A DNA stretch of 57,521 nt from Gracilinanus agilis. Lineage: Eukaryota. Under the pieces are notes generated by a model that saw only the letters and a program-made list of their open reading frames with translations, searched no databases and was not told where the DNA came from. Both the position numbers and the translations under genes were made by a program. Numbering within the stretch: position 1 is the stretch's first letter; each line of letters starts with the position of its first letter. The stretch is taken from positions 308,312,621 to 308,370,141 of the forward strand of contig NC_058134.1 in NCBI RefSeq assembly GCF_016433145.1. The letters run 5' to 3'. This document shows positions 1 through 57,521 of the stretch, piece after piece.

Positions 1-470
1 AGAGTGAAAGGAGCAGAGCCATAAGAACATTGTACACAGAGACCAATACACTGTGGTAAAATAGAATGTAATGGACTTCTGTACCAGCAGAAAGCAATGA
101 CCCAGGACAGCTCTGAGGGGTTTATGGAAAATACGCTACCCACATTCAGAGGAAGAACTTCAGGAGAGGAAACATATAAGATAAACAACTGCTTGAACGC
201 ATGGGTCGGGGTGGACATGACTGGGGATGTGGACTCGAAACTACCACACCAATGCAACTACCAACAATTTGGAAATAGGTCTTGATCAAGGACACATGTT
301 AAAACCAGTGGAAATGTGCATCAGCCAGGGGTGGGGGGAGTGTGGGGGGTGAAGGGGAAAGTAGGAGCATGAATCATGTAACCATGTTAAAAATGAATGG
401 TTTAAAAAAGCAACAGTAGAGCTTAAGCTAAAATAAAAGGCAAAAAAATAAAGATTTTTGGAAATTCCAA
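1..470 (+). mobile_element. LINE-1 3' UTR end (L1_Mdo-like), runs off the window start
   Basis: Recognisable marsupial L1 3' UTR (accaatgcaactaccaacaatttggaaataggtcttgatc; gaatcatgtaaccatg) ending in A-rich tail; family name from recall. Confidence 0.75.
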
Positions 471-544
471 AAAAAATCACTCTAGACAATATAAAAAACA
501 TCTGGGTATCTGTTTGCCAAGACAAACTCGGGAACTACATGAAC

Positions 545-2473
545 TGTTATGATGTTACACAACGGCAACAAGATCAGCCGTGCAAGTTTTAGTTTGAATG
601 GTACGAGGCTCACACGTCCAGACACAAACCGAAGACGAGGTCAGCACATGCCCACATTCGAATGCATGCGTCGGAACCTTAGCAGGCAGGCAGAGGGTCT
701 GTCGAAGGAAGGAAGATGGCGAGGATGAACCAAGCAGAACACGCTAGCTCATGGGTCCAGCACAGACGAGTGTAAATAGATGTAAATAGTCTGAGTACAA
801 AGCGCTCGGCCACGTTGAACCAGAGAACGCCTGTTCCTCGGTAGGTCAAACAGCACTTGCTCTCTTTCATTAGGGCATCACACACAAAGCCTTGTACGGG
901 TGTATCATACTGCTACTAAGCCATAATAAACGAACAGCTCGCTAACCGACAGGGAAAGCAGAGCTGGGGAAAGCACGGGGACAGCGTAATATAGGTATGA
1001 ATGTTTGGATAGAAGGATCCACAGACAGACATTGCCTAGGGCAGGCTAGCTAGAGAGGTTACTAAGGACTGATACTTATTCATTATTATCATATATATTA
1101 TGTATATTGTTATATGATAATTAATACATTAATGTAGATGAAGAACTTACGCACACATTCATTACCAATTTTCCTAATCATAGAACAGGGATTCGAAGTT
1201 AAAAAGGGTTAAAAATGCCGTGTGTTCTGAATGTTTACTTGAAGTTCAGGGCTAGAGAGTGATGTGATAGTTTGTTGCAGAAATGCATTTGTTTAGAATA
1301 ATAAGTAAGGACAAGTTGCATAGAGAGATCTTGTTATATTTTGCCACAGTTTGTGGTCTGTTATGCATTCATGTTCAGCTTACGCAACACTCGTATTCAC
1401 ACCTTCCCAGTTACGTTCTTTCCCATCCTTTGTCCTTAGCACAGGAAAGTATAGACAGCTTTAGGACCGTAAGGATAGATAGAATTTATTATTTGGGGAT
1501 TGTAGACAGAGGGATAGGAATACATAAGTTAGCTTAGCATAGGGGAGGAATCCATCAACAAAAAGGATCAACAAGAAAATTTGCAGGTTGAAATTTTCAA
1601 AAAACAAAACAGCATTTCCACTATAATGAATTCCTGGGACAAGACGGACACCACTTTGAGTGACAAGACCAGCAATTGGAACCCTCGGAATGTACTCGGG
1701 TGCGGTGAGCCAGGGCCAAAGTCAGCTGGAGCCGACCCTATAAATACCCAACATGCGCAGCACAAGATGGCTCAGTCTGGAGCAATCTTGGGAGGTGGGA
1801 GGTTCAAGAGAGGGAGGGTAAGCCCTATATCTGCAATTCAACTGCCTTGCCTGAGAGAGCTAGAGAGCTCTTAGAACCATCATCAACAGAGCTATGAGAG
1901 AGCACTACTGCTGTCATTCAAGATCATGAACAGCCTTCCCTAATCTTTGGCTTGGCTCTGGCCAAGTCAGGCCAGAGTTAGTGAGAGGGTGAAGAACCTC
2001 CAGTCTCTGCCTGATCTAGCTTTGATCATTTATTTAGACAATTAGCAATAGGATTCCCAAATCCTCCATCCTTTCCCTTGTTCCTAACCATGTTAAGCTA
2101 GAATTAAATATAGTGGTTTGTTACAAAGTACCTTTCCTGAGTGATGAATATACCTAAAGCCCTTGGGAAGGGAAGACAGTCACACAGTCAGACCCACAGC
2201 GTTATCCAATCAACGCACCAGAAGCCCATATCAATATGCATTCCAACCCCAGGTTGAGGAACTAGAGAGGTTGACTACACATACAATTTCTCAGTGGTTC
2301 CCTGCCTGGGCAGCTGTTAAAAGGGGACAGCTGACAGGCTCAGTCCAGCAAAGCTTGTCAGGTGGGGAGAAGAATAATCCTTCTGCCAGCAGCACTCACA
2401 CAGAGGTCTGTGGGTGAGAGTGTGTGGTCTCTCTCTCTCCCCAATTCATTCATTCATCCCCACTTTTTTAACA
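545..2473 (+). mobile_element. Solo-LTR-like element, 1929 bp (ERV1-type by 4-bp TSD)
   Basis: Termini TGTTA...TAACA; TSD GAAC at 541-544 and 2474-2477; removal restores L1 ORF2 (ELHEHNYKT); TATAAA 1739-1744 and ATTAAA 2103-2108 give orientation. Confidence 0.8.
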
Positions 2474-3557
2474 GAACACAACTACAAAACACTTTTCACA
2501 CAAATAAAACTAGATCTAAACAATAGGAAAAACATTGATTGCTCATGGGTAGGAAGAGCTAATATAATGAAAGTGACTGCCTAAATTAATATACTTATTC
2601 AGTGCCATACCTATCAACCTACCAAAAAGCCATTTTATAGAACTAAAAAAAATAATAAAATTCATCTGGAAGAATAACAGGATAATAACAAGAATAACAA
2701 GGGAACTAATAAAAAAAAATACGTAATGGATGATGGCCTGGTCTAGCAGCAGTACCAGATCTTGAGTTGTATTATAAAGTGCAATCTGGTACTAGCTAAG
2801 AAATAGAAGGGTAGATTAACGGAATAGACTAGGGATAAATGACCTCAGTAAACTAGTGTTTGATAAACCCAAAGATCCAAGCTTTGGGGATAAGAACTCA
2901 CTATTTAACAAAACTGCTAGGAAAAACTGGAAAACAGTAGGGCAAAAATTAGGTTTATATAAATATCTCACACCCTATACCAAGATAAGGTCAAAATGGG
3001 TATATGATTTAGATGTAAAGAGTGATATTATAAGTAAATTAGGAGAACAGAATAATTTACCTATTAGATCTATGGAAAAGGGAAAATTTTATAACCAAAC
3101 AAGAGATAGAGAATACTATAATATGTAAAATGAAATTTGATTATATTAAATTAAAAAGGTTTTGTACAAACAAAACCAATACAACCAAGATTAGAAGGAA
3201 AAAATTTATAACAAATTTCTCTGATCAAGGTCTCATTTCTCATATATATAAAGAACTAAGTCAAATTTATAAGAATCCAAATCATTCTTCAGTTGATAAA
3301 TTGTCAAAGGATATGAATAGGCTGTTTTCAGATGAAGAAATCAAAGCTATCAATAATCATGTGAAAAAAGTTCTAAATCCTTCTTGATTAGAGAAGTGCA
3401 AATTAAAACAACTCTAAGGTACCACCTCACACCTATCAGATTGGACAACATGACAGTAAGTAATAAATGTTGGAGAGAATGTGGCAAAATTGGAGTACTA
3501 ATGCATTGCTAGTGGAGTTGTAAACTGATCCAACCATTCTGGAGGGCAATTTGGAAT

Positions 3558-4178
3558 TGAAGCTGTCCAGCAGCTCCACGAAGATTCCTAGTGGGTAGGA
3601 CACTCAGAAAGGGGAACCAGGGACTGAGAGAAAATGGATTACGGGTTAAGGACTAAGGAAAAGAGAACATAAAGCGAAAATAAAGACATGCAGACATAGA
3701 AAGTTCTGGCATAAGGTAGTCAGACAGCAAGTAAGCTCTGGTGGACAAGAGTTTCCACGGTTCAGAGCTTCACTGGGATGAAGCTCTGATGGTAAAGAGC
3801 TTAGATGGTTCAGAGCTTAACCCATAGCTGCCACCCTGTTATTTTTATTGGGGTTACAACAGTATAGGGGGAAAGGAAGAGCCAAGTGGTCTGATACACT
3901 AACATTATGAGGTACAATACCCAGATCAGGAGTTCATATAGCCTAAGGTATGGTTGTTTGGTACATATGTTAATTGATTGTTTTAGGTAAAATAAGGAGA
4001 CTGAAATATCTGACCAGTCTTCCTGGAGTGTAGCCTTAGAGAAGGGGTAGGAACTTGGTATGGTTGAGGTTCAATTTAACTCAAGGTTACAGAAATCACT
4101 CATAAGCAATACAAGAGTAAAGTTTTTTGAGCACTCTTTAAAATAATATCAAGATTAATGTATACCTGGATTGCTACA
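3558..4178 (-). mobile_element. Solo LTR, 621 bp, 5-bp TSD
   Basis: Termini TGAAGC...GCTACA; TSD GGAAT at 3553-3557 and 4179-4183; AATAAA on minus at 3844-3849; removal restores L1. Confidence 0.8.
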
Positions 4179-4283
4179 GGAATTGTGCCCAAAGAGCTAT
4201 AAAACAAAGCATACCTTTTGATCCAGTAATACCACTACTGGGTCTGTATCTTGATACAGACCCAAAGAGATCAAAAAAAAAAA

Positions 4284-4556
4284 TCAAAGGAGAAATTAAT
4301 AAAATGGAAAGTAAAAGAACTATTGAATTAATAAATAAGACTAGAAGCTGGTATTTTGAAAAAACAGATAAAATAGACAAAGTACTGGTTAATCTAATTA
4401 AAAAAAGGAAAGAAGAAAACCAAATCAATAGTATCAAAGATGAAAAGGGAGATCTCACCTCTAATGAAGAGGAAATTAAAGCAATCATTAAAAACTATTT
4501 TGCTCAATTATATGGCAATAAATTTAGCAATCTAGGCGATATGGATTAATATTTGC
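4284..4556 (+). mobile_element. Out-of-order internal L1 ORF2 fragment
   Basis: Encodes ESKRTIELINKTRSWYFEK...QLYGNKF, the ORF2 segment between endonuclease and RT, placed inside the C-terminal ORF2 region; both junctions are in A-runs. Confidence 0.7.
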
Positions 4557-4862
4557 AAAAAAATGGGAAAGGGTATGTCCATACAAAAATATTTATAACT
4601 GCACTTTTTGTGGTGGCAAAGAATGGGAAACTAAAAGGACGTCCCTCGATTGGGGAATGGCTGAACAAATTGTGGTTTATGATGGTGATGGGATACTATT
4701 GTGCTATAAGGAATGATGAACCGGATGACAGAAAAAACTGGAAAGACCTCCATGAACTGATGCAAAGTGAAATAAGCAGAACCAGGAGAACATTATACAC
4801 AATATTGTGGAGTGATCAAATGGGATAGACTTTGCTACTAACAGCAATACAATGATCTAAAA

Positions 4863-5068
4863 TAGTGATGGGCAAACTTTTTAAAGAGGGGGCCAAAGGA
4901 AAGGAAATGTTCATCTATCAGTCTGTTTCTAAGGCAACTCTTTCAAAGTTTCATTGTATTGTATCCTACTCTTTGTATTCATCAGATTAGGAATAATGTC
5001 ACATGGCGGGATAGGACATTTCAGGGGGCCACTTCTGGCCCATTGGACCATAGTTTTACCCATCACTG
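4863..5068. mobile_element. hAT-Charlie-type MITE, 206 bp
   Basis: TIRs tagtgatgggcaaact / agttttacccatcactg; 8-bp TSD ATCTAAAA / ATCTAGAA. Confidence 0.8.
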
Positions 5069-5414
5069 ATCTAGAACAATTCTGAGGGACTTGTGAAAAA
5101 AAATGCTGTCCACCTCCAGAGAAAGAGCTGTTGGAAGAGAAATGCAGATAAAAGTATAAGATTTCTTTATTGTTAATATGGATATGTGTTCGGGGAGTTT
5201 GGTTTAATAGATTATTTACTTACAAAAATGATTAATATGGAAATGTTTTGCATGATAATACATGTATGGCCCAAATTTAATTGCTTGTCAGCTCTAGGAG
5301 GGAGGAGGAAAGAAGGGAAGAAGATAATGTAGATCATATAACTTTGGGAAACTGATGTGAAAGTTTGTTATAAAAAAAATTTTAATTTTAAATAAAATAA
5401 AGCATTGATGATGA

Positions 5415-6120
5415 TGTGGCAGGTTTTAAGCTTGCTTTATTTTTGCAGGGGACTATAAAAAGTTTCCATCCAGAGGAGGAATGTAAGCCTAGGTTCAAAG
5501 CTATTTGCATAATTCTCCTTGTTGGTAGAAAATGATTCCTCAATATTCCACACCAACAAGAATAATGGAATTACTGAGACTGGGAGAAAAAAGATCCTTG
5601 CTCTTCTGGCTTTGGGCTTAGGAAGAGACACAAAGTTCCAAATTCTCTTTAGGGAAAGGAAAGGCAAAACAGAAAAACTCTGGGAAGAAGCTGAAGTGGA
5701 AAAGAGCCAGCACGTTGGTCAGTTGTGTTCCATCCCCACCTTACTCTCCTAGAGACTTTGGGGAATTTCCCCTGGGGTGAGATCTGACTCTCTTCCCCCT
5801 TCTTCATTCTCCTATCCTTCCTACTTCTCTCTATCTCTCTCTGTCAGTCTGTCTGCCTCTCTGTCTCTCTCATATCTCACTTCTAGTAAGAGAGTTCATT
5901 CACTCTGTGTATGTCCTCATCTATATAATTTCTCTGATTTCTGTTTGATATTGACTTGCATAAGTGGGTTTATTTGCTGTTCATTATGCCTTTGTGTAAC
6001 TGGCAAATGTGTTGAGAAGAGAATTAAGCCTTGGGTATTAATTAAACCTTGAGTCACTCCTTCCTCATTAAGGTATAGTCCTCAAGAGCTCAGCTTAAGC
6101 CCAAAAATTATTTCCCCCTA
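5415..6120 (+). mobile_element. Possible solo LTR
   Basis: Starts TGTGG, has a CT-rich tract and ATTAAA near 6041, ends tttcccccta; no TSD found. Confidence 0.35.
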
Positions 6121-6138
6121 GTCTAAGAATATTTAAAC

Positions 6139-6626
6139 CAGGGGTTCCCAAACTTTTTTGGCTCCCTTTCCAGAAAAAATATTACTTAGTGCCCTGGAAA
6201 TTAATTTTTTTTAATTTTAATAGCAATTAATAGGAACAATATATATATTAATGTTTCTACCTTTTTTCATAAAATATAGTAAAGAAAGGTGTATATTAGA
6301 AACATTGAACTTTGAAATTATGAAGGTATTTATTGAACTCAGAAAAGAATGTAATACAAAAAAAGTTAAAACATTCGAAATCATCTTAATGAAAAGGATG
6401 AACCTGGTGTGCTACTACCAATTTAGTAATCCTTGGCTCTATTTTCATCAGCAGTAATCTTAAATAACCCCGATTGACTATTTGCAATTGGTTTCTTTTT
6501 GTTGTTGTTAATAAATTGGTTACCGCACTGAATCCACGTTCCAAAATGCACCTGTGGCCATCACCACTCTCCTGGACCGCTGCAGCACCCACCAAGGGGT
6601 GGTGGCGCCCACTTTGGGAATCACTG
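6139..6626 (+). mobile_element. hAT MITE family A, longest copy (488 bp)
   Basis: Termini CAGGGGTTCCCAAAC...TTTGGGAATCACTG; 8-bp flanks ATTTAAAC / ATTTAATT. Confidence 0.8.
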
Positions 6627-6797
6627 ATTTAATTAATTCTAGCAGTGGGGTCTCTGGGTTAAAGGCCACTGTCTTAGGACAATTCCAGATTGTTTTCTAG
6701 AATCGTTAGGTCAGTTAGCAGCTCCACTGGGCAGGCCTGCCTTTCCACAATCTCTCTACAGACTGAATCTTCTAGGATTTGAAAAAAGTTCTCCCCA

Positions 6798-6966
6798 GGG
6801 CAGGTAAGTGGCACAGTGGATAGAGTGCCAGGCCTGGAGTCAGGAGGTCTTGGGTTCAAATCCAATTTGATGTTTCCTGTGTGACCTTGTGAAAGTCACT
6901 TAATCCCAGTTTGCCTAACCATTACCATTCTTCTGCCCTAGGATTGTTACTAAGACAAAAGATAGG
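6798..6966 (+). mobile_element. tRNA-derived SINE (SINE1_Mdo-related, older)
   Basis: tRNA-like head with B-box gggttcaaatcc, CORE-like gtcacttaa, and tail. Confidence 0.6.
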
Positions 6967-8012
6967 AGTTGTTTGTTTTTTATTCTTTCCCCCCACCCCA
7001 CCCCCCCCTTCTTGGTTTTTCCTTCTAGGCCCTTCTTTTAGAGAAGGTTTAAGAGAATTACCCCATGGCTGCTCCTGGAAAGACTCCAAAAAGAATGAAG
7101 GCAGAAAGGGTGAGGCAGCAGACATGTGTGACTCAGAGGGAAAGGGGCACCCCCAGCTGCCTCTTATATAACCTTCCTGGGCCTCCTTTTCTTCCTCTGT
7201 AAATGATCCAGTGGCCTCCAAGGTCTCTTCTGATTCTAACCTCCCGGATCATCCAGGCTCATGCTGTACAGAGAGAGGCAACTAAGCTGCTGGCCAGAGC
7301 CTGGCCTAGGGGGCAGATAAGCCCGCAGGGCTCTGTGCCAAAGAAAGGTTCTCCACTTCTAGACAATCATAGGCATGGGAGGGCACGAGAGGAATCTTAG
7401 CGACCATTAAGTCAAATGGCTGGACTGCTCAGAAGAAGAACCCCTCATTCCGAGTGAGCTGGATTACTTTTGCTGCTCTCACTTGATCCTGGGATTCTGG
7501 ATGTCACTCTCCCTTCCTGAGCCTCAGTTTCTTCATCTGTTAAAAGGGGCCACGTGGTGTGGATCTGACTCCACGGTGCTTTCGCAGGGCCAGGGGTCAG
7601 TCCTCGTCTCCCCTCATTTGCTAGATGGAGTTGGGTAAATACCCTAAGCTCCTGGGCCTCTGTCTCTTGGTCTGTAAAGCGTCCAGCCTAGTGTGGAAGA
7701 AGCAGGAACGGCATGTGGAATTCTCCCAAGCCAGCGAGGGGAAGTCAGCCCAGGTGGCCCGCACAGTGATCAGAGGGAGTTAAAATCCTTTCTGCCCCAC
7801 TGACTTTCATAGGGAAACCAGAGATGTGTTCCTCGGGAAATCATTTTGGCCTCTAGATGACATAAAGACACACCCTAAAGCTCAACTCAAACAGAACAAG
7901 TTGGGAAGGGAGGCAGCTACTACCATTAGTAATAACAACTTTCTTTATTGGGTCCTTTAAGATTTTTTTCACAAAATCCTTCCCTTTCTAAATGACAATT
8001 TGATTTCTTTTC

Positions 8013-8218
8013 TTTTTTTTTTTTAAACTCTCGCCTTCTGTCTTAGAATCAGACTGTGTATTGGTTCCAAAGCAGAGGAGTGGTAAGGGCTAGGCAATGG
8101 AGGTCAAGTGACTTGCCCAGGGTCACACAGCTGGGAAGTGTCTGAGGCCAGATTTGAACCTAGGACCTCCCATCTCTAAGACCTACCTCTCAATCCACTG
8201 AGCCACCCAGCTGCCCCC
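8013..8218 (-). mobile_element. SINE1_Mdo-like, full length
   Basis: Head ggggcagctgggtggctcagtgg on minus, poly-T on plus; imperfect 15-bp TSD tga(c/t)aatttg(a/t)tttc. Confidence 0.85.
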
Positions 8219-8230
8219 TGATAATTTGTT

Positions 8231-8403
8231 TTCAAACCCTTACCTTCTGTCTTACATCAATTCTAAGACAGAAAAGCAGCAAAGGCTAAGCAAACGGGGG
8301 GTTAAGTGACTTGCCCAGGATCACAGTCAGGAAATGTCTGAGGCTAGATTTGAACTCAGAAACTTCCATCTCCAGGCCTGGCTTTCTATTCCTTGAGTCA
8401 CCT
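8231..8403 (-). mobile_element. Older SINE1_Mdo-like copy, tandem to the previous one
   Basis: Same body motifs, more diverged. Confidence 0.65.
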
Positions 8404-8459
8404 AAATAACTTCTTATTTTACTAAGCCCTCAGAAGATCCTAGAAAATAATAACAGCTG

Positions 8460-8640
8460 GCCTATTTACAAAGCACTTTAGAAATATTATCTCATTCGGT
8501 CCTCACAACAACTGTGTGAAGCAGGTACTATTACTCTCCTCATTTTACAGTTGAAGAAACTGAGGCAGGCATCAGTTCAGTGATTTTCCCAGGAATCACA
8601 CAACTAGTAAGTGTCTGAGTCTGGCTTTGGACTCCAGGCC
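8460..8640 (-). mobile_element. MIR/CORE SINE
   Basis: cattttacagttgaagaaactgaggc CORE motif. Confidence 0.65.
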
Positions 8641-9007
8641 CACAACACAAAGTGAGGCTCAAAGGAGCATCTTTTCCAACTTCAGGGCTGCACGAGGTGC
8701 TGGCTTGAACCACGAGTTACCCAGGACCTTCAGAACTCATCGAATCGACCCTCTCATTTCAGAGAAAAGGAAAAGGCCCAGAGAGCAGAGTCTAAGATCG
8801 CTGAGGGAAAAACCTTTTTTTTTTTTTAATTTTTAATTTTTTTTATTTCAGTCCTTACATGCCCTTCCCCATCAGCAAGTCTTCCCAGCCACCACTCCAT
8901 GGAAAGACATTCCCCCCATCCCTCCTCATAAGCTGATTACCAGAAATCTCCTCACTTGTGAAGAATGACTCAAGTTTGGACACTCTACATCTTGTCTACA
9001 CCACCAG

Positions 9008-9222
9008 GGAGGCAGCTAGATGACTCAGCAGATAGACTGCAGGGCCTAGAATTAGGAAGACCCGAGTTCAAAACTCAGCTCAGACGCTTAGCTGTGTGAC
9101 CCTGGCCAAGTCACTTAACTTCTGTTTGCCTGAATCCACAAGGGAAGGAAATGGAAAACACTCCAGCATCTCTGCCAAGAAAACTCAATGGACAGTATGG
9201 TCACGAAGAGTCAGACACTCGC
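9008..9222 (+). mobile_element. Mar1-like CORE-SINE with RTE-type tail
   Basis: tRNA head plus gaaggaaatgg...ccagcatctctgccaagaaaac tail. Confidence 0.65.
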
Positions 9223-12200
9223 TTTGTGGAGTCAATCCACAAAGAGGCAACCCCCTGAATGGAGGGGTGAAGGGCAGAGTACTAAACTTCCCAAAGCCTT
9301 CCTCTGGAGAGGGCTCACAACCTTCCCCATAACGCCATCCTCCACCTCGGCTTGGCTTCTGTCTTCCCCCCTTAGACCTAAGCTCCATGAGGGCAGGGAC
9401 TGACTCCTTTTCTCTTTTTTTCCCAGTGTTCGGCACAGAACCTGGCCCATCAGGAGGCCCTCCATACACTCGGATTTTCATTTGGGCCACCACTTAAGGA
9501 GTCACCTAACAAACGGGGGCTGAAATGAACTGGAGAGGGAGGAGACTTGCTCAAGGTCACAGAGGCAGCGAGTCATGGATGGTGATTCCCTCCATCTCCT
9601 CCCGCAGTTTGCCTGTCCCTCTCTTCCATTCTCCTGGCTCCTCCACCCAGATCCTCCAGAGAAGGGATCGGATCCAACTGGACGGAGACTAGAGGCAGAA
9701 GACGGATCAGAAGGTGATTTCAAGGCCCATCGGAAGCGTCAGGTTCCAACTAAAAGCTGTTTACCAAAAGGAAGGGAGAACCCCTGGACGGAGCCTTTTT
9801 GTAAACGCCATCCTAGGTCAGGCTGCTCGAACTTCAAGGACTTCCAGGATGAGATAAAGTTGGGGAAGTTTGCCAGGCTCAAACAATAGTCCTTTTATGG
9901 AACTGACCCAATTCTGCCTTATCTTGTCTACAAAATGTTTCTAATACCTTAGGTTGTAAGATTCCCAGGGAGGCTCTCGTTTCAATGACCAGCCTTAGGC
10001 CTCGGTGTCCTTCAGCTAGAAATGTCTGTCTCCCGATCTACAATGGGAATGCAAAAGAGCTTCAGTTTGAACACGGAGAACCCAGGAATCCCAGAGCATC
10101 CTTGCCAAGACCATCCCTAGAACAGCATTGGCGTGCAACGGTCCACAGGGCCAAGAATGCCCCCAAGAGTCAGACGTGACTAAATAACATCCTCCTCCAC
10201 AAGTCCGCCATGTTCTCGGAGGGTACAGCAGTAACTGAATGGGCAGCACTGGAGACAAGCCAAAATGGGGGCCCCTGGGGGTGCCAGCACCCTAACCCCT
10301 GCCAGCGCCAGCAGGCTAGCCCCATAAAATGGGGAGGGTGGAAGGTGGAAGTCTTTAGATTTCTCGTTCCCTGCACTTTGAGAATTTGGGGGTCTGTGGC
10401 AAAACTTCAGTGAAGCAAAGAATTCAACTTTGTGGCAATCACTTGAATCATAAGCATCAAATGGGCCTATTTCCTGCCTCCCTTTTCTTTATAGCTCAGG
10501 CAATACATGCAGGACCCTGGGGAATCTGGGGAAGGGAGTCCCAGGGGAGACATCTTTGTTTTGTTACCTCCTTAGCAAAGATGGCCGTGCCTCGACTAAG
10601 AGAAGACCCATATTTCTAAATAACAGTCCTTTACATCAAATTCTGCCTACAAACCCTTCCCCACCCGCAGAGGACTTTTAGAGTAAAGCTGGGGGCAAGC
10701 TGGTCCACTGGCAGCAATTAGGGGGGCCGAAGCAGAAAAAAAACCATCTTGTGGCAAATGAAAGTAATTATGATTCTGTCAACCGTGGTTCCAAAGTACA
10801 GCCAGGAGAAGGGGCAACACCCTGAAAGTCCAGGCTCAGGTCCAGCCCAGGCTGAAGGCTCGGGAGACTGTGAGGGTCAGCCTAGCCAGAGCCCAAGGAG
10901 GCAGGGGAATGTCGGCTCTGGCACAACCGGCAGTTGGTCAGCAGCTACTTTCAATAATTCAGAAGTTATGAAGCACCTACTACGTATGAGGCCAGAGGAA
11001 GAGTCAAAGAATAGCAATCTCTTCCCTTAGGAAAGGGACAGTGTAGATGGGCTCAGGAGCCTATGGCAGGTACACAGTCAAACAGTGGAAGGTCAGGGGT
11101 GATGGAGGGCAACGGAAAGGCCCCAGGGCTACGGGAAAGTTAGAGCCCGGGGACGTTATTCTTTAACAAAATATTAAAACTAAAATACAAATGCAAATCC
11201 ACAAGGGATCCCAGAAAGATCTGAACATCTTTGATCTGGCAGCAATGGCCAGTTCAGTTGGGAAGAAAATGGTGGACCATTGAATAACCCCTACTTTTTT
11301 TACCCAGGCTCCTCTATGAGACCAGACAACACTGATGAGATCTCTTCAGGCATAGAAGATCCTCTCCAATGGACAGAGGCTGGACCTGGAGATGGGAGAG
11401 ACCTGGCCACTAACCAGTGGCCATAGGCAAGTTACAACCTCTCTAAGCCTCAGCTTCCCCACCTGTACTATTGACTTCACAGAGTTATTTTGTCCATCAA
11501 ACAAGAAATAGCATGAATGGGTCTACCACTGACATCAGGAAAATCTTGTCCCAGGTACTTTCTAGCCGTGTGACCCTGAGCAAGTCCCTTTACCTCTGTT
11601 TGCCTCAGTTTCCTTATCTATAAAATAGAGGGCTTAGATTCCATGGTCTCTAAGGTCTCTTTTAGCTAGAAGATCCTCTGCCACGTAATGCATGTAATAT
11701 ATTTTTGCAAACACTCAAGAAATGTATTATTCTTACTATCTACCTTTGGGAAAATGAAATATCTTCCTTGCCATTTTACAGAAGTGATCCTGGGGCCCAG
11801 AGAGGTCAGGTGACTTGTCCAATGCCACCAGTTGGTCTATGTTAGACCAAAAATGCCACTGGTTTCCTACCTCTTAGTTCATCCAGAACATGCATGGTTC
11901 CACTCAAAGATGGAAGAGAAAAGTTGAGGAAGGAAGATAAGGGAGCAGGATTGAGTCATAATATGCTCATAGAATCCTCCACTGAGAAGACACTTTAGAA
12001 CTGAGGTCACTAAATGAGTCAGGGCTATAAGAGGGACTGAAGAAAATGCAGTTTGGGGGGAGGATGGGCAGTAGGAAGGAGCTAGACCCTGATGGCCAAG
12101 GGAGGCAGCCCTGGTTTGATGGAAATTGAGTTCACTCAAGCAGGAACAGGTCCAAGTTCTCATTCTAGCTCAAGGGAAGACTTCGGGGGGACTCAAGAGC

Positions 12201-13698
12201 CATCTGCAACAAGGAAGGGTGGTCTAGTACAAGAAGAGAGATTTTCTTGGTCTCTTTGGCTCCAGAAGCAGAACAGAAACAAAAAAGTTTGGGAACCCCT
12301 GCTGTAGAGGGACACCCCAGAAGCAGCAGAGCCGAAGCTCAAATTTACTCAGAATGTATCGGGATCTAGCACGATAGGATCTCCCCCTTGTTGTATTTCT
12401 TTATCTTGTTCTATCTTCCTTCCTCCTTAATCCTTTCCAGCGCTTCTGAGGGCAACGCCAAATGCCACATTCCTCTATTCTCCAGCCCTCTCGAGCATGT
12501 GGGAATATTCCGTAGGGTTGCAATTTCTCAGCCTGTCCAAGGTTTTTTCGAGTGGCAACATGTGTGGGGACGTGCGGTCCAGATTATAACTTGTAAGTTT
12601 TGCCATTTCTCTCAGAGAAATTAGGACACCCAAACTTCTTCCCAGGGGAAAGGAGAAAGGGGGGAGGGGGCTCTTAGCCACATTTGAAAAGAGCATATTC
12701 ATAAGCAGAGCTTGGCATCTCCCTTCTGAAGGCAGCCAACTTTCACTAACTTTCTATGGAAGTCGCCAATCTGTGGTTACTAAGGCCAATCAAGGTATTC
12801 TGGGCAATAATGCCCGCTTTCATGGCACACAGGGCCCGGGCTGGAATTCACCACCTCTCCCTCCAAAAGCTGCTCCTCTCCGGACCATCGTGTCCATGCT
12901 TGCCTCACCGTCCTTGCATTTGGCCTGCATACACAGGATTCTTCCGCCCTCTCCCCTTCTGCATCTAGTTGGCATCAGCTGTTTGCATCCCGAGGCACGT
13001 GGGCTTCATAAATGTTTCTCCATTAGAAAGGAAGCTCCTCGAGGAAAGGGGCTGTTTCATTTGTCTTTGGGACCCCAGCCAATACAGGGACAGGCCCACA
13101 GTAGGCGCTTAATAAAGGCAGGAAGGAGTGAGGGCGTGTACGTTGGGGAGGACTGTCTTTCTCTGTGCCTCTAGAACTGAACTCAGAACCTGGTACGTAG
13201 TAGGTGCCTAATAAGTGTTTGTTAAGGGAATGAATGCAGGCAGCACGAATGCCTGGCCTTCCTCAGGAGGGGATGGGCTCAGTTCCCCCTTCTGTCGGGC
13301 AGGACCCGAGGAATCCGCCAAAGGTGGGCCCCACCCAAGATTCGGGATGCCCGAGCCTCGGGAGGCTAGGAGAGAGCTCCCAGAGAAGTTGAGTAAGGAG
13401 GCGAGGCGGGGCGGGGCGGGGCGGAGCCTCACCGGGGGCGGGGCGTCGTTTGGACAGCTGGGAGACGCCGGAAGGAAAGCCGCGCGGGCGCTGGAAACGT
13501 CCAGAACGCGGTGGGACCCAGCAGCCCAGGAGGAAGCGCTGGGACGGAGAGGCGGGGCCGCGGAAGGGGCGGGGCTACCTCGCTGTTAGGCGGCGGTGGC
13601 GGCGAAGGGGGCGGGACGAAGAGGGAGCCCGAGGCTTCGGGGACGGGCGTGGAGGTGGCGACGGCTTCACGCGAAGGCGGAGGCTCTCCTAAGTCGGT

Positions 13699-13719
13699 GG
13701 CGGCGGCGGCGGCGGCGGC
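13699..13719 (+). repeat. (GGC)7 immediately upstream of the TTLL12 start codon
   Basis: Direct count; followed by agcgATG. Confidence 0.95.
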
Positions 13720-13723
13720 AGCG

Positions 13724-13855
13724 ATGGCGATGGCGGGCGGCTGCGAGGGCGGTGAGGACTACCAGGCGTTCGTGGCACTGCACGGGCCGGCGCTGCGAGC
13801 CTCCGCCGTCCCCGAGCGCTACTGGGGCCGCCTCCTGCACAAGCTGCACCGCGAG
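13724..13855 (+). CDS. TTLL12: TTLL12 exon 1 (coding part)
   Basis: ATG at 13724 (second in-frame ATG at 13730); MAMAGG...LHKLHRE; donor GAG|GTGGGG. Confidence 0.9.
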
Positions 13856-16800
13856 GTGGGGACGCGGGGCCCTTGGGGGAGGGGCAGGCGAGCCGGGGGT
13901 GGAGCCGAGGACCCCCTGGATGGAGGGCTGGTCCCCTGTGCACGCACGCTTAGTAGGCGTCTGCTGTGTGCGGCTGGCCTACTACCAGCCAACCCCCCCC
14001 CCCGGGGGTGCCCTACGGATGAGAGGGGAAGGATGGAAGGTTGGGGGCCCCGGAGTGGGCTTTCCCCGGGAGGGGCATCAACTCCCCTACCGGGAGCAGC
14101 CTTAGGAGAGCCCCTGTGCCTGGTCCTGGGTTCTAGAGAGAAGCTTGGGCTTGTGCGGGCTGAAGGCCTGCAAGGTCCCGCCCTGGACCCCACGTGCTGC
14201 CTGTGTGGGGCCGGCCGGAGCCAGGACCGCAGCGACCTCGGACCTTTCAGCGCCCCAGCATTAGTCCCTGCGTGGGGCCGGGGGCACCTCACCCCAGTTA
14301 CTCAATTCAGTTCTTCCTGCCTGCGAACAAGTGGCTTCCTCCTCGGTCTCCATTTCCCTGGAGCTAAGTGACCCCTTGGGCTCCGGGCTAGGCCCCCAGT
14401 GCCTGGACCAGCCACATTGGTATAAAGTCATGCAGGAGGTTCCCCCCCCCCCGAAAAGGAGGCGGAGCTCCTCGGGGAGAATTGGGGTCCGTGGACCATT
14501 TAGTGGCACCCACGATGCCTTCCTGAGCTAGCCGCCTTGGGCACCTGGCCTTCCTGCCTCAGTTTCCTCCGCTGTCATATGGGCTCCCAGTATCGCCTGT
14601 TGTTGGGAGGACCAAGGGAGAGGACGGGTAAAGCCCTCATAGACCTGCCCGCAGCTGTAGACCGAAGGTGGGGCAGAAGCACGTTCAGGCAAGGCAGAGG
14701 CAGGCACCCTTCACTGCCCAGAGGCTCTGTGGACCTTTCCTGGGCGCGTCTGCCTTCACTTACAGAACCTGATGGGAGACCGAGGCTGCCACCCCACCCC
14801 CATGCTTTATGGTGGGAGGAAAGGGGACCGAAGAGGTCTTGGGGAGCCGAGGTTTTCCAAGTCCTACAGAAGCTGGGAGCCCCCTAACTGACTTGTGTGG
14901 AAGCCGGATTGATGCTGCCACCATGTCCCTATTTCTACCCTCTGAACTGGCTGGGCTGGCCTTCCAACTGGAGAGGCAGCAGGCACTGGGAGGGGCTCTG
15001 CAGCCAGGAAGAAGCTGAGGCTTGGGGCGGGCCTTGCTGCCGGCCACTGCTTTAGAGGGAAGAGGTGTGGTGTGGCTTGGCCCTAACCTGGGCTCCCTCC
15101 ACCCTCCCAGACAAACTAAAGGCCCTTTAAGAGGACTGAGTGGCCGCAGGCCAGGTAGGATCTTCCTGCTGCCGAGAACCTGTGCATTTTCCGGGAAAAA
15201 CACTCCGATTCTGGGGTATCTCGGCTTCTTAGACCCTTGTGGGAGCTCCTCCTCCTCCTCCTTTGAAAGCCTCTTGGAAGGAACCTTGGACTGCTTGTAA
15301 TTCAGCCTTCCCTTCCTCGTTTTCTGGTGGGCTTCCTGGAGGCCTGCTTCCCCTCCAGCCCGCAGAGAGCTGATTGAGGGCCTGGGATCCAGCGCCTGGG
15401 ATCCAGCCAGATTCCTTTTTCTAAAACCCTCTCTGGAAAGGTGTCTGTAATAGGATTAATTAGGGTAATTGCACTGATGACTCACTCCATCCACATTTAC
15501 CAATAGGACCTTGTTCCTCTTGAGCAGCTAAGTAAGCTCTGGGAGCTATTCTTGGCCACATGGTCTTGTGGCAAGATTCAGGCCGGAGCTGCGTTCGAAT
15601 CCCACCTCTAGCTCTACTTGATTGTTTGGCCATGGGCAAAATCATGTTCTGTCCCTGAACCTCTGTAAAGTCGGGTAGACCTATCAGTCTACCTCCCAGG
15701 ACTATCCATGTAAGGACGTGGTAATGGGCGGAAAGCCTTTGCCGGCTTGAAGAAGGTCAGGCAGCTCCTGGACCAGGCTGGGGAGCTGAGTGAGGTCCAG
15801 AGCACTAGGGAGAGAATCCCTCCCCAACAGCACAGCTTTTGTGGCTGACAATAAAACTCTGTGGCCTGGTGGATGTTGTGACGTTAAAGGAATCTTATTT
15901 GAAACTTGTAGGGTCCAAAATGGAAAGCCCCCAGAGCCCTGGGAACTTGCCCCCCAACAAAGTACATTGACTGGCTTCCCCTGGGAAAGACAAGGGAGGG
16001 GGGATAACCTTGATCTTTAGATAGCTGAAGGAAGATTCTGTGGCCAGAAGCTATAAGATAACTATGGATGGGAAACCAGCCAAGGCAGGGCTTGGAGACC
16101 TCCAACTAGATGATAAAACAATGTCTTTGAAACCCTGTCCTAGTGGTTAGAGACAGAAATGCAAAGCAGAGGAATGAGCCAGATATGGAAAAACCAGAAG
16201 TAATCCAAAGCCACAGTCTGGTGTTTGATAAGCCCGAGAACTTAAGGTGCTGGGGAGGGACCGCCTGGGATGGATAAGCACCAAGTCACTGAACTCGCAT
16301 TTATAAAGTACCTATTATGTGCTAAAAGGGGGGGGCAACATTTTCTGCCCCTGAAGATCTCACAGTCCATTGGGACAAACAAACATACAAACCACTGTAT
16401 AAACTAGAAAGAGACAGGCTCAGATAGGAATGCCCTCAGCCAGGAGGCACCAAGAGTGAGGGTGTGGGAAGGGCTCCCGAACGAGGGAGGTGAGGATGAG
16501 GAGGGAAGGCAGGTCAGGCTTGGCATTCCCTTATCAGGCTTTATAATGGGTTGTTTCCTGGATTTGGTTTCTTTTTCCATTCTTGTATTTCTTCAGCATC
16601 TTCTGCTTCCTCCACTTGCATGATAGCTAGGGATGGAGCATCCTGCCTGAGGAATAGCTCACTAGGAGTAGGCAGAAAGGGGTTGGGTCTTCAAGGGCTT
16701 TACAGGCCAAACTGAGGATTTGCTATTTGGCCCTGGAGGCGACAAGGAGCCACCACAGTTTATGGAATGGAGGTGACCCGGTCAGACCCGGACTTGAGGA

Positions 16801-19800
16801 AGATGAACTTGGTATGAGTGACTGGGAGCAGTAATAGAAAGGCGAGGCTGTAAAAGCCAGTCATTCTGATTGTTCAGAACTTGTTTTGAGTTCAGCTCTG
16901 ACTCATGTGGAAATCCAGCTCTCCAATGGCATATAGCCTGCTCCGGGACTTCCGTTTTCTGTAAAATGAGACGGTTGGAATCAATCATCTCAGTGATGGA
17001 TGCCTTCAAGCTCTGATAGTCTTTGATCTCTTGTGCAGTAGAGACAGTCTAGTCTGACCACGTCTAGTATCTTTTGCCTCTCGTACCCTTGACTGACTGG
17101 TACTTCCGATCTCAGATATTCGATGCTGGCGAGATGTTTGGAATCATGCAAGTGGAGGAAGTTGAGGAAGGTGAAGAAGGTGATGAAGAAATGCAAGAAG
17201 AATTGAAAAAGAAACCCAATCCAGGAAACGAACTCTGTTACAAAGTTATCGTGACCAATGAAAACGGCCTACAAGCAAACGATCCCAACAGGTAGGTTTC
17301 CGTTTTTGCCTTAAGGCTGGAGAATCTCACCTAGGCGTACACCCCTAGACTGGTACCATCCCATTGTCTGGGGACGTTTTCTACGGAGGGGCCTAAATGA
17401 AACTGTGTTTAGTTTGTGTCTAGTGGTAACAGCACACAGCTCATCCTGGGGTAATGAAGAAAGGAGAGGGTGATGACGAAAGATTCTCTTGGGTGTCTTT
17501 AGGAATACATGTCAAGGTGAAGATCGCCACTGACCTGAATCCTGAAGAAATGGGGGGGGGGAGGGGCTTGGCTGGGTGAAGGGTGCCAGATGCAGGAATT
17601 TGAAGGATGGAGATTTTTTCTGGTGATGAGGTTGTTTTCATTTGGAGAAAATGGGAAAAAGTAGTTCATGGAATGTTTTAAAAACCAGATTTCACAAACA
17701 GGAAAGGATATTTAGAGTGGATGGAAATGAGCAGCTCCCTTAGTTATAGCACAGTTGTGTATTTATGATAATCATTATTAACTTGAGAAAAAACCTTGAC
17801 TGGAGTTTGATAGAAATATCACTTGGGGCATTTCCTTTTCTGTTGTGAGCTCTGCCACTTTCTTTATTTACAAAGGCTGCAGTTCCTCCCTTCCCCCCCC
17901 CCCCCCCCAGCTGATTCGGCCTCCTCTCTCTTCAAGAAATGAAACTCCAATATTTGCCTTCCAGCAGCTCCTCCACTGACATTGCAGAGAAAATGGGAAA
18001 GGCTGCAGATTGAGATACGGTCTTGAATGCCAGGCTAAGAAATACACTTTTCTGGGTAGGTAGTGAGGACTTGAAGGAGTTTTGAGTAAAGGATTTGATG
18101 TGATCCTCTTTCGGGAAGTTTCGTCTTTTTTTCTGTAGTTATTCTTTAGATAGATAGTTTTCTGGGCAGAGGAGGGGGAAGGCTATATATTCGAGGTTGG
18201 CTTGGGGGAGTTGGTTTCGAGGGTGCTCTTTCTTTCTGAATGAATGCTTCATTTTTAGACTGTCACATTTTGAAGTTATATCAGCTTCCTTAATTAAGGG
18301 TGAGGAATTAGGGAAGACAAACTTATTACCTTAATTTAAAAAAAAAATCCAGCAGGAGCCAATGGGAGATTACTGGGAAGACATCGTTTCCACCCTGGAA
18401 ATAGAAAGCAGTCCTTCCAGAACCTTCCACCTTGGCTTTGGTGATCTGTCTTCTCTTAGGGCAAGAGCAGCCAAATACAGACCTGTGCAGACACACCAGT
18501 GTGGCAGTCAGCCAGCAAGCACCTACTGTGTCCTAGCAGAGAGCTGGCCCAGAAGCCTTTGAGGCCTGGCTGTCCCTCTTGCCTCTGACACATTGGGTCT
18601 ATGATTAGGTAATCGTGTGATCTCTCCGCTTCGCCAGCCTTTGCCAATAGATGGAGTTCCCTCACTTGGGAATCCTCTAAACCAGTGAGGTCACAGAACC
18701 AGGCCCTGGGCTTATATATGTCAAGGGAAACAACCTGCCAGGCATTCAGGGAGTAAGTGTTTTCTCTGGGTCAGGCACCATTCTAAGTGCTGTGGGCATA
18801 AAAAAGACTGAAGCCACCCCTTCCTGAAAGAGCTCCTGTGATAAGGAGGAAAACGGCAGACACAGAGTGTAGGTGAAAGGTAACCTCCCAGAGTGAAGAC
18901 TCCTGGAGTCGGAGCCAAGTTTTGAAGGAATCCAGTGAGTCTGGGAGGTGGAGAGAGATGACGGGGCATTCCAGGGATGGAGGACAGGCAGTGGCAGGGT
19001 ACAGATGTGGGCAGTAGAGTAGCAAGTGTTTAGCCGGGAGTTTTTATTTGTTAGTATTTTTTAGCCAGTGTTGTGGATCATAGAGTTCTTAGAGCAATGT
19101 GGAAGAAGGCTGGTGCTTCAGTGGGCTCTGGAGAGAGAAGGAGGAGATACGAGGCAGGTTTGCTGGGGAAGGGTTGGTTAGCAGCAGTGGAGTTGGTGTG
19201 TGAGTTGACCCTTGAGAGAAACTTGGCATCTTGAGAGAGCAGGCTAGGAAGAGAGTGTTCCAGGGCTGGGAGTCGGCCTAGACAGAGACACCAAGTCTAG
19301 CAGAAGCCCACGGGGGCTAGAATGGGGGGAGATGGCTGGGCCAAGATGGTGCCAGGTGCACACGTGATCCTAGAGGTAACAGCTAACCACTGCACTTTGC
19401 TGAGTGAAAAGGATGACGTGTAGGATTTACACTTCAGGAAAACCACCTCAGTAGCTGTGGGAGATAGACAGGAGAGGAGGGGAGGTGGAAGCATGGAGAC
19501 TGTTGAGGGCCTGCAGTAGGAAGGTGGCTATGGAATATCAAGGTTTGGTGACCAGAGGAACGTGTGGGATAAGGACGGGCTAGAGGACCTCCAGGATCAT
19601 CAGAGGAATGGTGAAAGTCTCGGCAGAAAGAGGGAGTTTGGAGGGCAGTGCAGAGATTTACTGAAGGAAGAGAAAGCGTTTTAGACGTGTTCTGGGTGTG
19701 AAGTTCCTCCACTAGTAACAGCCGACAGATGGCCAGGGCTGCTTGGGTAGATAAGCAGTGGGTGTGATTCCAGTTTGGCTGTTGTGGCCGGGGAAGCCAG

Positions 19801-22800
19801 GGTGAATGAGGGAATTTAGAAGAGAAAGACCTAGGGGGACAAGTAGAGTCCTGGAGGAGCACAGTGAGGAAAGGCCATAGAAAGTAGCCCTTCTCCTCGT
19901 GGGGCCGGGCAGAATGAGTGAGCAGACGAATGAATGAATGCCTTTGAGGGGGAGAGGAGGAATGAAGACGAGTAAAACTGGAAGGAATGAAGGAAGGATC
20001 AGAGGAGACAACAGGAGGATAATGGGAAATTCTACCTTGTCCCCCACCTGCCTTGCCCACAAAGTGGAAGACGGCACTGCCCCCAGGATAGCTTCCCCTG
20101 CAAAGGGCACCCAGTGCTGCTGCCGTGAGGCCCTGCCCTGCTCCTGGACTAGGCCTCACTGTGGGCACTCATGCCCACCTTGGGTGGTTTGTGGTGACTC
20201 AGAAGGGAGCACTGCTCCCTCTCAGTTCACTGTGAATGATGGGGCAGTCACCAGCCCCTCAGGCTGATATGGGGCATGGATAGTCGGTTACCCTCTGATT
20301 CCAGCCCCTACACCCCACCTGTGGTCCTTGGCCTTTCTCAGCTTTTCCTTTGCCCTTCCCCATTCCATCTTCCATTTCATCTCCCAAAGCCTTTTCCATA
20401 TTCGGTGTCCCTCAGGGCAAAGTGATGGTCAGTCTTGGGAGCTCAATGGTGTGAGCCACTTGGGTTCAGCATGACTGCGTGGAGCCTGACAGCAGGTTTT
20501 GTTTGTTTATTTTGAAGCATATTTCTCATTGACCATGCCTGGACATACCACATAGAACATGCCCGCCAACAGCTGCGCCAGGTTCCAGGGCTGCTACACC
20601 GAATGGCCAACTTGATGGGGATTGAATTTCATGGGGAAATTCCAGACGAGGGCTCTGTGGAGCTTGTTCTGGAAGAAATGTGGAAGTACAACCAGACTTA
20701 CCAGCTCTCCCAAGGGGTAAGACAGGCGGAGAGTGAGATACTCTTCGTTCTGAGTGTGGTGGACCATAAGGATGAATACTCGTGCCTTTTCCCTGTCCAT
20801 AAAGCAGCTAGGCCCCACCACCTCTCTCTCTCTCTTTCTCTCCCCTCTAAGCCATTGTTTGACAGATTGGGGGTCTGGCAACTCCTATAGGTCTCCCTTT
20901 AGTAGCCATCAGCCTGGGTTCATTCAGTCTCTAGAGCAGGGGTGTCCAAACTTTTTTGGCCTACCACCCCCTTTCCAGAAAAAATATTACTTAGCGCCCC
21001 CGTCCCATACTATCACCGCCCTCCTGGATCGCTGCAGCACCCACCAGGGGGTGGGGGCGCCCACTTTGGGAATCACTGCTCTAGGCACTGATCAGGGGAG
21101 ATGAAACGAAGGGGAGCTGGATCTCAGCGACAATTGTTGTTCTTCTTGGGTCCGAGTCCGAAGTTCCACCTGTATGCCTACTTCCCCAACTGACAGATTG
21201 CACCTCCCCACCTTAGCTGATGCTTTTTCACCCCTCACCATGGCCGCCTTCTGGAGCTGAGCCTCTCCTCCCCTATCGAGGCTGCTCCCCGAACTATCCA
21301 GCTGCCAGGCCTCTGCTTGAAACCTTTCCATTTTGATGGAATGCCCTTTACTCCAAGTGCATCACCTTCAGGAGCCCAGGATCCACCTTAGGTGGCCAAG
21401 GAAGGCTGTGGCGGAGGGATTCCCTAGTGGGGCAGTAACACGAGGACCTAGAGGACACACGACCCAGCTTTTGCTGAGGCATCAGTAGACAGCAGCTACA
21501 GGACACCTTCAGGAACATGATAGTTGTATTGTGAATTCCTAGGCTTGATAAGCCAGGGAGTTTTAGCCAGCTGGGTATTTTTTTTTCATTTTCCCACACT
21601 TGCTTCTATCAGAAGTGAAGGAGTCCTGGCAGTCAGTTGCCAGAATTCTGTTAGTGGTAGGAACCCTTCGTGCTTTTGAAAGTGTGTGGGCTGCTGACAG
21701 ACACAGCCTGTCTGCCCAAGTGAGGCGGAGGCGGAGGTGCCTGTGCACCTCAATGTCAGCAGCTCTGTGAGGCAGGTTTTATTTATCATTGTAGGACTAG
21801 CAAAGCAAAAAGTTCACTGTGGCCGGAGAGCAAAATTACTGCTATGCATGGAGTTTTCATTAAATAGAGAATGAGAAGAATTACTGCTCTAAAGCTCAAG
21901 AGAGTGCTCAAAAAGAAGGCCAGCCTTCCCCAAGCCCAGCCCCGAAGAGACTCCTCTGCTGGCCTTCTAGTGGGCTGCCTCTGCCCTCTACCTTCTAGCA
22001 GCCCCGCTTGGCTTCTGATGTGGAGCACTTGTCCTAGATTGTCCCCACCTAGATGCGGCCGTGTCCTCCTGTCTGTCCATGCCATGGAGGCACCCAGCCC
22101 TGGAGTCCGTGGCCCTGTCAGAAAAGGCACAGAAATCAGGCTTAGGTTTGGGGTGAGGATTATGTCTTGTCCCCTCCCGCCAAGCTCTTTACCAAGGACC
22201 GGTTTTGATCTGTGATTAACAGCAGTGGCATGTGTGCCCTCCATTGTGGCTGCTAAAGGAACTGGGTTGGACGTCCCGGGTCGGCTCTTCTTGGCTAGGG
22301 TCATTCTTTGCAGCCTTATCCATCTGCCTAGCGCAGGTTTTGCTCTAAGAAGTGGGCACTGGCACACCACTAAGGGCTCATTTGATTGTGATTGTGAAAA
22401 GCACTTTGTTGGAGTGGGATGAGAACCATCTTGCTTCTGTGTCTCAACCCCAGCCTAAAAGTTCTGAGGACACTTGTGTGCTAAGGTAGAAACAGCATCA
22501 CACTCGCAGTCAGAGCAAGGTTTGAAGCCAGCTTCTGGTGACCTTGGACAGATCATTAACCCCTTTGACCGTCAGTTCTCTGGCCTGTAAGACTGTCACT
22601 TTAACATCACTGGTTGCTTGAGAATCAAATGAGCTGGGAAATGGGGACTATTAGGCAGAGGGGATTCCCAGATGTGACTCCTCATTTCTCCAGTAGAGGC
22701 CAGCTCCTTCTCTGAAGCTGATTGGTTAGGAACTTGCCCAGAGTGCTGAGGGCTAACATTCAACACTGTATTATAAAGCAGTTTGTTAATGAAGACGTGT

Positions 22801-25800
22801 CAGCTGTTGCTACTTTGGAAAAAAACAAACCACTGGTTTTTTTTTAAGCTCACCCCCATGGCCTCATCATATCTTAGTGGAAGTGCCTCCGGGTTTTGAA
22901 GTCTGTGCCAGCGAGGTGCATACCCTGGTGGGCTGTGGGCCAGGCTGGCATATTGGGAGAGTCCTGTGATTCGTTTTGGTTATGATAACTTTGGAATTGA
23001 GTTCCAGCCTTTCCACTAGTTAAAGAGAGGTGAGGTCCCTACCCCGCAGTGGAACGAGAGCCTTGAAATAATGTCAGGTACACAGAGGTACAAAAATTGG
23101 TGCCCCTGGCTGTGAGAGTAAGCTAGAACCGTGCCGTTTAGAGGCATGAGCCTATATAACGTGGCTTTTATATTCTCTCTGTCCAAAAAGACTGCAGAGG
23201 AAAAGGTTCCGGTGTGGTACATCATGGACGAATTTGGATCTAGAATTCAGCACTCGGACAACCCAAGCTTTGCAACGGCCCCCTTATTCTATATGCCTCA
23301 GCAGATCGCTTACACGCTTCTGTGGCCCCTGAGAGATCTTGAAACAGGTGGTGAGTCAGCTTCTCCTTGCTCGGGTCGGTCCACAACCAACAATGATGCA
23401 CCCACTCTGTGTCCCACACTGTGGATACATATCAGAAAAGGAAACTGCCGCTTCCTTGTAATGGGGAGAGAGACAAGCACACCACAGTAGTCAGGAATCC
23501 ATGCGTATGCAGAAGAGCTCAGTACTTTTGTGGGGATCAGAAGGCTTTGGACAGATCAAAGTGTCTAAACTGCATCGTGACGAGCATAGGGACTCTGAAG
23601 CAAACAGAAGGGTGTGGATGGGGGACAACCAGTGCTAAGGCCCAGAGATGGGAGATGGACAGTCATGTGTGAGGAAGAGAGTGCAGGCGACCCAGTCAGG
23701 TCAATGAGTATAGGAGGGAGAATAAAGGCCACTGAGGCCAGGAAGGGAAGTGGGGGCCAAGTTGTGGAAGGCTCGAAAAGCCTGGCAGCCGGGAGCAGTA
23801 GGGAGCCATGCAGTGTGATTGGGAAAAAGAACAATGAGAGGCCTGAGGCAGGGCCATCAGGGGGGAGAACCAAACTAATAATCTGGTGAGAAGGGATGTG
23901 GTCTGGGGACGTGTGGGCTCAGGGAGCGGTCCAGGATGGTCCTGAGGTTGTGAGCCTGGGGAGGAGTAGGGGGGCACATTTTCCGGGCAGAAGTAGGAAC
24001 ATTTGGAAAGGAGGAACTGTTTGGGTGTCAGGGAAAGAAGTGAGTTTGGTCGAGCTTAGATAGTGCCTAAGAGGCCCTTGTTTGGTACAGGACTAGAGCT
24101 GAAGAGAGAAATTCTAGCTGCTTGTATAGACCTGGGGCTCACCTGTACTGAGGTGATGGTCAGACTTTAGGAACTAGTGAGTTATGGAGAGGGAAATGAG
24201 CCCCCACAGAGCTGGGAGCAGTCACAGCTGGACAGGAGCAGGCAGGAGGCAAACGGGCCAACACCTGGGCGAGAGAAAGTGTCTAGAAAGGAGGGAAGGT
24301 GATGGGCCCACAGGTCAGGAAGGCTGAAGACCGAGAAGACCATCAGCTTCAGTAAGAGACATCTTTTGGAGGGAAAACGGAGGTAGCATGATAGCTTGAG
24401 GGCATCTTAGGGGGCAGTGGCAAGGGGAAAGGTTACTTCTCTGTTGTCAGAGACCAGAGAAGACAAGAGAATGGAAGACAGAAGAAGGAGCCAGTGGTAG
24501 GAATGAACCAGAGCTGAAGTTGATTGGGGGAAGGGTGGTCAGAGGGCCAAGGATTCAGGAGCAAAGGACAAGGCAGAAGTGGCATGGCTCGCCGTGGAAT
24601 TGGGCTTGGCAAGGAAGAAAGTGAAGTTGAGTGGGGGTATTGGCTGGAGAAGATTGGGTGATCTCACCGAGTGTAAAAACTAGGGCCGGGGCCTGATAGG
24701 AAGTTCTGGTCAAAGAAGGGTATGCCAGGATTTCTTTCTTTTTTCCCAAGCCCTTACCTTCCATCCTAGAATCAATGCTTTGAAGGCAGAAGAGTAGTAA
24801 GGGCTAGGCAATGGGGTTAAGTGATTTGCCCAGATAGGTTGTGTCTGATGCCACATTTGAACCCAGGACCTCCCATCTCCAGGCCTAGATTCGTGGTAAG
24901 CACCCGTGTGTGACCATCACCTGAATGTGACTCAGGCAGAGTAAAGGACTTCAGGAGGCTGAGGCAATGGGAAGTTGGGGGGCTTATGGAGGCATCTTCC
25001 TCAGGAGCTCTTTCTTGTTTCCTGGCCCCTTTGGGGACCCCTTCCTAGGATCGTGTTGTTAAATGCATTGGTTATGAAGGAAACCATCGACGTCCTTTTC
25101 CCCAAAGACCTCAGTTTACAGGAGGGGTGGGCAGGGACAGCTTTCCCCTAAGTTGGTTGTTACTGTAGGGTGTAGGGGAGATGACGGTTGATGAGAGAGG
25201 AGCTTGCTCTCCTTGGGTCCCCTCTCCCCACTGTTGTCCCTTTGAGCTAGGAGGGAAGTGCCGAGAGCCCCCCTGCCACCCACTAACCTGTGTACCTTGT
25301 CACAGAGGAGGTGACCCGGGACTTTGCCTACGGGGAAATGGACCAGCTCATCCGGAAGTGTGTGTTGTTGCCCTGGGTTCCTGCAGACATGCTGGACATC
25401 AGTTCCTCCACCCCTGAGCCATCAGAGGAACACTATCAGGTAGGGTGGTGGCGAACCCACCAGGCCAAGCGGTGCCACAGCCACCTTCAGCACTGACCAT
25501 CCTTGCTCTTCAGCAGAGAATTGTGGCTGTAGCAGCAGAAGGGGGGGCCATGAGAATCAAGGCTGGGTTTAGTCAGGTCTTCTAGGGGCCTTCTGTGTAG
25601 CTCCCCTTTGCCTCTTTCACACTCCCAGCCCTCTCACCTTAGACTTGACAGTGAATGTGGAAGAGTGGGAAGAACACTGGCCTTGGAGTCAGCAAGGCAA
25701 CACTGAGCTTCAGTTTACTCCCCTGTAGAATGGGAATGATATCAGTAGTATGTGTCTCACAGGATTCTCATGTGGCTTACATGAAATAGTAGCTACAGGG

Positions 25801-28800
25801 TGCTTCGCAAGTTTAAAAAACTATAAATGCTGTTGTTAGTCTTTTCCTGTTGCGTTTCTGCTGCAGGAGGTGGGAGCGGGCCCCTTGGTCTATCTCACAT
25901 CATGAGGCCATTGGATCTTGAGTTGGAAAGAGCCCGAGCCATGATCTACGCCAGGGGGTCTTCACCTTTTTTAGTATTCTGGACCCTTCGGGGCAGCCTA
26001 TGGACCCCTGGGGAATAATGATTTTAAATGCATCAAATAAGCTGTAGAATTAGAAAGGATACCAGGTCTATCAAAATTCTGATAAAGTTCCCGGACCCAG
26101 GTTAACTCCAGTCTAGTCCAGCTCCCTCCTCACCAAGATAAAAGGCTGACCTCTTCGGAGGTTAAGCATCTTAGCCAAGATCACCTCAGCAGAATTCAAA
26201 CCTGGGTCCGTTCTGCCTTGAATCTAGTGTTCTCTCCCATCAAGAACCGTGAAATGGGAAGATTGGTCAGAAGACTGATTGCCATCTGGCCAGGCAAAGA
26301 GGACAGGGATGCAGCCCTTTAGGGAGGCCTTCCTTCCTAGCAAGCCCGTGGCATTGGAATCGGTCTTTCCACCTGGATCCAAGTGCTTATTCTCATTAGC
26401 GTCCGGGGTGTAATGGGAATTGTGGCAGCGGCCCGAGAGAGACCTTCAGTGAGCCTTTGGGGAGAACAGAAGAGGACCAGCCTGGAGCATTGCAGGCGTC
26501 TGAGCTTAGAAAACCCCAGAATCCATGGACTGGCAGCTAGGACGCCAGGGTTCTAGTCCCACCCTGCGCCCGACTGCGGGACCTTGATACAGCCGGTCCC
26601 CTCCACCCTCAGGACCTCGGCTCATTCTGCTGTGAAATAAGAGGCTTGACTAGATCGGTGACTCCCAACGGGGGACCGCAGAGTCATTTTGTCCTTGGGC
26701 GTCATGATGTCTGAACTGGCAGATGCTACGGGGGACGTGAGGTCTACAGACTTTTTAATTTTCTAAGTGGACTCCTCATCCTTGAGAGGGCCGCAAATGC
26801 CTAGCTTGGATGGTTTCCGTTTCTAATGTCATTCGGAGGTTCTGGCCCCCCAATTTCTCAGCCACCTCATTGTGTCAGGATAGCCTGGCCCTTTCCCCGA
26901 GGGCCACCATCAGGGCCGTCTCGCAGGCTGACCTGACCTCCACAGAAGGGTCCTCTGGGCTGAGTAAGCTATTGAGAGAGGCAGAGGAGCACCGGCCATC
27001 ACACCCCAGCCACGGGGAGCAGGCGCTGTCTGGTTCCTACCAGCAAGTAGCCAACATCCCAGTTTTTGAGCCCCCCAGCGGTGGTGCCCTGCTGGATGTT
27101 TTAGAGTGCCAGGGATCCTGTCGTCCAGCCAAAAGAGGTCAGCGCTTCCTAGTCATGTGACCCTGGCACTTGACCCCCATTGGCCAGCCCTCAGTACTCT
27201 TCTGCCTCCAACCCAATCCACAGTATTGATTCTAAGATGGAAGCTAGGGGTTAAAAAAAGAAAAAAGAGGATGTCCATGCAGGCGGAGGTGTGGAGTAAG
27301 TAATAGTATGGTATTTCACCCCATCTGCATGGTGGAGGAAACAGCGACGACCCACATTTGGGCCTGACACCAGCCTTTCTCCCTCCAGAAGAGGAGGACC
27401 TGATGGATGACCATCTTCAGATCTGGGAAAGACTATCGTGGAAGAAGAAAATTACGTTTCCTCGGGGGGCCTGGAGGAAGAACAAAGGCAAATGGATTGA
27501 AGAGCCAGCTAGACGCAGAATTGCCCGCTGGCCACAGGCGCCGTCCCCAGGAGCAGGACACAAGCTGATAGCATCAGGTCCTTCCCTACCCCCACCCCCA
27601 GTTTTACAGAAAGAAGAGGAAGCCAAGGCCTAAGAGCTAGTGACTCACCTCACCTCATATAGGGAAGGGAAATAGAAGAGTCTGGATGTCACCTGGGGCC
27701 TCTGACCCCAAATACAGAGAAGCCGCCTGCAGAGGCCACCTTATTCATTTGCAGGTGGGGAACCTGGGCTCTATACAGAGGTGATAAGTGCCTGTCACTC
27801 TCCCGCTCTGAGACTCTTCAGATGAGAATCGTACCCCATTCACTAACTGACTCTCAGGCTCACTGGGAAGAAAATGCTGGGATCCATTGAGGCCTGGGGC
27901 GGCACATATTGGGGAGAAGTGAGGCACCTTCTAGCCACCGAGGATCGAGAGTGAGAAAGCTGAAGCAAGAAGGCCTTTAAGTCCTCAAGCCAGACCACTT
28001 GCATTTGTGATTATTCAGTCATCTTTATGACCTCATTTGAGGTTTTCTTGGCAGAGATACCGGAGTGGTTTGCCATTTCCTTCTCCAGCCCATTTTACAA
28101 GTGAGGAAACTGAGGCCAACAAGGTTTAATTGACTTGCCCGGGATCATACAACTATTTTATTTTTAAACCCTTAACTTCTGTGTATTGGCTCCTAGGTGG
28201 AAGAGTGGTCAGGGTGGGCAATGGGGGTCAAGTGACTTGCCCAGGGTCACACAGCTGGGAAGTGTCTGAGGCCAGATTTGAACCCAGGACCTCCCATCTC
28301 TAGGCCTGGCTCTCCATCCACTGAGCTACCCAGCTGCCCTCATCATACAACTATTCATTGTTATTTGAACTCGGGTCTTCCTGGCTCTATCCACTGTGCC
28401 ATCTAGCTACCAGACACTTGCAGAGCATATATCTAAATTGAAGCCCAGTGGTTGGAGAGGCTTTTTCGTTTTGAGTTCTCCATCTCAGCATCTCTTCTCT
28501 GGGCCTCTACGTCTCCCCTAAGTATGTCTTTCCCTTCATCTAGTTTGGTCTCTGCAGTAAGCGGGAACCTACTGTCCCCCTTCATTCTGCCTGCATTTCT
28601 ATACAGAATAAGGCCCCATGCTAATAAAAGTAGGCGTTTAGCTGCTATTCCCATTTTGTCAGAGCTTGACGGATCTGAGAAATTCCTCGAATCAGATGAA
28701 ACCCTGTACTTCAAGTGGCTTCTTAGTCTGAAAGCACTGGCTTGTTGTTGGTAGTGGAGGAGGAAACCTGCATTTTATTTTTATTTATTTGTTTGTTTTG

Positions 28801-31800
28801 ATGAAAAAACCCTTGCCTTCTGTTTTAGTATCAATTCTAAGACAGACGAGTGGTAAGGGCGAGATGCTGGAGGTCAAGTGACTTGCCCAGGGTCACACAG
28901 CTGGGAAGTGTCTGAGGCCAGATTTGGACCCTGGACCCCCGTCTCCAGCCCTGGCTCTCAATCCACTGAGCACCTCGCTGCCCTTGATGACTGTTAATTG
29001 GTACAATAAATGGTTCAAATTCTCAGTTGTTGCAGTCCAAGGGTTTTTCAAACTACAGAAACCCAGAACTCTGGGCAATGGAGGACAAAAGCAAAACATG
29101 TTGAAGAGTGAAAAGGGAATTGCCAGAAGCACAAATGATTTTGAGAATTGTAAAAAACTTGACCTTGTGTTAAAAGGGTCCAATGAAATTGTTCATCTTC
29201 TCTTAAGAGCCTTTGTGTATTCTGTTTCCTCCCAGGCCATTTTAGAGGAGAACAAGGAGAAACTTCCTGTAAAGATAAGTCCGCCAGCTTATCCCAAAGA
29301 TCATATATTCAGGTAGGTCATTTCTTCCTCAAATTGCCCAAGAAAGCATCCATCTCCCTTCATTTTTTTTTTAACCCTTACCTTCGGTGTATTGTCTCAT
29401 AGGTGGAAGAGTGGTAAGGGTGGGCAATGGGGGTCAAGTGACTTGCCCAGGGTCACACAGCTGGGAAGTGTCTGAGGCCGGATTTGAACCCAGGACCTCC
29501 TGTCTCTAGGCCTGGTTCTCAATCCACTGAGCTACCCAGCTGCCCCCTCCCTTCGTTTTTTCCTGACATCATCATGTCTTTCCTTTCTAGTCAGGCTTTC
29601 CAAGGGGGAGCAGCTCTTAATTTCCAGGGAGGTTTAAGACAGGGGCAGCAGGAGAAGAATGAGTGGTCTGTACCCAGCCAGGAGGGTTTCCCCGTCTGAT
29701 GTGTTTGTTCCCGCTGGGCCAGGGCTTCTGCGCCAGCCAGGGTTGTGACCCTCCCTCCGAGACAGGTTTCTAAGCGTACGGCATCCAGCACAGGGACTAC
29801 CAAAGGAGCTGGTCGTGTTGAAACAGAAGTAGCAGAATGTTCCCCGGCCCCGGATGCAGACGGGAGGGGAGCAGAGACTGAGTTCTACAGTATTTCCACT
29901 GTTGCCGGCCCCCGGCCGCAGAACGTTTGCACTGGAGGGGACAGCGGCTCGGGCACTCCCTGGCCAGGTTCTCCTAAAATTCAGCCCGCCTCATTTGGGG
30001 CTTCTATGACTGATTCATTTCAGGCACACGGTGTCCTGGGCAGCGGCATCAGCCTGACAGTGTGGCTGGTTAAAGGGGAACAAGGCTGGAACAGGGAGAT
30101 CTCTGTGGGGGACCCAGGGGTGAGGCCTGGCACCTCATTCCATCCTACGAATGGAGAAACTGACCCGGACGGGTCTTCTTAAAGATCACTCAGAAGATCT
30201 CTGGAACGTGCCAGGCCCTGTGCCAAGTGCTGGGGATACAGAGAAAGACGAGACGGCCCCTGCCCTCAACGACCTCCCACTCTACTGGGGGGAGGTCCTA
30301 CCGCAGCTGGGCCCCTCCTTAAATGGAGGGTCTGCGAGGAGCTCGCTCTAGGGACACTGACCACTAGGAAGAGAGGATTGGATTCTGGTTCTGTCTTTGT
30401 TTAAGCACCTCCTTTGGGGGATTTTTCGCTGCCTTGGTGGGAGCTAGAAGAAAGCATTTTGTTAGGGCAGCTGTGTTCAGTGGATAGAGCAACGGCAGGC
30501 CTGGAGCTGGGAAGACCTGGGTTCAAATAGGGCCTCTAACACTTCCTAGCTGTGTGACCCTAGGCAAGTCACTTAACCCCCTTTGCCTAGCCTTTGCTGG
30601 TCTTCTGTCTTAGGATTGATGCAAGAAAGAAATCATTTTGTTGCCGTTCTGTTTGGTGAATGGCACATCCTTGGCACCTGTGAAACTGAATTCATTTAGA
30701 GGCCTCAGAGGCGGCTTTGCAGGTCGCCCACTGAGGCTTGTGAGGGACCTTGGAAGTCTGATCCAGCTGCACGCCTCGCCTGCACCATCCCCAGCGGGCA
30801 TCGGTTCTGCTCGAGGCTAAGATACGGTACCAAAGAGGGAGTCGTCTGTCCTTGTTCAGGGCACCGTTTGTCACCTCTTCCTTCAGTATTCAAGCTTAAA
30901 GGGACAGCCACGGCACGGCACAGGAAGGAGCCGCAAGGCCACGGCGTGCTTTCCTTTGTGGGTCTCGGCGCATGTTTTGGGACTGCGACCTAAAGAAGGA
31001 GGCTGCTGTGGGAGGCGGGCAGGGGAGTGGCGCCTCCGAGCACAGGCTGGTGTGTCCTTGGTTTCTGCACGTTGGGGCACAACCCTAGTTGTGGAACGGG
31101 GCAGACCTGAGCCAAATCCGGGCAGAGAGCGAGCAGCGCTCTCCGCGGGGGAGTTTAGCCAGCTTTTCTGTACCAAAGGAGCAGGCTTGAGAATACCTGA
31201 GAATGTCTCCACGTCAGGGTGGTCCTGGGGAAAAGAAGACCCTCCACCCAACAGGTTCAATCGCGAAGTCAGGGTGTGAGGGGAAAGGAACCGGAGGAGA
31301 GCAAATAGGCATTCGAGGCTCCTCGGCATTTTCTTGGCACCCCCGAATGCTGGAATGAATCCCTCTTCAGGGATGGCGCGTCTAGTTTCATCGATACGGA
31401 TGCCGCAGTCCTGACGATCCTGATTGCAGCCCTTCCGTGCTGTCGTCCATCTCCCTGGTCACCTGCCTGGTCCATTCCGCAGCGTCCTCTGGACGTCTCT
31501 CGCTGGGACGCGGCCGGGAGAGACTTGAGGGCTTCAGACCGTGTTCTTGAAGTCTTGGCTCTGACGGGCCCTCACAAGATGGAGCGGCTTTGAATCGCAG
31601 CCCTGCTGGCAGGTGCTGCTGCTCTGGGTCTGCTGCCTGGACAGCTGGGTTTGGGGGAGCCACAACCCCAGAGGCTGGCCCCGGTCATGCGTGAATTGGG
31701 GGGTCTAACGAGGAGGGAGGCCCCTGCCGGCGAGAGCATGGGGGGGGGAGGGTGTCATACAGATTTCTTGGAAGCCTTGAAGATACTAAAAGAGGGCCGC

Positions 31801-34800
31801 CAGCTTGGTGGAGAGCCTGATGTCAGAGCTCCGCCAAGGCCAGTTACAGGAAATATGGGCAAGAGAAGACCCTTAGATCCTGGAGGGGGCTTTGTCAGAA
31901 AAGAGACTTTCTCTTGGCCCTCAGAGGTCACCGCTAGATCCGGGTCAGAAGTTACTGGAGGCTCTTCTGAAGGCTTGGGACTTTGGGAAAGCCCAAGGGT
32001 GGCCTTGGGATGTAGGGAGCTCCCCATCCCTGTGGGTATGCAAGGTGAGGCAGAAGCCACCTTTGGGAATGTCCTAGAGAAGAGCCAGGGATTGGAGGGG
32101 ACGGCCTCGGCCGCCCCTTCCTGTGGTAGCCTGAGCCCTTGCCTGGCTTCTCTCCCTCCTGGGTGGTCGCTCCCTGGCAGGCGGGCATCCTCGGGAAATT
32201 ATGGAGGTGCGCGCCCCGCCGAGCTCCATCCCTCATTTGGGACGGGTGGCAGCCGGCTGACTCGTTGGCGCCCACATTCAGGCCAGGCTTTGGGGCCTCC
32301 GGGCTGCTGCTCAGTGCAGTCACAGAGCCAGTCCGGGGGCCGCTGGGCCAAGCCCTTGGCGGGCATTCAGAGAAGCCCAGACTGTCCCTGCCTACAGGCC
32401 GCTCCTGGCACCCTGGACAGCGAGAGCCGCTAGAAAGCCCCCGAGGCCCGCAGCCTGGGCCGGGACGGAGGAGGAAACCAGGGCCCAGGCCGAGCGCTTC
32501 GGCCGGGTCACGGCGCCGATGAGTGTCCAAGGCTGCTTTTGAACCCGGCTCTGGGAGCCTGTGGGTGGGGGGTGGCCCAGGGCCCCACGAGCTCCCCCTT
32601 CTGTGTCCTCCTAGGGTTTACACGGACCTCCAGCAGGTGCTCAACAACCTCAGCCATCCCCGGTTTCAGTTCACCACCGTAGAGGCCGAGGCCGACATCC
32701 TGTACAACTTCTCCCATTTCAAAGACTACAGGTAGGACGGGTGGCCTCCCCTCCCGCAGCCCCCCAGCCCTGGTCTTCCCTGGCCCGCGGCGTGGCAGAG
32801 CGGGGCGCCGCCCCCCCAGTGCGAGCCTCAGTTTCCCCCTGCAAGATGGCCATCGTAGGAGTCTGAGTTGGGAGGGGCCGTGAAATGCAGGTGGAGGACT
32901 CGGGTGAGTGCGTGTGTCATCATTGCAGGAAGCTGAGCGAAGAAAGACCTCGCGTGATGCTCAACCAGTTCCCTTGTGAGAGCCTCCTGACGGTCAAGGA
33001 CTGCCTCGCCTCCATCTCCAGGCGCGTGGGGGGGCCTGACGGGCCCCGCTGGCTGCCCAGGACCTTCAACCTCCGCACGGAGCTGCCCCAGTTCATCAGC
33101 TACTTCCAGCAACGAGAAAGGAGGTACTTGTGAGTCGAGGGTGATGCGGGGCTTCCTGCCCCCCCGGATCGGCCTTGGAAGGCTCTGCCAGCCCAGGCCG
33201 TTCCTGAGAAGCGGCGACTGCGGGCGGCCGGGCCGTAGTGGGGAGACCGCCGCCTGCTAAGGACACCCGCGGGAAGCGGGCTTCCCTCAGGGGAGGCCGG
33301 GGGGTCCGGGCCGTCTGAGCGAGAGCTCTCTGTCGCAGGGGAGAAGACAACCACTGGATATGCAAACCCTGGAACTTGGCTCGGAGCCTGGACATCCACG
33401 TCACCCACAGCCTCCACAATATCATCCGGCTGCGCGAGAGCTCCCCAAAGGTCAGGCGCCTTGTCCTGGGGCTCCCCGCCCCGGCACGCATCCTTGGCTC
33501 TAGTCGGCCATTAGGACGGAGGGGGACCCACCGGGCACCTCCGGGCTCGCCGCCCCAGCTCGGCGTGGCTGTGGAGGCCCATTTATGACTCGGTGCGCAC
33601 ACAAGCACGTGGGACTCCCCAAAAGCTGGGCGTTCTCGACCCTCCCCGGCCCTGCTGCCCACGTGGCGCAGAAGTCACTCGGGGAGCCCAGGCACGCTCG
33701 GCTCCGTTCTTGAGGCGTCCCAGGGTGCTCCGCCAGCGAGGTGGCTGTGGGCTTAGGGCAGGAGCCGCTGGGTTAGGCGCTCGGCCCCCACTGCCATGTC
33801 CGCCATGTGAGGAGGCTGGCCCGGGGCCCCGAGCGCACATCACCATTTCCTCAGAGGGGGCTGTGAGCCTCCCGTGCTCGCCACCAGCCTGGCACTAGAA
33901 CACAACCGCGGGGGGAGGGGGGGGAGCTCTAGCCAAGCCTGCCAGGCCGGGGCTCATGCAGGCAGGAGGCTCAGCGCGCTGCCTGTTTTGTCCCCCTCGC
34001 CCCAGGTGGTCTCTAAGTACATCGAGAGCCCCGTCTTGTTCCACCGAGAGGACGTGGGGCTGGTCAAGTTTGACATCCGCTACATCGTGCTGCTGCGCTC
34101 CGTCGAGCCCCTCCGGCTCTACATCTACGACGTGTTCTGGCTGCGATTCTCCAATCGGTAATCAGGGGGCCTGGGAGCCCGGGGAGGCCTGGGGAGGGTC
34201 CGGGGTGGGCCTGGGGAAGGTCTGGGGAGGGCCCGGGAGCCCGGAGAGGGCTTGGGGAGGGCCTGGGAGCCCAGGGAGGCCCAGGGAGGGTCCAGGGTGG
34301 GCCTGGGGAGGGCCTGAGGAGGGTCCAGGGTGGGCCTGGGGAGGGCCTGAGGAGGGTCCGGGGTGGGCCTGGGGAGGACCCGGGAGCCCAGCTAGGCCCT
34401 GGCTGGCCGCCCCCTCGATGTTCTGTGTCTGTCCCAGGCCTTTTGCGCTCAATGACTTGGATGACTATGAAAAGCACTTCACAGTGATGAACTACGACCC
34501 GGATGTGCCTCTGAAGCAGGTGAGGGGGCCGCCGGGCTTAAAACAGGAGTTTGGGGTTTGCTTGCAAGAGAAGAAGGCTGCGGGCACGTGCCTCGCGGAC
34601 GTCTGTGTCCCATGGGAGAGGCTCCCCTCGGCGCCCCAGACACGGACCAGGTGCCGTGGACAAACCGTCCTGCGGTCACTCCCAGCCGTCGTGGTAGCCG
34701 TGGGAGGCCTGGGGCTGGAGGGTGGCCGCTGATGCGGAGGGGAAGGAAGCGCCTCGGAGGATCCGATTAGACCTTGGATTCGGCCGGCCGTGAAGGGGCG

Positions 34801-37091
34801 GCGGCTGTGGGCCGGCCAAGACATCCAGAATAGGCCGAGCCCACAGAGCGAGCAGTCCCACTCGCCTAGAGGTCAGGGCAGGCCGAGGGGCCTGGTGCGA
34901 GGCTGCGGGGGGCCTGGGCAGGCAGGCACAGAAGACTCGATTGGTGGGTCCTGAGCGGCCTGCGCGGCTCTGGGAGGTCAGCGTAGAAGGAAGACGTGTT
35001 CCTCCGGCCCAGACGGGAAGGAGCAGGGGCTAAAGTCCGGGGCCGGACAGCGCCGTCCTGGGGCTTAGCAGGGGAGGATGCACGAGGCGGAGGGAGGAAG
35101 CCGCCATTACAGCGCGCCCAGCCTGGCCAGGCCGCGAGGACGGGGCGGGGAGGTCTCACGGCGCTCTCTTCCAGGTTCACTACAACGAGTTCATCCCGCT
35201 GTTCGAGAAGCAGTACCCGGAATACCCGTGGGATAGCGTGCAGGTGGGTGAGCCCCAGGGCCTGGGGAGCACGAGGGTCCTCGGCCCATGTAGTGACGGA
35301 GAAACTGAGGCTCCCCGAGAGACGAAGATCAGCCAGGACACGGCCGGTGCTAGCCGGCCGACTGCTTTGTGACACGGGGCTTGGCACAGAAGGTTCACAT
35401 CGATGATCTTCTCGGGTCCTCAGGAAACAAGCCCCTTGTTGGGCTCCGTGCCAGCCGTCAGAGGGCATTTTGCCCCCAGACGTCCTGCCCTTTGGTCCTC
35501 GCAGGAGCCCGCTTAGTAAGCGGGGGGGCGAGGGGACAGGCAGAGACTTGGGAGAAAGCACCCCAGCCCCCCAGGAATGAAGGCGGCAGGTTCCCAGCCC
35601 CCGAGCCAGGGGGCTGCAGCCGTAGCCCGCCAGCCTCGAAGCCCCTGACTGGGCCTTTCATAGCAGATGAGAGCTGTCCAGCCCCAATTCCAGGGCGCCC
35701 CAGGCCCCCCCTCCTCGAGCATTTATGCCAGCCTTCCCTTCTCAGATTGAGATCTTCAAAGCGTTCCATGAGCTGTTCCAGGCGGCCACTGCCAAGCCCG
35801 CGCCGCTGGGCATCTGCGACTACCCGGCGTCGAGGGCCGTGTATGCCATCGACCTCATGCTGAAGTGGGACCACCTTCCTCCTCCTCACAGTAAGAGAGA
35901 AGCCCTCCTGCTCCCCCATCCAGTCACTCTCGACCCTGGGCCTTTGCCCCGTGCCAGGCTGGCATCATCTCAGTAGGGGCTCTGGCAGTTAGGAGTCTGT
36001 TGGGGGCTAGAGGGCAAAGGGCAAGGGGAGAGAGTTGGCAGGAGCTGGGCACATGGGCAGCCACTCGCCCAGGGTTAAACTGCTAAATGTGGGGCCGAGC
36101 TTCAGGCCAGGGGCTCCTGCCCACCCATCTGGGTCTCTGCCCAGGCGAGCTGCTCCAGGGCACCCAAGCCCAGAAGGCGCAGCATCCCCAGGGTTTGTCC
36201 GGGACTGTGGATGCTGACCGGGCAGGGCTGTGCAGGACGGACGTGGATCTCTGGGAGGGCCGAGCTCTCTGGAGCCTCTTTTCCTCCCATCAGACGCCTC
36301 CCGAGCCTGTATTGGCCTGTGTCAGGGCCCTTAGCGGGGAAGGGGATGGACATAGGACTTTGGCCTTGAGGAAAGTGGGCAGGCAGGCAGGGCCCTGGAC
36401 AGAAATGGGACATCGGGGAAGAGAAGGGTGTCAGGTTGGGATGGAGATGCCGGCAGGACATCCATCATGAAATGGCAGTGACCCCCCGGAGCGCAGCCCC
36501 ACTCAGGGCACATGGGCCGTCCAGCAGTGTCGGCCTGGAGGTCACAGCCGGCCCTGGAGAGGGCAGGAAGGGAAGAGCGAGGGCCGCCGGGCCGGTAACC
36601 AGAGAGGGAGTAGAGACACAGACAGATGTGTGTGAATGTGTGCGCGTGCACACACAGGGGGAAGGAGCCGGGGCGGGGGGGGCTGGCCTTGGGGGAGTCA
36701 CGGAAGAGACAGTGGGGGCCTTGGGGCCCGGAGACGAGGGCCAGCGAGGGCCCCTCTGCAGAGACGTGGCTGTGAAGGAAGCTAAAGGCTTTGAGGCACC
36801 AGGACTCCCCAGGACAGTCTGAGCCAGGGGGAAGACAAAGGGGCCAAGGACTGGGGGAAGCAGGCAGGAAAAGCAGGCCTCTAGCACAGGGTGGGTGGCA
36901 CCGGGCCCCCCGGGGTGACCCACTTGTACCTAACCCCAGGGAAGAAGGTCATGCAGCCCCAGATCCTGGAGGTGAACTTCAACCCCGACTGCGAGCGGGC
37001 CTGCAAGTACCACCCGAGCTTCTTCAACGACATCTTCTGCACCCTGTTCCTGGACGAGACAAAGAATTGTCACGTGACTGGCCTCGTCTAG
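13724..37091 (+). CDS. TTLL12: Tubulin tyrosine ligase-like 12, spliced CDS of 14 exons, 1902 nt, 633 aa
   Basis: join(13724..13855,17116..17291,20518..20716,23191..23350,25306..25439,29236..29312,32615..32731,32929..33123,33339..33450,34006..34157,34438..34519,35175..35243,35746..35890,36940..37091). All introns GT-AG, phases compatible, no internal stop. Peptides such as [50 protein letters not shown] and [14 protein letters not shown] match human TTLL12 as recalled. Confidence 0.97.
16539..16624 (-). pseudogene. Inverted partial copy of TTLL12 exon 2 (86 nt) in intron 1
   Basis: Reverse complement aligns to 17143-17245 with 77 of 86 nt identical, including a perfect 19-mer atcatgcaagtggaggaag. 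Confidence 0.9.
17116..17291 (+). CDS. TTLL12: TTLL12 exon 2
   Basis: ctcag|ATATTC; [15 protein letters not shown]...ANDPN; AG|GTAGGT. Confidence 0.95.
20518..20716 (+). CDS. TTLL12: TTLL12 exon 3
   Basis: tttgaag|C; [10 protein letters not shown]...NQTYQLSQG; GGG|GTAAGA. Confidence 0.95.
20937..21078 (+). mobile_element. hAT MITE family A, 142-bp copy in TTLL12 intron 3
   Basis: Same termini and internal motifs (ctttccagaaaaaatattacttag; gctgcagcaccc); flanks CTCTAGAG / CTCTAGGC. Confidence 0.8.
23191..23350 (+). CDS. TTLL12: TTLL12 exon 4
   Basis: [21 protein letters not shown]...LRDLETG; G|GTGAGT. Confidence 0.95.
23460..24600. mobile_element. Ancient L2-like remnant (similar patches near 16430-16780, 18690-18900, 19340-19920)
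   Basis: Purine-rich degenerate L2-like motifs, recognised by eye only. Confidence 0.4.
24745..24888 (-). mobile_element. SINE1_Mdo-like partial copy, TTLL12 intron 4
   Basis: gaagagtagtaagggctaggcaatggggttaagtgatttgccc; tttgaacccaggacctcccatctcc. Confidence 0.7.
25306..25439 (+). CDS. TTLL12: TTLL12 exon 5
   Basis: cacag|AG; [10 protein letters not shown]...SEEHYQ; CAG|GTAGGG. Confidence 0.95.
25952..26110 (+). mobile_element. MER3-like hAT-Charlie MITE remnant
   Basis: caggggg...acctttttt...cctatggacccc...ataatgattttaaatgcat...gacccaggttaa resembles MER3 as recalled. Confidence 0.5.
27145..27262 (+). mobile_element. SINE1_Mdo-like 3' half, TTLL12 intron 5
   Basis: gtgaccctgg...cttgacccccattg...cagtattgattctaagatggaag plus A tail. 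Confidence 0.7.
28158..28341 (-). mobile_element. Young SINE1_Mdo-like copy nested in a Mar1-like SINE (about 27990-28400)
   Basis: Perfect 14-bp TSD atcatacaactatt at 28144-28157 and 28342-28355. Confidence 0.88.
28805..28983 (-). mobile_element. SINE1_Mdo-like copy
   Basis: Body motifs as in other copies. Confidence 0.75.
29236..29312 (+). CDS. TTLL12: TTLL12 exon 6
   Basis: cccag|GCC; [11 protein letters not shown]...DHIF; AG|GTAGGT. Confidence 0.95.
29363..29546 (-). mobile_element. Young SINE1_Mdo-like copy about 50 nt downstream of the TTLL12 exon 6 donor
   Basis: TSD ctcccttc(a/g)ttttt at 29354 and 29547. Confidence 0.88.
30464..30630 (+). mobile_element. SINE1_Mdo-related copy, TTLL12 intron 6
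   Basis: gggcagctg...cagtggatagag...gggttcaaat...gcaagtcacttaacccc. Confidence 0.7.
32615..32731 (+). CDS. TTLL12: TTLL12 exon 7
   Basis: cctag|G; VYTDLQQV...NFSHFKDY; AG|GTAGGA. Confidence 0.95.
32929..33123 (+). CDS. TTLL12: TTLL12 exon 8
   Basis: ttgcag|G; [17 protein letters not shown]...YFQQRER; AG|GTACTT (alternative in-frame donor 6 nt downstream). Confidence 0.9.
33339..33450 (+). CDS. TTLL12: TTLL12 exon 9
   Basis: cgcag|G; [16 protein letters not shown]...RESSPK; AAG|GTCAGG. Confidence 0.95.
34006..34157 (+). CDS. TTLL12: TTLL12 exon 10
   Basis: cccag|GTG; [12 protein letters not shown]...WLRFSN; CG|GTAATC. Confidence 0.95.
34164..34397 (+). repeat. G-run minisatellite filling TTLL12 intron 10
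   Basis: 33-bp unit gggtccagggtgggcctggggagggcctgagga exact at 34288 and 34321, with degenerate copies either side; roughly 30 runs of 3 or more G. Confidence 0.9.
34438..34519 (+). CDS. TTLL12: TTLL12 exon 11
   Basis: cccag|G; [27 protein letters not shown]; CAG|GTGAGG. Confidence 0.95.
35175..35243 (+). CDS. TTLL12: TTLL12 exon 12
   Basis: tccag|GTT; [23 protein letters not shown]; CAG|GTGGGT. Confidence 0.95.
35746..35890 (+). CDS. TTLL12: TTLL12 exon 13
   Basis: ctcag|ATT; [12 protein letters not shown]...[13 protein letters not shown]; A|GTAAGA. Confidence 0.92.
36940..37091 (+). CDS. TTLL12: TTLL12 exon 14 (coding part)
   Basis: cccag|GG; [17 protein letters not shown]...CHVTGLV, TAG at 37089-37091. 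Confidence 0.95.
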
Positions 37092-37265
37092 GGGGGCTTC
37101 CCCTTGGGCTTTCTTTCTGACGTGTCCGGCAGCAGCCTCTCCCTGTCCTCCGAGCCGCTGCTCTGCCACGCGTCGTCCCTCGGGCAGAGAAGAGAGCCGA
37201 GCCTGACGGGGCAGCCTCTGACTGCCACGGCTCGGCCCGGCCCGGCCCAGAGTGCTCTGTGGCTC

Positions 37266-37476
37266 NNNNNNNNNNNNNNNNNNNNNNNNNNNNNNNNNNN
37301 NNNNNNNNNNNNNNNNNNNNNNNNNNNNNNNNNNNNNNNNNNNNNNNNNNNNNNNNNNNNNNNNNNNNNNNNNNNNNNNNNNNNNNNNNNNNNNNNNNNN
37401 NNNNNNNNNNNNNNNNNNNNNNNNNNNNNNNNNNNNNNNNNNNNNNNNNNNNNNNNNNNNNNNNNNNNNNNNNNNN
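37266..37476. other. Assembly gap (211 N) in the TTLL12 3' UTR
   Basis: Run of N. Confidence 0.99.
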
Positions 37477-38405
37477 CTGTCGCTCTGCCCTTCATGTTGA
37501 CTCTGATGCTGAATGCTGTCCCGCCGGCATCCCCCCAAGGGGGGCCCCTGGGAGGAGTGGGAGGCTCTCGGGACGCCCGTCCATCTGATGGGCTGCCGAG
37601 TCCTCGCAGCGTCCAAGCGGACGCCTCTTATTCTGCATGTCTGCGTGTCCGTCTGTGTCCTGGGACAGCCACATCCCTTCCCTGCCAGCCCGCGGGGCAG
37701 CGCTCGGCCCCCCCACCACAGAGGGGGCCCCCTCCCGACCATAACGTGGGGGTGGGGAGGTCCTCGCCAGGCCGCGGGAAGCCGTCACCAGCAGGCTGTG
37801 CCCCCGTCGTGTTGCCGGTCCCCCGAGTGAAGGACTGAGTTTTTGCCAAAGAACCTTTTGCCGGGCGGCGCTGGGTCTGCGTGTGCTTCCGGGCCGCTCG
37901 CGGGCGGCGCTTCCCACAGGTGTTGGAGTCTGGGTGGTGCTCGTAGACCCGTTTTACAGATGAGGAGACCGAACAGAAGCTCCCGAGTGGGTCGGTACCG
38001 GGGCCGGGCCCAGACCTCGTCCCAGGCCCTGGTTTCCCTCACTGGCTCGTGCCCGCCGCCTCGATTCCGAGATTCCCGGTTCTGAACGTGCTCTGGACCG
38101 CCTGGGTTTCTCTCTGTCTCGCGCACCAGAACTACTTTTTAAACATAAAGTCATTTGTAGAAGGTTCGGAAATCTTTAATTTTTAGTCTGAGCTCTCCAT
38201 CGGGTCGTCCCGTCTGCCCTTGTCTAGCCGGATGCTCGAGGTGAGGTAGGAGGCCGAGCCGGGGCCGCCTCCATCGGCCCTCCGCAGAATGGGGGTCCTC
38301 AGAGGGAGGGGACGGTGCTGAGGTTTTCTGGGAGAAAAATGATCATTGGATGTATTGGGCCCCTCCCTCCCGGGAGAGCTGTTCTTGGCCCAGACGGGTC
38401 GTCCC

Positions 38406-38411
38406 AATAAA
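38406..38411 (+). terminator. Probable TTLL12 poly(A) signal
   Basis: First AATAAA I found after the TTLL12 stop (outside the N gap), followed by GT/T-rich gtctgtttgatccgtccgtctgt. Confidence 0.7.
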
Positions 38412-39164
38412 GTGCTGCGTCTGTTTGATCCGTCCGTCTGTCCTCGGTGTTCCATCAGGCTGTGGGAGGACCTCCGGGGACTCCTGCCGAGTTGTCCTGG
38501 CAGCGCCGCATCCCCTTCCTTCCGCCCGAGCAGATGGCAGCCTCTGGGGTGCCAGGGCAGCGGGCGGGCACAGGACGAGCCCCGCCACCCCGAGGCACTT
38601 CCTCTCTTGCACAAACAGAAGCACACCCAGAGGCTACAAAGGACTGAGGCTCCCTGCCGAAGGAAGGCCGGAAGAGGAGGCTTGTGTGTGGAGGGAGAGA
38701 GAGTGGGTGCAAAGGCCTGTGCTAGCGAGGGGGCACCGGGCAGAGGAGTGACCCGCTGATGTGGGGAGGGGGCTTGGAGGGCCCAGCCAATGCCCATGGA
38801 AGGAGAACTCGCATAGGGCCCTCTTACTAGCCCAAGGGACCAGGAGAGAAGCAGGGGAGGGCGTGAGGGCCCCATGATGGAGACGCTTTGGGGGGCTGCC
38901 AGGTGGGGGCTGACTGCCAGAGAGGTATTTCCCTTCCCTGCCACCAGGCCAGGCCAGGGAGACGTGCCATGCATGGGAAGAGCCCAAGGAGCAAAGATGG
39001 CACCGTTTTCCAACCTGATAGCATGGCAGAGGCCCACAGAGAAGAGGGGAGTGCAGGGTTTGGGGGGCCCAAGGCTTCATTCCAAAACCCCCAGGCTTTG
39101 TGAATGGGCATTAGGTAAAGAGCTGATGTGGAAGGAGGAGCGGGATCCGCATTGTTCTCTAGAG

Positions 39165-39280
39165 CAGGGGCTCCCAAACTTTGGCCTCCCGCCCCCTTTC
39201 CAGAAAACGCATTACTTGGCGCCCCCTGGATCGCTGCAGCACCCAGCAGGGGCGGGGGGCACCCACTTTGGGAATCACTG
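39165..39280 (+). mobile_element. hAT MITE family A, 116-bp copy between TTLL12 and TSPO 3' ends
   Basis: Same termini; left flank CTCTAGAG. Confidence 0.75.
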
Positions 39281-39614
39281 GACTAGCAGAAGCTGCCCAG
39301 GCAAACTGGGGCTGGAGAATAGGAAAGCATTCCTAGCCGTCGGGGTAGTGAGCTGCCCAGTGGAGTGATGGGGAAGAGGGGGATGGAGTCCTCCGAGGTC
39401 TGCCAGCAAGGGCTGAAAAACCGCGAGCCGGCTGTGTTTCAAGGGGGCTTTCTTAGGGGTGCGGCTTGGACCAACCAACCCCCCGCCCCACCCCACCCCA
39501 CCCCAGACCAGTATCTGGCCACACAATGGCCGGACACTGTGCGAACTTAAATGAGTGTCTGAGAGAACCAGGATCTCCTCCCCATCAAAGGCACCACAGT
39601 ACACGGTGTAGAAC

Positions 39615-39620
39615 TTTATT
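39615..39620 (-). terminator. Probable TSPO distal poly(A) signal
   Basis: TTTATT on plus = AATAAA on minus, about 365 nt past the stop, followed on minus by GU-rich gtgtactgtggtgcctttg. Confidence 0.7.
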
Positions 39621-39674
39621 TTGCGTGTAAAAGTTGGGGCCGGTGAGCCACTAGAGCAAACCAACACGGCGCCC

Positions 39675-39771
39675 CGTGGGGCTCGGCGGAGCTTCGTGGG
39701 GCTCGGCGGAGCTTCGTGGGCCTCGGCGGAGCTTCGTGGGCCTCGGCGGAGCTTCGTGGGGCTCGCGGAGC
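39675..39771. repeat. 20-bp minisatellite, 4 full copies plus 1 partial, in the TSPO 3' UTR
   Basis: Unit cgtggg(g/c)ctcggcggagctt at 39675, 39695, 39715, 39735 and partial at 39755. Confidence 0.95.
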
Positions 39772-39981
39772 CCCGGGTCGTTCAGAGCGCTGGGGCTAGG
39801 CAGGGCCTGATCTTCCTGTTAGATCTTCAGACACGGTAGGGAGCGTGTAGGGGGAGGCCCTGCCTACAGAGAGGGTGTGTTCTCTGCCAAGCCGCCCCCT
39901 AATGAGGAGCCCCGAGTCGGCTTTACGACACCCTCGTCTCGCTTCCGAGGCCCATCTCAAGCCCCGAAGCTGCGGCGCCCC

Positions 39982-39987
39982 TTTATT
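39982..39987 (-). terminator. AATAAA overlapping the TSPO stop codon (possible proximal poly(A) signal)
   Basis: Minus strand GAA TAA AGG contains AATAAA; no clear downstream GU-rich element. Confidence 0.3.
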
Positions 39988-40165
39988 CCGGATGACGGCG
40001 ACGCTTGCCCTTGTTATCCCGCCAGACGCAGTAATTCAGGGCGGTGGCCATCGCCATCCAGGCCAGGTAAGGGTACATGAGGCGGGAGGCCGTCGGGCTC
40101 ACGGGGTGCCAGGACAGGGTGGTGGCCACTGCAGCCCCGCTGGTCAAGATGATCTCCACCAGGCC
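39983..40165 (-). CDS. TSPO: TSPO exon 4 (coding part)
   Basis: ctttctgcag|GGC CTG GTG; ends ...RRRHPE TAA. Confidence 0.95.
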   Translation of the reverse strand, partial: GLVEIILTSGAAVATTLSWHPVSPTASRLMYPYLAWMAMATALNYCVWRDNKGKRRRHPE

Positions 40166-43100
40166 CTGCAGAAAGAGGAACACGAGAGTCACTGGCCCGG
40201 CTGCCAGGACCCCGAGGGGCAATTTCTAGATCCCCTCAGCTCAGAGAGACTCCCTCCTCTCCCCCGGCCTCCACTTTCTCAGCTGTCAAATGGGCATGAC
40301 AGAGTTTGTCCTGTGTGCATCACAGCACAGGGGATTATGGGAAACACACTTTGGGCCAGATCTGGAAGGGAGGGGAATGTCCTTGGAATCGGCTCAAACT
40401 CAGCCGCTGCAAGAGGCCTTTCTGGGTCTCCCCGAGACGCCCCCGCTTTTAGCCTGTGCCCGCCTCGTGTGGGCACACTGCGCATGTCTCAATTCCTCCA
40501 ACGGAGATCACAATCCCCCCAGGATGATCCCAGAGAATCCCCTCCCCCTGCCCGGGCGGCCACCCTCTGGCCGTGAGCCCTCCGTCTCCAGCTCATCCCA
40601 GCCCCAGATGAGAGGCACGGAGGAGGCCGTCACGCCCTCGGCCCTGCGTTGCCCACCAGAGAACCGGTCACGGCCCAGCTCTTCACATCTGCCCACTCCC
40701 GTAGAGCCCGAGTCCAACTTACCCAGCCCATTTGGTGCGCACCAAAGAATAAGGGAGGCCAGGCCCAGTTGAGGGCCAGCTGCCCGGCGTAGAGCCCCAG
40801 GGGCACCAGGGCCTTCTCGGTGAAGCCCCCCAGCTCCTTCCAAACCAGGTAGGAGCCGTACCTGAAACAGAACACACCAGAAGGAGGTGAGCGCCCTGGA
40901 GGGCAGGCACGATGCCCCCAGGCAGACGCCCCCAGAGGCTCTCTGCCTTCCTTTTCTCTGTTCCACTTTCTCTTATTCGGAAAAAGTTTCCAACATTTCC
41001 CAAAGAATGTCGAGTCTCAAATGCTGTCCCCGCCACACTCGGAGCGGCCCCTTGGGAGGGGGAGCCATCTCGGCTAGTTCTTACCCAGCGAGAGTCACGC
41101 AAAACACGTTACAAAAATATTGAGAAAGGAAGTGAAAGAAGTTTGCTTGGGTCTGGCTTCGGACGCCAACAGTTCTCTTTCTCTAGAAGCAGATTTTGTT
41201 ACACCCTCACCTTCCTTCTTAGGATCAACACTGTGTTCTAAGGCAGAATGGTCAGGGTGGGCCATGGGGGTCAAGTGACTTGCCCAGGGTCACCCAGTTG
41301 GGAAGTGTCTGAAGCCAGATTGGAACCCAGGACCTCCCGTCTCTAGGCCTGGCTCTCCATCTGAGCCACCCGGCTGCCCCCTGGTTTGGGGGGGGGGTTA
41401 TGACTCCTTTGGGATAGTTTGGATCCCTGGATGGCTGAGAAAAGCCGTTATTCACGGTTGTTCATCCTACAGTACTCCTGACACTGTTCAGTGTTCTCCT
41501 GGTTCTGCCCGTTTCACTCTGCTTCAGTTCCTGGAAGTCCCTCCAGGCTTTTCTGAGCTCCTCCTGCTCGTCATTTCTTACAGCACGACAGGATTCCGTC
41601 CCAGTCGTGGACTAGAACTTCCTCAGCCATTCCCCGGTTCCTGGGTGTCCCCTCGCCTTCCAAAGCGTCGCCCCCCTAAAGAGAGCCGCTGGCGGTGTCT
41701 TTGTCCGCACAGGTGCTTCCCTTCTCGGCTTTAATCTCTTCGGGACGCAGACCTAGTCATGGGATCACTGCTGGGGCGAAGGATACGGCCTGTTCTACAG
41801 CCTGGGCTCAAGGTCCAAACCGTTCTCTGAGCTGCCCGCAGTGCGTCTGCGTGCCAGCTTGCCCACATCCCCTCCTGCTCTGCCGTGAGAGGCCGCCCTG
41901 TGTGGCTGTCATACAGTCCCTGCGGGACAGACGTCGTCGTTATCCCCGTTTTACAGAAGGGGACACGGAGGCCCCAAACCTCCCTCCCAGACGCCAGGAT
42001 TTTAATTCCCTGCCTGGATCCAAATGACAGACCAGAATTCCTGAGTGGGAAAATCAATTAGAAATCAAATAAATGGACGTTTATTTTAAATGTAAAAATA
42101 AAATGGACAATAAATTAGAAAATAAAATCTTAGGGCAGAGAACGTTCAAGCTGGAAGGGGCCTTCAAGGCCACCTAGTCCAACCTCATCCAAGAGCTCTC
42201 CTTTCTTCGTGCTTCCAGGCTGGCAAAGCGCTTTGCAATATTGCCTCTTGAGGCCCTCCCAGCCACCCCGGGAGACACAGGCTCTTGTGAGCCCATTTTA
42301 TGGGGTAGGAAACCGAGGCAGACGGAAGTGAAGTGACTCACCGATCGTCAGACAGCTACTGTCTGGGGAAGGATCTGAACTCGAGTTTTCTTCAACTCAA
42401 GTCTAGTCCTCGGCCTGCTGTACAACCCAGCAGCCCCCTGATGCTGCACACAAGGGAACTGAGGTTCCGTGGGGGTGGGGGCGGGAGTTATTGCAAGTCT
42501 CCGTGTAAAAAAGGACGCTGCTTCTTCTTATTTTCCAGAGGAGGAAGCTGACATTTGTGCAAGATCGCAGAGCAGGTCACAGAGCCCCAGACGCCAAAGT
42601 GAGCTTTCTGCTGTCTCCGTGCCCTGCTTTACGGATGCCCTTTTGCGTCGGTGCCCCCAGCCTCGAAGGGAACCCTCTGTGGTCAGTAAAAAGTGCAGCT
42701 GAGCGAAAGGAGCCTCTTGGAGCACCCGGAGCCACCACGGCGTGGCGGGCAGCTTCGGCCCCAAAGGGCCCACCCTTCCCCTCCGTCGTCCCAGGCTGCT
42801 TTGACGCCCAAGACCTCGTCAAAACTAAAGCCGCCCAAGCTTCGCACAGGTTACTTTGGGAAGTACTGAGCTCCCCATCCCTGGAAGTATGCAGGCAAAG
42901 GTCGAATGCCCCCCTGCCGTTCCTGTGCCAAGTGGGAAGGGACTCCCGACTGCGGATCTGGGATGTCGACCGAGGCCCCACCTACCCCATCGCCGTGTAC
43001 AGCGTCCCCCAGACGGGAGCCAGCGTCCAGTAGGGCGGATGCCACGATGGCTGCTCCAGAGTCGCGTACCACGTGGGCACCTCGCGGCTGGTGATCCGGG

Positions 43101-43167
43101 AGCCCAGAATGCCGCCGACGCTCGGGAACAGCGTGAAGCCGACCGCAGGGACCCACGGGGGCGCCAT
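39983..43167 (-). CDS. TSPO: Translocator protein 18 kDa, spliced CDS of 3 coding exons, 504 nt, 167 aa
   Basis: complement(join(39983..40165,40723..40861,42986..43167)); 182+139+183 nt. MAPPWVPAVGF, PSWHPP, YGSYLVWKELGGF, QLALNWAWPP and LNYCVWRDN are TSPO signatures. Ala147 and the CRAC residues L150/Y152/R156 are present. Confidence 0.97.
40723..40861 (-). CDS. TSPO: TSPO exon 3
   Basis: tttcag|G TAC GGC; ends TGG|GTAAGT; 139 nt. Confidence 0.96.
41195..41380 (-). mobile_element. SINE1_Mdo-like copy, TSPO intron 2
   Basis: Body motifs as in other copies. Confidence 0.8.
41400..41725 (-). mobile_element. LINE-1 ORF2 3' fragment, strongly GC-enriched
   Basis: Reverse complement aligns by eye with 4581-4790 (ggggaatggctga; gaactga.gca.agtgaaa..gcagaaccaggagaaca). 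Confidence 0.8.
42986..43167 (-). CDS. TSPO: TSPO first coding exon (exon 2; acceptor puts exon start at 43181)
   Basis: minus strand ctttttcag|AGAACCCGCCGGACATG; ends ATGGG|GTAGGT. Confidence 0.95.
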
Positions 43168-43504
43168 GTCCGGCGGGTTCTCTGAAAAAGAAAGGACACG
43201 GGCTCAGGGCCTCGGGAAAGAGCGGGAAGTCCTGTGGGCCGGCTGGCCGGAGGCTGGAGCCAGCGAGGCTCCTCGGCCATCAGGGGATCATGATCTCCCT
43301 CTTGTCCCGCCTCCTGCCATCGTTCTGTTACCAGTGATGTCCCGGGAAAGGGCCGCCTCCGCGCTGTCCTGCCAGCACCCCCGGAGCCCCCGCCGCAGGG
43401 GAACCTCAGCCTGCTCCTTCCGGGGCTCCGGGTCTTGGAGGCGTTTTGTTCCTTAGAGAAAAGATTACGAGTCTGGGGGGCGACCGAATGGACCTTAAAA
43501 AACG

Positions 43505-43914
43505 ACGCTCTTCCCTCCTGTCTTAGAATCACTACTGTGTGCTGGCTCCAAGGCAGAAGGGCGGTCAGGGCTAGGCAATGGGGGTCAAGTGACTTGCCCA
43601 GGGTCACCCAGTGAGGAAGTGTCTGAGGCTACATTCGAACCCACATCTTCCTAACTCCAGGCCTGACTATCCATTGAGCCATTGAGCTACCCCAGCCCAA
43701 ATCTCCTTTTTTTTTTTTTTTTAAAACCCCCACCTTCCGTCTTGGAGTCAATACTGTGTATTGGCTCCAAGCAGAAGAGTGGTCAGGGTGGGCCATGGGG
43801 GTCAAGTGACTTGCCCAGGGTCACACAGCTGGGAAGTGTCTGAGGCAGGATTTGAACCCAGGACCTCCCGTCTCCAGGCCTGGCTCTCCATCCACTGAGC
43901 TACCCAGCTGCCCC
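43505..43914 (-). mobile_element. Two tandem SINE1_Mdo-like copies (older about 43505-43695; young 43707-43914)
   Basis: Young copy has TSD cccaaatctccttttt at 43696 and 43915. Confidence 0.85.
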
Positions 43915-45711
43915 CCCAAATCTCCTTTTTTAACCCTATTATGCTGGGAGAATCAGCGAAGGCCTGCTTCCGCTAGGGCTTGTTTCACCACCTCTCTGTG
44001 ATGCGGGGCTTTGCTGGCCTTTCAGGAGGCGCCAGACCCTTGCAGGCTGCAGCGACATATACGCTCTCCACCATTTTCCTGTGTCACCCCCACAGACCGC
44101 CACCTGGCGGGCACCCCGGACGTCTCTGCAGCACTCTGGAGGCTCCGAAGTTCTGTCCCTCTTTTTACTCCCCGTCTGCATGGAGGCAGAAGCCTCGCCG
44201 CAGGGGCCCCACGTTCTGTCCACGTCCTGTGTGGAGAGCTGCCGAGTGTGGCACGATTTTGGTCCCGGAAGTAGACGGCAAGTCTGCTAGTTTGTTCTTG
44301 TTCCGTCGGGTCTGACCTCCGTGACCCCGGGCGGGTGTTTCGGGGGCGAAGAGACTGGGGGGGCTGGCCATTTGCCTCCCCAGCTCACTGGACAGGGGAG
44401 GAAACTGAGGCAAAGAGGGTTCATTCAGTGACTTGTTCATGTCTTCCTCCCTCGAGCCCCAGTGCTTTATCCACAGGGCCACCTAGCTGCCCCCGACACT
44501 GGTATCACATAGTATAAACTGCTTTAAACTTTATCGCTCTTATTGCCGCTCTCAAGCCCGTTTTCCCAGAGGCCCCCTCTGGCTCTGGTGTTCTTCGACT
44601 TGGACTCTTCATTCGAGTTCCCATGAAGGAAAGATGCCAGCCTGCCCTCGCTGGGGCCCCGATGGGGCGGGGAGCACACGGGTCCCACTTTAGCTCTCTC
44701 TGCTCGGAGCCAGATTCACATCCCCACCGGATAATGAGGGGAGAGAGAGGATGACCCTATTGGAGCAGGAGGGAAGAGCTACGGGCCTGGCCATCAGCCC
44801 AGCCCAGCGACTGATGGGAAAATGCAAGAAGCTTCCTGCCCGCCCAGGCCTGCCCTCTGCCAAGGCCCTTCCCTCCACACAGGGAACTCTCACTTCTGCG
44901 GATCGAGGGCAGCCTGGGCAGTGGAGAGGGTGTCAAGACACGTGCGTGCCAGTCCTAGCTCCACCACGGACTCATGAGCAGCCTTAAGAATATGCCATCT
45001 CCTTGCTGGGCCTCAGTTTCCCCACCAATAAAAAAAAGGTGATCTCAAAGGGTCCTCCCAACCAGGAAGCTGCGAGGAGACTTCCCGGCTAGCTCAAATA
45101 TAGTTTTTAAATAAACAAGTTCCTGAATCTGCCTGCTGCCGCTCCCGAGCTCTTCCCCCCAAGCCTGGCTCGCCTCCTTCTTCCTTTCTCTCTCCTGAAC
45201 AGATTCCCTGAGCTCTAGGCAGCCCCTGGGCCTCCACTCCCTGTGCAAAAGATCATAAAAGCTCCCCCGCCTCCGGCTCGGCCTCTGCCTGCTGCCCAGT
45301 GCCAAGCCTGGGATGACTCTGCACATTTATCGGCCTGGGCTGGGGCCCCACCATTTGGTTTGTCCCAAGTCTCTGGAAGGATTCCTGGCATGAGGGTTTT
45401 CCCCCTGGCTTCCCTGGCTGGGCCCAGCCCTTCCTCCTGGAGCCTCACCTATAAAACAGGGACTTTTCTATCCCCACCCAACTCCCTCATGGCGCTGCGG
45501 GGAGACGCTGACACACACTGACTTCAAGAGTGGACAGGGCCCGGGGAAAGAGAGCAAGAGATGAGCGAGAGCCTCTCTTTGCCCCTCTGGGCCTCGGCTT
45601 CCTCCCCTGTAAAATGAGAAGGGCTCTTCTGGTTCTAAATAGCTCATCCCTTCCTTCTCTCTCCCTCCTTCCCTCCTTCCTTCTTGTCTTTCTTCCCTCA
45701 CCAAATATTGG

Positions 45712-45838
45712 TGCCAAGGCAAAAGAGTGGTAAGGTCTGGGCAACTGGGGTTAAAGTGATTTGTCCAGGGTGAAGATTTGAAGCCAGGACCTCCCATCTC
45801 TGGGCCTGGCTCTCTATCCACTGAGCCATCTAGCCACC
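45712..45838 (-). mobile_element. SINE1_Mdo-like partial copy
   Basis: gagtggtaagg...ggggttaaagtgatttg...ggacctcccatctctgggcctggctctctatccactgagcc. Confidence 0.7.
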
Positions 45839-46431
45839 CCGACAATGTCCTTTCTAAAACAGACATGATGCCAAGAACGGAACCCAGCCCTCCAGCTGAG
45901 CAGGGCAGAGGGCCCCCCGGTGCCAGCCTCTCTTAAAGCTTCTAGAGCAGCATTTGGCGCAATTGGGCATTAAGTGCTTCCTGCATGGAGGCAGAGACAT
46001 AATGGAAACATCCCTGGCCTCGGCCTCCAGTCTTGGGCGCAGAGGCCTTTGGGAAGAGCAGGAATGGGGCTCGTTAAGGCCAGCCCACAGTGTCACAGCA
46101 GGGGCTGCCCCAGGCTGCCAGTGTTTGCTTTCAGGGCCTGGAAGGGAAGGAAAGAACTCACTGGAGCTGGCTGGCTGGAGCCGGGCTGGAGCAGGGCAGG
46201 GCGGCTCCAGTTCCCTGAGGATGCACCTCGCAAAAAGTGTGGTGACTGGAGCTGTGTCTATCCCAGAACCTCAGAGCTCGGTGGGGCTCCAGAGGCTGCT
46301 GAGGCCCGCTCTGCCCGAGCCCGAAGGCCCTCCAGAGCCCCCTGTGATCTCGCCCCCCAATGCGGCTCCTCCCTTCTCCATCAGGGACTTTGGGGAAATT
46401 GGATCGTTTCTTCCCAGAAGGCTGACCGCCG

Positions 46432-46655
46432 TGGGCAGTGAAGGGGTGCCACAGTGCACAGAGTGCCAGCCTTGGAATCAGGAGTTCAAATCTGACCTCA
46501 GATACTTCTTAGCTGTGTGACCCTGGATGGATCACTTCACCCTGTTCCTCGTGCAAAATGAGCTGGAGAAGGAAAGGGTAAACCCTTCCGGTATCTTTGC
46601 CAAGAAAACCCCAAACGGGTCACAAAGAGATGGAGGTGACTGAAGGGACTGAACT
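46432..46655 (+). mobile_element. Mar1-like SINE
   Basis: tRNA head plus ctggagaaggaaagg...gtatctttgccaagaaaacccc tail. Confidence 0.65.
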
Positions 46656-47299
46656 GTTCCTGGTAGGTTACAAATAAAAACTGAAAGACAATCCCTGCCT
46701 TCAGGGAGCTCCAATTCTGCACAGCGCAATGGGAAGTATGTATCGAGATTCCTCCAAGTAGATACAAAGTGAAGGCGATACTCAGAGAAAGCGATAACAA
46801 AGTATCTTTGGGGGCTGCCGGGCCAGAAGGAGGCTAGGAAATCTACCAGGAAGAGTGAAGCAGCCCCCTGGGGCGGGGCAGATACTTCCTCCATACTCAC
46901 TCAGGAAGGAGCCGGACCCAGCCAGGGCATCAGCTCTTCCAGACCTCTGCTCAGGCCACTGAGACCTCCAGCTCTTCTTCACCCTCTAGGGAAGAGCTGG
47001 CTGCAAATCCGGTGTTCAGTCCCATACTTGTTCCCCGACTTTGGGGGGCCAAGCCTTGAGCTCCTCTGTTTCCCTCTTTCTGCCCTGGTGCCATGTGTGA
47101 CCCTGGGCAAGTCCCAGCCTCTCTGGGCCCATCGTCTTCCCAGTAAACCAGGCGTGGGAGAGCCCCAGCTCCGGCCTGCCCTTCCAGGAAGTTTGCCAAG
47201 AGCAGAGCAGAGCAGAGGGCCCCTGCCAGGGCTCCGGAGGCTGCCAGCCAGGCCAGGCTCTAGGAGGAGCTTCGGAGGGGACTGAAGGTAAGCTCACCC

Positions 47300-48050
47300 T
47301 CCGCCCCTGCAGCCAGCATTGCTCTGGGCTGCCAGCCGGGCCCCTAGAACCAAGGAGACTCTCAGCCGGGCATCTGGGCCAGCCTCGGCGGGACGCAGAC
47401 AGCTCCTGTTCGAACTCGGGCCAGGGCCGGGGAACTCACTACCTCCGGAGCCGGGCCGGCTCGGAGTGCTGGGGAGCTTGGGGCGGCCTGGGCGCTGGCT
47501 CGCCTCATCTGGCCTCCGCCACGGTCCCCGGCAGCCCGGCCATTTCCCAAGCCCTTCCTTCCTCCAGTTACCTACCGTGGGGCTCCGGAGGGAGAGCGGG
47601 CAGGCGGGGGAGGGCCGCTGCTGTGTCCGGGCGATGCCCTCTGAGCGGTGCCGCACAGAATCTCGGCAGAGCGGCGGAAGCGCTTAGAGATCCTCACACC
47701 CACGGCCCCACTCTGCAGATTAGACAGATGAACGGAGGCGGGCCGAGGGGGAAGGCAAACTGAGGCTCGGCCTTCGGGCGGGGCGGGGCCGGGGATGGGC
47801 GGCTCACTCACCAGAGGCGCCGCGGAGGCCGCCGGGCCCGCCCCCAGCCAGCGGCCCGCCCAGCCCTGCCCTCCCGAGTCCGGGCCGGCCCAGAGGCCGC
47901 CCGCTGGCTGCCGAGCCCGGTTTGGGGGCCCCATCAGAGGTCTCCCCGTGAAGGGGACTCCCGGAGGAAGCCATGCCCGCCCCTTGCCCGGGGTCACACG
48001 GGGACTTCCCCTGAGCCCCGCTGCTCTCCCCTCTCCGCCTGGCCATAAAA
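47300..48050. promoter_or_regulatory. TSPO CpG-island promoter region
   Basis: CpG-dense block with tandem GC boxes at 47776-47790, 4.1-4.9 kb upstream of TSPO exon 2; boundaries approximate. Confidence 0.75.
47576..47690 (-). other. TSPO: Probable non-coding TSPO exon 1 (TSS not determinable)
   Basis: Donor ACG|GTAGGT at 47576/47575 on minus strand inside a CpG island, with an ETS-like GCGGAAG near 47674 and GC boxes near 47776-47790 upstream. Eutherian TSPO has a non-coding exon 1. Other donors exist at 47812 and 47298. Confidence 0.5.
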
Positions 48051-48769
48051 TGGGACTGAAACCCAGCCTGGGGCTCAGAGGGAAGCGGGGCTCCCGCCCT
48101 GTCCTGCTCCCCCACCTCATCTCCAACTGCTCTCTGGTCTGCTGCGGCTCTCCCAGGCGCCCCCTCCTCACTCTAAAACCCTGGAGCTCCTCGTTTTACA
48201 GAGGAGTAAACTGAGTCACCCAGGCAGGGGGAGCAGGACCCAGGTCGTGCTGTTGGAGCAGCTAGGCAAGCACAGGCCTGGAGCTGGAAGGACCTGGGTT
48301 CAAGGGTGACCTCAGGCTGTGTGGCCCTGGACCAATCACTTCCCCTCTCATTGCCTAGCCCTTCCCACTCTTCTGCCTCAGAACTAATACTTAGTATTGA
48401 CGTGTGCACCGACTGGTCCTGTGAGCCTGTGGCCAGACTTTGCTTAAGGACCCCCATGGAGCAGGCACTGGGTTCATTCGGCTTTGGGCTCTCCGCTCCC
48501 CCAGCTAACCCCCTGCCAATTGGGAAACAGTTCTCCGCCATTCAGCTCTGCAGGCCAAACAGCCCACATTCCTCCACAGACCCCGGGCTCTCCTCCAGGG
48601 GCCCATTCTGGGCAAGGAAAGCTGACCGGACCGGTTCAGCATCAGGAATGAGAGGATTTCATGGCATTAAAGAAGAGGTGCTGCCCCCTGAGGCCGCTGG
48701 CCTGCAACTAAAACCTTCCCGACCAGTTGTCTCCCCCAGGCCAGAGACTGACTTTTCTCTTTGTGTTTC

Positions 48770-48955
48770 TTTTTTTTTTTAAACCCTTAACTTCTGTGTA
48801 TTGGCTCCAAGGCAGAAGAGTGGTCAGGGTGGGCCATGGGGGTCAAGTGACTTGCCCAGGGTCACACAGCTGGGAAGTGGCTGAGGCCGGATTTGAACCT
48901 AGGACCTCCCATCTCTAGGCCTGACTCTCCATCCACTGAGCTACCCAGCTGCCCC
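48770..48955 (-). mobile_element. Young SINE1_Mdo-like copy between the TSPO and MCAT promoters
   Basis: TSD ttctctttgt(g/a)tttc at 48755 and 48956. Confidence 0.88.
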
Positions 48956-49689
48956 TTCTCTTTGTATTTCATGTTTAGCACCAGGCTTGGCACAAAAGAA
49001 GTGCTTAGTAAACACTTCTGTTCATTCAACTGATCACAGAGGGATGTTGGGCATCATCAGAACTGGGTTCGAATCCTGACCATACTATACCATACTATTT
49101 GTATGATCTTGGAGTCCTCAGTTTTCTGATCTGCAAAATGGATCAGATGATCCTCGAGATCCCTTTCTAGTGGAAATCGGTGCTCCCGGACCTCGAACAC
49201 AATGATGAATTTTTAGAGATTTTTCTGGTCCAGACCCAACAAGCGACCGACTAGGAGGACTGTGAGGTGCTCCGCGCCACACCCCAAACGAGTCAAGGGC
49301 AGAATGAAGAAGGACTCCCATGTACAGCCTTCTACTTTTTCCAAAGGTAGGCACTAGGTGGTGCCATGGCGCATGAAGAGCCAGGCCTGAGTTGAAATTG
49401 GACATCAGACATTAGCTGTGTGAGCCTGGGCAAGTCATTTCGCCCTTAGTTTGCCTCAGTTTCCACGTCCGTGAAATGACGGTATCAGACTAGCTGGCTT
49501 CCGAGGTTCCTTCCAGCCCTAGGGTCGGGCTGCGTCACTGACGTGCTGTGTGACCTGGGGTGACTGTCTTGACCTGCCAAATCCCACTGGCTGCAGGGAA
49601 GGGGGCGCTTCGAAAACCTTGAAGCGCTACAGAAGTTGGGGCTGTCACTTATTATATCATTAAAATGCATCATATTTATTATCATTGTT

Positions 49690-49791
49690 GATACGTGTAA
49701 AATCCAGTGGAATTGCGCGTCGGCCACGGGGAGGGAAAGAACATGAGTCGTGTAACCGTGGGAAAATATTCGAAAAAAGAAAAATAACTAA
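49690..49791 (+). mobile_element. Extremely 5'-truncated LINE-1 (about 102 bp) in the MCAT promoter
   Basis: Homologous to the L1 3' end at about 290-400; A-rich tail; 18-bp TSD atat(t/c)tattatcattgtt at 49672-49689 and 49792-49809. Confidence 0.85.
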
Positions 49792-49809
49792 ATATCTATT
49801 ATCATTGTT

Positions 49810-50460
49810 AAGGAGAGGGCGCTGTGAGGAGGAGGAACGTTTCTGCCGGACTCTGGTTTCTCCGTACGACGGTCGGACCGAGCTGTGCGCGCACCCACGC
49901 GGCGCGTCGGGAGTTGCTAGACAACGGGCGCGGGGGCGGGGACGGCGTAGGCGGCGGCGGCGTCTGTCATGGCGGCCCCCATCCGACTTCGGCTTAGCGC
50001 CGGGACAGCCGGCGCGCCCTGGCGGCGCCTCTGGTCCTCGCAAGCTCGGGACCCCGCGGGGCCGCCGCCGCCATCTGAGGTGGTGGACGTGGCGGCGCTG
50101 CTGAATGACGCCTCGGTGGGCTCGAGCCCGAGGCACAGGCCTAGCTCTCGGCCGAGCCCCCAGGCCACCTCAGTGCTGCTCTTCCCCGGCCAGGGCAGCC
50201 AGGTCGTGGGCATGGGGCGCGCGCTTCTGCAATACCCGGGCGTGCGCACGCTCTACGACGTCGCCGGGCGCGCGCTGGGCTATGATCTGCTTCAACTGAG
50301 CCTACAAGGGCCGAGCAAGGAGCTGGAACGCACAGTCCGTTGTCAGCCGGCGCTCTACGTGGTCTCGCTCGCCGCCCTGGAAGCGCTGCGGCACCAGCGG
50401 CCCGAGGTAAGCCCCGCCCCCCGCCCCAGCAAGTAGTAGTTGCGCATGCTCAGGCATTTG
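49810..50460. promoter_or_regulatory. MCAT CpG-island promoter with NRF1-like motifs
   Basis: CpG-dense; TGCGCGCA at 49886-49893; TGCGCATGCTCA at 50441-50452 (11/12 to the NRF1 palindrome TGCGCATGCGCA). Confidence 0.8.
49969..50406 (+). CDS. MCAT: MCAT exon 1 (coding part)
   Basis: gtcATGG start; ends GAG|GTAAGC. Confidence 0.94.
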
Positions 50461-53400
50461 GCTTCCTTTCCTGGCCGCCCTACCCACCGAGGTGTAGCCT
50501 CAGTCTGCACTTCTGTACAATGGGGGCAACAGGTACAGCTGACCTGGGCTGGAGGCTTTGGGGAGGTGGATGATGAGTAAAGCGCTTTGTAAACAAATCA
50601 GGGCCCGAGGAATGTCAGAGGAAGGAAAGACCGAGCCTCCTCTCCTCCAGCACCTCTACAGAGAGGAGAACATGGGTTCAAATCCCACCCCGGATGCTTA
50701 CTCCCCGTGTGACCTTGACCAGTCCCTTTCTTTCCTCTGGGCCTCAGTTTCCTCCACGGTAAAGTAGGGGAGTTGGAACTGGTGGCCTTGGAGGTCCCTT
50801 CCATCTTTAGAACTGGACCTTGGTTATCCCTTCTGTGTAATGGGGAAAGAGAAATTGGACCCTGAATGTTGACCTCCGAGGTCTCAGGACTATGCAGCTG
50901 CCTCTAGACCAAGAAGAACCTGATTCTGTGTCTAATCCCCCTGGTGCTGCAGAGTGTTGGGGGCACCAAAAGCACTTAATCCAAAATCTCTCTTATCTTT
51001 TCTTTGGGAAAACCCCTCGTCTAGTGGAGACCTCCCTTTGTTCCTCTTTCCCCTCCATCTGATCAGAGATTTTCCCAGAAGGAGGAAAAACTAACTTTGG
51101 ATTATCAGTTCTTTTTGAATTTTTGTAGGATTTTCAAACCCAAGACTAGGTGGTGTTTCTCCCATCCTGTCTAGGGGGCACCCACTATGGTCAGAACTGT
51201 TTATTGATAAAGCAGGAGTTCCAAGCTGCTATGATGTTCTTTGCTCTCGAGGCTCCAGGAGGATTAAATGGGGAAGTCAGGTTTGGAAGACTGAGAACCT
51301 TTGAGTTGGAAGGCTCCTAGGTATAGTGCTAGAAGGGATCTAGAGCCCAGAGTCTGAATTTCCAACCCTTTGTTTAATGCATGAATTGAGATGGACAGAT
51401 CAGCAAAGGGAAAAAAGGAAGGAAAGAAGGAGGCATTCGAGGTTATGGGACCTATCAGGCAGTGGGAAGTGATCAGTCGAGGGAGGGAGGAGTAGAAGGG
51501 GCATTGGGGAGGCAGCTGGGTGGCTCAGTGGATTGAGAGCCAGGCCCAGAGATGGGAGGTCCTGGGTTCCAATCTGACCTCAGATACTTCCTAGCTGTGT
51601 GACCCTGGGCAAGTCACTTAACCCCCATTGCCTAGCCCTTACCACTCTTCTGCCTTGATTCTAAGATGGAAGGTAAGGGTTTTAATAATTAAAGAAGAGG
51701 AAGAAGAAGGGACATTGGAATGATTGACAGATGAGGGAGTAAAGGGGAAAAGTCCTCTTCAGCGCTATGAAGGTTTCCATATTAGCAACTTCCCCACATC
51801 CCCATGATGGATGTTTCTCTTCTGTAGTCTCTCCTTTTGGTTTATCCTCTCTTACGTGGTCCAGGCATCAGTCAATAACAAACATCTGGTAAATACTTAT
51901 TAGGTGCCAGGCACAGTGTAAAGAGCTAGAGACAGAAATAGACCAAAAGAATCCAGCCTCTGCCCTCGGGGAGCTTACGTTCTAATCAGCTGGGCAAGGG
52001 CCATAGAGGCAGAGGGACGCTAGGGTGAGCAGAGAATCCAGATGAGGGCTGTGAAGAGGGCTTCATTCTGTGCTAGAGAAGTCAGTCCCCTTGCAGCGTT
52101 CCCAAGAAGGGGTCCCATCCAGGCTGGGGGCCTACCCTCCTCACGGGAGCACAGGATTCCTTGCTGCTCACATGAGCCTCAGGACCCTGTGTCAGATTGG
52201 GCTCCAGCTGGTTATTCAGAGCCTGTTTTCAAGGCCTGACTTTGTGCTGTACATCTCTCACCACAGGTTATTGAGACTTGTGTTGCTGCGGCTGGATTCA
52301 GTGTGGGAGAGTTTGCAGCCCTTGTGTTTGCCGGTGCCTTAGAATTTGAAGAAGGTACTCTGGATGTTTGCTGGATTTTACCCTGGGGACGGGGCCAGCA
52401 GGGGGTTTGTGCCATTGTTTGAAGTGACCCTGAATTACACAGTGAGCCTGCCTTGAGAGTAAGAGGGTAGAGTCGGGAAGAAGTAGAGTGGAGTGGGCAG
52501 AGCCCTGGACCCAGAACAGCTGCTTTCAGTTTCTGGCTCTGATTCTTGCCAGCACTTGGAGCCCAGGCCTCGGGTTCTTAATCTATAATACGGTGGTCGT
52601 AGAGAGAGGAGAGAGGTAGCATAGCAATGTATTGAGAGCTGACCCGGGAGCCAGGAAGCCCTGAGGCCTGCCCTGCCCTGACACCCTGTGGGGTAGGGGT
52701 CAGAGGTGACCCAGGTAATATCCCCCCAACACTGATGAAGTCATTTGTGTGAACCAAAACAGAAACCAGTCGAGGAATCCTAAATGTCAAGGTCCTTTGT
52801 TCCTCTCCCATCTGCCACATGCTCTTATCCTGTCTCAGGTCCTATCTCAGCAAATGCATGAATTCAGTGGGGCCCGGCACTGTGAATGTGGCTCAACTTG
52901 CCTTCTGGGTTCTCTTCCAGCCCCACCTTCCTTAGTTTCCTTCCATTGCCTCTGCTTGGAGAAGCCCTCCCCACCCTGTGTATCTGCACTGCGTACCTCT
53001 TCTCCCATGCACTGTCTCTGTCTCTGTGTCGCCCTCTTTCCCTGTCCCCTGTTCCCTCCCTCCCTCCCTCCCTCTCTCCTCTGATGACCCCCCTCCACCC
53101 TGAACAGCCCTCCCTTTTGACTCCCCTGTGCCATCCAGCTCCTAGGTGCCCTCTCCTCCCCATCGCTGCTGAACTCCTTGTGTGTCCTGTTGGGGACAGA
53201 GGGGGCAGCTAGAGAGGCAGTGCTCAGGCTGGACCACTTCACTTCCATAGGTCCCTCCTGGCTCTGAGAGTCTGTCGTTCCACAGGGAAATGAAGGGCCG
53301 AGTCTACAGAACTGAAAACCACCCTCCTGTGCTTAGGCTCATCTGCTTCCTCAGTTTCTCCCCTCTCCAGTCCAGCCTCTGCTCTGCTTCCAAGGTGATC

Positions 53401-54806
53401 TTCCGACACATCATCCCCCAGCCATCCAGTCTATATTCCTGGCTCCTCCAGAAGCAGCTGAGGAAGCCTTCACCAGGCAGCTTCTATTTACCTTTCCAGC
53501 CAGCATAAATGTAACTCCTCCAGTCAGGCAACCTCTCCTGTGGCTCAGCTGTGGCCCTCCATTGTACCCCCTGTCCCAGGCTGGCATTTTCCCTCATCTC
53601 TGCCTCCTGGCGTCCTCTTGAAATCCCACCTTCTGTAGCCAACCTGTAGTGCCTTCTCCCCAAGACGACCTTCTGTTTTTACTATCTGTATCTTGTATGT
53701 CCCTGGTGATAACCCTCCGTCCTTGGCATAGAGCCTGGCACACAGTAAGAGCATCAGATGCCCGTCTAGTGATCGGTGGCCTTTGCTCCTTGTCAGGATT
53801 GCATGTGGTCAAAGTCCGTGCAGAGGCCATGGAGGAAGCGGCAGCGGCAATACCCAGTGGGATGCTGTCTGTGCTCGGTCGACCTCAGTCCCAGTACAAG
53901 GCGGCGTGCCTCGATGCACAAGAGCACTGCCGGACCCTGGGCATCAAGCAGCCCGTGTGTGAGGTGGCCAACTACCTGTTTCCTGACTGCAGAGTGATTT
54001 CTGGACACCTAGAGGTGAGTGTTCTCAGGGGTCTTTGGGGACGTTGAAGATTTCCTGCTTAGATCTCCCAAGGATCCTGGAAGATGCCCTTTCTAGGAGC
54101 ACAATAGTCCTAGGGTTCACCCTGTTCCCATCTGAGGACCCTGGAGTCTCACCCCAGCCCTGCTGCCAAGTAGCCATGGGACATTAAGCAAGTCATTTCC
54201 CTTTTCTGGATCTCAGTCAGGCCTCAGTCATTTGTAGTCAGTGTGGGCTGACAGGCACTGCCCCCACCCTATGGGTCCATATCCTCTAGGTCAGACAGAC
54301 AGTGAGCCTGCCACCCTGGACGGCTGTGGGTGCTTGGCACCCCCTGACTCTGTTCCCTGTCTGTTCTGTATCAGGCTCTGCAATTCCTCCAGAAGAATTC
54401 TTCCAGGTATCACTTCAAGAGAGCCAGGATGCTGCCGGTCAGCGGAGGGTTCCACACGTGCCTTATGGAACCTGCCCTGGAGCCGCTGGCACAAGTCTTA
54501 AAGAAAATCGACATAAAGAGGCCGTTGGTCTCTGTCCATTCCAACGTGGACGGCAATAAGTACATGCATGCCAAGCACATCCGGCAGCTGCTGGTGAAGC
54601 AGGTCGTGTCCCCCGTGAAGTGGGAGCAGACCATGCATGCCATCTACGAGCGCAGGAAAGGCATAGAGTTCCCGCAGACCATCGAGGTGGGGCCTGGGAG
54701 GCAACTAGGGGCCATTCTGAAGAACTGTAACCTTAAGGCGTGGAAGGCCTACAGTCACGTGACTGTGATGGAGGAAGACAAAGAGGAGAAGGCCCCAGAG
54801 GCCTAG
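49969..54806 (+). CDS. MCAT: Mitochondrial malonyl-CoA:ACP transacylase (FabD family), spliced CDS of 4 exons, 1176 nt, 391 aa
   Basis: join(49969..50406,52267..52354,53797..54014,54375..54806). LLFPGQGSQ, catalytic GFSVG, VKVRAEAM, SGGFH and EVGPG motifs. Arg-rich, acid-free N-terminus fits a mitochondrial presequence. Confidence 0.97.
51508..51704 (+). mobile_element. SINE1_Mdo-like copy, MCAT intron 1
   Basis: TSD agaaggg(g/a)cattgg at 51494 and 51705. Confidence 0.85.
52267..52354 (+). CDS. MCAT: MCAT exon 2
   Basis: ccacag|GTT; VIETCVAAAGFSVGEFAALVFAGALEFEE; G|GTACTC; 88 nt. Confidence 0.94.
53797..54014 (+). CDS. MCAT: MCAT exon 3
   Basis: tgtcag|GA; LHVVKVRAEAM...ISGHLE; GAG|GTGAGT; 218 nt. 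Confidence 0.95.
54375..54806 (+). CDS. MCAT: MCAT exon 4 (coding part)
   Basis: tatcag|GCT; ALQFLQKNS...EKAPEA TAG. Confidence 0.95.
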   Translation, partial: ALQFLQKNSSRYHFKRARMLPVSGGFHTCLMEPALEPLAQVLKKIDIKRPLVSVHSNVDGNKYMHAKHIRQLLVKQVVSPVKWEQTMHAIYERRKGIEFPQTIEVGPGRQLGAILKNCNLKAWKAYSHVTVMEEDKEEKAPEA

Positions 54807-56755
54807 CCCAGGCTGCTCTGTCATTGGCTGGATTGGACTGGAGGGTGCTGACCCCTAGGAACCCCTTTGGAGTCCCCACAACTGTCTGTCAGAGGGAGCC
54901 TCCCTCCCAGGGCTGCTCTCTGGATCGGCTTGGGGCTGGCCAGCCCGAGGGATGTACCAATAGAAAGTTCTTGGCACTGTCAGATCCTGTGTTCTTTGGT
55001 GGCTGTCTTGTTTCAGGTGTCATTTAAAACATGTCATGGCTGGAGGAGAGAGTCAACCAGAGGACTGTGACCCCTTTAGGTCTGGTCCCAGAGGCCTAAC
55101 CCCCAATGCAGTGAGATAAATGTGAGATGGGAGCCCCCCAAGGCAGAAGCACAGCCCCAGAGATACCCAGCCCTGCACCGAAGGGCCCATTGCCACAGCC
55201 TGGCCTCTGCTGGAAAGGCTCCTGGGAGGCAGAATTCCTTCCTCCCAGGGCAGTTCCTTCCTCTGGGGGAAGAAGCTTCTCTTGACCTCCATCCTCCCAA
55301 AACCTGCCTCTCTGCCCTTGGGCTCCTCCTCCTCCTCACAGTCACATTGCAAAGACACAGTGCCCTTTTACAGGTGAAGAAACTGAGGCTGGAGAGGGAA
55401 GCATGACAAGAAAAGGCTTGGTCCAGCACTCTCTCTGCCGTCCACGGTGTGACTGAGTACATCATGGGACCAGACCTGGGGCTCGAGGCACAGTCTTCCT
55501 GTTGCTGAGCTTCCTGACTCTTGGTTTGAGGGTGGTCGTTGGCTTGGGGGGCTTATGGACAGCTTCGTGTCGAGGTTTTGAAAGGTGCCTGTGATCTTGC
55601 AAGCCCAGTGGGCCTGCCTCCTCCTTGCCTTGCAAATGCTGTGTTTCTTGATTGATTCTATTCCTCTCACTTATGTGGACTTGAGATTGGCCGGCCTCGA
55701 GAGGAGCTAAAAATGTAGCCTTTGGGGTTGGGGTTGGGGTTAGAACTTCATTCAGAGGGAGCCATTCGCCCCTGCCAGGTGGCTTTCTTTGGTCAGAGAA
55801 TCATGACATTATGGGGCCTGAGCATCCTCAGGCCAGGAAATAGGATCTTGAGGAACTGACCTCAGCACCCCAAGGGCAGCGAGGATGTCCCCAGAGCATT
55901 TGAGGTGGCCACCAGAGGACGGGCCTCTTGGCAGGCTGCACTAGCAGAGCCTTTTGGAGTGAGAGTCACCCTGTGTCACAGCGAGGGATGGGAGAAGAGC
56001 CTCTCCAACAGCTCTGAGAAAGCCTCGTCCCACACGGGGGCGGGGGGGGGGGGCTCCTTTTGTCCATGCTGTCCACACGCTTACCGTACTTCCAGGCCCC
56101 CCTCCAAGCACACATTCAGGCACCAAGATTTAACCTAAATGGTAGCCCGTTCATCAGAGGGCATGCAGGAGGCCAGGCCTGCCTTCCCCCCAAGCTCTGT
56201 GGGTCCCCTGAGCCCCACAGATGAGCAGGGACTCTGGTCACTGGCCACCAAGGGACAGGGTCGGTATCCTCTCTGGGTTTCTCCGAGCCCTGTGGCCAGC
56301 CTCAGCTCCACCAGCCAACGTGGACTTCAAAAGGGCCACAAGCCTCGGGGACGGCTTTTGTGAAAAGAGCCTCTGGCTCGGAGACAGCCCCCTCTACCCC
56401 CCACCCCCCACCCCCACCACTTGGAAGAAAGGCAAACGCACCACCCAGTATAGACTGGGGAACAATGAAAAATAAGGCACTACTGTGGAGAAGATGTTCC
56501 TAGAACAGGGGATGTCAGAGCTGGGAGGGCCGCAGAAACTATCGAGACTTCCTCCCATTCATTTGACCCGGAGGGAGCTACCTTGCCCAAGGCAGAGCTG
56601 GCCTTGGGTTCCACACCCCTGCCCGTGTGGTGCCCTCCGCTCCAGCGGCTTAGCCCTAGTGGCCCTTCAGGCCTGGGCTCATAGTTATTTCAGATGCTCA
56701 GCCCAATGGAGATTCACTTTGGCCCTGACCCTTCAATGACCAGGACCAGGACCAA

Positions 56756-57052
56756 GGCAGCCAGGCTTCCATGAGTATGAGGAGAGAAAGAAGGCTGGGG
56801 TGAAGAGTGGGCAGATGCTCAACAACAGAGCAGGGCCCCTAGGAAAAAGGGGTCAAGATGCCCTCAAAGGACAAGCCCAGCAGGAGATTCTGTTGGGCCT
56901 GCTGGCTGCGTCCAACAGTTTCCATTGGCTTTTCTCTTTGTTTCTAGTACTCTGGACCCCTTTTTCCTAGGGGCCCTGCTCTGTTGTTGAGCATCTGCCC
57001 ACTATTCACCCAGCATTCTTTCTCTCCTCATACTCATGGAAGCCTGGCTGCC
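56756..57052. repeat. Inverted repeat: arms 56756-56854 and 56955-57052, spacer 100 bp
   Basis: Arms differ by 2 substitutions and 1 indel, with perfect blocks of 49 and 37 bp. Confidence 0.95.
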
Positions 57053-57521
57053 CCATCTTTCATGCCGCCCCCCTGTGCCTTGGGGAAAGATGAGGACTGG
57101 CGTCCACCCCCTGCTTCTACCAGACCTTACCTGCTCTACCCACCATCAACCTCCCAGTCCTGATCCTCAAGACCTTCTGCCCTTTCCTGGAGGCTCTTTG
57201 GCTCCTGCACCCATCTTCACTCTGCATCAACCCCTTGCAGGAGTAATCATGCCACATTGTTCCCACGACTCATTATGTACTTAGAATGGGCGAGTCTGGG
57301 CCTTCTTTCCCTCTTATCCATCAAATTGTGTGTTTGTAATTCAGGGAGGTGCCATTTAAAAGTATCTTACAAACTTCCTGTGGACAGGTGGGGTGAGACT
57401 ACATTCCCCGTGATCCAGTGAGTTTCCTGTTAAACGTGAGACAATGGGAACCATCGTATAGGGCAGCTTAAATTCGGAGGGCGGCCTTGAGATGCTCTTT
57501 TTGCTACCTGAGCAGGCTCGG

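What the first reader, a model, noticed from the sequence alone, without database searches (positions are those of the whole stretch)
16539..17245. Inverted copy of TTLL12 exon 2 sits in intron 1 and can fold back onto the exon
Seen: the reverse complement of 16539-16624 matches exon 2 positions 17143-17245 at 77/86 nt. Its two larger deletions (12 and 3 nt) are in-frame, and the copy would read [24 protein letters not shown]. Three of the nine mismatches become G-U pairs in RNA. The 518-nt loop contains the exon 2 branch point and acceptor, and the paired part covers the GAA-rich acidic stretch. Established: intron-exon duplexes act as editing-complementary sequences for ADAR, and purine-rich GAA tracts are typical SR-protein enhancers. 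Inference: the duplex could drive A-to-I recoding (GAA/AAA codons) or promote exon 2 skipping. Skipping (176 nt) shifts frame and hits TGA four codons into exon 3 (CAT ATT TCT CAT TGA), which would give a self-encoded off-switch. I do not recall this element in the human gene. It may equally be a neutral duplication scar.
Basis: partly seen in the sequence, partly recalled or inferred. Interest (0 to 1): 0.8.

Follow-up and report, generated by a model that had tools for sequence, protein, structure and literature searches.

The report
Inverted exon-2 copy in opossum TTLL12 intron
A roughly 97-base insertion in intron 1 of the agile gracile opossum TTLL12 gene carries a backwards copy of part of exon 2 that could pair with the exon in the pre-mRNA, but it looks like a decaying opossum-specific copying accident, and no editing or splicing role could be shown.

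Summary
The reverse complement of 16539-16624 matches exon 2 positions 17143-17245 at 77/86, with gaps of 12, 3, 1 and 1 nt. The pair is unique in the window, and the homology stops at the arm ends. Folding predicts an 84-bp duplex (-113.5 kcal/mol) that persists in 0.8-kb and 2.1-kb contexts.

The window is Gracilinanus agilis TTLL12. Exon 2 is really 17116-17291.

Koala, Dromiciops and Sarcophilus align across a clean empty site, so about 16531-16627 is an insertion. The copy shares a derived G (17154) with the G. agilis exon, so the insertion arose on the opossum branch.

The copy carries 7 of the 9 substitutions and all four gaps. The two exon-side changes are uncompensated. In a related opossum (coded organism C, probably Monodelphis) only the right 26 nt of the copy align.

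Six RNA-like runs hold every exon-internal 31-mer unchanged. Exon 2 is therefore included and is not majority-edited. Low-level editing and skipping could not be tested.

Best reading: a templated inverted insertion decaying at about the neutral rate. It is at most an incidental ADAR substrate.

The parts
16539..16624 (-). Inverted copy of an internal segment of TTLL12 exon 2; this is the intronic arm of the predicted duplex
   Evidence: 77/86 identity to 17143-17245 with four gaps. The pair is unique in the window.
16531..16627 (.). The whole inserted block (about 97 nt, boundaries uncertain by about 3 nt): the 86-nt copy plus 8 nt and 3 nt of unmatched filler
   Evidence: Alignment A2 shows an empty site in koala L006, Dromiciops L003 and Sarcophilus L004, with alignable flanks on both sides.
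17143..17245 (+). Exonic arm and template, encoding [34 protein letters not shown]
17116..17291 (+). TTLL12 exon 2 (176 nt)
   Evidence: AG/GT boundaries are seen in the sequence, and the translation equals the G. agilis TTLL12 protein P0318.
16625..17142 (+). 518-nt loop holding the 3' end of intron 1 (branch region, weak pyrimidine tract, AG) and the first 27 nt of exon 2
13724..13855 (+). Coding part of exon 1, ending in phase 0 with a GT donor at 13856
20518..20716 (+). Exon 3; read directly after exon 1 it gives HISH*
16553..16596 (+). Pyrimidine-rich sense reading of the copy, ending in CAG: a look-alike of a 3' splice site
   Evidence: Read directly from the sequence. It was not tested with RNA.

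Best explanation
A roughly 97-nt block was inserted into intron 1 of TTLL12 on the opossum (Didelphimorphia) branch. It contains a reverse-complement copy of about 103 nt from inside exon 2, which lies about 520 nt downstream. The likeliest origin is a replication or repair template switch, in which a nascent strand briefly copied the nearby exon in the opposite orientation. That mechanism is inferred. Since then the copy has drifted at about the neutral intronic rate. In Gracilinanus agilis the two arms can still form a long, imperfect duplex of 84 predicted pairs in the pre-mRNA. ADAR enzymes would plausibly edit such a duplex at a low, incidental level, and this too is inferred. Nothing indicates that the duplex is maintained by selection, that it recodes TTLL12, or that it controls exon 2 inclusion.
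For: Shown. (1) The window is G. agilis TTLL12: its exons match protein P0318. (2) The only exon-2 match in the TTLL12 loci of Dromiciops, Sarcophilus and koala, and in contigs of a bird and another sauropsid, is exon 2 itself. (3) The intron flanks of the three australidelphians align across a clean gap that matches 16531-16627. (4) The copy and the G. agilis exon share G at 17154, where all five outgroups have A, so the copy was made after the split from Australidelphia. (5) Outgroups assign 7 of the 9 substitutions to the copy and 2 to the exon (17217, 17241). The copy side also has four gaps, while the exon has the same length as the Sarcophilus and koala exons. (6) Both exon-side changes leave C:U and C:A mismatches that the copy did not compensate. 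(7) The copy-side rate of 7/86 (8.1%) is close to half of the divergence of at least 12.7% between G. agilis and organism C in alignable intron pieces. (8) In DNA contigs of organisms C and D the orthologous contig aligns 16417-16454, then 16599-16652, then 16898-17028. Only 26 nt of the copy align at 80% or better. (9) Runs X2-X4 and X39-X41 of the same organism hold shares of 0.19 and 0.87 of the sampled words. Those shares equal the exon-internal fraction of the two query stretches. The mature RNA therefore contains exon 2 with the genomic sequence. (10) Template switching is documented as a source of new inverted repeats and RNA hairpins (PMC5453318, PMC8794818).
Against: The duplex is very stable and dominates the predicted ensemble, so some molecular effect is hard to exclude. 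All three copy-side transitions preserve pairing as G:U, but the chance probability is about 0.07, so this is only a weak hint. RNA evidence is indirect: read laying returned no exon-2 coverage from the two RNA-like runs, probably because conserved, human-like records are filtered. Logan contigs also drop minor variants, so low-level editing or NMD-sensitive skipping would be invisible. The state of the copy in organism C is inferred from alignment pieces, not read from sequence. No microhomology was seen at the junctions, and both the size and the distance exceed typical short template switches.
Confidence: 0.65

Rival explanations
1. The copy is a newly born editing-site complementary sequence. 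The exon-intron duplex recruits ADAR, and specific adenosines in the acidic and lysine-rich linker of TTLL12 are recoded in didelphids.
For: The predicted duplex has 84 pairs and is interrupted by bulges, as selective ADAR substrates are. The exonic arm has 46 adenosines, of which 40 face U. 24 of the 46 have a favourable 5' U or A neighbour, and 11 of those 24 would be nonsynonymous: I>V, M>V, K>R/E, N>S/D, Y>C. ADAR preference for long dsRNA is documented, including in opossum (PMC5625713).
Against: All exon-internal 31-mers are held unchanged in six RNA-like runs, so majority editing is excluded. 13 of the 24 best-context sites are synonymous third positions of GAA, CAA or AAA codons. The only A:C mismatch has its A on the intron arm, at 16543. 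There is no covariation, and the copy appears truncated in organism C. Opossum brain had the lowest hyper-editing yield among the mammals in the part of the paper's table that I read (PMC5625713). The library holds no report of TTLL12 editing.
Confidence: 0.13
2. The duplex modulates splicing. It could sequester the GAA-rich exonic enhancers and loop out the weak 3' splice site, which would promote exon 2 skipping followed by frameshift and NMD. Alternatively it could mask the cryptic acceptor that the copy itself creates.
For: The loop holds the branch region and the AG, and the arm covers the purine-rich tract. Skipping gives a stop in the fifth codon of exon 3. On the sense strand the copy is a roughly 40-nt pyrimidine tract ending in CAG, with a GTATGAGT sequence at 16812.
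Against: Exon 2 is present in all six RNA-like runs. The only G. agilis TTLL12 protein among the marsupial cluster members (P0318) contains exon 2. The element is not conserved. No junction reads could be obtained, so nothing positive supports this reading.
Confidence: 0.1
3. The copy is an assembly artefact, or a fragment of a retrocopy or transposable element.
For: None beyond the general possibility.
Against: An independent Logan assembly holds 100% of the sampled words. Contigs of organisms C and D carry the right end of the copy at the same place. The copy is internal to one exon, with no exon-exon junction and no poly-A tail, and there are only two copies in the window.
Confidence: 0.02

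Closest known systems
Template-switch mutations that create inverted repeats and RNA hairpins (four-point model; Loytynoja and Goldman 2017, PMC5453318; Monttinen and Loytynoja 2022, PMC8794818)
   Same: A reverse-complement copy of nearby sequence from the same locus appears as a clean insertion relative to outgroups. It instantly creates a long, near-perfect stem.
   Different: This event is larger (86-97 nt) and further from its template (about 520 nt) than the short-range events those studies describe. No junction microhomology was seen, and 8 nt and 3 nt of filler flank the copy. One arm is coding.
ADAR editing-site complementary sequences, that is exon-intron duplexes such as GRIA2 Q/R and R/G (from general knowledge)
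   Same: An intronic sequence complementary to a coding exon in the same pre-mRNA is predicted to form an imperfect duplex with bulges.
   Different: No editing has been shown here. The element lies upstream rather than in the downstream intron. It is clearly derived from the exon by duplication. It is lineage-specific and decaying rather than conserved.
Inverted SINE or Alu pairs in introns, the bulk ADAR substrates that also affect splicing and back-splicing (PMC5625713)
   Same: Two inverted homologous segments lie within one pre-mRNA and form long dsRNA. Such pairs also occur elsewhere in this window.
   Different: The arms here are not transposable elements. One arm is a constitutive coding exon, so any editing would persist in the mRNA.

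Membership tests
ADAR exon-intron editing duplex (ECS) | An intronic segment complementary to the exon in the same transcript forms a stable duplex | tested here: met
   84 predicted pairs at -113.5 kcal/mol. The duplex is present in the minimum-energy and centroid folds, and block mean pair probabilities are 0.64-0.99. This is prediction only.
ADAR exon-intron editing duplex (ECS) | A-to-I (A>G) RNA-DNA differences in the paired exon | tested here: inconclusive
   Read laying gave no exon-2 coverage from runs X2 and X3. The word index shows that all exon-internal 31-mers are unedited in six RNA-like runs. That excludes majority editing only.
ADAR exon-intron editing duplex (ECS) | The duplex is conserved, with compensatory change, across species | tested here: not met
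   The element is absent from koala, Dromiciops and Sarcophilus. Only 26 nt align in organisms C and D. The two exon-side changes are uncompensated.
Template-switch inverted insertion | A reverse-complement copy of a nearby segment of the same locus | tested here: met
Template-switch inverted insertion | A derived state relative to outgroups, with an empty ancestral site | tested here: met
   Alignment A2 shows a clean gap in three australidelphian orders. The copy and the exon share the derived G at 17154.
Template-switch inverted insertion | A single event with switch points consistent with the four-point model; microhomology is often present | tested here: inconclusive
   No microhomology is evident at either junction, and filler of 8 nt and 3 nt is present. 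The age of the event and later substitutions blur the junctions.
Inverted transposable-element pair | The arms belong to a dispersed repeat family | tested here: not met
   There are only two copies in the window, and one of them is the orthologous exon 2 of all vertebrate TTLL12 genes.
Processed pseudogene fragment | Spliced exon-exon junction, poly-A tail or target-site duplication | tested here: not met
   Homology is confined to the interior of exon 2, and none of these marks is present. An RNA template for so short a piece cannot be excluded.

The most novel reading that the evidence does not exclude
This is an editing-site complementary sequence caught at birth. A single template-switch event in the didelphid lineage would have created, in one step, a working exon-intron ADAR substrate that recodes the acidic/lysine linker of TTLL12 at low to moderate level in some tissues. 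That would show directly how recoding sites can arise without stepwise evolution of a complementary intron.
Probability: 0.1. Interest if true: 0.7.

Novelty: new member of a known kind. Interest (0 to 1): 0.35.

Why it matters
How the intronic partners of ADAR recoding sites arise is poorly documented. Here the origin of an exon-intron duplex can be read directly. The template is identifiable, the empty ancestral site is visible in three marsupial orders, and substitutions can be assigned to the copy or the exon. If raw RNA-seq showed editing, this would be a natural example of a recoding substrate made in one mutational step. If not, it is a clean, datable example of a mid-sized templated inverted insertion and of how quickly such a hairpin decays without selection. 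It also shows that the antisense of a purine-rich exon is a ready-made splice-acceptor look-alike.

Tried and rejected
- RNA evidence. The single read-laying run placed no record of the two RNA-like G. agilis runs on exon 2, although the index says they hold it. The tool filters conserved, human-like records. Editing and junctions therefore could not be read.
- Monodelphis DNA. The look-up of encoding contigs had no record for isoform X2. For isoform X1 it returned no DNA because the sample's file is too large. The same happened for G. agilis, wombat and Trichosurus. Only coded contig pieces were available.
- Short ORFs of exon 2 in the protein collection returned only sauropsid and eutherian contigs, with no marsupial.
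- Extension of the copy into flanking intron or exon sequence: none.
- Known RNA family: only a chance-level miRNA match, E = 0.84 and 19.8 bits against a threshold of 63.
- Literature: no report of TTLL12 editing and no paper on an exon-duplication origin of an ECS in the held library.
- The fact that all three copy-side transitions give G:U was considered as a sign of selection. It was rejected as not significant (about 0.07 by chance).
- The in-frame sizes of the gaps were rejected as meaningful, because the copy is an untranslated antisense intronic sequence.
Full report
**Observation.**
The window was read at 16400-17400. Exon 17143-17245 matches 16624-16539 at 77 of 86 aligned positions, with gaps of 12, 3, 1 and 1 nt, all missing from the copy.

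The ungapped repeat finder sees the same pair as two overlapping inverted repeats. The two best-conserved cores each occur exactly twice in the window, where shuffles give 0.00-0.03. Sensitive BLAST of the surrounding 3 kb shows no homology beyond the arm ends, and a search with the copy finds no third copy in the window.

The copy reads [24 protein letters not shown] followed by NPL*. An independent Logan assembly of a DNA run of the same organism holds all sampled words of 16500-17300, so the structure is not an assembly error.

**Gene and species.**
Exon 3 (20519-20716) was used to reach TTLL12 proteins. A full-length representative then led to the marsupial clusters.
- The N-terminal sequence of the Gracilinanus agilis protein P0318 is identical to the window's exons 1-3, and Monodelphis differs.
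- tblastn places all 14 exons between 13.7 and 37.1 kb.
- Exon 1 coding sequence is 13724-13855 and ends in phase 0.
- Exon 2 is 17116-17291, flanked by AG at 17114-17115 and GT at 17292-17293.
- Exon 3 is 20518-20716.

**Fold.**
- The 801-nt stretch 16500-17300 folds with the two arms paired in both the minimum-energy and the centroid structure. The z-score is -6.6 against 20 shuffles.
- The arms alone form 84 pairs (48 A-U, 29 G-C, 7 G-U) at -113.5 kcal/mol.
- In a 2.1-kb context the block means of pair probability are 0.99, 0.84, 0.72, 0.64 and 0.72.

These are equilibrium predictions. They take no account of proteins or of co-transcriptional splicing.

**Origin.**
The TTLL12 loci of Dromiciops (L003), Sarcophilus (L004, L005) and koala (L006), and contigs of a bird (L001) and another sauropsid (L002), contain exon 2 once and no inverted copy.

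The intron around the copy can be aligned with the three australidelphians. The multiple alignment shows conserved flanks on both sides of a clean gap corresponding to about 16531-16627. The block is therefore an insertion of about 97 nt: the 86-nt copy plus 8 nt and 3 nt of unmatched filler.

The copy and the G. agilis exon share G at 17154 (GTG), where koala, Dromiciops, Sarcophilus and both sauropsids have A. This places the event on the opossum branch rather than making it a loss in Australidelphia.

A reverse-complement copy of a nearby segment is what template switching in replication or repair produces. That process is documented as a source of new inverted repeats and RNA hairpins (PMC5453318; PMC8794818). 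The present event is larger and more distant from its template than the short events described there. I saw no junction microhomology, so the mechanism is inferred, not shown.

**Evolution since the event.**
- With the outgroups as reference, 7 of the 9 substitutions lie on the copy and 2 on the exon (17217 A>C and 17241 T>C).
- The G. agilis exon has the same length as the Sarcophilus and koala exons, so the four gaps are losses or skips on the copy side.
- Both exon-side changes leave mismatches (C:U and C:A) that the copy has not compensated.
- Three copy-side transitions give G:U and four transversions break pairs. All three transitions being pair-preserving has a chance probability of roughly 0.07, which I do not count as evidence.

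**Evidence from public runs.**
DNA contigs of a related species were laid on 16400-20800 at 80% likeness.
- The species is coded organism C. Its exon 2 carries the M>V change at 17191 that is typical of the Monodelphis protein.
- Organism D shows all six of the exon-2 differences listed for C, so it is not independent of C.
- Alignable intron pieces differ from the window by about 12.7% (107 of 844 positions). This is a lower bound, and it makes the copy-side 8.1% (7/86) compatible with neutral drift from somewhat before that split.
- The orthologous contig aligns 16417-16454, then 16599-16652, then 16898-17028.
- The right 26 nt of the copy are thus present in organism C, so the insertion predates the split.
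- The left 60 nt of the copy, together with 76 nt of ancestral flank, do not align.
- That flank is alignable even with australidelphians, so a deletion in the organism C lineage is the likeliest reading. The tool does not say what lies between the pieces.
- Either way, the long duplex is not maintained in that relative.

**RNA.**
The two RNA-like runs of G. agilis put no record on exon 2 in read laying. The tool warns that conserved, human-like records are filtered, so this says nothing.

The word index is informative.
- Runs X2-X4 hold 0.19 of the sampled words of the 801-nt stretch.
- Runs X39-X41 hold 0.87 of the sampled words of the 201-nt stretch.
- These values equal the shares expected for words lying wholly inside the 176-nt exon.
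- Exon 2 is therefore present, without its intron flanks, and with the genomic sequence, in six runs.
- This excludes majority-level editing and constitutive skipping. It does not exclude minor editing or NMD-sensitive skipping.

**What editing could do.**
- The exonic arm has 46 adenosines, of which 40 face U.
- 24 of the 46 have a 5' U or A neighbour. 13 of those 24 are synonymous third positions of GAA, CAA or AAA codons, and 11 would recode.
- The only A:C mismatch, the most favourable ADAR context by general knowledge, has its adenosine on the intronic arm at 16543.
- Opossum brain gave the lowest hyper-editing yield among the mammals in the part of the survey's table that I read. The same survey ties hyper-editing to long, nearly perfect dsRNA (PMC5625713).
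- No TTLL12 editing is reported in the held library.

**Verdict.**
It is best explained as a didelphid-specific, templated inverted insertion of exon-2 sequence that is decaying without detectable constraint.

Its capacity to form a strong pre-mRNA hairpin is genuine, and incidental low-level ADAR editing is plausible. A regulated recoding or off-switch function is unsupported, and the comparative pattern speaks against it. Raw-read RNA-seq and the intron sequences of other didelphids would settle the matter.

Noticed in passing
window 16553-16596 (+), 16812-16819 (+): On the pre-mRNA strand the copy reads as a roughly 40-nt polypyrimidine tract ending in CAG (AG at 16595-16596). This is a much stronger acceptor look-alike than the real exon 2 acceptor. 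A GTATGAGT donor look-alike follows at 16812. A 215-nt cryptic exon at 16597-16811 would hit TGA at its ninth codon. The fold-back would mask this acceptor.
   Followed up: no
window 56756-57052: A second local, non-TE inverted repeat lies downstream of MCAT, with arms of 44 nt at 98% and 61 nt at 97% complementarity. It is possibly another product of the same kind of template switching.
   Followed up: partly
window ~14040-14100 and 14668-14772 (+): ORFs in intron 1 resemble the alternative 5' exons of Monodelphis TTLL12 isoforms X4 (MREEGWKVGG...) and X1 (VGQRHVQARQ...). G. agilis may use the same alternative first exons. All of them lie upstream of the copy.
   Followed up: no
window 16694-16728: A roughly 35-nt piece attracts many organism C contigs with loose ends on both sides, at word depth 98.7 against about 20 nearby. 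It is probably a fragment of a dispersed repeat.
   Followed up: no
window 43799-51657: Several inverted pairs of a SINE-like element (core GGGTCAAGTGACTTGCCCAGGGTCACACAGCTGGGAAGTG...GGATTTGAAC) lie 2-3 kb apart. These are the ordinary kind of intragenic dsRNA source.
   Followed up: no
window 17170 and 17191: Two lineage-specific A>G genomic substitutions fall in the exonic arm: D>G (GAT>GGT) in G. agilis, and M>V (ATG>GTG) in organisms C and D. The sample is too small to read as hard-wiring of edited sites.
   Followed up: no
window 37266-37476: A 211-nt run of N begins about 180 nt after the last TTLL12 coding exon.
   Followed up: no
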